The translations under genes were made by a program, and so were the position numbers. A stretch of 63,859 nucleotides of DNA, filler included, from Reticulomyxa filosa (lineage: Eukaryota > Protista > Foraminifera): NCBI GenBank assembly GCA_000512085.1. It is 18 parts of 18 records of this genome, joined end to end, with 100 filler letters (N's around TTAATTAATTAA, not from the genome) between each part and the next. Parts side by side here need not be neighbours in the genome. Positions count along the whole stretch, not along the records: positions 42,391 to 43,710 come from ASPP01028045.1; 17 more parts are not named here. One strand, given 5' to 3'. This document shows positions 1-63,859 of this stretch, piece by piece; positions within the stretch are counted from its first letter, which is position 1; each line of letters opens with the position of its first letter. A model generated the notes under the pieces. That model was not told where the DNA came from. It did no database searches and was given only the letters and a program-made list of their open reading frames with translations.

Positions 1-64
1 TAATGTTATATATAAAATATACATTATATATTTCATTTGAAAGGAAAGTAAACACAGCGAGGCA

Positions 65-1152
65 TTGCTGCAATTGGATCCGCAAAATATTCGAGTGTCA
101 CCCAACCCCAAAGACTGGAAATGTGCAGCATGCGGTGCGAATACGAACTTGTGGCTGAATTTGTCGGATGCATACATTGGGTGTGGACGTCGACAGCCGG
201 ACGGGTCAGGCGGATGTGGCGCAGCGTCGCAACACTACGACGCCACAAACCGGATCTATCCGCTGTCAGTGAAGCTGGGCACCATCACCCCCGATGGCGC
301 TGATGTGTACAGCTACGATGAGGATGACATGGTGAAGGATTCCTTCTTGGCCGCTCATTTATCTCATTGGGGTATCAACATCATGTCGCTCAAAAAAACG
401 GAAAAAACCATGGAAGAATTGGAAATTGACATTAACAAAAACTTTGTCTTTGGCATGATTACTGAAGATGGTCGTTCTTTAGTTAAACCCCCTTTTTTTT
501 TTTTTTTTTTCAAAAAAAAAAAAAAAAACATTGGAATTAATCATATTTCAAACTTTTTATTTTTAATATTATTATTATCAAAAATAAAGGAAAAAGTAAC
601 TGGAGCTTCGTTCATCGGATTGGACAATTTAGGAAATAGCTGCTATGTCAATTCGCTGTTGCAAACAGTGTTCAGCATTCCTGAAATAAAAAAGAAGTTA
701 GCCTTATATAATACATACACATTACATAGCCTATAATGTTAACAAGAACAAGTTGAACTGTTTGATCTGTGCATGCGAATTGGAAATGAAGATACTTGAA
801 TAGCGCAGATGCAATACTGGATAGTGCGCCCGAAAACCCTGCCTCAGATTTGGTCACGCAGGCGGCGAAGTTGGCGGTCGGATTGCTGACGGATCGATAC
901 TCGTCACAAACGGAATTCAGCGACCGTGTCGAGCGGGAACGCTTGGAGAAACTGATCGAACACAGCAAGACACAACACAAGTCGATTGTGGTGGAAGAAA
1001 GCGACGAAAAAGAAAAAGGCGTCAAAAATACCGCGCTGAAGCCACGAATGTGGAAACGACTTGTCGGCCAAGGACATGCCGACTTTTCAACCAATCATCA
1101 ACAGATGCAGCTGATTATATGCGGTTTGTTTTATTGTAATAATAATAATAAT

Positions 1153-1192
<40 letters not shown>

Positions 1193-2619
1193 TAATAATT
1201 AATAATAATGATATCTTTTGTATTCTATTTTTTATAATTTTCTCTGTTTGTGCAGACACATGTTCGAGTTGATAAGTCGTCGCGAACGAGTATCAACACG
1301 CATTGACAAGTCCATTCCGTCGTTGCCAGCATTGTTCCGATTTGAAGAAGAGGAGAGATTGGAGTGCTCCACTTCGAGACAAGTCCGTTACTCCACTTCC
1401 GAGCATCTAGCATTGCGCTTGGACATTTACATAGCCGATGCCATCAACAAAAAAGAAGTGGCCGAATATGAGGTTTCAAACACAAACAAATAAACAAAAA
1501 AAGAGGCAATCGACAATTTATTTGCTTTTTTTTTTGAAAAAATAAATAAAAAAATTTAAAAAAAAAGGCAAGGGTTCAAAGCGTGAAAAAGAAAAAGAAA
1601 AGGAAAAAGATAAGGAAAAAGATAAGGAAAAAGATAAAGAAAAAGAAAAGGAAGAAAAAATTCCACAAAGCGAAGAGGCCAAAGTGTTACCAGTGATTCC
1701 ATTTGAAAGTTGTTTGCGTCATTACTTGGCAGGTTCGACAGTGGAGGACTGGCTCTCCCCTGCCACTGGTGTTCGCGGTGAGGCCATCAAATCTCACCGA
1801 ATTGCAACGTTTCCAAAATACTTGGCGATCCAAATCTGTAGATATTACTTTAATGACAAGTGGCTGCCCGAAAAGTACGACGTAGAGGTCCCGATTCCCG
1901 AAGAAATCGATATCGAATTTATGCGTGCCAAAGGGCCACAGTCAACGGAGACGTTGTTGCCTTCGGAAAATTCGAAGAAGGAAGTGTCCAGTCCACAACC
2001 CGATGTCACCGTTGTGGCGACCTTGTTGTCCATGGAGATGGGGTTCACTGAAAATGCGTGCAAACGTGCTGCGTTGGCAGTGTCCAATGCTGGTGCGGAG
2101 GCCGCCGCAGGCTGGTTGTTTGAGCACCTTGGCGATGAAAACATCAACGATCCGTTGCCAAATCCTTCCTCCCAAAAAGATGACTCATCGAATAAAAGTG
2201 GTGGCGGCCTTGTGCTGAATGAGTCGGTGGTAGCTGCTCTGAGCGAAAGCTTAGGATTTGAACGTCAGTATGTGGAGGTGGCTCTTCGACATACCAACGG
2301 AGATACTGATCGAGCCGCTGATTGGCTGTTCTCACACATGGACAACTTGCAAGAAAGTGTTTCTGCGATGAAAGCAGAACAAGACGCTGCCAAAGTAACA
2401 AGTGAAAGCAAAGCCAAGTGCACTGATGGAGCTGGAAAGTATCGAATGTTTGCCATCATCTCTCATTTGGGAAAAGCGACGTCCCATGGCCATTACGTGG
2501 CTCATGTTAAAAAAGGCAAGCAATGGTATATCTTTAATGATGGCTATGTTGCCAAATCACAAGATCCACCATTTAAATATGGATACTTGTATTTCTTTGA
2601 AAGAGTAGAAGAATCCTAA
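65..2619 (+). CDS. USP5: Ubiquitin C-terminal hydrolase, USP5/USP13/Ubp14 (isopeptidase T) family; multi-exon, 5'-partial
   Basis: ZnF-UBP (CAACGANTNLWLNLSDAYIGCGRRQ...YPLSVKLGTIT), Cys box GLDNLGNSCYVNS, two UBA domains (MGFTENACKRA; LGFERQYVEVAL...RAADWLFSH), His box SHLGKATSHGHYVAH...FND. Introns ~482-589, 698-790, 1124-1255, 1473-1572. One apparent 1-nt deletion at ~1102 in the QQDA motif. Confidence 0.93.
1138..1209 (+). repeat. (AAT)n microsatellite inside a USP5 intron
   Basis: Long imperfect AAT tandem run. Confidence 0.9.
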
Positions 2620-3163
2620 ACTTTTACTTGAAATACAAACGTCTTGTTGTGTTTGACCTGGTGATTCCACTGTGCACTAATTTCTTTTGAAGCTTGTTTG
2701 CTCTTGTTTTCCGTCCTTTTGTGTCTTCTACACAAATGGAATTACTTTGCCCATATTACATTTGTGAGCAAAAAAAATATTGACACACGGTGCACTCTTA
2801 ATATAACCACCAATTAATGCAAACATTTTTTTTGAACAAAAATTCATATGAACGCAGACACCCTTATTCCATTATTATACACAGTGTTTAATTTGCGTTC
2901 GTAAGCTTCATCATTGTTTTAGTATTTTAATTTTGTGAGTCCGCTTTCACCAACTTTGAAAATTTTCAAGTACACAAGCTGAGTATTTACAGATTGTGAT
3001 ACAAACCAAAATTCTAAATGTGTAAAGTAATCTTGCAAACGATAAACGAGAAAAGAAATAGATATGCTTACTCTTAATGGGAATGGGATTGTATTATGAT
3101 CTTTTTGGGACATGAGTTTACTGATGAGATTATTCAACGTGACTACTCTTCAATTTCACAAGA

Positions 3164-4073
3164 ATGGCAAGCGTGAACATAGAAAACAAAACTCGAAGCT
3201 TTTTTGACTTGCCTTTGAAAAAAACAGCACCAAATTTCGATGATCTAAAACCATATCTGGATCCAAAACCGAATATCGCAACAAATGCGGCATTCATTAA
3301 GTCTTGTTTTGTTTATTTAAACTCAGCTTTTTTTTTAGTAAACAAATGACGGAAACAGAAAATCTCCACCAGAGCTAAACCGATTTAAGAAAACTCCTCA
3401 GTTGATCTCTTATACACTTCTTTTAAATTACAGAAACGAGTTCCTTTGTGAACTTAACAAGCAAATAACTTTTAAAACATATTGATGTCTTATGTACAGA
3501 GTTATAATGACCAATGACGATAATTTTTCAATTGACCCAAGTTGTATATCTATGCCATTGAAACAGACAAAAACCATGGGGAAGCAAAAATTGGAAGATG
3601 ATGGCATTGACGCAGCATTAAACGTCGGTATCACTGAGAAAGAACGAAAACTAGTAAAACGCTACCATACAAATAATCAATTTCAAGACTGGGACCACTT
3701 GCAGCTGCTTTCTCCCAAGAAAAAAAGACTGTTACACAAATTGGATGTGTTGCGTTCAAAAACGGAAAAACTGTCAAAAAGACAGGCTGATTGGGAATTC
3801 AAACAATTGTGGCTTGTCCGTCATACTCACAAACACGGAATAATTGGAATGGATACTCCGCTGTATCAACATAAAGAAATGTCACATATTTTTTGTGATG
3901 AAATTGAAAAAAAAAACGATAAATGTAAGCTCAAATCAATCGCCGCTGAGTTAAGAAAACAAACATTAAGTGAAAAGACCAGCGTAAATTCTGGGATCTT
4001 GTACCATCTTCCTCACATGGCACAATGCTCTAATATTCACACAAATTTCCAATCTGGTTCGGCTAAGAACTAG
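3164..4073 (+). CDS. Hypothetical protein, probably spliced
   Basis: ORFs 3164-3349 and 3492-4073 separated by intron-like sequence. No family recognised. Confidence 0.45.
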
Positions 4074-4403
4074 ACTTTTGAAAAACACAATTTAATTAAT
4101 TCGCTGAGAGTGTAGATATCAATAAAAAATTTTTAAAAAAAAGGAAGAGACGCACTTTAGGAATCTTTTTATTAATAAATGTAAAACAACACAAAAAAAG
4201 GATAATGTTTGTACTAATAAAAGATTTTTGGTAGAACAAGTTCCAATTAAAAATGTTACAAATGATTGAAAAATAAATCTTCTAGTTCGTAGTTTAGGAC
4301 TTTTATTTTTCTTTGTGTTTTGTTTTAACTCATTCCTTGAGCAAGCTTAAAAGATATTGATTGAAAGTAGACATATATATAAATTTTTGTTGTTGAGCAT
4401 TGA

Positions 4404-5761
4404 TTACAACTCCGGCTTTTTCTCTCCATTGTAAAGATAAGATCTCCAGAAAGAGTAATTGGAGGCCATCCATATTTTGTTTCCTCCAGTTACAATATCA
4501 TTCAACATCACAGAATTAAACAATTTGACAGCTCCTTTCATCACTCCAGTTCTAATGTCAATTACATAACAAATAATAAACATTAAAAAGGCGTCCATAA
4601 AAAAAAATATATATACATCATTAAATATAGCAAAACTGTTCATTGACAATGCAAATACGTCCCCCCGGACATGTGACAAGCAGAAAACCGTGGACGGAGG
4701 TTAGGCCTCGAACGCATCCAGGACTCCCTTTAATGGCAGATGCGCTCCATTGTAAGTGTTGCAAGTCCCAGTGTGTTACAAAAGTCCACTTGTGGTCTTT
4801 GTCCACGTCGAAGACAAAGACCGAGTAGTCGCCCTCGACACAGTTGCTCACAAACACGCGCTTTGCATTCGAGCTCGAAAATGCCACCTTCATTGGATGC
4901 GTGACCACATCAGTCACTAACTCGACTGTCGCTTTCGTGTCTTTGTCCAGCTTCACACGATACACACGTGACGTAGATGGGTCGGTGAAATATAGATACT
5001 GATTCCAAGGATCCAAGGTTAAATGATAGGGAGAGCCCAACGCTTGTCCATTGAAATTGTCTGCAACCACTGTTTTCTGTCCCAATTTATTCGCATGTAT
5101 ACACAAAATTACGCAAACAACACATATCGCAAAAAAAAAAAAAATTAAACTTTCCCCGTTTTTCAAATTGAGACGTGTGATTTGCTTTGATGAGGGCTCA
5201 CTTAAATACACCGAATGACTTTCTTTGGTATCAACGGCAATACCATTCGGACCAGGGCGTTTCAAACCATTGTGTGTCGTTGTCGTGATTGTTTGGGTGT
5301 CATTGAAGTCGTATTCGATATCAAGCCCTTTTGTTTTTTTTGAAAAAAAAGGATTTTAAAAATTTTTTTTTTTTTTTTGCACCCTTTTTCACTTTTTCGC
5401 TCTTTCGCTTTTTTTTTTTTTTTTTTAAAGTACCAGCCCAAGTGTGGTATGAAAAAATTTTAGGATGAACGGAATCAACGAGATAGATTCTTTGTTGCTG
5501 TTCATCCCAAGCAAGCTGTTCGACTTCGCCAAAATGTGCACCCATTTGTTGCAACCACGTCGCTGGAAAGTAACTGCTGCCAAATACTGAGTCAATGACC
5601 TCGTCGCTTCCTTCTCTGCGCAGCGATCCGCGGTCGATCAAACGGTAATCTCGAAAGTACGGGTTGACGCGCCACATTCGTCTCAATGGTGGACCCCACG
5701 TATACGAATACACAATTATGCATAAAAATATACACACTACGATCCACCGAGATGTTGTCAT
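4404..5761 (-). CDS. SMP-30/gluconolactonase-like beta-propeller with N-terminal membrane anchor; multi-exon
   Basis: Hydrophobic N-terminus (WIVVCIFLCIIVY), PGPNGIAVD, VVADNFNGQALGSPYHL (cf. ADxYxGKxxNSPNDL), LYFTDP. Homopolymer-rich introns. Confidence 0.7.
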
Positions 5762-6584
5762 TGCTATTTTTATTCGGTTAGTATTTGTTTTTTTGTTTAT
5801 TTGTTTGTTTTATCTCTTCCCACTTTTATTGTCGCTTCCTAAAATGCTACTTCTGTCCTCATGCATTTGTCATTTTGCAACTCGACCTTCGTTTTATGAT
5901 AAGCCAGCTTTTTTTTGTTTGACGAAACAAAAAACAATTTTATGTCTCACCGCCAAAAATTTTTTGTTTTTTCTTGGCTTTTGGGATTTCTGAGAGATTT
6001 GCTTGTGATGCCATATTTTTTTTTTGCAATAGTTTTGAGATAATTATAATGTGCCAAATGATTTTTTTTTTTGAAAACGACCCAAGAACCACAACACAAA
6101 CAGTTTCTGCGAACATTGTTTATCTTTAACCATTAATTTTCTGGGAAAGCAGCTATTCGCTTGCTATTGAAGAATAATTAGTAACAATTTGCTTATCACT
6201 GTAAAATGTGCGTTTTCTATACTTGTGCTGGCACTACAGTTTAGTTTTCAATTTTTTGAGTAATTGTGCTTTTCAAACAAATAAACTCTTGACACGCTTT
6301 GTCTCTGTTGGAGGGGTTTATGGCTGACGACAAAAAATACTTGAATATTAAAAAAATTATCAACAATGCCAGCTTTAAGTGGAAAAGTTTTTAATCAATT
6401 TCTTGTGATTTTAAGGTCTTTGAAAATGTTGGTTACAATTTTGGCAACACTTGGAGAGAAATCACAAAGGACAGTGTACTGAAACGTTGGCAAAAAGAAT
6501 GGAAGATGAAATGAGAGTGTTAATTTAATATGAAAATGTAAAACATTAAAAGAAGCTTGGAGAGCACAAAAGCCAAGTTTGGTT

Positions 6585-7045
6585 TCAGCCATGAAACGCG
6601 ACATCTTTTCTCTTAGCCTCCAATTGATTGTCATGGCTAGCAAAGCCAGTTCCTCCGGACTTTAACACGATGACATCCTTTTTGCGGCAAACTTCGTCGC
6701 ACACACAACACGTCTTTGTCTGCGCCCAACGAAGATTAGGCGTGAGCAGAACACAACACATATGAAAAAAAAACGAGGATTATTTATTGCGTTGAAAAGT
6801 GAAGATACAAAAGTCGACTCCAAAGAAACAAAGCAAAAAAAAAAAAAGAAAGACAGCAACATAACAGTAGCGACGAATTTGTTAACACAGGACAGACACA
6901 GAATGTGTCCACATTGTTTGAGACATGCGATCTTGATGACATCATTCAGCTCGCCACGGCAAGAAGGACACATAAACTTCGCATCATTCACAGTTTTATT
7001 GTTGTCCTTTGGTGTCGGTGAAAATATGCATTGCGACAATTGTTT
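6585..7045 (-). CDS. NOSIP: Nitric oxide synthase-interacting protein (RING/U-box), 3' exons
   Basis: FMCPSCRGELND...LKQCGHILCLSCVNKFV, then after an intron CCVCDEVCRKKDVIVLKSGGTGFASHDNQLEAK, matching the NOSIP C-terminal GGTGFA motif. Stop at 6585-6587. Confidence 0.88.
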
Positions 7046-7093
7046 TACCCTTTTTTTTTTTTTTTTTTTTTTTTTGGGGGGGGGGTTTTTTTT

Positions 7094-7193
7094 NNNNNNN
7101 NNNNNNNNNNNNNNNNNNNNNNNNNNNNNNNNNNNNNTTAATTAATTAANNNNNNNNNNNNNNNNNNNNNNNNNNNNNNNNNNNNNNNNNNNN
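7094..7193. other. Artificial contig spacer (N44-TTAATTAATTAA-N44), first of 17
   Basis: Identical 100-nt spacers start at 7094, 15339, 18417, 21075, 22417, 30497, 32779, 34172, 35350, 36491, 42291, 43711, 52214, 54940, 56137, 59252 and 62252. TTAATTAATTAA gives stops in all six frames. Confidence 0.99.
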
Positions 7194-8285
7194 AAAAAAA
7201 AAAAAAAAGTTTAATACTGCAAAAAAAAAAAAAACAAAAAAACAATCGAACATTCTTTTTTTTTTTTCTTCTTGTTGTTGCTCTCTTCACACATACACAT
7301 ACGCAGAAACACTACAAGTTGCAGCAGAAGCTCTCCGACAAGGAGCGCTGCCTGTGACACAAGAGCTGCCTGTTGATAGTGTGCTGCAAAAACGATAATT
7401 AAAAGTGGCTTTTATATATTTATTTTTATATACGTAATACATGTATACGTGCATTAAATTTGTTTGTTTCAAATGCGTTCGTGCTTACTTACACGATCGC
7501 TATGAATTCCCGAGGCCAGTTACTCCACGGGATGTATGAATTTGCTTTTGGTTTCAAGTTAAGACAAGACACGAAACAAAAAGCACAACATATAACAATT
7601 AATCATAAGTAGTTGAAAGGGATATAAGTTATGTTATTTGTGTTGCAGGGATGTAGTTCATCGAATATTGAAACTCATCAATGAAATAGTACCTCGAAAT
7701 ATACTGTACATTCATGTTTCTTCTTAGAATTTGCATACGATCAAGTTTATAAATTACAAAAATTTTTTACTTAATTTTAAATAGTTATCACTAATCATAA
7801 CAACATTGTTTGTGATATATAAGCAATGATCAACATCATTCTTTCGCTTCGAGACACTTTCTTACATAATGTTTCATCATTACGTATACTAATAATTTTC
7901 TATTTTTCAGTACTGGCTATTTTCCGGACAAACAATGTAAAGCTATGAAATAAAAATATTTGTTTGCAACATTTTTAATACAACCGGACAAAAACAAAAT
8001 TTAAAGTAGTTGATGAAAAAATGTTCTAGCTATTGCTCAAGTAAAACAGAATTAACATAATTGCTCGATCATTTTTATTTCAATCATCCCAAATTTAATT
8101 TACTTGTTTTTCTCAAAAATTAAATCAAAATGTTGCACTGTTTTTCCAAATATTGATAGACATAGGTACAGTAATGGAGATTTTGTTGAAATTAGTAAAT
8201 TTTACATTGACTTATACAAATTTTATCCTTGTCAAAACAAGCATATGATTTGTTTTTGGGCAAAGGGGACTGTACAAGGCTAAGC

Positions 8286-9225
8286 ATGGGCAATATCTTT
8301 TCCAAAAAAGCCGAAAAAGGCCCATGGCATGATAGGGAGGAAAGGAGAAAAACAACTTTTCCTTTAAAATTGCAAAATTGGTCAACAGGTTGGGATTTCA
8401 CGGACGAACATAAAGCGGCAGTGAATGAAGCGTTTTCCCGTTACAATCTGCAAGATGTGCTGAAACTATTTTTCTCAATACTTGGAGAGTGCAACGATTT
8501 TCGGGCATATTATCGCCTGACGTATCCAAATCTTTGTGATATTAATGATGACAACACACTTTCAACGAATTACGATATACCTTCTTGGATCAAGTCACAG
8601 CAATGCATAAAATATATACGTACATAAGAGATCTGTTCTATATATGTCGGAAATGACTGAAGCAAATTACGTATACATATATATGTACATATGATTGAAT
8701 AGAGACAAGGACATGAATATATTAATGCTGGGACATGACAAGTCCGGCAAAACAAGTCTCGTGATTCGATTGATTGCAAATCTTTTTTTGGAAGACTATG
8801 ATTCAGCAGTTGAAGAATCATATAAAAAAAAAATACGATTAAATGATGAACAGAGTTGTTTTCTTCACATTTTGGATACTCCTGGAGCGGAGGAATTTTC
8901 TACTATGCACAAACAATGGGTTTTTTCAAGTGATTGTGTGATCATTGCATATGATGCAAGTGGACCATATCCTCCGGAACAGGCAATTCAGCCTTATCTC
9001 TCAATTATTCGCCGTACTAACGACAATGTCACAACAATTGTTGCAGGGACTAAAACTGATTTGAGACATAACTTCTCAAAATATAAACACAATTTGGATG
9101 TTGTTGTTGATTTTTGTAAGCGAAATTGCCTTTGTTATATTGAAACCTCAGCCAAAGATAATATTAATATACAATTTTTATTTCAATTTGTTGTTTACAA
9201 TTGGTGTCTCGATTCGCGGGGTTGA
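8286..9225 (+). CDS. Atypical Ras-family small GTPase with N-terminal extension (2 exons)
   Basis: G1 GHDKSGKTS, switch I YDSAVEESY, G3 DTPGAEEF, G4 TKTD, G5 ETSAK. Intron ~8620-8704 joins an MGNIFSKK N-terminal exon in frame. No CAAX. Confidence 0.85.
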
Positions 9226-9553
9226 CTCCCTTTTGTCCAAAAAAAACAACAACTGTTAAACACTCAAAAGAAATCCGTTTAAAGTTCAAATGTTACTTGT
9301 GGCATTATTTATTAACCTTTTATCAAATAATCATATTTTTTTTTTTAGGTGTTATTTTATTGACTTAGTACTTTTTTAAAAAATTTCCAACATTGACAAC
9401 TTCTGAAAAGTCTTCTTTTTATTTTTTTATAAAATTAAAGTAGAATAAACTATCATTAAGCAGTGATTGTTTGAATTAAAAACATAGATTTTTTAATGAA
9501 AATATCTACTGTTAATGTTATCAAACAATAAAAAAAATTTACATTATTTGTAT

Positions 9554-11433
9554 TCATTCTCTCTTCTCTCCATCTTGTCCCCAAACATGAATAAGACCTT
9601 TAACTGAACCATAACATAAATTAGCATCAAACATGTCATGATTATTATTTTTGGATGATAAAAATTTAAAACATATTATTCCATTATCTTTTTTGTCATC
9701 GCCTTTGATTACATGTAATTGGTTTTTATTAGATCTAACATCCCAAAACCTAATGGTATTATCAATTGATCCAGAACATATTATATTATTATTATTTGGC
9801 AAATATTTAACAGACCATATTGATTTTAAATGTCCATTAAATAATTGAATTTGTTTATTATATCGAATATCCCATAAACGAATCGTTTTATCCATTGATC
9901 CAGATAATATCATGTCCTTTAATTCATGTGATCCATGTTTTATACTCATAATGCAATCTTGATGCCCTTCAAATAACATGGATTGTTTAGTGGTTTCAAT
10001 ATCCCATAAACGAATAGTTTTATCACGTGATCCAGAACAAATAGTGTACCCATTACCACCAATAGTACCAATATTACAAATATTAATATTGCTTTGTAAT
10101 GGTGAAAAATCTATACACCAAGCAATATCTCTATGGCCATTGAAGACATGTAATGATTTAGATTTTTCAATATCCCATAAATGGACATTATAATTATTTG
10201 ATCCAGAGCATAAATATCTACCATTATTAAATGGTGAAAATGTAATGTCATAAATGTAATTTTCATTTTTATTTTCATTTAATATTTGCAATTGTTGATT
10301 ATTTTTAATATCCCAAAAACGAATTGTATTATCATATGATGAAGAACAAATAACATCACCATTATTATTGTGACTGTGGTATGGTGAATATTTTACACAA
10401 ATGACAGAACCTAAATGCTTATGAAACATTTGTATTTGTTTACTTGTTTCTATATCCCATACACGAATTGTATTATCAGATGACCCAGAACAAATATATT
10501 TATCATTATTCAATGAATCAATACTATAAATAGTTCCATTATGTCCATTTAATGTTTTGAGTGATTTCATGCAATTTAATTTATTTTGATTTATTTCGTC
10601 ATGTTTTATTTGATTCTCTGTTATTTTATCATCTTTCTTTTTCTCATCTTGAAACTTTAATTGATCATTTTTAAACCTTAATTGATTTAATTTTAATTGA
10701 TCATTTTCTGATCTTAATTGATTTAATTCATCCTTTTTGTACAATATATGATATAAGTGCGTATATAAATAATATATATATATATAAATGTATAATAAAC
10801 ATACTTGATATTCTTTATTTTTTTCAATCAATTGTCTAAATTGAATATCTTGTTTTTCAATATAATTTAATAATAAATTGAAATGTTTATCCATTCCTGA
10901 TTGCAAATGTTTCTCAATATTAAAATTACATAAAATATCATTACAACCAAATCTTTTAAATTTACATTCTATAGGCTTCAAAGGACATGAGTTTTCTAAA
11001 TGATCTTTTATTTCTTCTATTTTTCCTTTAAATGTACAATCTTGTTTTGTTTCTGTTGTCATATTATTACCTTCTTTATTTCATTTTTAAATTGTCTTGG
11101 ACAAATTACTCTTAATTCGTTAATACAATTTCTCGCTGTTTGTCCTTTTATATAATTACAATTATTATGATCTCCAATAGGACATTTATTATTATTTTCA
11201 TTTAAATATTTTAATAAACATTGTTCACCAATTACAGATTCTTTATAATCTTTATGTTCATTACAAATTAATTCCATTGCATTATTTGCAATTTGTTTAC
11301 ATAATAAGCATTGAAAATTTTTTAAGGTGCTTGATTTAACGGAAAAGGATATCCAATCTTTGTTATAACATTTCTTAACAGGTAAGGTTTTTGAGTCTTT
11401 GAGATTGCTTTCTTCTATTTGTAACATTAACAT
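9554..11433 (-). CDS. RING-like/TRAF-type zinc finger + coiled coil + WD40-repeat protein (lineage-expanded family)
   Basis: CLLCKQIANNAMELIC...CLLKYL...CPIGDH; CPRQF...HLENSCPLKPIECKFKRFGC; about seven GH...WD repeats. In-frame intron ~10737-10804 and a 1-nt frameshift at ~11075. Confidence 0.88.
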
Positions 11434-11750
11434 CTTGTAGTTTTATTAAGTTTTTTTGAAAAAAAAGATTTTAGCAACTTTTTGGAGTGAAACTTTTTTA
11501 AAAACAGAGTAGTGTGTATCAAGTTTTCTTTCACTTTAATTTTTTTTTGTGATGTAAAGTTTGTTATGGCCAAACAACAAATATTATACTCTATTTGTTT
11601 TTTAAACTTTTTTTTGTTGAAAGATGGAATAAAGAATCAAAAACTACATGATTTATAAATATTTTTTAAAAATTTTGATTAAATGCTCCATGAAAAAAAC
11701 TTTATAAGATGCAGTTTCTTGTCTTTCTCCTATTTTTATAGTACTTACTA

Positions 11751-11942
11751 ATAAAATATAAAATACATGATATTATAGATACTGGTATTCCTCCTGAACA
11801 ACAGCGCTTAATTTTTGCGGGAAAGCAATTAGAAGACGGAAGAAAGTTAAGTGACTATAGTATTGCAAAGGAAAGCACTTTACATTTGGTCTTGCGTTTA
11901 CGAGGTGGATGTAATAATTTTTTTGATTTTGGCTCACTTTAA
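11751..11942 (+). pseudogene. Ubiquitin/ubiquitin-like domain remnant (C-terminal half)
   Basis: Manual translation: (IKYKIHDII)[54 protein letters not shown]. No intact N-terminal half upstream. Too short for the ORF track. Confidence 0.8.
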
Positions 11943-12849
11943 TTTGAAAATTCGTTACCATTATGACTATAATGTTATGTGATAAAATAATCATTTACCA
12001 CTTCTTTTTTTTCAAAATGATAATTTTCAAAGCGTGCAAACAAAAATTTAAAACGGTTTAAAAATTCTTCTGAAGAAGATTTGTTTGTATTAATAGTTAA
12101 TAAAAAAGTGTTGAGACTTACAAATAAAACACACATGTATTATTGCTTCGAAATATTGAAAAACATTGGGAAAAGAGAAACATGCTGAGTGAACAATTGT
12201 ATATTTTGTCGACCGAGATGATAGGAGATATTTGTCGGCAATATTTTTCAGATAATTCTTGTTGGATTTTCTTTGACTCTAGATTTTATAAATAAAAATA
12301 CTATAGTTTTTTTTTTGGATTACATTACATGTGCAAAATCTCTTCTTCATCAAAAAACGTTTTTATCCATTGAGGAATAAAATAAAAAAAAATTTGATTT
12401 GGAAGTAGTATAAAAAAAAATCTAAAAATCCGTCCATGCGTTTTTTATCGTTTTTTATAAAAAGAACCAGAAACACAGCAAAAACGACTCTATCATGCAA
12501 ATAAATTTTGTTGTGTACTTGGTTAAGTGTTGTGTTTTGTATCAATTTGGCAAAGTTTATATAATTTAGTTAAACGGATTTTTTTTTTTATTGACTGTTA
12601 ATATATTTCATTTTCATATTTTTTCTACTGTTCAAAGCTAATTTTTTATTTATTTATTTAAACTTTTCGCCAGAAAACCAAGTACATAGTCGGAAAAATT
12701 ATTTGACAACAAATAAGAAGAAATCGATTTTTAATCTCTTGAACTTTTGACATATTGGAGGAGTATCAATAAAAAAATGCAGTTGGTACGTATGTTTATC
12801 CTTTTTTTATTATATTATTGTACTTTACTTAATCATTTATTTACACTCA

Positions 12850-13060
12850 CCATAATGATGAAATTGAAAAGTGTAATTATCTTCATCATACTCAATTAAT
12901 AATCATTCTTCTCATTTTCTAACTTAGTGCAAAGCACATGTTAATGATACAATAACTTTTTTTGGACAAGAAAATATAAAAAACAAATTATCATTGCAAC
13001 CACCAATCATGGCACGTGCATCAGCATAATCGCCATCATGTCTGTTAAGGATAATGTCAT
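12850..13060 (-). pseudogene. Degenerate copy of the kelch-like family seen at 62936-63859
   Basis: DGDYADARAMIGGCNDNLFFI and LLIEYDEDNYTFQFHH match DDDYRGVRAVIGGVSNNLLFI and GLSIEYDEDNNTFQFHQ, with deletions and frame breaks. Confidence 0.75.
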
Positions 13061-14660
13061 ATTTTTTTGCAGTTCGAAGCATACATTTATTAAAAGATAT
13101 GTTTGTGTTTGCATTATCAAAATTTTGGAACATGTAAGAGTACGTTTTGAAGTATAGGATTGGTGATAAACTACAAAAGAGGAACGAAACTATCTTTATC
13201 TTTTTTAAAAAAATTTAACGGATGTGATGTCTTTCGTTTTCTTGGGTATAAAACAAAAAGGCATGAAAAAAAATAAAGTCGAAATCCAAAAGGTTCGACA
13301 AACTGTATTGAACTGGAAAAATAACAAAGATAAAATTGCTTATGTATAAAGTAATTAAGAACAAACAAAATCAAAAACAACTCTTGCAAACAAATTAAAA
13401 AAACATAAGTTCTTATTTAATCTTGTTGTTGATTTTACTTTTTTTATATCTAGTTCATAAATCTCGAAACTTATGAATTTTTAAAAATTGTAATTAGTGG
13501 TGTTTCTAGAGTTTAAGCTGTTAGAATAGTTTGGAGTGTTGTGATTGTTGGAATAGCTAGAATAATTTGAAGAATTGACGCTACGATTTTCACGGACCAA
13601 AACGGTCCTTCCTAAAAAAAACAAAAATAAAATATCTAAATAAAAAAAAATGTTATTAACTTGTTAGTGGAACAACCAACAAGACTGAGTTGGCTTTTTC
13701 TTTCCTGCATCATAACTAATTAAAAAAACGAGGGGCAATATATCAAAAAATGAATTTTTTGAACTTTAAAAGTAATGTAAGAAATGTTGAAAATAAATTA
13801 AAGATTTACAATTATATCATAAAAAATTTGAATAAAACAAAAAACAAATACAAACAAAATAAATACTTTAAATACTAAAGTAACTAAAAAATTCCAAAAA
13901 AATTATTGACACGTATTACAAAGTATTTTGTACAAAATGGAAAAAAGTCAGCATTTCATTGACACTATTTTGAAAATATATAAAATTTTTTGTTAATTAC
14001 ATGATTCTTTAAAGTAGAAATTTGATTATTTTAATAGTTGAGTAATTTTGTCATCAATGTATAAAGTCCAATTTATTGTTATTTCATTTTTTCAAATATT
14101 ACTTTTGATGTTATTTAAACATCAACATCTTTTAAGATAAATTGAAGGAGAATAAATTTTCACAAAGCTCTTGCAAGCGATCTAAATTTTTTTTTGATTT
14201 TTCCACCAAGATGTGTTTAAAGATAGTTTGAAACTTAAAAATTAAAAAATATATGTTTTTAAAAATTTTCTTATCAATTGAAAAAAAAAGTAAAAATATT
14301 TTTCCATAGCTGGGAGGGGAGAAAAAAAAAGAATTTAACTAAAAAAAGGAAAGAGTGATAGCGACATGAAGAGTGCATGGCCGATCAAATAGGAAAAGCA
14401 AATGTATTGTAAACACAAATAGAATTAAAAAGAGAAAATATTTTATCTTATTTATAAATTATTAGCTACCTTTAATAGACTACTTCTTATGAAAATTATA
14501 TTTGCAAAAGTAATTAATCTCTACAAAAAAAACGCTACTGTCAAAAAAAACTTGGCGTGGAATTTGACAAAAATTTCTTTTTTTTTACTTAAGAAATAGT
14601 TTAAGCTGAAGTTCTAAAAAATTTATTAAAGAGGAGCATATGAGAACTACATGATTTATA

Positions 14661-15338
14661 ATGGAAGGAAAACAAGACACAATAACTGCTGAAAAAAACT
14701 CAGAAGACAATTTGTTGCAACAATCTTGTTCACATTTTACTGGGTTACAACACTGGCTAACAAAAACTGTACAAAGTGTTGCAGATCAAACACATGAAAG
14801 TATAAGCGAAATATGTGATTCAGTATTTGTAATAGGAAATGATAACAATGGTGGAATTCGACAATATCATGTAATAGGATCATTATTTGCAATTCATAGT
14901 AAAGTATTTGAAAAAATGTTATTTGGTGCAATGTCAGAATCTCAACCATCATCTTATTTATCCAAAGAAAAAAATATACAATCATTAGATGAAGAAGAAA
15001 TAATAAAAAATAAAAAAAAATATGTCCAAATTGAAGATATATCTAAAATAACATTTGAATTTTTATTATCAATGATTTATGGATTAAATCCTAAATTAAC
15101 AGAATCAAATTGTGTTGATATTTTATATATTAGTAAAAAATATTTAATACATCATCTTACTCAAAGTGTGATAACATTTATAATTGAATCAATTGGAAAT
15201 AATCCCAAAAATATTAATAAATTATTACAAATTTTGATGCGAATATATGATTATGGATTACAAGATGAATTAAATTTATTATTTATGCAATGTAAAATTC
15301 TTCAAATGAATTGTGCTGCACAAATTATTGCTTCTGAT
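14661..15338 (+). CDS. BTB/POZ domain protein, 3'-truncated by contig end
   Basis: CDSVFVIG...YHVIGSLFAIHSKVFEKMLFGAMSES...IEDISKITFEFLLSMIYG...SKKYLI. Confidence 0.88.
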
Positions 15339-16706
15339 NNNNNNNNNNNNNNNNNNNNNNNNNNNNNNNNNNNNNNNNNNNNTTAATTAATTAANNNNNN
15401 NNNNNNNNNNNNNNNNNNNNNNNNNNNNNNNNNNNNNNATTGTATTAGTCTGGGTGAGACTCGCACTCACATCTATGCGAACTGCCTGAGTTTTCGGTGA
15501 AGTATATTACTATTAAGGGCAGCACAACTTGTGGGTAACTAATGCAGTCCTTAATATTCTGGAAACTTGTTCCAGATATATATCTCGGTAAAAACCAAGT
15601 AGCGTAATGCTTCAAACACACACAAACACCACATCCGTGGCAAACGTTTCAAACATCACATCTAGTGACAGATGCATGCTCTACTTTGAGCTACCAGACA
15701 ATTTCATTTTTGATATTATCTTATTTCGCATAATGGGTATATTGTTGGATTGTACTATCATAATCATAATTCAGTTAAAAATAAAATTTTTTCAATATCG
15801 AAATAAATGCATTCAACAACTAGCTCTTGCTTGATTCGAGTTTAGTTCTCATGTTTGTTAATCATATAACAACACTTTTTCTCTATTAAAACTTTACATA
15901 GTAGATTTTTGTCTAGTGGGTCTCGTCTCAATAATACAGAAACAATGTTCTCTTAGACACAAGACATGATGTTTGAAGAATACATAAAGCAATACGAAAT
16001 CAAAAAGAGAAATTATTAAAAAAGCACTTTATTTGTATGAGACATACACTAACAGCACCAAAACTACAATGTTACGCAAAGTCACAACACATCTGCCATT
16101 CTTCCAAAAACAGATTATTTTATTGGAAAACCAAAAATATTTATCAACAACGTGCGTATTCATTATTTTTACTTTTTCCATTTGTAAAAGGAAAATTCTA
16201 AGTTTTAAAAATTTTTGCTTGACTTTGAAATTGCAAAAAAAAAAGTTGTAATTTTTCGTAGTAATGCAATTGTCAAATATGGCAAAACAAAGAAACTCCA
16301 CGACGACCTCGTCATTGGAGCATTTACTTCCGTTAGTTTAGGTAGCAGCAGTATCTGCTTTTATAATAATTTAGAAAATAGGATGAAATATAACTTCGAA
16401 CTCTATTTGCACACACTTTCACATTTTTTTGGGAGGAACCAACCTAAAGGTTCTGTTCGAAAGCCTCTTTTTCTCAGTATTAAAAAATTTGATGGCATGA
16501 TAAGTTCTATGACAAGGGAGTATGAAATGGAGAGAACTTAGCAAAAAAAAAGGGCTTGCTTTAAAACAAATATTGATAAGATTGTACTCTTTTTTTTTTT
16601 GAGCTATCTTTCAACTCTACCATCTTCATTTAATGAAAGTGACATATCACATGATGGGTCTTATCAACCCCTCTTTTTCCTTTTTGTGATCATATTTTTG
16701 GTTGGC

Positions 16707-17247
16707 TTATCCAGTGGCATGTGGATTGTCCATTGGTGCAATCTTCAAATCAGGATGTCTAGTTGGATAATTATAAATTTTGATGTTATCAAAGTCAAAG
16801 TCGTTTTGTAATTCCAATGCTGCCACACGTGACATTGTTCGAAGTTTGTCAGTTTCACCGAAGCGGCTATTGTTATTATCGACACCAATCATTATTATTG
16901 TGAGTACTGTCAATTTAAATTAAAAAATTAAAAAACAAAAACAAATGATGTGGTTTAAGGATTAACAATTTGTCTTCTTCATTCTTGTAAAGAGGGAACA
17001 ACCGATTCAAAATATCTCTTTGCATTTCCACATTGTATTTTTGATTTCTTCGGTAAACCGCCATCTTATATACTCCCATCACCGTTCCAAGACATGCAAT
17101 TGGATAGAACAGCGCTATTATGCGAAAGTCTCCAATTCTTGCTTTACGAAAACCTAGGCGCGCTTCTCGACGCATTCGAGCTATTTCATACGGCCTAAAG
17201 TTTTTGTAGCCTGGATGTCCACGAGAGGAATTTGTAACCTCTGCCAT
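16707..17247 (-). CDS. Possible complex I subunit NDUFA13/GRIM-19 (2 exons)
   Basis: N-terminal HPGY, one TM helix, then basic helix ending RLFPLYKNEEDK (cf. ALLPLLQAEEDR). A phase-2 intron ~16868-16966 joins ORF 16707-16913 in frame. Similarity is weak. Confidence 0.45.
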
Positions 17248-18799
17248 CACTATCTTTTCAGTTCAAAGGGTATTTTACTTTTTTTTTTTTACTTAAAAAG
17301 TTCAAAGTCCGGCCTGCGAAAGAAAATTTCTCAAAGTTTGAAAAAGAAAAGCATGTCCATTACTGTTGTTGCAAATGACTGATTGAAATATCAACACAAG
17401 GGTAAAGACAAATTATTTCTTAATTAATAATTACTTGTTAAAGCTATGCAAGAACGAAGGCTCCAGTTTATAGTATTATGTATATAAGTGTATAATGTAT
17501 TTGGTCAGTTTGCGCTTTTTTTTGATGAGCAACATGCCAATAATGAAAATTGACAATATTGGAAAAAGCAAAAAAAATTCATGAGTGCACCAAAGAAATT
17601 TACAAAGGGAATATATAAATGTTTGCAAAATGAAATTCGCAATGGAATAACAACTGACTCTTGTCAGACTGAATTTTTTATTTCAATAACAAATAAGAGA
17701 TTTTTTGGTATGCAAATCATTTACGGTTTCATAATATGGACAAATAATAATTATGTTATCTTTTACTAAAAGATTATAATATTGGAAAAAAAAAGATATA
17801 ATTTTCAAATACAAATACTTTTTAGAAACAATGGTCCACATTTTCTAGATTTCATTTATCATTTTAATTTAAAATTTGTCCAGCAGTGTTCATATTTTTG
17901 TTAAAAAGGAACTTTTGTCTTGTCGGTGATCGGGCCAGTATAATCAAAAGGAAAACCAACCAGAAACAAAACAAATAGAAAGAGAAACACAAAACGAATT
18001 GAAAAACATCTAAAAAAAAAAAAAATCAAAGAAAACAATCAAAGCCAAATAAAAAGAATGGGGGAAAAAAAAAAAGAACAACAACAAAACATAAGCATAT
18101 GATATTTGTCACTTTTGTTGCTATTTTTTTTTTTTTTAATAATCCCAAAACACTTCAAAAAAAAGGCCAGAACACCACAATATTACATATTGAAAAAAGA
18201 CAAACCAACAATAATCACAACAAAAAAAAAAAAAACAAACAATTATCAAAAAGCTCCAAAGACTATGATTTAGTAACTTTTCTTGTAACCTTTTTTGTGT
18301 AAATTGCCAATGAAAATGGCTGATCTTCGTCTGATTTGGTGTCTTCCCACAGTGCCTCTGATGACGTGCGTTTCTGTTCCTTTTAAGGTATGTATTTATG
18401 ACTCATTTGGCCGGGTNNNNNNNNNNNNNNNNNNNNNNNNNNNNNNNNNNNNNNNNNNNNTTAATTAATTAANNNNNNNNNNNNNNNNNNNNNNNNNNNN
18501 NNNNNNNNNNNNNNNNTCAATAACTCCTTTCCATTTGCGAGAAAACTCAATCATATGTCAACCAATAGTGTCTTTTTATTTTAAGCGATTTGTGATTGAT
18601 CTCTCTATGTCCACCTCAAATTATCTTTGAACTTTTTATGAAACAATAAAACACGCTACTTTTTTTTTTTAATATTACATTCCCACCATCTCCGACCCAA
18701 AATTATGTATCAAAAAGAAACCTTTTACGTTTGTAATGTAAATATCACATCTTTTGTGTGTATGTGGCTTCTATTTCCATGTGTGCTCGTGTGAACGGG

Positions 18800-19990
18800 A
18801 CAACATTTGAATACGTGAAATAAACTTTGAAAAGATTTACACCAAATCCCAGGTATTTTTTTTTAAATTTGTAAATTAACACCGATGAAATTTTTTTTGG
18901 GGGGGGGCCATAAAAAAAAAAAAGAGTTTTATGCCAACCGAGCAGCAGCGTATATGTTTTTACATCAATATGAAGACGCATTGAAAGATTGTATAAGCGC
19001 ATTAAATTTGAACTCGCAATTCCGCAAAGTAATTCTCTCTCCTTTCGCCCCTCCCCCCTTTTTTTTTCCTCCGCTTTGCTTTGCGCTGCTTGTTGTATGT
19101 GACCGACCACAAAAGAAAAGTTTGTAAAAAAGGGGGGAAACGCAAGTAAGTCGGACCAAAGTGTTACTATCAGCCTCGAAATTGATCTCATTTGATTTTC
19201 ATATTGCTTTTGTTTAAATAGGCAAATCTCCGAGCAATTAAGTGTTACACATGTCTAAGTCGTGTGGAAGAAGCCAAACAAGCTGCCGACAGTTTGTAAG
19301 AAAAAGAGATAGAGTAGGAAGGAAAAAGATATTATAGAAATAAAACAATCATAAAACAAATAAAAATAAAAATAAAAATGAACAGAGGCATTGAGTATAT
19401 ATCCAAACGACAATGAATTGCAACATAATTCAACATAAAATTCAAAGAATCCATGAAAGACTCTGGCCAATAGAATACAAATTTCTCCCCGCATTGGTAA
19501 AGCCTTACTACTCATCTCATCATCAAAGCACTGGCAGCATTGGGAAGACACACGATGAAGATATCAAAACAGAATCGAAGACCAATGAAGACAAACAAGC
19601 AGAATCAGCTAACGGAGAATGATGGGAAGGCTCGTCCGCTTCTTCGACGTCGATCAAAGGGGTCGGAGTGCTGACGAATATGAAAAGCAACAACTCACGC
19701 TATTGATACAAACGATCGAGTTGCTGTTGAATGATGACATGTCCGAATCCTTGAATTTGAAATGTCTGAAGATTAATATTCTCATTCTTTGCAAGATTAT
19801 GAACAAGCTTTGAGTATTGTGACCAATATCATGCGATTCCATCCTCAGCACACATCACTTAACAAAAAAAAAAATTTATCTATCTTTGTTGTTGTGTTGT
19901 AATCAAGTTGAGCAATTGCTTTACTCCGAACTCAAAATATCGACTCCGCTGTCAAACATACTCAAGTTTTGTGCAAACAAAGTGTGGTCG
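18800..19990 (+). CDS. TPR-repeat protein fragment, multi-exon, with frame disruptions
   Basis: FYANRAAAYMFLHQYEDALKDCISALNLNSQFRK / ANLRAIKCYTCLSRVEEAKQAA / ALSIYPND is a canonical TPR consensus. Confidence 0.7.
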
Positions 19991-20118
19991 GACAAACATA
20001 AATGGTTTGTTTGTATATGTGTGTGTATGTTATGTGCTAACGTGAAATAACGAAATGTACTGACGCAATTGATAAGTAGCAAATTCTAAAACATGGCCCG
20101 AACAATGAAGATGTGAGA

Positions 20119-21060
20119 ATGTATGCAGAAGATAAGATCCAATTAATATTGCAGAATTGGATTCGCAGATTACACATAAGATTTGGATGGATTAACGAGT
20201 TTGATAAACTCGTTATCAATTATGTTAGCTCATTTGTTCTATTTTTTTTTAAATATAAATCAAAACATCCAAATGTTAATTTGACATAGGTATATGCTGT
20301 CTTCATGTTTGACAAGTTTTGCTCATCATCCAAATTAATCAATACATTCACTGTACATACAAGCTTTGTCTATATCATTGATTATATAACATTTGGTGAT
20401 TGCCAGCTCATTTGCTCTGGATCATATGATACTACAGTTTGTGTATGTGATGTTGATAACAACAAACAAATCCAGTCATTCAACGGACATTCACGCGCTT
20501 CGTATTGTGTGAATTTTCATCATATCATTATCAAAATCATAATAAAAATGTAATTTGCTCTTCATCATATGATAACAGCATTCGTTTTGGGGATTTTAAA
20601 CAGAATAAGCAATTACAAATATTTAATGAAAACACAAAATGTGTTTATGGAATTGAATTTTCACCATTTAATGGCGGTAGATATTTGTTTTCTGGATCTG
20701 GTGGCGATACTATTCGTTTATGAGATGTTGAAACATCAAAATCATTATATGTTTTCAATAGACATGAAGATGGTATTTGTTGTGTTGATATTTCACCATT
20801 ACAAAGCAACAGCAATAATAGCAATGACAATAATAATATTGGTGTAATTGGTGGAAATGGATATACAATTTGTTCTGGATCATTTGATAATACAATTCGT
20901 TTTTGAGATATTCGATCAAATAAGAATGAATTATATGTGATTGAAGGATATAAAGAAGATTGTGGAATATCATGTCTTAAATTTATTGCATTAAAAAAGA
21001 ATTCTAAATATGATTGGAATTTATGTTATTGTTCAGCTGAGGGTTCAATTCATATATATG
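20119..21060 (+). pseudogene. WD40-repeat pseudogene (same family as 9554-11433) with N-terminal QNWIR...GWINEFDK module
   Basis: ICSGSYD, NGGRYL, IGVIGGNGYTICSGSFD repeats. In-frame TGA at 20721 and 20904 and a frameshift near 20505. Confidence 0.85.
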
Positions 21061-21399
21061 CATAATTTTTTTGGNNNNNNNNNNNNNNNNNNNNNNNNNN
21101 NNNNNNNNNNNNNNNNNNTTAATTAATTAANNNNNNNNNNNNNNNNNNNNNNNNNNNNNNNNNNNNNNNNNNNNAAAAAAAAAAAAAAATAAAACAAACA
21201 AACAGACCTCCATGTCATATCCAGCATAATCCTTTTCTACTTCATTATGTGTTAAAAATTCGATTTGAATCAATTTGTCCGTTGCCGTTTCGACTAAAAA
21301 AAAAAAAAACCAACACAACACGACATAAAAATATATAATATATTATAATATAATATAAAAGTATACGTTTTTGAACAATATGGAGAGAAAAGACACTAA

Positions 21400-22416
21400 A
21401 CAACATGACTCAGGATCTCAGTGTAAGGATAGTCTGGTATTTGCGTGGCCGTGCTGGTGACATCGCGAAGAGTGATAGTGCCCAAGTTGATAAACGAGTC
21501 AAAGCTGTACGGGAAAAGGAGACATTAGCACTCAATCCGGAGACGCTGAGATGGGCCAAAAAGAATTGTTGAGCGCACAAGACAACTTCGACAGAGGCAA
21601 GAGTGACATAGATTTTGAAGTTAGTAATGGACTTGCGTTCGACTGATTTTGCTTCGGGGTTTGAACAATTGGTCTTGTGTTTGTCTTGTTTCTTGTTGTT
21701 GTCTCTCTTCTCTGTGTTTCAGCATTTGACTGTCGTCGTTGTCGTCGTTATTGTTGTTTTGTTTCTCTTCCTTCTTGTCCATGCCCAAGGATTGGGTCAG
21801 ATACCTGCTTTCCGTTTTCTCCTTTTCCGTGGCCGGGGGAAAAAAGTTCTTCAAAATGTCCATAATGCCATAGATTGTTTCGGGTCACAAATAAAAGATA
21901 AGCGACTGTGCGCGCACATCGATTTCTTGATCCACTTTTCGATAGGTCGGGGAGTCCCTATCTTCAATTCGGTCGACACTTTGAAGAACGGGTTCTTGTC
22001 GGAGACGAGGAAAGGGGCCACATTTTTCATCGACACGAGCAGACTGGACCGGGACAAGAAACTTCGGGAATTTTCTGGTCGGAAGTTTGGTCTCCAATAT
22101 ATACATGATTTCGGACTCGTCCGACACGAGTTTGGGACAGATTTAATCTTCCACCGCCGTCTGTCCGATCGAAAACATCGCCATCATCACCCACTTCTTT
22201 AGCTCCAGTCCAAACACAATGTCATCAATGTGCGCCTGCAGCAGCAACTTTGGTGGATCTTTCGTGTCGTCGACTAGTTCAAATGCGATTGTGCGCACCA
22301 CAAATCGGAGCAAAAAGTTTACTTTTTTCGACAGTTCTTTCCGCGTCTTTTCGTCAAAGAACTCGGTTTCCACTTGTTTCATTATGGTCGACGGTTGCGT
22401 TTTTGCGCTTGTCGGA
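21400..22416 (-). CDS. VPS13-like (bridge lipid-transfer protein) internal fragment with frameshifts and stops
   Basis: IAFELVDD...LLLQAHIDDIVF; DSPTYRKVDQEIDVRAQSLIF..PETI; LGTITLRDVT...YTEILS resemble VPS13 repeating beta-groove units. Confidence 0.55.
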
Positions 22417-22516
22417 NNNNNNNNNNNNNNNNNNNNNNNNNNNNNNNNNNNNNNNNNNNNTTAATTAATTAANNNNNNNNNNNNNNNNNNNNNNNNNNNN
22501 NNNNNNNNNNNNNNNN

Positions 22517-23335
22517 GTTATTATTGTTATTATTGTTATTATTGTTATTATTGTTATTATTTTCATCATCTTCATCATCTTCATCCTCATTATCTTTATC
22601 TTCATCTTCATCCTCATTATGTGTTATCTGTAATGGACTTTCTTGAACAAAACATAAAGTAAAAATAATACATGATAATAAAATAAATGCACCAATACTC
22701 CATGAAATTGCTGTAACTACAATTAATGCAACTAACATATAACCACATGCTGCTGCTAAACCATTTTGTACACCAAAAAAACTATTTGATTGAATTTGAT
22801 GATCTACATCACATATATCACTAATTAATACTCTTAAAGGACCTTCTAAACAATTAATTACTAAATCAATTAAAAATAATGTAATTAATCCAATACAAAG
22901 TCCAAATTTTCTATCATTATTATTATCTCCTAATAATCCACCTATATATTTTGCATTTGAAAATATTATACACAAAATAAATAATAATATTCCAAAAAAT
23001 GCGATAAATGGTCTTCTACGTCCAAATTTAGATTCACAACGATCACTCCATGCACCAATACAAGGTTGAATAATTAATCCTACTAATGGTGCTGCAAACC
23101 ATGCATATCCTAAATCTCTTTCATCTAAACCTAATTCACTTAAATATGCACTTGCATCTCCACTTTCAAATGCTAATATTAATTGAACACCAAAAAAGCC
23201 TACTGATGGTAAAAAGGCAGTACGCCAAGAAGTTAAAGTAATCGCACCAGCAGAAGTAGCAGAGTTAGTTTGAGAAGTAGAAGAAGTATCCAAGGACGAG
23301 GCAAGTGTTGAACTAGAACCCAAATTTGTTGACAT
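22517..23335 (-). CDS. MFS transporter, SUC/SUT-SLC45 (GPH) family, 3'-truncated
   Basis: GFFGVQLILAFE, WFAAPLVGLIIQPCIGAWSDRCESKFGRRRPFI, DLVINCLEGPLRVLISD. Confidence 0.9.
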
Positions 23336-24317
23336 TCTTCTTAGATTAATGCAAGTTTTCTTTTGTACTGTCTTTTCCCTTTCCTACAATTCATTATCAC
23401 TACTCATCTCTTCTTTTTTCACAATTATTATTTACCTTTATGGTTTAGCATTAATGTTTTTCCTATATACAATAGAGCTTTAAAAACGTGTAAAGAAGTT
23501 TTGGTGAAAAGAAATTGAGTTTCATTCACTGATGGCCCAATGTATACGCCATGGCAGATGTTCTACAACATTTTTTTTAACGTGGTAATCTAAACAAAAT
23601 TTCAGTGTTTTTGAAAGTATACTTCAACAAGTTTGATATACTTAATGTTGGAGAGTCCTCCAAACAATTGCGTGGAAATTTCTGTAACAATTAATCATTT
23701 GCCACCAATAATAGAAAGTGCAAGTTTCAGTTGAAACAACTGCCTTTCTTTTGTGAAGCTGTTGCAAACTTTTCATCACTCTAACATAAAAAATTCTTGT
23801 TGCAAATTGTTTTTAAATAAACTAGCTCGTAAAAAAAAGATTATATAAAATTCACAAAAAAGAAGTGTTATGCATGAAATATGTACACATATTTGATTTG
23901 TTTCTATATACCGTTTCAGAAAATATAAAATATTTATTCAATGAAGTCCTCTTGACTTCGGCAACAACATTTTCAATGTCTCCAATAATATATCTAATTT
24001 TGAAATTTAAATATACACATTGGTCCACCAAAATGATCACATGCATTGCACTTTTTATAAATTTTTGTTTTTAAGATAACAGCAAATAAAAAAAAGATAA
24101 ATTTTTTCATTTTCGTTCAATAGATAATGCACAAAAAGGTTAGAAGTAATAATTGTTACATATTATATACTTAATACGCTCCAGTGTTTTTTCTGACATT
24201 TTATAAGAACATGTTTTTTAAAGTCTGTGGATAAGCAGGGGAGAAAAGAAATTTGTGCTTATCCTTTCCTAATAATTTGTAAATTTCCAGCATTTATTAG
24301 CCGTACTATAATCACTA

Positions 24318-25054
24318 ATGCGCAGTAATTTTCACAATCTTGCAAAATTGACTTCCCGTCCCTGTGGTATCTCTCGTGGTATTCGCTTAAGTTTTAAACA
24401 CAGTTTTTCAACTAGCAAAGTTGTTGAAGAGATAGAAGAAATTGTGTCAGTTCCAGCAGCAAAATCAGACAAACAATCCAATAAAATTCCTCGTTTTATT
24501 CTTTGTTGGTGAAGGGAGATTTAATTCAATGTCCACAACTCCCTTTTACTCCTCTGCAAAAAACAGTTCAGCATATGATAGTGGATGCTTATCATATTCG
24601 AGCAGGTACACATAACCTTACAACGTATGAGTCAGTTATTCGAGGAGAACATGACTGCAAAGCTGTGTCAAATTCAACACTGCAAAGAAAGCAAAGTACT
24701 GGCAATAAAGTGCACAAAGAATCAAAGAATTTTAATAATACAGAAAATGAACCCAAAAATATCGATGTTTTGATGGACGATATTTGTGAACATATGCTCT
24801 CAACACTCGGTCATGAAAAACCATCTGATTCAGAAGGTATTGAATCCAGAGTATTAGCTGTGGAGACAAATAATCGTCATTATCTTCAACGTGCAAAACA
24901 AGACTCAATACAGATAAAAGAGGCCTTGGAAAGGATCTCTTCAATGCTTAAGCAAACTGCCTCACCAAAAACATCTGAACAACATACCCGAAAATTACAG
25001 CCCTCAATAAAATTGGACAAAAAAAAATCCCAAAAAATTAAAAAAACGAAATAA
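24318..25054 (+). CDS. Hypothetical protein with mitochondrial-presequence-like N-terminus (1-nt frameshift ~24500)
   Basis: R/S-rich, acid-free N-terminus (MRSNFHNLAKLTSRPCGISRGIRLSFKHSFS). The two ORFs fuse if one T is added in a T run. Confidence 0.5.
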
Positions 25055-25682
25055 AACACAAATTGCCAACGGCTGTTTTTATTTTTTGTGCGTGAACTTT
25101 TTTGAATGAAGAACCTTTTTATTGATTGTTCAATTTTTTTTTCATGCACCCTAACGGATCGAAATATTCCAAGTGTAAAATGACTGAATTTTCAATTAAA
25201 GTATATAATGTACGTGTGCATACATATACAGGTAATTAAACCTTTCAGATATTTTACGTTTAAATTTAAGGCAGTGCTGATGTTTGTGCAATGACAGTGT
25301 AAGAATTTTTCTCGTAAAAACAAGTAAACGGATCAAATACGATATCTAATGTCTTTTGCTGCAATGTACAACATTTACATTCACTTCAGAATGTTTTTTA
25401 ATAATTGTGTGGGATAGTTTCAAAATTTTAGTATTATTTTTTGCATCTCAGCTTCGTACGACAAAATCTCAAAAAAAAAAAGTGTAATTTGGTGCAAAAT
25501 CTTTTGATATGACAGAAAAGAAAAGTCTACGGACTGACTATATTGAGAAACAGAAAAATGAAAGTATTAATTTTTCAAGGAAAGGACGACTTGTGAGTTT
25601 TTTAGTCTTTCGTCCCTTTTTCCCATCTAGTGCGGCCCTGCAAGATGGGGAGGAAAAATAACAACACAAAATAAAAAAAGTA

Positions 25683-26468
25683 TTACATGAAACCATCTTC
25701 ATACTCTTGTGCAGACATATTCATGTTTTTGTTGGAGGTGTACATTGACTCGTCTTCAAACATGCGTTCATAGCTTTTTATTTGTTGTTCCTTCTCTCTT
25801 GCTTTTTGCTTTTCTTTTTCCACTTCTTTTTGTTTTTGGACACGCTGCTTTTTGGTTTCTTCTTTTTTTCGGGCAAGTTCTCTTTCGTCTCTTGCGATTC
25901 TTTCTTTTTCCAAATCGATATATTCCACAGGACCTTTAGATGGCTTGTGTGGTTGTTTTTCGCCGTGTTTGCCTTCGTCTTTGCCGTGTTTGAGATCTGT
26001 TTTTTTCACATTGCTTAATTGTTTCACGACTTTGGTTTTCATTATTTGACGTGCCAATGCCTTGTCACCAACAACGTGTTTGATTTTGGTAACTAACTTT
26101 TCATTCGTAAAACCAATGGTCCCGATATCCATGCTAATGGATTTGCGAAGATTTGACCAAGGGGTTATTACCATATCCACTTGTTCCTTCTTACACCCGT
26201 CAATACTGTTGGCTTTGCATAGTTGCATACACTCCTGGATTACAGCTTTTGGGATTGGGTATAGTGTCAATAAATCATTGCCTGACTTCAATGCGTCCAA
26301 GTCAAATGTATAAGGCGTACGTAAGTACACGTGAGCTGAAGATAAGTCGTCCACGTGAAAAAATAAATCTTCCGGCCAACCCCAACGTATCAAATATTCG
26401 TTCTCATTCTTATCTTCCCCCATATAAATAGTATACTGGGGATCGCTGCTGGCAAAATAGAAAGGCAT
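25683..26468 (-). CDS. CCDC25: CCDC25/Jlp2 (NFACT-R domain) protein
   Basis: MPFYF...IYMGEDKNENEYLIRWGWPEDLFFHVDDLSSAHVYLR...CMQLCKANSIDGCK...TPWSNLRK...SY...MYTSN...EDGFM. Confidence 0.93.
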   Translation of the reverse strand: MPFYFASSDPQYTIYMGEDKNENEYLIRWGWPEDLFFHVDDLSSAHVYLRTPYTFDLDALKSGNDLLTLYPIPKAVIQECMQLCKANSIDGCKKEQVDMVITPWSNLRKSISMDIGTIGFTNEKLVTKIKHVVGDKALARQIMKTKVVKQLSNVKKTDLKHGKDEGKHGEKQPHKPSKGPVEYIDLEKERIARDERELARKKEETKKQRVQKQKEVEKEKQKAREKEQQIKSYERMFEDESMYTSNKNMNMSAQEYEDGFM

Positions 26469-26917
26469 GCTCCTAATATTCCAGATTGTTGAACTTCTAA
26501 AAGCGAACCCTTTTTTCATCACTGCCAAACTTTAAACACATTTCTGATGTTTAATCCTTGCAAAAACGCAAGGTTAATACATTGGCTCGTGACATTCCAA
26601 AAAAAATACTTTTGTGAAATTATCAAGTTGAAACTAAAAACATTCTTTTTCCTTGTCTTTCGCTTTATACTTGCGTCAGAGAAAAAGACATTATTGTATA
26701 TATGAAAGATAAAGATGACAAGTTATTGGAGATTACGACAATACTAGTGCTATAATTTTATTAATAAGGAAAACAATTGGCCTAGAGCCACTTCTAAACT
26801 CAATCCAACAAAATGCCATAAAATATTGAATGTATTGAGGCTCTTGATGGAAATGTTAACACTAACAAAAAAACAAAGCGAGTAGAACAACTTTTTGAAT
26901 CATGTTTTTCAGTTACC

Positions 26918-27539
26918 TTATTCGTTGTGTTCTTCATCATCACCATACGTGTATTCTTTTTGAAAGGACTATATTATTGTTTTTATAACAATTTGTAAAT
27001 ATGTAATAAATAAGATTTTCGGGTCTCATTTGAGTGGACAAGAAAAAATTAACTTTCTTATCAGATAGAACAATGGCTTTTCCGACTTGTCGGATCCAAT
27101 CTTCTTTTTCACTTTCCGATGTCGCAATGAATGAATATCGCCAATCACTCGAATAAACATCAAACGAGTGTTTTTTATTTGTTGTGTCTTCACTCGATTT
27201 TATGGATGAAAATATTTTTAGATCGACCACTTCAGTCGGATTTTCATATTTCTAAGACATATACAAATTCATCATTTACATGCATTAATCAGCGTACTTT
27301 TTGTCAAAGAAGCAAGAATGAAAAATTAAACAGCAAAACTTTTTCCTCTTTAAATGTGTAAAGTACTGCACCCTGCAATACAGCCCATCTTTTTCTCCAA
27401 ATCCCCCAATGGCGACCTGTTGTACCAATTTTTTTTTTTACGGTGTACGTTTTGCTCGGGTTACTTAACTTTTTTTGTCAAGCCATCCTTCTTTGAGAGA
27501 ATTATTTATCAATATCCTGTTGTTTGATTGTTGTGTCAT
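26918..27539 (-). CDS. Small PH-domain protein, multi-exon (3' end uncertain)
   Basis: LKEGWLDKK|SRHWGIWRKRWAVLQGAVLYTFKEEK|...VVDLK...KKHSFDVYSSDWRYSFIATSESEKEDWIRQV. Confidence 0.85.
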
Positions 27540-28408
27540 CCTTTAATTTTTTCAGACCTTTCTGAAATCAAAAATATATTAACAAAATAAAGGATATAGT
27601 CCTAAAATTTGGATAGAACTTTTTTGGGTTAAACAACTTTTGCAAGAAGTAACTACCACATAACTAAATCTTCCGAATGTGCAGGTGCTTGATAGCTCAA
27701 TTATTGCGGTAGATTTTTAGCTAAAGAAATCTGCAGTTATTTCATTTGTTTACTCTTTATTCGAAAACGAAAAAACTGTAAAGCGTTGCATGTTAGAACG
27801 TCAACTTTTTTGGGATAAAGTTCGAAGTGTATTCTTGTGCCTAAATTATTTATTCCATTCTTCCATACAATTCGTGCATTTGTGCTTTATTTTTTTGGTT
27901 ATAAAGGTTTGTTATCTATTTAACTATTGCAACTTTTTTAATTTGTGGTAAAAATCGAACAGACTTTTTTATTGTTAATGCTTTTTTTGTTTATTTTTAT
28001 CGCCATTCTTTCCACTTTTGTGCTTCATGCCTTTTGTTCCATTTTATTTTTATTGTGCCCTCTTCATGCCTATTTGCACTTCTATTTTTTTTGGACCTGA
28101 AACAAGCATAGGGTGTCTCAAAGATAATCATAAAGAGATATGACCAATTAATACGATGTCCAAACTCAAAAACAACCAGTCAAATAGAAATGCCTTCTTG
28201 GTCTTTGTTTTTTTTTTCCAATTTCCAGAACTGTGTTTCTCGCGCTTTTTCGCCTTTTTTTTGTTTTTTTTTTTTTGCTAAAAATAGTTTTTTTTCAATT
28301 TTTGCTTTATTTTTATTTTTTAATCTATTTTTTTGTTTCTTTTTGTTTTTATTTCTGTTTTATTCTCACCAAATCTTGTGCTGTTAAAATAGAAATAGTT
28401 GAATTGGA

Positions 28409-29768
28409 ATGGACAGCGCAATACCAACACTTCCTGAAGAATATCCAGTAAAATCTGAAGCTAAATATAATTATAATAGCGATAACAATGACAAGGAAGC
28501 CACTGCAAGCAATAGTAATGACAGCATCGCTACCCTCAGCATTTGTGACATAACATCTAAAAAAGAATATGTCGATAACCAGTCAAATAATACAACAAAC
28601 AACGTGCTCAATGAACACAAAGGAAATGTGTCGAATGATATCCCGAATAACGCATTGCCTAACACAATGAGTGACGCAGCGAATGGCGAAGCGACTTACA
28701 CCGTTGAGGCGCAGTCAGTAGAATCAATGCTATGTAATGTGCCAAATAACGCAGTGAATACCACAGCAAATAGTATTGTCGATGACAATAACATGATAGA
28801 CCGCGACGATTCAGCCAATGGCGAAAAAAAAATAGAGACCACAAATCCTGCACAAGTCCTAGGATATGGTCCAAATCGTGGAACAGCACAAACTACAAAT
28901 GATGTCAGATTTGATCCATTACGAGCAGACTCTACGGCTATGGTGAGGAGAAAGAGAAATTTTTTTTTTTGTAAACCGTTGTTAGCAGTTGATTTTTAAC
29001 AATGGGATAGAAAAAGAAATATGATCTCGATGTTTTTGTGTTTTTAGACCAGTTTAACGGTTTTACAATCGGCTGCCACAAAGCAAGCTTTGGCTAATGC
29101 TAAGCAACAAGCATTGCTCGCACACAAATTAAAACAGATGAACGCTTACACATGGCCTGGTGGTGTAACAGCAGAACAATCTCCTTATGGAGTCATGTAT
29201 CCCATGTGGCCTCTGGATTCGACAGATTATGCTGCTTATGGTATGCCTTTGCTTTTTATTTCCTTTTCTCCAAAGCAGTTGCCAAGGGAACACTCACTTT
29301 TTTTTTTTTTTTTGAAATTAAGGTCAAGCCTTTGCAAATCCTCAACAAACCGCCATGGCAATGAACCCAGGACTGATGGGCTTAAATCCGCTGGTTAACC
29401 ATTTGGTTAATCCGTTAATGAATCCATTTAACACTTTGCAAAATGCGTTTACAGCGGGAATTCCTGATGGCAAACAACACGCGCTATTTGTGTTCCATCT
29501 TCCTGAGGACATTGATGATCACGGACTCTTACAATTGTTTGGACCTTATGGAGCAATTCGTGCCAATGTTATGAGACAAGAAGATGGAAGAACAAAAGGC
29601 TTTGGCTTTGTCCACTTTAATAATCGACATGATGCCTCTATCGCTATTGAAATGATGAATGGCCATCAAATTGGGCGCAAGAGATTGATGGTATCTTTCA
29701 AGAAAAATAAAGATGAGTCGCATACCAACGGTGCCCAGACACAGCAAAAACCTCACATCCCACAGTAA
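28409..29768 (+). CDS. RRM RNA-binding protein with a CELF/ELAV-type C-terminal RRM; multi-exon
   Basis: RNP2 LFVFHLP, RNP1 KGFGFVHF, AIEMMNGHQIGRKRLMVSFK. Low-complexity Asn-rich N-terminus. Confidence 0.85.
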
Positions 29769-30596
29769 TAATGTCACAAAAAATAAATTATGAGTTTTGC
29801 TTTATTTTGTACTTAATGCATAAAACACACAACGAAACTAGGATTAAACTTAAAAAATCTTTTGTTAAAGGTACCATTTTTCTCTAATTGAAACCAACCT
29901 AATTTTTTGTTTGCAAATGATCATGACACTGGACCTTTTTTCACCACAAAATTAGTTCAAAAAATTAATTCGTTTTCTAATTTCAATGTAATACGTGTTT
30001 GTTACAGTTTCAACGTTTGATAGCATTATTTATTTCAAATTTATAGGTATTTTTTAAATCATTAATTTAACTTTTAAATAGCAACTAAAGATTGAAATTT
30101 TGCTATAATAATTTTGAAAAAAAAAGTATGTACAACAGGTTTGCGATTTCGCGCAAAAAAAATTTTGTCCATCAAATTTAGGATTAACTATTATTTTTTG
30201 TTGTCAGTTCTGATAATTCACTCTAAAATAATTAAAACTTAAAAACATTTTATTAAAAACTTTATGTTATATTTTTAAAAAACTATACATCTACAAATTT
30301 GTTTTGAATTGCAAAAACAAAAACATTGATACAAGTTACCAGCTCTAAAAAATTTACTTTGCAAAACATGTTTTTCACTTCAAGAAAAGATATTACTCTA
30401 GCAAAAATCTTTTTTTTTCAAAATAAAAAATGTAATTCACATAAGATGATCCTGTTATATATGTTTACTTCATTTCTCTAATGAAAAAATATATATNNNN
30501 NNNNNNNNNNNNNNNNNNNNNNNNNNNNNNNNNNNNNNNNTTAATTAATTAANNNNNNNNNNNNNNNNNNNNNNNNNNNNNNNNNNNNNNNNNNNN

Positions 30597-30844
30597 GAAG
30601 TGTATTTGCTGGAAAAATGTTAGAAAATTCAAAAGCAGATTCAAGATATGGTTATGATTGTGCTACTGATCAATGGTGTGATTTACATGAATTAGGAGTC
30701 ATTGATCCTGTTAAAGTGGTTCGTACTGCTTTGCAAGATGCTGCAAGTGTTGCTAGTTTAATGACCACTACTGAAGTTGTTATTACCGAAATTCCAAAGA
30801 AAGATGCTCCAAAAATGGATATGGGAGGTGCTGGAGCATTTTAG
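30597..30844 (+). CDS. HSP60: Chaperonin 60 (mitochondrial HSP60 type), C-terminal fragment
   Basis: [35 protein letters not shown] followed by an M/G-rich tail. Confidence 0.92.
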
Positions 30845-31479
30845 AGACATCATCTCTATATTTGAACTCAACTGAATAAAAGATATTATGCGAGAAATAA
30901 ACTAAAAGAGAAACAATTAAATGCATTGTTTACTGCTTCATAACCAAAAAAAAATATGTTGTTTGTAAGAATGTGTATTAATCAGACATATTTGTTTGCT
31001 TTTTCCTTTTTTGTAAACCCTGAACAATTAAAGGTTCATTACATTATGGAGATAATTAAATATTATCATAAGTTTTGACATTTTTTTTTTTTTTGCAAAC
31101 TTGGTGTACTTTTTGTATTACATCTTTTCTACCCAATCTTCCAAAGAAAATGTATTCAATTACCTACATAACGGCAAGAAGGTAATATTCTAAATCTTTT
31201 TTTTCACAATTGACGCTTACACGTGACTCTTTTGGAGAATGTTTTTTTTCTTCAACTCTAAAAAATAGAAATCATTAATTGCAGTTATCAGTTTTTTCAA
31301 GGACAAACTAAATTGAATCTACCCAGATATTTTCAACTTTCTTTTACGTTTAAATATTAAAATTCAGAAATTTTTTTATGATGGAAAAGATATTTGGAGC
31401 CGGAGAAAGTGTGTTGAAATTATTTAAAAAAAAAACGAGAACAAAATTCACACAAAAAGACAGAAATTTTTTAAAAAAT

Positions 31480-32778
31480 TTGAGTCAAGTGTAAAATACT
31501 TGCAGCCGAATATGCCACCAACTTGGAGTTTGAACTTTACTTCAACTTTGCTTGCTGGCACCACAACGACTACTTTCCAGTTGCTCCGTAGACAGTTATT
31601 GATCTATGTTATATACGTGTGCATTGATCATACGTGTTTCCATCACATTATAAAAAAATAATATAACTTGGAATTACGATAATAATCAGCTCACCACTTT
31701 CGATTGTTCCTTTCATTTCAATAAATAATGGGCACATTGCACGATATGGATCAATTTTTTTTTTAAATTATACGCCACTCAAAGCGCAACACCATTATCC
31801 ATATTCGATGCACGCCGTTGCAATCATTATTGCTATCATTGCTGGGGACTTACTACATCACCAATAGCAATGTAAATAGCAACAATTTGCCAATCTGTAA
31901 CAAAAAATTCATGAATGTACGTCCATCTTCACTTGCAAATCTTTCAATATATATTCAAAAATTTCAAACAACACGTACTACATACATACAAATAAATAAT
32001 CAATATACGTATAAAGATGTTATGTTGATGTGTACACAAAACAAAACTTTTTCAAGCAATGGATCCAAGCACAAGTATAGAATCAGGTGCATGAAAGATG
32101 AAGGCGCGCAAATGACCAGCAGATAATAACAATTCTTTGGATTCTTGTGTCGAATGGGCGTGCTTTGATTTCAATGATAATTCTTCCGTCAAGTATTACG
32201 TGATTTTGGACGATTGAATGGACTTGAAGGAAGTTTATTTCATTGAAAAGCTCGTCCCCCTAGAGCTACCGTTTTGAGTGGAGGTATTGTTAATATCGGA
32301 CGCTTCCACTTTTTAAATCCAAGTGATGCGGTTTTTGGTAACCGGAAATTCGTTCGTATCACAGCAACGATGTCTTTGGGAGGCGATAGTGGTGAGGGAC
32401 GCACACCAAATCGAATTCGCTGGAATACAGCAACGGTATCCGAATATTGACGCATACAACACAAGTCCAACATCTCGAAGCAATTGAACAATAAATAGAA
32501 GAACATGGGCTGCATTGTTGTCATCAATATCATAATCATCATTGGGCATTGTCAAGCAGCTTCAATTGGGGGGGGAGGGGAGGCGTACTATGTGAAGTTA
32601 GTACATATTTGATGATGCGCAAAGTCGCCACTCGTGTATGTATAGAACCATTCCGTAACCGAGATAAAGTCGACATGCGGTCTTTCTTGTTTAAAAAATC
32701 TAATGCTGTATAGTAACGGAATAATCTTGTTTCTCACTATCATCATCCTCTCATCATCATTGTTATCTTCTTCTCATT
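31480..32778 (-). CDS. Uncharacterised multi-exon gene or pseudogene, 3' part
   Basis: GC-richer exon-like blocks alternate with intron-like AT tracts, but frames are broken and no family is recognised. Confidence 0.3.
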
Positions 32779-32878
32779 NNNNNNNNNNNNNNNNNNNNNN
32801 NNNNNNNNNNNNNNNNNNNNNNTTAATTAATTAANNNNNNNNNNNNNNNNNNNNNNNNNNNNNNNNNNNNNNNNNNNN

Positions 32879-32915
<37 letters not shown>

Positions 32916-32935
32916 AAGAAAGAAAGAAAATACCT

Positions 32936-34125
32936 GAAAATGTAAATGATTGACACGTTTGCTCTTCCAATAAAATATCGGTCATTCCGCGAACAATTTT
33001 TTTGAGTTCTTTCAACTTTCTTTTAAACTGTCCAATGTGCACTGTTTTAAACCCCAATTGCACCAACAAATTGTCGGTTATGTCATTAAGTAAAATGTCT
33101 CCGTCGATCCCTTCTTCGTAGAATGCTTTGGTGTATTGTTTCATATCATTTTGTATTAGCCAATTCACCACTTGATGCACTTTCCAATTTTTCACATTTT
33201 CCTTTATTTATTATTCATTTGTTTATTTGCTTCTCATATGCACACACTATATACATATACATATACATATATATGTATATATGTATATGTATATACATTG
33301 AGCTCATCTTATTATCATTTGACAGAAAGAAAGACATAAAGTCAAAGCTGCAGCACTTAACGAATTTGAACGACTCGGGGTCTTCATCCAACATTTTTTG
33401 AAATTCATCTTCAAACGCCTAGATTCATACAAAATTAAAAAATACACACACACACGCACATATATATACATATGTGTATATGTATATGCAATATATAATA
33501 GACGATACGTCTTTTACGTCCAAAAATTGTTCCTCGATTGCAACAACACAGTTTGTCTCAACTTCTTCCTTGGTGACTGTTTCTTCCATTTGTGTGGCTA
33601 AGCCGATCAAAGCTTCCTTCATTTCTTCCTCAATAAACGACATTTTTGCATGTGACCAACGGGTTTCATCACCATTTTTTAACAGGCCAGATCCTTCTTT
33701 TTTATGAACGGATCCCATCTTTTACAATTTTTTTGTACACATATACAACATGTATTTATGCATATACATATATACATATGTATATATGTATATGTACATA
33801 TGCGCGTATTATAGTACACACAAAATAAAAATACGCATATGTGTTGTTGTTGTTTGTTGTGAATTGACAACTCAACAATGGCGGTAAGCAAGCATTTTTT
33901 CAATCTCTGCAATTCAGGACTCGCGTATTCTTTCATCAAAAACGTGCAAATGTCTTCTTTGGAGACATACCCTTCGCCATCGACATCAGCAAATTTGAAT
34001 ATTTTCCTCATTTCCTGCTCTTCCAATTCGCACTTCATTGACCTCAGTGATGTGATGAACTCCTCAATATCCGCATCTTCATCTGGGTTTGGCATATGTT
34101 GAGCAAACGCATTCGCAATTTGTTC
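32936..34125 (-). CDS. EF-hand + SAM domain protein fragment, multi-exon
   Basis: EMRKIFKFADVDGEGYVSKEDI (EF-hand); NWKVHQVVNWLIQNDMKQYTKAFYEEGIDGDILL...LVQLG...GQFKRK (SAM). Confidence 0.85.
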
Positions 34126-34284
34126 CTTTGTTATTATTATTGTCATTATTATTATTATTATTATTATTATTNNNNNNNNNNNNNNNNNNNNNNNNNNNNN
34201 NNNNNNNNNNNNNNNTTAATTAATTAANNNNNNNNNNNNNNNNNNNNNNNNNNNNNNNNNNNNNNNNNNNNAAAAATAAAAAAA

Positions 34285-34317
<33 letters not shown>

Positions 34318-35349
34318 ACTGCATGTAAGAACATCAATTGTGGTGGTATTTTGGCCCCTTCAGGGAGCTTAGCGCCGGAAGGAGGGACGCTGTTGTCGAC
34401 TTCGACACTGAGATCCCAGAAAGAGAGAAGGTTGTCTTCGCTGCTGACAGCCAAGGAGGAGGACTCATGAGGATTCCAGGTGACACTAGTGATGGAACGA
34501 GTATGCCATTGGTAATGTGCATAAGGCTTGACATCTCTCTTGGCCTTTGCGGCCGAAGTGTGTGTATGCAGTTGAGAAAAGGTGGGGAATTTGCGTTTGT
34601 CCCAAACGCGGAAGGAGCAGTCATCACTGCCAGTCAGTATCAAGTGTGTGTGTTGTTTATTCCACGACACCACATTGATGTCGCTCTTGTGTGCATTCAC
34701 GACCATGTGCGTGCTCTGTTGGGACGTACGAATATCCCACATGCGGACACAGCGATCGACACCGCACGTGATGAATACGTCCCGTTCATCCGGAGACCAC
34801 GCAATGTCTTCGATCGAATCTTTCGACGTCTTGAATTTCGTATGGCGCACCCACGTGCTGCCGCTTTCGTTGGCCGGCACTACCAAGTGCAGTTCACCCG
34901 CACAAGAGCCGGTCAATAGACGTCCTTCGTCAATTGTCGACCACGCCAATCCATACCCTTTTAACAAACAAACAAACAATTGTGAATTGATTGAACTTTT
35001 TTATTTTAAAAAAAAAAAAAAAAAAGTTCAAAAGGGGGGGGAGGGGGGAACAATTATTTTACCTTCATCATTGTTTTTCATTTCAAACACTGGCTTAATA
35101 TCTTTCTTGACTAAGCTCAAATCATCCGCTCTTCCGTCAAGGGACAGCATGTGCTGTTTTCCATTCCAAATTCGCAAATGATGGTCTTCTCCAAATGTTG
35201 CGATTAAATAGGGTCTGGATCTCCCCGCGTTGCGAATGCGATTCACCGTACACGGGTGTTGGATCTCACGCGATTGCAGAATTGGATCTTTGGTAGCTTG
35301 TTTTAATTTCTTCCCCTTCTTGCCTTTCTCTCCTCCTCCTCCTCCTCCT
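34318..35349 (-). CDS. GRWD1: Glutamate-rich WD repeat protein 1 / Rrb1 fragment
   Basis: VNRIR; GYGLAWS...GRLLTGSC; SIEDIAWSPDERDVFITCGVD; AHKSDINVVSWN; WHTRSITSVTWNPHE; WDLSVE...IPPQLMFLH. Confidence 0.9.
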
Positions 35350-35749
35350 NNNNNNNNNNNNNNNNNNNNNNNNNNNNNNNNNNNNNNNNNNNNTTAATTA
35401 ATTAANNNNNNNNNNNNNNNNNNNNNNNNNNNNNNNNNNNNNNNNNNNNAATAAAATTTGTCCAAGTAAAATTTTTTCGCAAACAATTAACATCACTTTT
35501 TTTTCTTTTTGTTTTAAGTTTAGATAATATATTCCATTATCTTCTTTATTGATCCACATATAACTCTTTCTTATCTGACCGAATATCCCAAAATTAAATT
35601 GTATAATTACAAGTTGAACATTTTTTTTGTATCCACCTTTCATCCTGATGTAGTTGGACTTTATGACCCACCTTTAGAAAAACAGAGCCAGAAAAGGACT
35701 AATTGTTTTTGTGTTTGTATAAAAAAATTTTACATTATTTTCACAGGAA

Positions 35750-36430
35750 ATAATGCAAAATGGATTGCAAGTGTTGGGATATCTTGTTCTCTCGTTTGGG
35801 GTGGTGCAAGCAACAATAGCAAGTTATGTTGGTGACAACAGATTCGCTCATTCCATAGCATGGTACGGGAACAGTGACAATGAAAATAACTACATAACTG
35901 GGCTGCGTTGGAGCATTTCAAGGTCGTTCAATACTATCCGTTAAGAATAGATTTTTAAAAATTTAAAAGAAATAAATTAATTAACCAAAAAAAAATTTGT
36001 GTGAATAAATTATACGTAGAGATGCATGCAGTGAAGAGCAAGAAGGACAAATGGGTCGATATATCATATCCACAACAAATAACATGCGATGATGTGGACA
36101 AGTTGTATAAAACAGAGTGGATATCCAGCATCAAGATATACATGAGTCAATCGAAAGCACAGAACGATACGTGCAATATTTTCGAAGGAAACTTTATTCG
36201 TGGAGTGACTTTGCAAACCAATTATCTGCGAAAATTTTCGTGTCTTACGTTTGGAATTGCAGACAGAGCCAACTACATTGCCTATTCCATAACCCCTCCC
36301 GATATTTGTTATGCTCTCATTTTTGTTGGTTTTCCAGGAAACGGATATTTGTATGGGCTCCAAACAACCTGGGAAAATGTTTGTGATGTCGACCAGCAAG
36401 AAGCACTATCTCAAGCCGAAAATTTTCAAG
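35750..36430 (+). CDS. Hypothetical protein, possibly jacalin-like beta-prism; truncated
   Basis: ISSIKIY...FIRGVTLQTN...TFG...VGFPGNGYLYGLQTTW loosely follows the jacalin pattern. Hydrophobic N-terminus. Confidence 0.35.
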
Positions 36431-36799
36431 TTCAAATATATACATACATGTACATATATGTATACGTATATATGTATACGTATATATGTANNNNNNNNNN
36501 NNNNNNNNNNNNNNNNNNNNNNNNNNNNNNNNNNTTAATTAATTAANNNNNNNNNNNNNNNNNNNNNNNNNNNNNNNNNNNNNNNNNNNNTTTTTTTTTT
36601 CTTTCATTTATTTTTTTTTCCTTCTTTTTCCATATTTTCTTTTTTTTCTTTCCTTTTTCATTTTTCTTTTTTTTTCTTATTTATTATTCCATTTTTTTAT
36701 TAATATCTTTTTTTTTCTTCAATCCTTTTTTTTCTTTTTTATTATTCCATTTCTTTTTTTTTATCCCCCTTTTTCTCCAAACACCCCTTTTAAAAAGAT

Positions 36800-38984
36800 A
36801 TACAATCTGGCTCTTTTCTTGATGACTGGACATCTATACATACAAACAAACAAAGTTATATTTATAATTTTTTAAAGTAACAAATATAATTATACCTGGA
36901 TAAGCGGAACACAATATCCAATTTTCATTTTCTTTTTTTCCTGTGTGAAGGCACTTCAAATTTTTTTTTTTATAGATGGGGGAACAAACAAATAGAAATA
37001 TATATTTTTTTCTTTGACGGGGGAATTCCTATTGCTTCACAAACACAACAACATTATATAACAAAAGAATATAGATTTATATAAAAGCAATACAAATATT
37101 ACAAACTGTTCTTCCTCATCGCTGAGGCAGGGTGGATTTCAACCCCAATTTTTTTTTTCTTTTGTGTGTAGGGCGGGGGGCATAAAAATACTGTGGCATT
37201 GATGGACGGGAGAACCTATTTTACACAACACACACACAACACTTAAACATGTTAAAAAATAAATAAATAAAACAAACCTTTGTTTCTCCTTTCGGAGACG
37301 GGGTGGTTTCTACCCCGTATGATTCTTTTCTTTTCATAACAGTGGGAGGGACTATACTATAAACAACACACAATCAATATTTATAAGTTAAATAAAACAA
37401 AACACTAAAGATTTTACCTTATCTTTGCATTTGCAATGACCACTCGCATTTCGTATCGCAACCACAAGTGTTTATTTGTTGATGTTCCTATCTTCCAACC
37501 ATTCGTGCCACTTTTGTCGCTGATATTCACAAACATTTACTATATACAATCAACAAAAAAAAAATAATGTCCATTATTACAACGACAACCAAAAAAAAAA
37601 AAAATAAAAATAACTTGGCGATATCACAAGAGATAACTGACGCTTGCATTTGGATAGCCACTTTGAATTATTTGTGCATTTGTAGTGGAACATTCAAAGC
37701 ATTGATATTATCATCGAATGATTTGCGCGACGTATATATAAACTTTGGATATGACTAGGAGGAGCTTTGTGGATTTGAGATAGTGCGCGATAGTTGTGTT
37801 TGCGGCATAAGTGCCATTTAGTATCACGCCTAGGAGAAAGTAGCGCTGCTTTGCATAAAAGATATTGGGCAATCACGATTGACTTGCAATTAAATTGCTC
37901 GTCGTGTACGTTATTGCTCAAACCCTCTATGCTCAACAGCACTTCTTTCGCCTTAAAGGCATGTACTGAGCCATTTGGCCATGACGACGGACTTCCGTCA
38001 CACTTTCTAGCAGCAATAGCAGCTGGTCTGACAATGTGTAAGTTTCCATCGCCGTGGTCAATTGTGCACTTAGCAACGCCACCACATACTTGCACACAAT
38101 CTTGGGATTTGCTTTATCATAAGATCTATCCACATTTTTTTTTTTGCTTGTCTGTTCTTTTTTATAAAAAAAAAGAAGTAAAAAAGAACTTAACATTGAG
38201 TCTTGGACAATACTTGTAAGATGGCTGGTGAAGTGTCGCGTGTCTGCATTAAGCGTTTATGCTTGACATTGGACTTTGCTTGGATGTGCAATTGAATATC
38301 ACTTGGATTTTGTATTGAGACGCCTGAACGGCACACTTGTTGCAACTTCATTTGATTGTGGCTTGCCATCATTTCTACTTCACCACTTGACAATCTGTTA
38401 CTGTTTTTGTTTTTTTTTAAGAAAAGTCCATTTTTAATAAAATCAATATATATACAATCACTTCTCACTTTCCCTTACTATCTCTTGATATACGTAAACC
38501 TCTTTTTTTTTAATGAACATTTTTTTTTTCCATTAAATCTTTTTATCCCTGTTATATACCTGTAAATCAATGCTTTGAATGTCCATTCACAAGATGTCGA
38601 ATATATACTCGAAATTGATGGGAACATATTTGTGGCTGGCGTTTTGGTATATGAATTCTCTTGGACTGCACGTATACGTTCGTTTTCTGAGTGCATCGAC
38701 TCATTGTTTGAAATTTGCACCACCGATATAGTTGTTATGTTGCTGTAGATATTTGTATATTGCACAAATTTCCACTTTTTCAGTTTCCACACGTTGTTGA
38801 AATATTGATTGCTCAACATATCCCATGATGTCATTAATATGACCATATTGTGATTTTTCAAATAGATTTGTCCTTTTGCTACGTTTCCGCTTGAACTGCT
38901 TGTATTCACGTTTGACACCACCACGATCGCATGTAATACATGCAATGCCATCAATACAATTCCATATACCAACGATGAGTTCAT
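36800..38984 (-). CDS. Uncharacterised multi-exon gene
   Basis: Successive minus-strand ORFs (38478-38984, 38190-38468, 37694-38196) are separated by homopolymer-rich introns. No family recognised. Confidence 0.4.
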
Positions 38985-41900
38985 GTTACTGCTGAAGTCA
39001 AAGAGTTTTCCACTCGTCTTTTCTCATCCGTTTACCCCTCTCTTACCGGGCACACTGAAACTAAAGGACACCAAATCGGTAACAAAGCCACTTTAAGACA
39101 GAAAAACAAATAAAATTTGTGGCAGCGAATATATTTATAAAATTTTAAATGGATCTCAAATTGTTTATAGAAATACCGAATTTGTTGTGAAATGCAATTT
39201 GTTGCACTTGTTTTATGTGCATTAACAATAGCTCAATGCAAAAAAAGAATTGAGCTTTTTCTCATTTCAAAATTCTTTCCACTTGAAAGATTAATCATAA
39301 TCTCCAATCAAAAAAACCAAAAAAAGTTAAATAAAAAAAGGATGACTGGTGAATACCCAGCAAGTGTTCAGAGCTGCCGGGTATGCAAAAATGCTTACTG
39401 GCCATCGCTCGTTATTTTCAATGCACAAACTTTTCGCTATCGATTCAGCATTGTTGCATTCAGTCAAACGTCCTAACATTGTTGAATTTTGTGTGTTTGT
39501 GTATTGTATGTGTTGCAATCGTTTTACACTTTGTTTTATTTTTTGATTGAGTGAGAAAGGAATAATCTCAAAAAAATTGATTGGTTGCCTTTTTATAGAA
39601 AAGCAACAAAATGTGAAAATTCTCCAAAAAAGATACCTTTCACAACTCCGATCCCTTGTAAATATGCTTATTGTCTTCCCACACGTTTTAACAGGACTGC
39701 CATTTGAGGTCATTTTCTTGTGAAGGCAGATAGATCCAATCAAGGAGTAAGTGTGGTATTGCAGTTGGGCCACGATAAATGGGTCGAACATGTCAAAATG
39801 TAGGTACATAGCAAGTAAGGAGGCTGTTTGCCAAACGAATTGGTCCACTCGCACACACACTCAGGTCTCAGTCCGCCCTATACGTCAAAAAAAATTTGTG
39901 CATACCTCAAGTTATTGTATGCATTAAAGAGAAGATATTGATGCAAACTCTTTACAACTGGCACATGTGTGTATGTATACCATGGAGCCACTGGTATTTG
40001 TTTCAGTGACGATAACTTGCTCTATTCTCAGAAGCGCTCGCTTTGGTGTCTGCGCTTGCTTGTTGGCAATTTCAATGCTTTGGAAAAGAGACGTGTTCGC
40101 GTTTTCGTTAGCAAGAAGATCTTGTTCATGATTTGAAAATGTTCTCAAAACGACATGATAACATCAATTTGTTCTTGAAATGAACAGAAGGTATCATGGT
40201 CTTAGTTTTTTTTAATTTTAGAGTACTGAAATTTCGCATTTATTTAAGTTGTACAAAAACTTTAATAAAATTTTTATTATAAAATAATGGTCTTAAAAAA
40301 AGATTATAAAATTTACTTTAGAAATGATTGCATTTGCTTTGTTTGAAATATTAATGAATGTATTTCTAAAAAGGGCCTAGTTCCTTTTTGTTTTCTTGTC
40401 TTTCATGTTATTACGTAAGTTAAAACTTAGAAGAGATGCTGTGGATTTCGATACAAAAGTGAAAGAATAATCGAATTACATGGCATACTGTCTGACGAGA
40501 TATGTTTTGTAAAGAAATAAACAGTCTTTTCCCACTGTTGCATTCCTCATATCCAATTCAAATCAACCAATCACTACGAAGAGTGCAAGAGCATGATATT
40601 CAGACACAAAAACTGGTGTGCATATGCCATAAACCTTTGCAAAGCTCTAAATTTCGTTGGTATGGTCATTGTAGCAACTCTTGTTGTCCAGCACAGTCTT
40701 TGTAATGTATCTTTTACTCGATTCGTCAACTTTCTGCTATTGCCCCCAACAAAATATACTTCCTTCTGATCCGCTTATCGTTACGCGTGCATTACTTATT
40801 TGTAATGTTTTTCGCATACATCTTACTTCAATTATGTGTTAATATTAATTTATGAATAACTATCAAGTGATGGCTTCATAACCTTTTGATCCAAAAATTA
40901 TCTTCATTAATTTTTCTTTGTATCTGCACATTGAACCATTTTTGAAAAAAGTATATTTTTATGATCATTCACTGGTTGTGCATTATTCTGAAGTAAATAA
41001 CTATGCGGTTGACTGTACAAGAAAAATTAAAAGAAAATTCGACGTGAAGTGACCCAAAGATAAAATAATGAAAGAGGATACGTGATTAAATTATTAGTAA
41101 AAAAATTAAAATAATTTACTTTGTTTTTTTGACAACAACACTATCCTTCATTGAAGATTATCTGAGAATAAGAGTTGTATTATACCAATTTTTTATCATT
41201 GCATTCTTCATATCCAATTTTTTGCAAACAATATTTCACACTTACAAAATCCTTGATTAAACATTTTCATGACATTTTGTTTGTCAATTGGTTGTATCAA
41301 AATTATATCAATGGTGTGTTTAAAGATTGGAATAATTGTGTAACAATATTCAAATTATTTGTTCAATTGCTTTGTTTGATTCTAATCACTTTTTATCAAT
41401 ATAAATCTCCAGTTTTAATTTTTTCAAGCTTTTCCATAAGAAAGACATTGCACAATGAAACTTGTCAATGATGGAAATAATAATTGCATTGCCGAAATCA
41501 CATTATTGTTTTCTGTACAGAGAAATTTACAAATCACACATTGACAATAAAATATATAAGTGGAATCAATCATCATTGCCATTTATCACTTCTCCTATTG
41601 TTATCAAAATCCCATTTCATCGGCCTTTCCAACAATACATTCCTAGTTGTGATCGGCCATGACAATGATCAGTTCGGCCAAGTGAGTGGGTTCCTCCTTG
41701 AAAAGGTACTGCAACTGATCGTAGGTCGATAGGCCCGAGATGTCCATCGGGCATGATCAAGATGTTGTCAGGATAAGTGTCCCTATTGAACCCCACGTTT
41801 TTGAAGATTGATATCCTTGCATCAATAGCAGTGTCTTCAGAAAAAACGCCAGATTGGGTACCACGGGTGCATCATACGAGAGATAGTGCACTGACGCCGA

Positions 41901-42390
41901 CAGGCTATCAGGCCACGTCAGCAGCTGAACAGCAGGGTAAGCATGCAATTGAGTAAACGGTAGTGAGTTGTGCAAATATCTCAACTTCTTTAATGTTTAT
42001 AATAGAAGAAAGACTATCACACAAGTAGTTAAATTCAATAAACAAAAAAGACCCCCTCTTTTTGATCGTGATGAATGTGGCTAAGAAAATAAGGTAACAA
42101 CTGCTCTCGATCCAGCATCCTCAAAAAAAAAAAGTGTAAAAATCTAAGGAAGCGCGGTGGGCCGACTGTGGCTGGCAAAGGGGCGAATAGGAGACTGGGC
42201 AAAAGGGAACACACTGCAACCGAAGCAGCAAATAAGAAGACAAACGAAGTAATCCAAAGATAAAATATTGGCGCATAATGGAAAAAAAAANNNNNNNNNN
42301 NNNNNNNNNNNNNNNNNNNNNNNNNNNNNNNNNNTTAATTAATTAANNNNNNNNNNNNNNNNNNNNNNNNNNNNNNNNNNNNNNNNNNNN

Positions 42391-42647
42391 TCAATCAGCC
42401 TCTTGACACCTTGCTCATGATGGGCGGGTCTTTGAAAGACGTCAGGGCTATGGCCACTTCACTTGCTGCTGCTGAAACCTATTCTGAATATCCGGAAAGT
42501 GAATATGCTGATACCATTGCTAGTGACACCATCACCGATTTGGAGTCACTCAACAGCATCAGCGATGAAGAGGTGGAAAAGGATGAGGATCATAATTTTA
42601 AAAATAATAGCCACCATTTGAAGTTACCTGTCAATCGATATGAATAA
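42391..42647 (+). CDS. Acidic C-terminal fragment of an unknown protein
   Basis: Open frame from contig start to TAA, followed by a U-rich 3' UTR-like tract. Confidence 0.5.
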
Positions 42648-42999
42648 ACACAATTTTGTTTTTGTTCTTGTTGTTGTTTTTCTTTCTGTCGTCTTCTTTA
42701 AAAAAAAAATCTTATGTCATTGTTACCATTGATATACTAATCATACACTTTTCCTTTATATAGAAGAGATTATCTATTTTGTTGTTGCTGGTGATTGTGT
42801 ATATCATCTTTTTGTCTAGTCATTGACAGTTTTTTTTCATAGTTGCTCTTTTCTAATCTATTTTCATTTTTGAGTTTTGCTTTTTTACTGGTTTACCTTT
42901 TTTGTGTCGTGCAAACTTTGGCGAACTAAACTTTTATTGTTCATATCTTTACTTGAAAATGAAATCTCTGCAACTGAACAATAGTCAAATAATATAAAA

Positions 43000-43160
43000 A
43001 TAAAAAACACCAAATTTTAACATTAATTTTATATTTAAAATAAAATATAAAAAATAAAAACATTAAATAACATTAAATAACATAAAAAACATTAAAAAAT
43101 AATTAAAAAACATTAAAATAATAAAAAAACATTAAAAAATAATAAAAAAAATATTAAAAT
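43000..43160 (+). repeat. Imperfect AT-rich tandem repeat (AAAAACATTAAA-like units)
   Basis: Repeated aaaacattaaa / aataa units directly flank the structured element. Confidence 0.7.
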
Positions 43161-43161
43161 T

Positions 43162-43471
43162 GGGGGGAACACTGATTATCCAATAATTGCAAAAGCAACT
43201 ACTGAATAACCAGTAAGAACCCTGGTCAACGCTCACTTGTCGGAAAATCCGAACTCCATATCTACTGTAAAAGAATGTTAAAAACACTCTAATACAGCAG
43301 CTACCCTAGGAAGAGAACTAGAGTAGACTATGAGAGCCGACTATCCTTATTACTTAAATGCTAGAATTAGCATTTAAGTAAAAATGCGAGCTCTATGAAG
43401 AGTAGAGCTAGAGATACAATAGTATCCTAGATACTCTTCATAAAAGTTCTCCCAAAAGGAAAAACCGGTAT
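43162..43471 (-). ncRNA. Unidentified highly structured RNA candidate (~310 nt)
   Basis: At least eight hairpins tile the region, and most non-Watson-Crick pairs are G-U on the minus strand but A-C on the plus strand. GC-richer island in AT-rich flanks with no ORF. Confidence 0.65.
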
Positions 43472-44016
43472 GAAGAAAAATAAATAAATATATTATAAAT
43501 CATGACTCAAAAGGTCATTTTATCAATTATCAATATAACACAAACTACTTTATTATATGTATTTACAAATAATATTTACTTATCCATAAAACGAAAAATC
43601 GCAATTTATATTATATTAAAAAAACATATATAATTTTTTTTTTATTATTTATTGAAATAATTATACCAAAAAACAAAAAAAGTTAAATTAACAATTAATA
43701 ATATTAAATTNNNNNNNNNNNNNNNNNNNNNNNNNNNNNNNNNNNNNNNNNNNNTTAATTAATTAANNNNNNNNNNNNNNNNNNNNNNNNNNNNNNNNNN
43801 NNNNNNNNNNTATTCCCATTTTTATATAACCCATCTATATCAACATATTATATAGCATACATACACTTGTCTTTTTTTTTCCCTTCCTTTCATCCTTTGT
43901 AACATTCGTATGTGTATTTTTTTTTTTTTTAATCTTCCGGAATTGCGCGTTTTTTTCCCCCTTTTTTTTAAAAAAATCTCAATTCTCATACATCTCACTC
44001 ATAATATATACAAAAC

Positions 44017-44672
44017 CTGTTCACTGCCTTCATGGAATATGCCGTTGCACAAATCGATCCATAGCCCGACCATACGTTTGGACTGTGTGAGAAGGACGAT
44101 CAAGTCTTCGTTTGTAAAGCAATGCTCCTTGTAATTTGGGTCTGAGCCATTCAAATATTTGAACTGTTTGGCGTGAATTGGCGTTTTGCAACACATGACA
44201 TTCAGATCGTAAATGCCACGGCTCAATTGTTTTGGACATTGCGACCATCCGTCTGGCAAGGCCAACTTAATTTCTGCAAAGTGGGCCAGCTCTTCTTGCG
44301 TTGCTTCTGTTGTTTTCTCTACTCTCATCTTTTGCTTATTTGGCTTGCTTTTTTGCCACTGTGTTTCTTGTTGCTTGCCATTTTCACGTCTTGTTCTTCA
44401 CTCATGTTCATACCCCTCGGCGGGGCTGCTCGGTTACCCATGGGAGGAGCCATTTGTGATGGATATGAATATGGAAATGCTGGATATGGAGGGTAAGGAG
44501 GCGCATTTGGGTTCTGCGGGTACCACGGATGGTAGTAATTCATCGCTGAGTACATTGGAGGGGCAGCAGCCATTGGCACACCCTCAAGTGGCGGGGTTGG
44601 AAGAGCGGCATTCGAAGGTGAACCCGTAGAAAACATCTTAGCAACCGGAGGAGCTTTGACAATGTCACTCAT
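44017..44672 (-). CDS. Cysteine-phosphatase-type RNA 5'-triphosphatase (RNGTT/DUSP11-like), N-terminal part after a Pro-rich leader
   Basis: LPDGWSQCPK...CKTPI...HCFTNEDLI...KRMVGLWIDLCN matches the capping-enzyme pattern IPPRWLNCP...LKT...F...MGLLVDLTN. 1-nt frameshift ~44345. The catalytic HCxxGxxR would lie beyond the contig end. Confidence 0.68.
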
Positions 44673-44940
44673 TTTTTTTTTTGTTCTTAAAAAAAAACCA
44701 ACCAAGGACGAGGTTGTACATACCTAAATCAAAAATTTTGTTGCAGATGCCATAAAATATATAAGTAAGATTAATTGTACGTTGGCAATGTCTCTCAGAT
44801 CATGATGTGTCTAGAAAGATATGTCAATCACTTCGAACGACAAACTTGCATTTAAATGACTTTTCTAAGAACACATTTGTTTTTTTGTTTCCCTTTGCTG
44901 AAAAAACCCGCAAGAGATATTCTATTATGGAAAGTTTGGC

Positions 44941-47900
44941 TCACATTTTTAAACTTCCACAAGCGCTACAGCGAAAAGAATTTGCAGAATTGACAAGAGT
45001 ACAGGTCTGGCAGGTCCACTCTTGAGCGGCTGCAGGAGCACCAGCACTAGCCGGTTGATTCATGCGTGCTTCCAAGGGATGTGAAAATCGCGCGTGATCT
45101 CGAATCATCGGCCTCGTCTGTCCACAAATCGAGCATACTGTTGTATTGGGTCTATTCACAAACGTGCAAGTAGTACAAGCCCATTCACTTGGCCCGGAGA
45201 CTGACTCATCGGTACTTGGTATCGCCGAGGAAGGTTGAGCAGCAGATACAGAGGAAGGATGAGATGATACTATTTTAAAAAGTTAAGTTGTATTTTATTG
45301 AATTTATTTGTGATATGTATGATCATGAAATGAACTAAGAGGGGAGGAGAGGAAAAATAGAGTTTTTAACTTTGTGACACGTTGTGATCCGTCTGAGGTT
45401 TTTGTGTTTTTTTAGAAGAAGCATGTGTTGCATGAGAATGATCTACTCCTCCATCCAATTTTTGAGCATGGCATCCCTGGCAATTCAGACGTGTGCCTTT
45501 GTTGAGAAAGTCGCATTTATGACAAACCCAGCTCTCTATTCGTGTGTTTTTTTTTTTACAATTTTGTTTTGATTTGTTTTGGTGGACACAATTTGCAATG
45601 AGTTTGTTTCAAGTCTTAATTCAATTTTATTTTTTTTATTTTATTTTTTTATTTTCATTTTTGTTTTTGTGTTACATTGTTTTGAGGATGTCCCAACTAA
45701 CCTTCATCATGCAAGATTCCTTTGGCACCTGTTTTGGATTTCTCGGTATCTCTCATCGGAACATCTTTACCATGGTCACGAGATCGATGACAATACACAC
45801 ACGAAAGTCTGGTTGATTTATTCAAAGTCTCGCAATGTCCGCAAACCCATCGATCTGTCCAAACAAAGTAAGTTCACCTAACAAAATTTTTTGTTTTGTT
45901 TTTGTTGTTTTGTTATGTCTTCCTTTCTCTCTCTCCAATATAAATTCGCTTTACCGGTCAATCCCAAGTATTTTTCCCCGTCGTCTGCAGATTTGCGATT
46001 TTTCGCATGCGCGGGGTGCAAGGTGTGACAAATTTGGCATTCTTGTCGTGTTCCTCGATTCAGAAATTCGCATTTGGGATTCGGGCAAACCCATGTTTCT
46101 TAATTTCGAGTTGTTTTTTTTTTAAAAAAAAGAAAAAGGGAATTACAAAGCAAATATTTGATTACTTGTTTTGTTTATTTACACATTGACATGAGGAAAA
46201 AAAAAAACAAAACGAACCATGTTTCTTTAGCTTGGCAATATTTTCTTGTGTGGTGTCCGTTGTGTTATTAGAAGATAGCAATTGCTCGTAGTTTCTTTGT
46301 GGAATGGTTCCTCTACTTGACAAATTATATGTTTTGGGTGGCTCTTCAGTAACTGGTGGAACTGTTTTATTGTTTTATTGTTTTATTGTTTTGTCAATTT
46401 GTATGTTGTTTTCTTTTATACGCTGTCATAAGTGAATGTATTTTTCTTTTTCTTTATCCTCTCTTCTCTCTCCTCAAATTTCTTTGGCGTTTAAACTGAT
46501 AACATCATCTTCGTGTTGCGCCGTGCCTGTCTCGAACATGGCGTCATAATTTCGATTCGGAATATTTGCAGCCCGGACGACTTTGTCCTCGGCCGAAAGC
46601 ATTTCAACATCTTCATCTGGTGGTTGTTGTTCTTGCACCGTCTTGAGCACCTCAACTTCGGATGTCATTTTGTCGTAATCTCGCACAGGAATGTTGACTG
46701 GATCGATGACCGACAGTTTCTCGACGCTATCTGCTGTAATGGCATGTGACATATCGTATGTTTTGTATGACCACAGGAGGGGGGAGGGGGGGGGGGGACG
46801 TGTTAACATTAAGGAGCTTCAAAAAAGAGAGAGAGAGAAAAAAAATAGCAGAATCGAATGGGATGACATACCTTTTGATCCTGATTGTTGGACAATGTTA
46901 TCGTGCTGGGCCTCTTTTTTGAGTTTGTGCATCCATTGTTGCGAAGTTGGATCTTGCCCTGTCGTAGATTCATCCTTTCCCTGCAACAGTTTGTCGTAAT
47001 CTCGGTCTGGAACATTTCCACCGGGAAATGCGTTTGGGGGAGGCACGACGAAAACTCGTCATTGTCTACATCCATGATCTCTCGTTGGGGCTTGTCCTCG
47101 GGCGCTAATGTTGACTTTGTCTTTGGTCGAATGCCCGTGGAAACGCCAGTGTCATATTTCGGCCGACTCGCATGACACACCGCACATTCTTTGCGATTGG
47201 GTCGATTCATAAATTGGCATGATATGCATATCCACTTTTCTTTTTCTATCCATTTTTTGGTTGTTCATTTGTGTACTTTTATTTTTTATTTGATTAAAAA
47301 AAAAAAGGATCCGTTTATGGGAGGAAAGGTACCAAAGACACACTTTTAGAGTCTTTGGTAGCATCATTTTCGTTTGAATCAGGATTTTGAAGCAATTTGT
47401 CATAATCTCGGTTTGGAATGACTGAGAATTCGCTCGACAATTGATATTTTGTTGCATTGGTATTATCCGGATCCGACTTTGTCTTGGCCATGGCAATTGG
47501 CTGTTCAAACGGAACGCCGTGAACTGTCAATGAGTGTTCCTTTTTTTTTTAAAAAAAATTTATTGTTCATTGCGAGGACTATCACGAGACAGAAATGGCG
47601 ATATACACACAACACACAACAAGACAATTGAAACTTGAATCATTGCCAACGTGATATACTCGTTGCAAAGAGGACACAATTCAGTTCGGTTCGCGCACAT
47701 GTTTTCATGACTCACCAAATCTTCGGCAGGGAAAGACAAGTGGCAATATTCGCAAACAACTTTTCGTTGGCTACATTCTTGGGTTTGATGTTTGATTAAT
47801 TCCTGACGTCCATTACAAGACACTTCGTTACACAAATCGCAAATGATCTGTTGGTGATACAATGACTCGTGTTTTTCTTTTTCGTCCACTTTCATAAGTT

Positions 47901-49978
47901 TGTCACAGGTTTTGCAATAGAAGAATTGTTTCAAACAATGTGGCAAATGTCGATCAAATGTCCATTTATTTACGTATCGTTGACTTTTTTTTTTTTTTGT
48001 TCAAGTTTTTTTATTTTAAACTAATTCAATCATTTTACTGTTCAAGTTGTGAGAAACTTAAAAAAAGGACATGAAAAAGTTGTTTAAAAGCAATATATAA
48101 TAAAATATATTGTATATGTATATGTATATATATATATATTGAATATATAAAAAACCAACCAATTCTCACAAAAAGCTTTGGTCTCGTCACTGCTCAAATC
48201 GATCTTGCTGGCCGTGCTATGTGTTTGCAATGAGCTCGCACGATTTAAATTAGACATTGAAGAACTCGCCAAATCTAATTCATTAATTCGCAACGTATAC
48301 TCCATTTTGTCTTCGTCCTCTTTCGTTTTCTCCTCGTTGCTTTTTTCGGACGGTAGAGATTTGGATTTGAAAGCACCACGAACCGCAATGTGCAAGTATT
48401 TCAAAGAGATCACATTTTTGTTCGTGGATTGCACTTTTTTCAACAACTCGTCGACATCGACTATTACACATGCGCTGCCATTGCTTATATCGTTGTAATC
48501 ATTCAAAAGTGGTCCCGGTTTGCTATTCAATGCGCTGACATATAAATCCGTATCAAACAGACCCCGCTTTTCCGTGGTCAAGGCTATTTCGATCACTGGT
48601 AGTTTGCGCTTTTTTTGTCCATCTTTTAAAATATTTGTTACATACGTGTTTATACATTTTTTTTTTTTTTAAAAAAATTGAAAGAGCATAGCATATTGTT
48701 CCTCCTCTCCTCTTTAAAAAAAAAAAAAAAACAAACACCCTTTTAATTAATGATTGGTTGCGATTATTATTACCATCGTCGTTGTCATTGTCATTGTCAA
48801 GACTGACATCGATAAGTGAATATGGCAATACCAGTTTGTAGTACCGAAACTCCTCTGTTTTGAAGACGATAAAGTCGTTGATCTCATCCCCAACGACCAA
48901 ACTGCGATGATAGTATTCATTTCGCCAATTATCTTGACTATTGTCCAACGGCGGCGCAAACTCCACAATCAAATCGGTATCCACGATTTCGATGCCTTTG
49001 TTGCTTTGTGTGTTGGGCTTGACTTGCAATACGTTCATCTTTAAGTTGTCCATTGACGGTATCACTACGTTCTTACCTTCAGTTAGTGTCGTATAATTAC
49101 GCAGAGCACTTTCCAGCCTTTTCGTGTCACCGTTGACATACATCACAAGTTGTAAACGTGCAAAAAGCAACATGCAAAAAGCAACATGCAAAAAAATGAA
49201 CAAATTAATAGATAGATAATGAAAGAAAAATGATTATTTGAAGATTGTGGCGGAGTTGAATAAACAAAACTGTTCTTTTGCTGTCTCGTCCTTCAATAAA
49301 GTATAGGGCTGTAATTTCACATATCGACCTTTGGGTAACGATATATGAGTCACATTGACTTCTTGCCCGTCCTTTATTCCCAGTTCTTCCATCATCTTTT
49401 GTTTGTTTGTTTTATTTGTTTCGTGGTCATCCCTTCCTTATTTTCGAAAAAGTGATAACAATCCACTCTCAAAAGTCTCTAACACTCGCGTTGGCAAAAC
49501 ATAAAGTGAAACACGAAACCCAAGGAGGCATCAGGACACAACCTTCTGGTGCGTCAAATTCGCGAACTCCACAATGAACAAATTTTCGAGATGGTCTTTT
49601 TTTTTAAAAAAAAAAAATTTCAAAAACTTTACTATTTTGTCATTTGCTCATGTCCCTATTATGTTTTTTATTTATCTTGGATAATTTACTTTGCAAGGCC
49701 CAATTGCATGGCTGTAATGACTTCTTCACGTGATATTGGTAAAGACATCTCGAAACACAACTATTTTTTCAAAAAAAAAAAAAAGAAGACATTATCTATT
49801 GCGGTTGGCCACCGTTCATTTGATGGGCATTTTCAAAAATCAAGATGCTAAAATCTTAAACTGGAAATTTCACGTTTGGCAATTCTAAGACTTTCACACT
49901 TGCGTCTTGAGGAAGATGTACTCTATCTCCAATACATTTGCTGTTACCGTAGGCCCAAAATGAACCCAAGTTTGCCAT
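44941..49978 (-). CDS. UFD1-domain protein with TRAF-type zinc fingers and six RanBP2/NZF fingers; many exons
   Basis: GDRVHLPQDA...FP|LCFEM; HCGVREFDAPEGCVLMPPW|MMEELG...SLPKGRYVKLQP; LESALRNYTTLTEG; IEIVDTDLIVEFAPP (UFD1). CSQRKVVCEYC...HENMCANRTELCPLC (TRAF-type). Six W-x-C-x2/4-C-x3-N-x6-C-x2-C fingers. Confidence 0.85.
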
Positions 49979-50332
49979 ATTTATTCTTTTATATGCAGGG
50001 GTCCACAATAAAACTTTTTGTGATTTTTTTCTTGTGGTTGTTGAAGTTAGTTTTAAAGTTTAATTACACTTAAAAAAAGCGCTTCTTTTTATTTGGCCTC
50101 ACTCTTTTGATTTTAATCACTAAATCATTCTTTGATAGCATATTTTCAGGAATTGTTGAGTTTATTTTCACTCGATCAATAGTTTATTGCATTATGGAAA
50201 ACTACCTTTTTCTTTTCAAGCTAGGCATCACTTTTACAATATGTTTTAAATATTTTGAGCTCATCGATTGAAAAACAGGAAACAAGTGTTTTGTTAGCAG
50301 GAGTTTAAAAGTGTTTTTTTTCCTTAAGAAAA
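49979..50332. promoter_or_regulatory. Short divergent intergenic region, probable bidirectional promoter
   Basis: Inferred ATGs at 49978 (minus) and 50333 (plus) are about 354 nt apart on the same contig. Confidence 0.45.
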
Positions 50333-52160
50333 ATGTCGTCAATTGCCGAAGTCACAAACCCGATTTCTGAAGTCGCCGGAACATGGATAGTCAGACTTGA
50401 AAACGAGTTGATATGTACCTATATAATTTCCCCAGGTACGTTCAAGTAGTGTCGACATGCTCGAGCTGTAACACGTTTTTTTTTTCAAAAAAGTTGTATG
50501 TTGATTTGTTGAATGATTGGCAGAAGGAAACGTGGCAACGGTACCGCCGAATATTCACAATTGGGATGATGTGAACACAACGATAACATACGATACCGAC
50601 GCGCATGAATATTGTATTGAGAATTCATTTTCGCGAAGTATATTTGAAGTGATAAGTAAGAAAGACGAAGCACCGTCGGAAGAGACCAGAAAGACAATGT
50701 CGATAGAACATTTTGATGACGAAAAGAACACAGAGACGAAAGGAAAAATGATACAGTATGAAAATCATTACGACATTGGCGACCATGTGTTACTGTCCAA
50801 AGATAGAGAGGGCGTAGTAAAATACATTGGCATTGTGCCATCGATCAGTGAGGAGACATTGCAATATGGCATCGAACTAATGGCCGGAAATATCGGGGAA
50901 CACAATGGAACGTATGAAGGCAAATATTATTTCCTTGGAAATGAACAGCGATGTGTGTTTGTGGACAGTGAGCAGTTGCGAAGAAAGCTCACTGCCAAAG
51001 ACGAATCCTCTAACAATCGTCAGCGAAGACAAGACGCCTTACAGACAAAATTCGATGTTAACACATTGTTTGTTGTCAAACATGATCCATTGCACACATA
51101 CACACACATACTTTTATCCAGCATTGTGTGGATATGCTTGAAAAAAAGGGGGAAAGGGAACTTTGAAGTTTCATTTAAGAAATTACCTTTCTCCCTCCCT
51201 TTTTTTTTTTTATCAAATATAAAATGTATGTATGCACATATTATTATTATTATTATTATTTTGTGTGTGTGTTGTGGATTTTCCAGACTACAGGCAAAAT
51301 CTTGAAGGAGGAAGGACAAGAGCTAGGCATTGTTTCTCCAAGACAACAAAATGCGTCAATAGACATGATTGCTGGGGTTTGGGACATCACGTACAATGAT
51401 GGAATTCGAAATCAATACGACATTTTTACAAGTGAGAGAAAGGATTTTTTTTTTTTTGTTGTTATCCCCCCCCCGTGTGTCCCTTGCATTGGAAAAAAAA
51501 GGGGGAGAGAAGAGTCGAGGATTGGATGGTTCTCGACCGAATAAGAAACCCATTGTCACATTCCACAAAACAAAAATAAAATAAAAATAAAAAGATGGAC
51601 GCGTGGATTATGACCCGGACGGCACAAGTCATTGGGAAGGTGAAATAACGATAAAGTATGACACCAACACAAATCAATACATCGTTGAATCTGAAAACAA
51701 TCCATCTGTGTACGAAGTAATTAAGTTTAAAGATCCGACCAAACAAGATTTGAACCACATTGAAGTCGAATATTTTGACGATGAAAAAGCCATTTCCAAA
51801 GTCGGCGTGGGAATTCGCAAGGGTTCTGAAGACAATCAGCAATCAGCCTCGCTCACCGAAGAAGATGCAAAGAAAAATGACTATCAAGTGGGAGATCTTG
51901 TCGTTTTGACGCAAGACAGAGAGGGTTACATCAGGTATTTTATTGGGGTGTCGATCTGATCTGTGCGTGTTCCTCCTTTTTTTTTTTTTTTTTTTGAGCT
52001 TGTCACTTTGCCATATTGAAAAAATATTAAACGTACACATTTTTAAGGTACATTGGTGAAGTCCATTACGCGGAGGGAATATTTTACGGCATTGAGTTGA
52101 TTGGAGGGACAACAGGAACACATAAAGGAACAATCCGGGGCAAGGAATATTTTCGAGTTG
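50333..52160 (+). CDS. Tandem CAP-Gly domain protein, 3'-truncated; multi-exon
   Basis: IGDHVLLSKDREGVVKYIG...YGIELMAGNIGEHNGTYEGKYYF...CVFV and VGDLVVLTQDREGYIR|YIGEVHYAEGIFYGIELIGGTTGTHKGTIRGKEYF. Introns ~50436-50523, 51057-51286, 51431-51594, 51935-52048. Confidence 0.87.
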
Positions 52161-53333
52161 ATTATTCTTTCACTTTTGCTTACCTTCATTTCTTCCTTCT
52201 TTTTTTTTTTTTTNNNNNNNNNNNNNNNNNNNNNNNNNNNNNNNNNNNNNNNNNNNNTTAATTAATTAANNNNNNNNNNNNNNNNNNNNNNNNNNNNNNN
52301 NNNNNNNNNNNNNCAAACAAGATATCATTGTGTTTTACTCTGTTGTTTGATATTAGTTTTCGAACAATCTGAAAATTTGAAAGAGTCAGCAGTAAATTTT
52401 TTAAAAGTTTAATTGTCTCTTTTTTCATCACACTAAACTACTCCTTGTATCTCTGGAAATACAGGACGCTCGTCATCAGACAAAATGATAAACGACGACA
52501 TCTTCATTCGATATAAGTCGTTTTGATCTTTTTATTCCCTTACAGTAAGTCTAAATACTGTGATTCTACAGTCTGTAAGTTAATTCGTATAAAAAAGAAC
52601 AGTATACGCAATAATACACAAGCCTCTGAAAAATTCAGTTTAAATTTTGTGTTCAGCAACCCTTTCTTTTTGCAAAAATCTTTTACTGTCGAAACATGAA
52701 ATTGGCCTAAGTTAAATCTACAAATGGAAAACAGTGAATCTTTTTTTTACACAGACTCGAAAAACAAAAATAGAATGAGAGTAAACTTATATGCTTGCAT
52801 TATGACACTATGATAAACTCATTGTTTATGAATTGGCTTGTCATATTGGAAATAAAAAACGCAAAAAAAAAAAAAAAAAGAAAAGGAGAATCATAAAACA
52901 CAAATTAATAATCAAGTTTGTAAGAAAAAAATCTATGTATATACTAACTTGTTTTTTTTTTTAAATGAAAACGAACTATTCCACCTTATTGACAAACAAA
53001 CAAATGTTTGGAAAATCGGTATAAGAAAAAAAATAAAAAAAGTGCAAAACGTGAAAATGTAGTTGATAAATTTCAACTCGAAGCTGTTGGGCTGAAATCT
53101 CAAAAAATAAGACCAAAAAAAGAAAAAATACAAGAAAGTTCGCACATAAGCATGCGCAAACACACCAGGAAAAAAAAAAATGATCAAAAAGGATATTATT
53201 CCTTTGCTCTTCTTCAACTATCCTTCATAGCGTTTTAACGTCATCAGATCTCAATAATTTAAAATTCCATTTGAAGTGAGTCATCTTCAAAATGTGCAGG
53301 TTGATTTCTCAATTGCTTTTCAAAAAAATTTGT

Positions 53334-54326
53334 CTATATTTCACAAACACAAAAGTGTTCCCACCCATTTGTCAACCAATCTGGTTCAAAAAAAAAAAAA
53401 AAAGTGTGAAAAGAAGAAAAGTTGCATACCTGTTGTATGGAAGGTTTGAAATCGATATCATATCTTTGTTTGTTTGGTGTTGGAATGGGGATGACCTTGG
53501 AGCGTGTGTGATTGGAGGAATGAGAAGCAAGATGAGGTGAGGTTGGGATTGAGAGTAGAGAAGAGTGAAACGGGGATGGCATGTGATTGTGAGCATAGTT
53601 ATGATCGGGCGGTGTTGTGGAGGTGGAGGATTGTTGCAAGCGCGTAGGATCGATGCCGTTGGTGTCGCTTTGTATGTCCCACTGGTCACGCGGCGTGGTA
53701 TTGGAGCAGAGTGACTGTGAGGTGTTGTGATTATCGCTACGCCAAGGCGAGGATGGTCTCGACGCCCTTGATAAGTGATTCGTGCGAGGCGAGTTGTCAC
53801 GGCTGGAATCCATGTCCCGAGATCGACTTTGTCGTTGAGCAAGCAAACTGGTTAATCTTCCTGCACTGCTTTTTGCACGCTTGCAAGTGTCCAACGATTG
53901 TGAACTTTGGAATTTCGGTCTCACACAAGGCATTGTTTCTTCTTCGTCTTCGTTTTCTTCCATTTCCATTTCCAGTTCTATTTCTATTTCGGCATCACCT
54001 TCGAGTTCAAAGGCCAAATCCGCATGACCATTTGAGTCATTTGAACTTGTGACTGGCAGACGCGCATTCGCGGGAGCACAGGAGCGGACCGGGGTCGGAC
54101 TGCTGTGCAATTCCGAGCGCGGAGAATGAGAAAAGGACATGGACGTCTGTGGCACGTATACGTCTTTGTGGGGCGATCTTTGAGAAGAACATAATGGCGA
54201 AAACGCATATGCTCCACCATCATATCCGTTTTCATATTCGTGTTCGCTATCCCTTGCCTGTGTTTCATTTTCATAATCTTGTTTTCGTTTCCTTTTTTTC
54301 TCAGATCGCGCCTCCATCTCTCCATT

Positions 54327-54358
<32 letters not shown>

Positions 54359-54881
54359 GAAGAGATTGTGTGTAAATGTCGGCATGGTGTGTCCTGGTGG
54401 TAGCAACAGTGATCTTTCCGTCACTTTGAGCGTGTCGATGTAACTGGAGCAAAGGTGGATACGCGTTGACATGACGGAAATGCGATCGCAACTTTGCGTG
54501 AGACTTTTTATTTTTTTTCAAAGAAGCAGAAGTAGAAGCAGAAGCAGAAGCAGGAAATGAAGATGATGATGATGGCAATACAAATGGAGATGGGGAAAAA
54601 GAGGAACCAACAACTGGGGAGTTGACACCCAATGCAGTCCCACCCACACAGCGAGTAGTCGCAGGAGAATGACTGTTCCTGCTCGACGGCTTTTTTTTTT
54701 TCCTCTGCTCCAATTTTACTGGCCGACCTGCGCTGGCACTATCTCTCAAACGAGACCTCCTCGTCGTCGTCTTTGTCGTTGTGGCGCAACCGTTCCTGTC
54801 TCCCGTTCCACCTACTGACAAACCGTCCTTGTTCGGTTTGATCTCTTCCGTTGGACCACTTGAGGACAGAGCTACGTTCAA
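53334..54881 (-). CDS. Low-complexity Ser/Gln/Glu-rich exon of an unknown protein
   Basis: 515-codon open frame with polyQ (~54328-54360) and S/E tracts. No domain recognised. Confidence 0.6.
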
Positions 54882-55039
54882 GGCGTCACTTCGAAGTTCG
54901 CCTTCACTTGTCGATCGTTTCCCTTTTTTTTTTTTTTTTNNNNNNNNNNNNNNNNNNNNNNNNNNNNNNNNNNNNNNNNNNNNTTAATTAATTAANNNNN
55001 NNNNNNNNNNNNNNNNNNNNNNNNNNNNNNNNNNNNNNN

Positions 55040-55838
55040 ATCCTTCTGGCAGGGGGGAGCGTGCTGCGGTTCTGGCGCGTTATGCTCTGATTCAAAAGCG
55101 CAAAATTGGACAAGCGATGCTCGAGGATCTGTACGAACTCAAGTTCGAAGATCCGATCCTCGGGCTGCTTGCCGCGCATCTGTTGCTTCGAGATGATCCC
55201 CAAAATCGGTCGTTCGTGACAATCTTGAGCAATCTGAAGATGATGTTGGGTGACGATCACCCTGATGTTCAGGCATTGAGTCTCCACATTCCGTCCGAGC
55301 GTTCCGGGACCACTGCTTTGCAAAGTCCGCCGATGTTGCGCGCGAGTTGGGATCTCGCCACGGCGGAGAGTGTTCTTAGGCCGTCATTTATTCCGAACAC
55401 GGAGATATTCGAACGCGTGGGAGCCGCTTTGGTACCATCCTTGCCATGGCTGGATGGGAAGCGAACGTTGCCGCCGAAAGAGGAATTGATGGGTCTGTTC
55501 CGGACCTCAAGCTTGAGGCATTGAAACGGTTTGTCGTCGCTTATGGGATGGATCGTTCCCCTGGTGCAAAGGCAAAACGAGAAACTATTAACCGCCCTCT
55601 GCATTCGGTTGCCGAAGCATTTCAAGCTAGGGCCTATATCAAGCCCTCTACGCTCCCCGTTTTGAACAATGCAACAAAAATCGAACTAACCAAAACTCTT
55701 GGCGTGAGTGGTGATCACCTTGATGCGATGCTCAAGCAAGTAGACGCGAGTGTGTTTGGCCAACCGAATCAAACTGGGCAACCGTTTCCAGACTTTAATG
55801 CTATCGGCCAATCCTCAAAGGAACCTCAACCTCGATAA
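55040..55838 (+). CDS. Bacterial hypothetical protein, C-terminal part (1-nt frameshift ~55450)
   Basis: Intronless and GC-richer: KFEDPILGLLAAHLLL...GDDHPDVQAL...PPMLRASW. ORFs 55117-55524 and 55446-55838 fuse if one G is added. Confidence 0.7.
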
Positions 55839-55856
55839 ATTGGCGTGGAAGTGACA

Positions 55857-56136
55857 TTATCGAATTCGGGGGCGCGCACGGGCCGTCGGCTCAGCGACCA
55901 GCGGATCGTCGGGCCAGTAGTGGCGCGGATAGCGGCCCTTCAGTTCGGACTTCACGGCTTTGTAGCCGGTAGCCCAGAAGCTCGCGAGATCGCGCGTCAC
56001 CTGCACCGGCCGGCGCGCCGGCGAGAGCAGGTGGATGGTGAGCGGCACCTTGCCGTCGGCAATACGCGGTGTCTCCGTGAGGCCGAACATCTCCTGCAGG
56101 CGGACCGAGAGCGTGGGCTCGTCGGGGTTGGCATAG
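55857..56136 (-). CDS. hrpB: Bacterial ATP-dependent helicase HrpB, C-terminal domain
   Basis: LSVRLQEMFG...LLSPARRPVQVTRDLASFWATGYKAVKSELKGRYPRHYWPDDP, the HrpB_C signature. Very high GC3 codon usage. Confidence 0.95.
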
Positions 56137-56274
56137 NNNNNNNNNNNNNNNNNNNNNNNNNNNNNNNNNNNNNNNNNNNNTTAATTAATTAANNNNNNNN
56201 NNNNNNNNNNNNNNNNNNNNNNNNNNNNNNNNNNNNGGGGGGGGGGGGGTGGGTTTATATATACGTATACTCAA

Positions 56275-57125
56275 CCTTGTAAATTGGTCCAAAGAGAGCG
56301 TGGATGAATGGCGTCTTGTGGAGATCCTACCAACATCTGAGGAATAACTAACTCCATATCACACAAAATGCAATATTCACGTGCATGTAGTCTTTTGCCT
56401 ATAAAACGTACATAGTTTGTATATTGAAGAATTTTTTTATTTTTATTTTTTTTTTTTTGAGTTACCAAGAATGTTCTGAATAAATACACACTTAAACCTC
56501 ATTTTCCTTCTCCTCTCCTCCCTTGTAGTAACACGAAAATATATATAATGACATGTACTATATATGCATATATATATATATATATAATCGTGCATATATA
56601 CAACTAATCAGAATGCACTAAACAGAGAGAACGATGCAAATGCTGCGCCATCAATTGTGCAAGCGGAGGGGTATAAGCTAAACATTGCAATGTGGAATTC
56701 ATAAAACAAGAGTTCCCCAAGTTCTCCAAACCCGATCCAATTCCATGCTCTATGTATTTGGGTCTCCATTTCATCACACTCTGTTATACACACAAAATAG
56801 TTATTACTATTGTCATTATTGTGTTATTGATTGTTCACACAACTAAAAAAGTGTCAATGGCTTTGCGTTCATCCCAGGGCCAATTTTTTTGTAATATTGC
56901 CAAATTTTCCTCTTGTTGCTTGATTTGTTGTCTTTGTCCATTTTTTTCTTCTGTTCCTCTCTTATGCGCTTTATACTTTTCCAATTTTTCTCGGATGTTA
57001 GTGCTTTCTTTTTGTTTTTGCTCGTCGTTTTCGTGTTTTCTCCATGTTCGCTCATACGAACCTAAACCTGGATACGAGGGGAACAAAGAGTAAGGAGAGT
57101 CATCTTCAGCAAGAAAGTAATTCAT
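56275..57125 (-). CDS. USP36/USP42/USP17-like deubiquitinase, 5' exons (catalytic exon missed by the ORF track)
   Basis: Manual translation of ~56625-56782: [45 protein letters not shown]. Next exon [15 protein letters not shown]...AIHP. Confidence 0.87.
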
Positions 57126-58737
57126 TGTTGAGAAAAAAAAAAGGAGAAGAGTTTTCACAGAGAGGCAAACGTTCAATAAAAAAAATTCATTCCGAAATTG
57201 TATATAAAGATTTTGAGAAAATCTTTCATTCACGAAATTTCTTCTTCAACTACATGTTAAGAAGGACAAAATAATATTGAATGAAAAACAACTCCAAAAA
57301 AAAGGATCAAAAACGAAAGAAAAACCAAAAAGCTCTACTTTGTGTTTTCGCTTCAACTTTCAGAAATGAATAAAGAAAAGGTTACGTAATTCTTATCATA
57401 AATTTGTACTTGCAATGCAATTTATCCACAAGTATTAAATTGATGACGCAAACTATTTTAACCAGTTTTGTTTACACGCTACTTCGCATTTTTTTCTTTG
57501 ACTTAAAATTATAAATTTGTTTGAAATAAATTTTTTTTGTTTTCACAGCTACTGAACATCGACAAATTGTGATTGTAATAAAAGTATTGCCAAGTATAAG
57601 TTTGAATAGTTTCGTGCAAACGTTTTCGTTGTTTTTTTTTATCTTAACGTATAAAAAATAAAAAAAATTATTAACAACTTGAAATTTTGTATTAAAGTCA
57701 ATGTGATAACAATATGATTCGTTGAATATATAAAAATATAATTTGTAATTTATAATAATATTGTAAGTGTTAGTAAAATATTAGCAGTTAAGTCAAGATG
57801 ATATATTTTACACAATGTTATATATTATATATTATATTTTATGTATTTGGCAAATCGAGTATTAGAGGCCCAGTATAGTGTATTTTTGTATGTTTGATAA
57901 AAAAAGTTTTTAGTTATAGGCAAGGCCCTATAACTATCTGAACGTTGAAGGAACCTGAGAGTCACCAGTGGGCTAAAACTCATCAACCAACTTCACTTAA
58001 TCTTTTACTTTGTTTTCTTCTTTGGTTGCGTTATTCATCTTTCTTTTACTTAATTTACTTTTGTTTTATCGAACATGGTTTCTTGAGCAAACCATTTTCG
58101 TATTACATTTAGTACACATCTTCCAGCTGACGTCCTACATAGTGTTCAAAGATAAAATAAGTTAAAGAAGAAATAATCAAATACAATTTGATATTATCGT
58201 CATTGTTCGTGCTGACTAATTCAAGTTTATACTTTTTAAACAAAAAAAAAAACTTATAAAAAAAATTAATTAGGTGAGCAAATTCGTGCAGCACTGGCCG
58301 AAAGCCTGATGGCTTCTTAAAACTTTACTTTAGGACTGGACTGACAATGCTATTTATTTAATTGTGGCAAATCTTTGAAACAATAAAATAGCACTTTTTC
58401 TTTTATTATTCGTCTGTCTGATTGTCCTTCCAATATTAGTTCTAGTCTCTTTTGGCTTGACTGGTCAAAGCCTTATTTAATATTGAGTTGTCTTTTTCTT
58501 AGTACAATTCCATCGTTATTTTTATTTTAAATTTTTTTGAATTACAAATTGTCATTAAAATTAGCTATGTTATTTTCATGTTCTCTTCAGTGTTGGCTTT
58601 TTAATTTTTGGGATCATTGTATTCCTTGAGGATATAAAAGGAATTTTAAAAAAGTTATTTCCATTGTTTTGACCATAGATGCAGAAAAAAATAACAAAAA
58701 TACATATTACAGCAACTTAAAGTTGATGAGCTTTTTT

Positions 58738-59251
58738 TTACAAAAGAAAAGCGCACAATGACAAAAAGTGGAGCAGAAAAGGAGTAACAAAAGATGCTGG
58801 ACTTGAAGCATCTGCATTGGAAGAAGTGGTCGCTGTGACCGAGGTTGTAGTCGTAACGCCTGCAAAGCTAGCCGACACAGTATTGCCAAAAGTAAAGTTC
58901 AGTTTGACATCACTGGAAAATTGCCAAATCATAAACCCAGTAGTCCAAGAAACTTGTGTATTAGCAACAGCTTCAGAGAAAATGGAAGCCAAAGTAGCTG
59001 GGGCAATATAACCTGTGTTGGCAGCATCTTCTGAGGTACAGGGCTTCCCCACAACGATCATATTGGATGGAATTTTTATTCTGTCCATTTTTTTTATAAG
59101 TCATCAAACGTGTGATATAACGATAGCAACAACAAAAAAGAAAACATAGAAAATAAGAGGTGTGCATAAACCCGAAATCATTGAAGCCATTGATCATTTG
59201 ATACACTGAAGTGTTGGAAGACCAACCATCAGCAGCTTGGAACAAAGTGGC
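58738..59251 (-). CDS. GH18 chitinase-like protein, C-terminal part with Ser/Thr stalk and GPI-signal-like tail
   Basis: IPSNMIVVGKP...AANTGYIAP...WTTGFMIWQFSSD matches GH18 strands 7-8, followed by TTTTSVTATTSS and a hydrophobic terminus. Confidence 0.7.
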
Positions 59252-60058
59252 NNNNNNNNNNNNNNNNNNNNNNNNNNNNNNNNNNNNNNNNNNNNTTAAT
59301 TAATTAANNNNNNNNNNNNNNNNNNNNNNNNNNNNNNNNNNNNNNNNNNNNATTTATTTATTTCATCATATGTAAATAACAATTTCACTTTCACTTACAT
59401 TGATATCTCCAGAATGAAATTGAATTTTAAAAAAATCAGTTAAATAGGGAGTTACAAGGAGGGACGTAGTTCAATTTTTTTTCTTTTAGCTAATGTAATG
59501 TTCTTCTTTTACTCTTCTTAGAGAACATGGAGAGACTTTCTTGTGACCACAAGTAAAGTCTTGAGTTTTTTCTTTCTTCAACATCAGTCAACGTTATGAA
59601 ACATTAGAAAAAATGATAATGATTATTTATAGAGTAAGTCACAACCAAGTTATTGTTTTTGTGCAAATGATTGCCATCTTCCAATATTTTTTTTTGAAGG
59701 TAAAATAAAGAATTTTTTGATTGATTAAATATTTTATCACAACTTTACGTACAAAAGGAAAAACAAATATCTTAATTTTTTTCATTGGATATAAATAATC
59801 ACTTCACCCGCATTAATTCTTTAGAAAGGGATTGAATAAAAAAGAGTTATTTGGACAAAACAAATGAGATTATTGTCATTTGATGAATAAAAAAAAGAAT
59901 AAATATTGATGTAATTGGTTTAAATATATTTGATTATTTAATACATAAACAATTGGATATTTAAAAAAAAATGAAATATTGTTATTTTGTCAAAATATTG
60001 GATTAAATATTAAATATAATCAAACATTTAATGTTCAATATTTCATTATTTAATTCTT

Positions 60059-60720
60059 ATGCTTTTTTTTATTATTCAAAATTTTATTTACAAAATCATT
60101 AATTTTACTATTATATTAACTCCTTCAAAATTATTTTTTCATAATTGTCAATGTAAATTTATACCAAATTTAAATGAAATTCTGATTTGTGCAAGTTTTT
60201 TTACAAATCATTGTTTTTCATTTTATACATCCAAACATTTATCCTTTTCATAATATAATTCCAAATATTACCATATTTTATTATTATTTGGTGGACAAGG
60301 ATCAACTGAACATAAACATATTTGGGTTATAAAGTATAAAAGTGCGTGGAAAAAGAAAAAATATTTAAATTTATCTGATTTTGATTTAGATAAAAGTGAA
60401 TCCAATTATGAATCCGATGAATCTGAATTAAATTCAAATTCAAATATTGATTCAAATCATTCTGACTCTTCTCATTCTTCTTCTTCAAAAACTATTAGAT
60501 GATATGATATATTTTAAACATAATTCATTGGGATGATATATTTCCAAATTGATAGTTTCCATTGGCTTGTAATGGAAAAAAAATTAACAATTGGATAGGA
60601 ACAAGATGATTTACGTGGATTACGTGGAGTAATTGATGAGAAATATAAAAATTTATTATCCAAATAATATTGATGTATTCAATTTAAAAACAAATCATAA
60701 AAAAAATATAATTTATTTGT
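60059..60720 (+). pseudogene. Degenerate kelch-like family copy
   Basis: FHNCQC...NEILICAS...CFSFY; ILLLFGGQG; VIKYKSAW; EQDDLRGLRGVI; YPNNIDVFNLKT, with stops and frameshifts. Confidence 0.7.
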
Positions 60721-62935
60721 TTTGTCGAAACATTGAATTAAAAATAGAATATAGATTAACAGTGGATAAAATTACATTAATCGAATATATAAAATATCTA
60801 CAAACAGATATTGCCAAAGAAAAAAAAATAGATTTAATGGCTGGAAGATGAAAAAGAAGAAGTAAATGAAAGTTTTCAATTATATGGAGTTACAACAAAT
60901 AAAACAAAAATGAATTAATTATCTTTTATTAAATAAAAATATATTTAAATGAACATTGTTTGAATTGCATTTTCAAATATACAATAAATTGGATTCTAAA
61001 TATTTTGAATAAATCAAACAATCCAATATGATAATGAAGATTGTTAATGATTATTTATTTCAAAATAATTATTATTAAATGATTTGGAGATTATTACAAA
61101 AACAACACATTAAAACTATTCAAAAAAGTATTGGTAATAATGATTGATATATTCATAATATAAAATGATCTGATTTAATAAGTGTTGAAATAAAGTATAA
61201 AAATATGACTTTATGCGATCAATTTCTACAAGTTTATTTCTCTCCAACGTTGTAATTATGTTCAAATGAAAAACTTTGAGGAATATGTTATTTGTAAAAA
61301 AAGAATATTGCAATTTTTTTTATCTTCGAGTTTGTAGGAGGGTTTGAATGACACAAAAATTCCTCAAATGTATTTGAATGATGAATATCAAAAATGTGTC
61401 CAATTTTCTCCGCTTTTGTATTTTTTCCCATAATGTTCTCTTTGTTGCTCCAGGGAGTTGTCCTCCTGTAGTTAATAAGTGAAACAGATGTAAAAAGAAT
61501 TGATCATTTCAAGGTGAAAGTATCTTTTAATGATAATATCAAATATCGTTGCCTTTTTTAAATCGAATAGACCAATCAATGATTTTCAAGTGTAGAACTA
61601 TTGTCATTTTTATTTTAGTTGGACAAATACAAAACATATTTATATTGAAAATATTTTTTTAATTAAAAAAAAAAAAAAATGTAATGATAGTCTGTTTTGA
61701 TTATCTCAACTACTTTCATACATGGAATTTCTTCAGCAATCCTGGAATAAAAATTTTCTCCTTGAAAACTTTAAAAACAAGGATTTAAACAAATGATGTA
61801 ACATAAAAAAAGAAAAAATCTGGAACTAGACCCTTTTTAACGAACTCTTCAACTCGTCATAATTTTTCAGTTTATAGTTATTTAGTTATTTTGTCAAATC
61901 AATTGAAAATATTTTAAAATTGAAATAGCAGTTTAAGTTTTTTTATCTGTTTACACTCGTAAATAAACACAAGAAAAAAGTAATGATTGCAATATACTCA
62001 TTCAATGATATCACAATTTACTCATATCTGAAATGATATTTTTTTGTCATTAAAAAATGAAGTTTTATTATTAGTTTGATAAGAAACAATAAATGTTGCC
62101 ACAAAAGTTGTCTAAGGAAATCACCAATTAATTAAGTCCTTTTGGTTACTTTCCTTACGACAGCCTTAAAAATTTCTCATGTCTCACAAAATTCGTTTCT
62201 TCTATTTTTTAAAGCTTCTCTTCGATCTTGTTCACATGTTCATAAAGCTTTNNNNNNNNNNNNNNNNNNNNNNNNNNNNNNNNNNNNNNNNNNNNTTAAT
62301 TAATTAANNNNNNNNNNNNNNNNNNNNNNNNNNNNNNNNNNNNNNNNNNNNTTATTTTGGGTTATTTTTTAAATGTTGACTGATATTTAAAATTGATTGT
62401 TAAAAATAAGTTAATTATATATTTTTTAGAGTTGCGAATTCGCGAAGTGGTTAAAGATTGACAAAATTGCGACAATAATTAAATTTAGAATTTTTTTGAT
62501 TTGTGCAAGAGAATTGTTTTTCAACTGTTTAAAATTTTATCAAATATTGATATTATTTTGTTTTTGCTTTTTTCAATAAAACAAAAAAGTTCAATCAAAA
62601 ATAATATGACATGAACAAAACTCATAAAAAGTTGCTATAAACAAACACATCTCTTGATTAATTAATATCAGAGAGATGCAAGAGAGCTAAGCTAAACTAA
62701 ACGTATAAGAAAATTGAGAATAAAAAGAATGAATGTTTTATGAGTTGATTTATTACAACTCCGGAGTCAGTTATGACTCATGTATCACTACAGTAGCGAA
62801 ATTATTATTTTTTTAACTGTCATTGCAACATTCACACTGTAGGAAGATCAGGTACATAAGTTGTAAGTGTAATATGACAGAAGCTTTTCGATAGCAGTTT
62901 CCAATAAAACAAAATCATCTCATTCAAAATATATT

Positions 62936-63859
62936 TTATCTACTGTATTTAAAAATAATTTTATCAAAATCTTCGATCCATCCTAATTTTATATTTAAAA
63001 TTCGGGCCCAATGTTGAATAGAAAATCTTATTTCTTTTTTTGACTATTCATTACATGCAATATAATTTATTTGTGTTTGAACAAAATAAAAAAACAATAA
63101 ATAAACAAATCATTACCAACTGTAAAGGGTCCCATACACGTACTTTAGTTTTCGTGTGTGTTGATACTGTTTCATTTTCATCATTTCCTCCAATAATGTA
63201 TATATGATTGTCTTCCTCACTCAATATTGCAACACAATTATATAATGGATTGGGTAAATTGTTTTGAAATGACATCCATTTGTTTTCTCGAATTGAATAC
63301 TTGTGCACTGATTTTGAGACAACATAATCAAATTCATCATTCCTTCCGCCAAAGAATAAGATGATATCATTGATACATACATATGCATAACAAAAGAATG
63401 GTGCAATATCATCACAAACAGGTAGTTGATGAAATTGAAAAGTGTTGTTATCTTCATCATATTCAATTGATAATCCTGTATTTTCACAAAACAACAGCAT
63501 TTGATAATTTTGTTGATTTGTTTTCATCATTTCTTGTCCTTGTCCATTTTCTGAATTTGATACAAAGCAATGATACAATATCCATTCGTCAGTTGGTAAA
63601 GTATCATGTTTAATAAATTGAAATGTATTTAAATCAAACACACTAATATTTTTTGAAGGATAAGTGATAAATAACAAATTATTGCTGACTCCACCAATCA
63701 CTGCACGCACTCCTCGATAATCATCATCTCTTCCAATGATAATGGAATGATTGTGATTGTCTGTGAAAGGAACCCATTGATTGTAATTATTTGATTTGTT
63801 TAATTGATTTGATTGATTTAATTTTTTTGACTTATTCATTTCATTTTGATTTTCATCAT
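62936..63859 (-). CDS. Kelch-like beta-propeller protein (lineage-expanded family), 5'-partial, with C-terminal QHWAR...GWIEDFDK module
   Basis: VIGG, LFFGG...VHKYSIRENKW, LPNPLYNCVA, YIIGG. Intron ~63044-63116, then SKKEIRFSIQHWARILNIKLGWIEDFDKIIFKYSR*. Confidence 0.85.

What the first reader, a model, noticed from the sequence alone, without database searches (positions are those of the whole stretch)
43162..43471. Unannotated ~310-nt multi-hairpin RNA-like element with strand-specific G-U pairing
Seen: a GC-richer, ORF-free island is almost fully tiled by hairpins (plus coordinates): 43176-43209 (15 bp, UUUU loop, 3 G-U), 43208-43227, 43240-43252, 43262-43300, 43301-43326, 43351-43380 (perfect 13 bp), ~43393-43443 (long, internal loops) and ~43445-43467. 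Longer-range helices on the minus strand (GCUCGC/GUGAGC, GUCGG/CCGAC, CUC-U-CAUA/UAUGGAG) nest these into multi-way junctions. Most non-WC pairs read G-U on the minus strand and A-C on the plus strand, the signature of selection on an RNA fold. One terminal helix favours plus. The minus-strand segment AAGGAUAGUCGGCUCUCAUAG resembles RNase P CR-I (AGGAAAGUCCGGGCUCCAUAG), but I find no convincing CR-V, and no U1-U6, U3, SRP, hammerhead or telomerase-template motif. Inference: a highly divergent RNase P/MRP-like RNA or a new ncRNA class.
Basis: partly seen in the sequence, partly recalled or inferred. Interest (0 to 1): 0.8.

Follow-up and report, generated by a model that had tools for sequence, protein, structure and literature searches.

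The report
Orphan structured RNA gene in Reticulomyxa
A roughly 310-base stretch of the foraminiferan Reticulomyxa filosa genome folds, on the minus strand only, into an unusually stable multi-hairpin RNA, and a second genomic copy keeps those hairpins through compensating mutations; it matches no described RNA family and is not a recognisable RNase P or MRP RNA.

Summary
Window 43162-43471 is an ORF-free island of 31-40% GC inside 6-18% GC DNA. The minus strand folds to -133.5 kcal/mol (z = -15.5), the plus strand to -94.4 (z = -7.5). The minus fold has 116 pairs with 16 G-U; the plus fold has 96 pairs with 2 G-U. Flanks and 244 control windows from the same genome have z near 0.

The genome is Reticulomyxa filosa. 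A paralogous contig (L007) covers 43162-43331. It differs at 6 of 170 bases: one in a linker, five in stems. All five keep minus-strand pairing, including one two-sided change (U-A to G-U). The neighbouring 3'UTR-like DNA is only 81% identical.

Four Rfam scans gave only noise. CR-V, CR-IV, a bulged-U P4 and the MRP GARAR loop are absent. The CR-I-like motif is real but sits on both strands of one helix. So RNase P/MRP membership is not supported, although the core has a P2-P3-P4-like order.

Best reading: a selected, minus-strand structured non-coding RNA of an undescribed family. Expression, copy number and function remain untested.

The parts
43162..43471 (-). Whole structured RNA element (about 310 nt; true transcript ends unknown)
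   Evidence: MFE -133.5 kcal/mol, z -15.5. 116 bp including 16 G-U. The structure signal is confined to this island.
43445..43466 (-). H1: 9-bp hairpin with UUUU loop and 3 G-U pairs
   Evidence: mean pair probability 0.96. Its 3' arm GGGAGAAC can instead pair with the 3'-terminal GUUCCCCC, at +6 kcal/mol.
43392..43444 (-). H2: 13+4+5 bp hairpin
   Evidence: pair probability 0.98.
43386..43391 (-). 5' strand (GCUCGC) of the long-range helix C1 that closes the core
   Evidence: Pairs with 43231-43236 (GUGAGC); probability 0.92.
43350..43381 (-). H3: perfect 14-bp hairpin with AUUC loop, in the position of P3
   Evidence: (I4); probability 0.97. It has no internal loop.
43326..43346 (-). CR-I-like segment AAGGAUAGUCGGCUCUCAUAG, 5' strand of the irregular core helix C2
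Evidence: It matches 5 of the 7 specified positions of GNAANNUCNGNG (my count by eye) and gives no strict regex hit. It pairs with 43242-43260 in two near-isoenergetic registers.
43301..43326 (-). H4: 9-bp hairpin with 8-nt pyrimidine loop UUCUCUUC
   Evidence: probability 0.99. The second copy changes U.G to C-G at 43322/43305.
43262..43300 (-). H5: 8+8 bp hairpin with a 2x2 internal loop
   Evidence: The second copy has a two-sided change U-A to G.U (43286/43276) and G.U to A-U (43287/43275).
43242..43260 (-). 3' strand of core helix C2 (UAUGGAGUUCGGAUUUUCC); can alternatively form the local hairpin 43240-43252
   Evidence: Identical in both copies. Its reverse complement is the plus-strand CR-I-like match, 16/19.
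43231..43236 (-). 3' strand (GUGAGC) of helix C1
   Evidence: Identical in both copies.
43223..43230 (-). Single-stranded linker GUUGACCA
   Evidence: Unpaired in the MFE. It carries the only non-stem difference between the copies, at 43228.
43163..43222 (-). H6: 21-bp hairpin (5 G-U, UUUU loop) on a 3-bp GGG/CCC base, ending in a C6 run
   Evidence: probability 0.99. The second copy changes G.U to A-U at 43202/43183.
43068..43161 (-). T-rich tract downstream of the RNA on the minus strand (T4 at 43156-43159, T8 at 43144-43151), conserved between the two copies
   Evidence: 97.9% identity against 81.2% in the 3'UTR-like region. Sequence. A role as terminator or processing region is inferred.
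43485..43499 (-). TATA-like TTTATAATATATTTA, about 14-28 nt upstream of the first structured base
   Evidence: Read from the sequence. Inference only: the DNA is AT-rich, so this could be chance.
43502..43518 (-). Palindrome ATGACCTTTTGAGTCAT, a G+C-containing block close upstream; candidate promoter element
   Evidence: Read from the sequence. Inference only.

Best explanation
Window 43162-43471 encodes, on the minus strand, a highly structured non-coding RNA of about 310 nt from the Reticulomyxa filosa nuclear genome. It belongs to no described RNA family.

About three quarters of its bases are paired. Two 5' hairpins (H1, H2) lead into a core closed by a 6-bp long-range helix. That core holds a perfect 14-bp hairpin (H3) and an irregular helix carrying two further hairpins (H4, H5). 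A 21-bp 3' hairpin (H6) ends in a C-run followed by T-runs.

Shown here: the fold is far beyond chance. It is specific to the minus strand. Selection has preserved hairpins H4, H5 and H6 since a segmental duplication.

Inferred: it is a stand-alone gene. A TATA-like box and a palindrome lie just upstream and a conserved T-rich tract lies downstream. Its product most likely acts as a protein-binding scaffold (an RNP RNA) rather than through long single-stranded guide or template sequence, because it has almost none. Eight internal T4-T5 runs make a conventional Pol III transcript unlikely. It is therefore probably either a Pol II snRNA-like transcript or made by a Pol III that needs the longer downstream T8 run.
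For: - Fold: -133.5 kcal/mol, z -15.5 on minus; -94.4, z -7.5 on plus.
- Pair counts: 116 bp with 16 G-U on minus; 96 bp with 2 G-U on plus.
- Localisation: the structure signal is limited to the island. The genome background has z mean -0.26, sd 1.37 over 244 windows.
- Composition: 31-40% GC in a 6-18% GC setting, with no ORF above 51 aa.
- Second copy: on R. filosa contig ASPP01016573.1 (L007), aligned over 43162-43331. It has 6 differences in 170 nt and no indels, while the 3'UTR-like region is 81.2% identical with 5 gap events.
- Pairing kept: RNAalifold finds 54 pairs, 3 kept through a one-sided change, 1 kept through a two-sided change, 0 broken.
- Simulation: P(no pair broken) = 0.024; P(none broken and at least 4 changed pairs kept) = 0.00015.
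- Strand: the same changes read on the plus strand are A.C mismatches, and the two-sided change breaks a pair there.
- Robustness: local hairpins have pair probabilities 0.96-0.99.
Against: - No expression data. No RNA run could be listed, so transcript, strand and ends are untested.
- Only two copies are known, and one of them is partial. The copies are paralogues inside a segmental duplication, so comparative power is small.
- The 94 nt of AT-rich DNA next to the element is as conserved as the element (97.9%). A recent gene-conversion tract could therefore explain the low divergence, though not the pattern of the substitutions.
- Contig L007 ends inside the element, which may hint at further copies (a repeat).
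- Eight internal T4-T5 runs argue against the Pol III reading.
- Promoter elements are read by eye in AT-rich DNA.
- The register of the core helix is ambiguous.
Confidence: 0.6

Rival explanations
1. The structure is a domain of a longer Pol II transcript, not a stand-alone gene. It could be a structured 3'UTR element of a convergent minus-strand gene lying beyond the piece's right edge. Alternatively it could be a primary transcript that is processed into small RNAs from the longer hairpins (H2 about 22 bp, H6 about 21-24 bp).
For: From about 42990 to 43500 the minus strand is T-rich, as the plus-gene's own 3'UTR-like region is on its sense strand (AT skew). The conserved T-rich tract downstream could be UTR or poly(A)-signal sequence. 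Internal T4-T5 runs are no obstacle for Pol II. H2 and H6 reach Dicer-substrate length.
Against: There is no coding sequence on the minus strand in the 240 nt to the right. That DNA is 11-23% GC, lower than the 24-31% of the neighbouring gene's 3'UTR-like region. The stop-to-edge distance exceeds 1060 nt. The two convergent gene pairs seen on other R. filosa contigs leave only about 280-450 nt between stops. Selection also acts on the 9-bp H4 and on H5, which are too short to be Dicer substrates.
Confidence: 0.2
2. It is the RNA subunit of foraminiferan RNase MRP or RNase P in a strongly remodelled form. In that reading GCUCGC/GUGAGC is P2, H3 is P3, AGUCGG/CCGAC is P4, and H4+H5 form a minimal specificity domain.
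For: The order of elements matches P2-P3-CR-I/P4-hairpins-P4'-P2'. The CR-I-like 21-mer scores 24, and at most about 0.07% of shuffles reach 26. A 3-bp CUC/GAG pairing next to it could be P5, a feature PMC13184271 gives for MRP.
Against: - No RNase P or MRP covariance model hit at E<=10 in three scans, including the core alone.
- No ACNNNANNNNGNNUA (CR-V) on either strand. No AGNNNNAU on the minus strand. No AGNNAU in the right place.
- No GARAR pentaloop in the core. PMC13184271 reports that loop as conserved from protists to metazoans.
- The P4-like helix has 5 contiguous pairs with the U paired, so there is no bulged U.
- H3 lacks the P3 internal loop, and there is no P1.
- 80 nt of 5' hairpins and 70 nt at the 3' end (linker plus hairpin H6) lie outside the core.
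- The CR-I-like match is found on both strands because the motif is near-self-complementary.
Confidence: 0.08
3. It is a foldback or MITE-like repeat, or another multi-copy palindromic DNA element. Its hairpins would be a property of the DNA, with no function as RNA.
For: - Long, nearly perfect inverted repeats are present.
- An 8-bp terminal-like inverted pair GGGGGAAC/GTTCTCCC exists.
- Contig L007 breaks inside the element, as assemblies do at repeats.
- Other R. filosa intergenic DNA also holds strong single hairpins.
Against: 16 G-U against 2 G-U between strands is not expected for decaying DNA palindromes. Substitutions between the copies keep minus-strand pairs, including a two-sided change. 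Homology between the two copies runs on through the flank into the neighbouring gene, so the copy arose by segmental duplication, not insertion. The inverted pair is not at both ends, and no target-site duplication is visible. Five other paralogous loci lack the element.
Confidence: 0.08
4. The gene is on the plus strand. The conserved A-rich 94 nt (43068-43161) would then be its upstream promoter, and the RNA would start at the G6 run.
For: - There are no T4+ runs on the plus strand inside the element, and the first one downstream is at 43517-43520.
- The conserved upstream flank resembles the upstream promoters of snRNA-type genes.
- The terminal helix and the better CR-I-like match (16/19) are on plus.
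Against: The plus fold is 39 kcal/mol weaker, with half the z-score. Sixteen stem positions would be A.C mismatches. The two-sided change breaks a pair on plus. The lack of T4 runs on plus equals a lack of A4 runs on minus. From the base counts I estimate only about one such run is expected (my arithmetic), so this is not informative.
Confidence: 0.04

Closest known systems
RNase MRP / nuclear RNase P RNA
   Same: Size class (about 300 nt). A closing helix is followed by a hairpin, then by a helix formed by a GGA-AGUC-GG-type motif and its distant complement, which encloses further hairpins. The 21-mer resembles CR-I.
   Different: - No covariance-model hit.
- No CR-V, no CR-IV and no GARAR P8 loop (features as listed in PMC13184271).
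- No CR-II/III T-loops were recognised by eye; these were not scanned.
- No bulged U in the P4-like helix.
- No internal loop in the P3-like hairpin.
- No P1.
- Large extra hairpins lie outside the core.
snRNA-type / type-3 Pol III small RNA genes (U6, 7SK, MRP, RNase P in many eukaryotes)
   Same: A stand-alone short gene in intergenic DNA. A TATA-like box lies about 25 nt upstream, a further upstream sequence block follows, and T-runs follow the 3' end directly (inference).
   Different: There are eight internal T4-T5 runs. No snRNA motifs are present: no Sm site, and no U1, U2, U5 or U6 signature in its proper context. There is no Rfam hit.
GC-rich ncRNA islands in AT-rich protist genomes (for example Plasmodium RUF6; from my own knowledge, not tested here)
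   Same: A GC-richer, structured, non-coding island in extremely AT-rich intergenic DNA, next to a member of a multi-copy gene family.
   Different: No sequence or Rfam relation. The element is about twice as long and far more base-paired. Copy number is unknown.
Hairpin small-RNA precursors (pri-miRNA clusters, hpRNA)
   Same: Several stable hairpins on one strand with G-U pairs. Two stems reach about 21-22 bp.
   Different: Most stems are 9-16 bp. The hairpins abut without linkers and are nested in a multi-branch core. Selection is seen on the short stems too. No small-RNA data exist.

Membership tests
RNase P RNA (nuclear) | Match to Rfam RNase P covariance models | tested here: not met
   No RNase P model at E<=10 on the piece, the island or the core alone.
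RNase P RNA (nuclear) | CR-I consensus GNAANNUCNGNG (consensus recalled from the literature) | tested here: not met
   No regex hit on either strand. By eye the best windows match 5 of 7 specified positions on minus (GGAUAGUCGGCU) and 6 of 7 on plus (GGAAAAUCCGAA). The looser 21-mer similarity is significant against shuffles.
RNase P RNA (nuclear) | CR-V consensus ACNNNANNNNGNNUA forming P4 with CR-I | tested here: not met
   No hit on either strand.
RNase P RNA (nuclear) | Eight-nucleotide CR-IV (AGNNNNAU) before the 3' strand of P4 | tested here: not met
   None on the minus strand. The one plus-strand hit is in an unrelated position. The nearest minus-strand string is AGUUCGGAU, 9 nt.
RNase P / MRP RNA | P4 helix with a universally bulged U | tested here: not met
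   By inspection, GUCGG/CCGAC is 5 contiguous pairs and the U pairs with A.
RNase P / MRP RNA | P3 as helix-internal loop-helix | tested here: not met
   H3 is a perfect 14-bp stem with a 4-nt loop.
RNase MRP RNA | Match to the Rfam RNase_MRP covariance model | tested here: not met
RNase MRP RNA | P8 pentaloop 5'-GARAR-3' (PMC13184271) | tested here: not met
   The only minus-strand GARAR is GAGAA at nt 21-25, inside the stem of H1 and outside the core. The core loops are UUCUCUUC and UUU.
RNase MRP RNA | Three-base-pair P5 immediately next to CR-I (PMC13184271) | tested here: inconclusive
There is no comparative support, because the second copy ends at 43331.
RNase MRP RNA | Six-nucleotide CR-IV (AGNNAU type) between P5' and P4' | tested here: not met
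   AGNNAU occurs at minus nt 118 and 209 only, neither of them between GAG and CCGAC.
Pol III type-3 gene | No internal T4+ runs; T-run terminator at the 3' end | tested here: not met
   T4 and T8 runs follow the 3' end, but there are 8 internal T4-T5 runs on the minus strand.
Spliceosomal snRNAs / box C/D and H/ACA snoRNAs / SRP RNA / telomerase RNA | Rfam models; Sm site, box C, U1 5' end, U2 GUAGUA, U6 ACAGAGA, telomere-template repeats | tested here: not met
   No Rfam hit. No motif hit on the minus strand except CUUUUAC, which lies inside the H5 stems, not in a loop; box D (CUGA) occurs on the plus strand only. There is no single-stranded stretch of 1.5 telomere-like repeats.
MITE / foldback transposon | Terminal inverted repeats at both ends, target-site duplication, many dispersed copies | tested here: inconclusive
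   The only terminal-like inverted pair is 8 bp and internal at one end. No TSD is visible. The two known copies are syntenic. Genome-wide copy number could not be searched.

The most novel reading that the evidence does not exclude
The element is the catalytic RNA of foraminiferan RNase MRP (or P), remodelled so far that CR-IV, CR-V, the bulged U of P4 and the GARAR loop are lost or replaced. Only the P2-P3-P4 topology and a CR-I-like strand would be kept. That would be the most divergent RNase P/MRP RNA known in a free-living eukaryote.
Probability: 0.07. Interest if true: 0.8.

Novelty: new variant of a known kind. Interest (0 to 1): 0.5.

Why it matters
This element is a well-supported candidate for a lineage-specific structured RNA. 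It has an extreme fold z-score, strand-specific G-U pairing and compensatory change between two copies, and it has no counterpart among 4227 Rfam families. If it is expressed, it gives a concrete entry point to foraminiferan RNP biology. It would also be a test case for how far core RNAs such as RNase MRP or P can diverge. If it proves to be a repeat, it would instead document an RNA-structured repeat family in a genome known for its repetitiveness.

Tried and rejected
- **Sequencing runs:** none was listed, so read laying could not be used.
- **Rfam:** the whole piece, the island and the core alone returned only noise such as miRNA and lncRNA models at E 0.7-9. No tRNA was found.
- **Exact-pattern scans:**
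  - The CR-I-like 19-mer in metagenome contigs gave two hits in GC-rich, bacterial-looking DNA with unrelated flanks, so these are chance matches.
  - The same 19-mer gave no hit in viral contigs.
  - A 20-mer in viral contigs gave two hits inside what look like phage coding sequences, also chance.
  - A 27-mer in GTDB genomes gave none.
- **Synteny route:** seven other contigs carrying relatives of the neighbouring protein were fetched by the time of the scan (L001, L006, L008-L010, L012, L013). None carries the element. Three further contigs (L011, L014, L015) were fetched, but the element was not searched against them, and L014 and L015 hold almost no DNA downstream of the gene.
- **Classes checked by eye and rejected:**
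  - U2: shared CCUUUUGG and AGUAUCU, but GUAGUA is absent and there is no model hit.
  - U5: CUUUUAC lies in stems.
  - U1, U3, SRP and 7SK.
  - Telomerase template: no single-stranded repeat. CUACCCUA is on the plus strand inside a palindrome.
  - SINE A and B boxes.
- **Internal direct repeats:** none.
- **Other structured spots in R. filosa contigs:** a single hairpin in L006, and a TATG microsatellite in L009 whose inverted repeats fold into a hairpin. Both are unrelated to the element.

Full report
**Setting**

Only window 42391-43710 is genome. A plus-strand ORF runs in from the left edge and ends at TAA 42645-42647. After it comes a T-rich, 24-31% GC stretch that looks like a 3'UTR. Then comes an almost pure A/T tract of 10/20-nt periodic repeats (42991-43161, 6-18% GC). 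Next is the island 43162-43471 (31-40% GC). The last stretch is AT-rich again, to the edge.

The neighbouring protein tail has relatives on NCBI contigs of GCA_000512085.1. Their sources name them Reticulomyxa filosa proteins.

**Check of the observation**

The minus strand of 43162-43471 folds to -133.5 kcal/mol. Dinucleotide shuffles average -71.7, giving z = -15.5. The plus strand folds to -94.4, z = -7.5.

The minus MFE has 116 base pairs, 16 of them G-U. The plus MFE has 96 pairs with 2 G-U. If DNA palindromes decayed neutrally, transitions should create G-U on either strand equally often. A 16:2 split has a two-sided binomial p of about 0.001 (my arithmetic).

Sliding 120-nt windows show the signal only between 43111 and 43530, with z of -4.9 to -10 on minus. 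Elsewhere in the piece z lies between -3.1 and +1.3. In 244 windows from six other R. filosa contigs, z has mean -0.26 and sd 1.37. The only other outliers are the second copy of this element, a single hairpin, and a TATG microsatellite palindrome.

The long-range helix GCUCGC/GUGAGC has probability 0.92. A 5'/3' terminal helix (GGGAGAAC with GUUCCCCC) costs 6 kcal/mol.

No ORF exceeds 51 aa.

**Comparative evidence**

No RNA run could be listed. Exact-pattern scans of metagenome, viral and prokaryotic collections gave nothing or chance matches in what look like bacterial and phage sequences.

The neighbouring protein opened a route instead. A full HMMER search found ten relatives, and their contigs were fetched. 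One of them, ASPP01016573.1 (L007), aligns to window 42392-43331 and ends there, inside the element.

Identity between the two copies, by segment:

| Segment | Identity | Gaps |
|---|---|---|
| Coding tail | 92.1% | 2 gap events (15 nt, and 35 nt of a 40-nt deletion that removes the stop region and runs on into the 3'UTR-like stretch) |
| 3'UTR-like stretch | 81.2% | 5 gap events |
| A/T tract 43068-43161 | 97.9% | 2 short gap events (3 columns) |
| Element 43162-43331 | 96.5% | none |

The six differences in the element, with their effect on the minus strand, are:

- 43228: in the unpaired linker.
- 43202: G.U to A-U in H6.
- 43287: G.U to A-U in H5.
- 43322: U.G to C-G in H4.
- 43286 and 43276 together: U-A to G.U in H5.

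RNAalifold on the two copies gives 54 pairs. Three are kept through one-sided changes, one through a two-sided change, and none is broken.

In a simulation, six random substitutions (3 transitions, 3 transversions) leave all pairs intact in 2.4% of trials. They do so while changing at least four pairs in 0.015% of trials. Read on the plus strand, the same positions are A.C mismatches, and the two-sided change destroys a pair.

So H4, H5 and H6 have been kept as minus-strand RNA helices since the duplication.

There are caveats:

- There are only two sequences, and they are paralogues.
- The 5' half (H1-H3 and the CR-I-like strand) is not covered.
- The adjacent A/T tract is as conserved as the element. 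A recent conversion tract could therefore explain the low divergence, though not the pattern of the substitutions.

Five other R. filosa paralogue loci do not carry the element.

**What it is not**

Three Rfam scans at E<=10 returned only noise. They covered the piece, the island and the 171-nt core alone, each on both strands against 4227 families. No tRNA was found.

For RNase P and MRP I tested the defining features. I used consensus strings recalled from the literature and the MRP-specific features listed in PMC13184271.

- There is no CR-V (ACNNNANNNNGNNUA) and no strict CR-I on either strand.
- There is no AGNNNNAU on the minus strand.
- No AGNNAU lies between the would-be P5' and P4' strands.
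- The only minus-strand GARAR sits in the stem of H1, outside the core.
- The P4-like helix is five contiguous pairs without a bulged U.
- H3 has no internal loop, and there is no P1.

The CR-I resemblance is statistically real. The minus 21-mer scores 24. A plus-strand 19-mer (43241-43259, 16/19 identical) scores 26, and only 0.07% of shuffles reach 26. But these two matches are the two strands of the same helix, so the resemblance says little about strand or family.

What remains is a topological likeness: a closing helix, a hairpin, and a helix enclosing two hairpins. I put RNase P/MRP at about 8%.

Sm sites, box C, the U1, U2 and U6 signatures, SINE A and B boxes and telomere-type templates are absent. 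CUUUUAC lies in stems. Box D (CUGA) occurs on the plus strand only.

**How it most likely works**

Shown: there is an RNA-level, minus-strand, selected structure.

Inferred: it is a stand-alone gene. On the minus strand a TATA-like TTTATAATATATTTA (43499-43485) lies 14-28 nt upstream of the first structured base. A palindrome, ATGACCTTTTGAGTCAT (43518-43502), lies just beyond it. T4 and T8 runs follow the terminal C-run.

The distance from the plus gene's stop to the piece edge exceeds 1060 nt without minus-strand coding. The two convergent gene pairs on other contigs leave only 280-450 nt between stops. This fits an extra, non-coding gene in the interval.

Eight internal T4-T5 runs speak against ordinary Pol III termination rules. 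That leaves a Pol II snRNA-like transcript, or a Pol III that needs long T-runs.

About 75% of bases are paired, helices abut without linkers, and the longest unpaired stretches are 8 nt. The RNA therefore looks like a protein-binding scaffold rather than a guide or template.

The H4 loop UUCUCUUC repeats the CUCUUC of the 3' arm of H2, and it is complementary to GAAGAG in the 5' arm of H2 and to GAGAA in H1. That would allow loop-helix competition. This is speculation.

**Rivals**

| Reading | Confidence |
|---|---|
| A domain of a longer Pol II transcript (3'UTR element or small-RNA precursor) | 0.2 |
| A remodelled RNase P or MRP RNA | 0.08 |
| A foldback or multi-copy repeat without RNA function | 0.08 |
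| A plus-strand gene | 0.04 |

The contig break inside the element in L007 is a weak hint of more copies, which I could not test.

**Verdict**

The RNase P/MRP label is not supported. The 'new ncRNA' reading is the best one, but it lacks expression data and wide phylogenetic support. Interest is moderate (0.5). It is a strong orphan structured-RNA candidate in a lineage for which my paper searches turned up no description of non-coding RNAs, with a small chance of being a radically divergent core RNA.

Noticed in passing
window 42393-42647 (+): C-terminal 84 aa of a protein with no Pfam domain. It belongs to a multi-copy R. filosa family (RFI_19858, RFI_09414, RFI_18047, RFI_37625 and others). 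The upstream parts are coiled-coil and give a weak Fez1 hit. Relatives at 50-66% identity occur on short contigs of JGI samples 3300030740, 3300030741 and 3300030743.
   Followed up: partly
L007:1385-1640 versus window 42392-42690: The paralogous copy has a 15-nt deletion and a 40-nt deletion that removes the stop-codon region of the neighbouring gene. Its annotated protein (P0009, 336 aa) therefore ends differently. It may be a decaying or remodelled paralogue, while the RNA element downstream stays 96.5% identical.
   Followed up: partly
window 43037-43164: An A-rich tract made of 10- and 19-20-nt periodic units (AACATTAAAT / AAAAAACATTAAAAAATAAT). The part next to the element (43068-43161) is 97.9% identical in the second copy, much more than the 3'UTR-like DNA.
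   Followed up: partly
L006:1374-1427 and L006:756-775: Another R. filosa paralogue locus has an unrelated, nearly perfect 16-20-bp hairpin in its downstream intergenic DNA (120-nt windows with z down to -9). It also has a run of about 16 C just after the stop codon.
   Followed up: partly
L009:about 670-710: A TATG/TATA microsatellite forms a perfect palindrome inside the range of a gene model. This explains that contig's fold outlier.
   Followed up: yes
L002:6425-6443, L003:11600-11618, L004:852-871, L005:712-731: Exact 19-20-mer matches to the element occur in what look like bacterial and phage contigs. In each pair the same sequence appears on two contigs with different sample numbers. 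The flanks are unrelated, so these are chance matches.
   Followed up: yes
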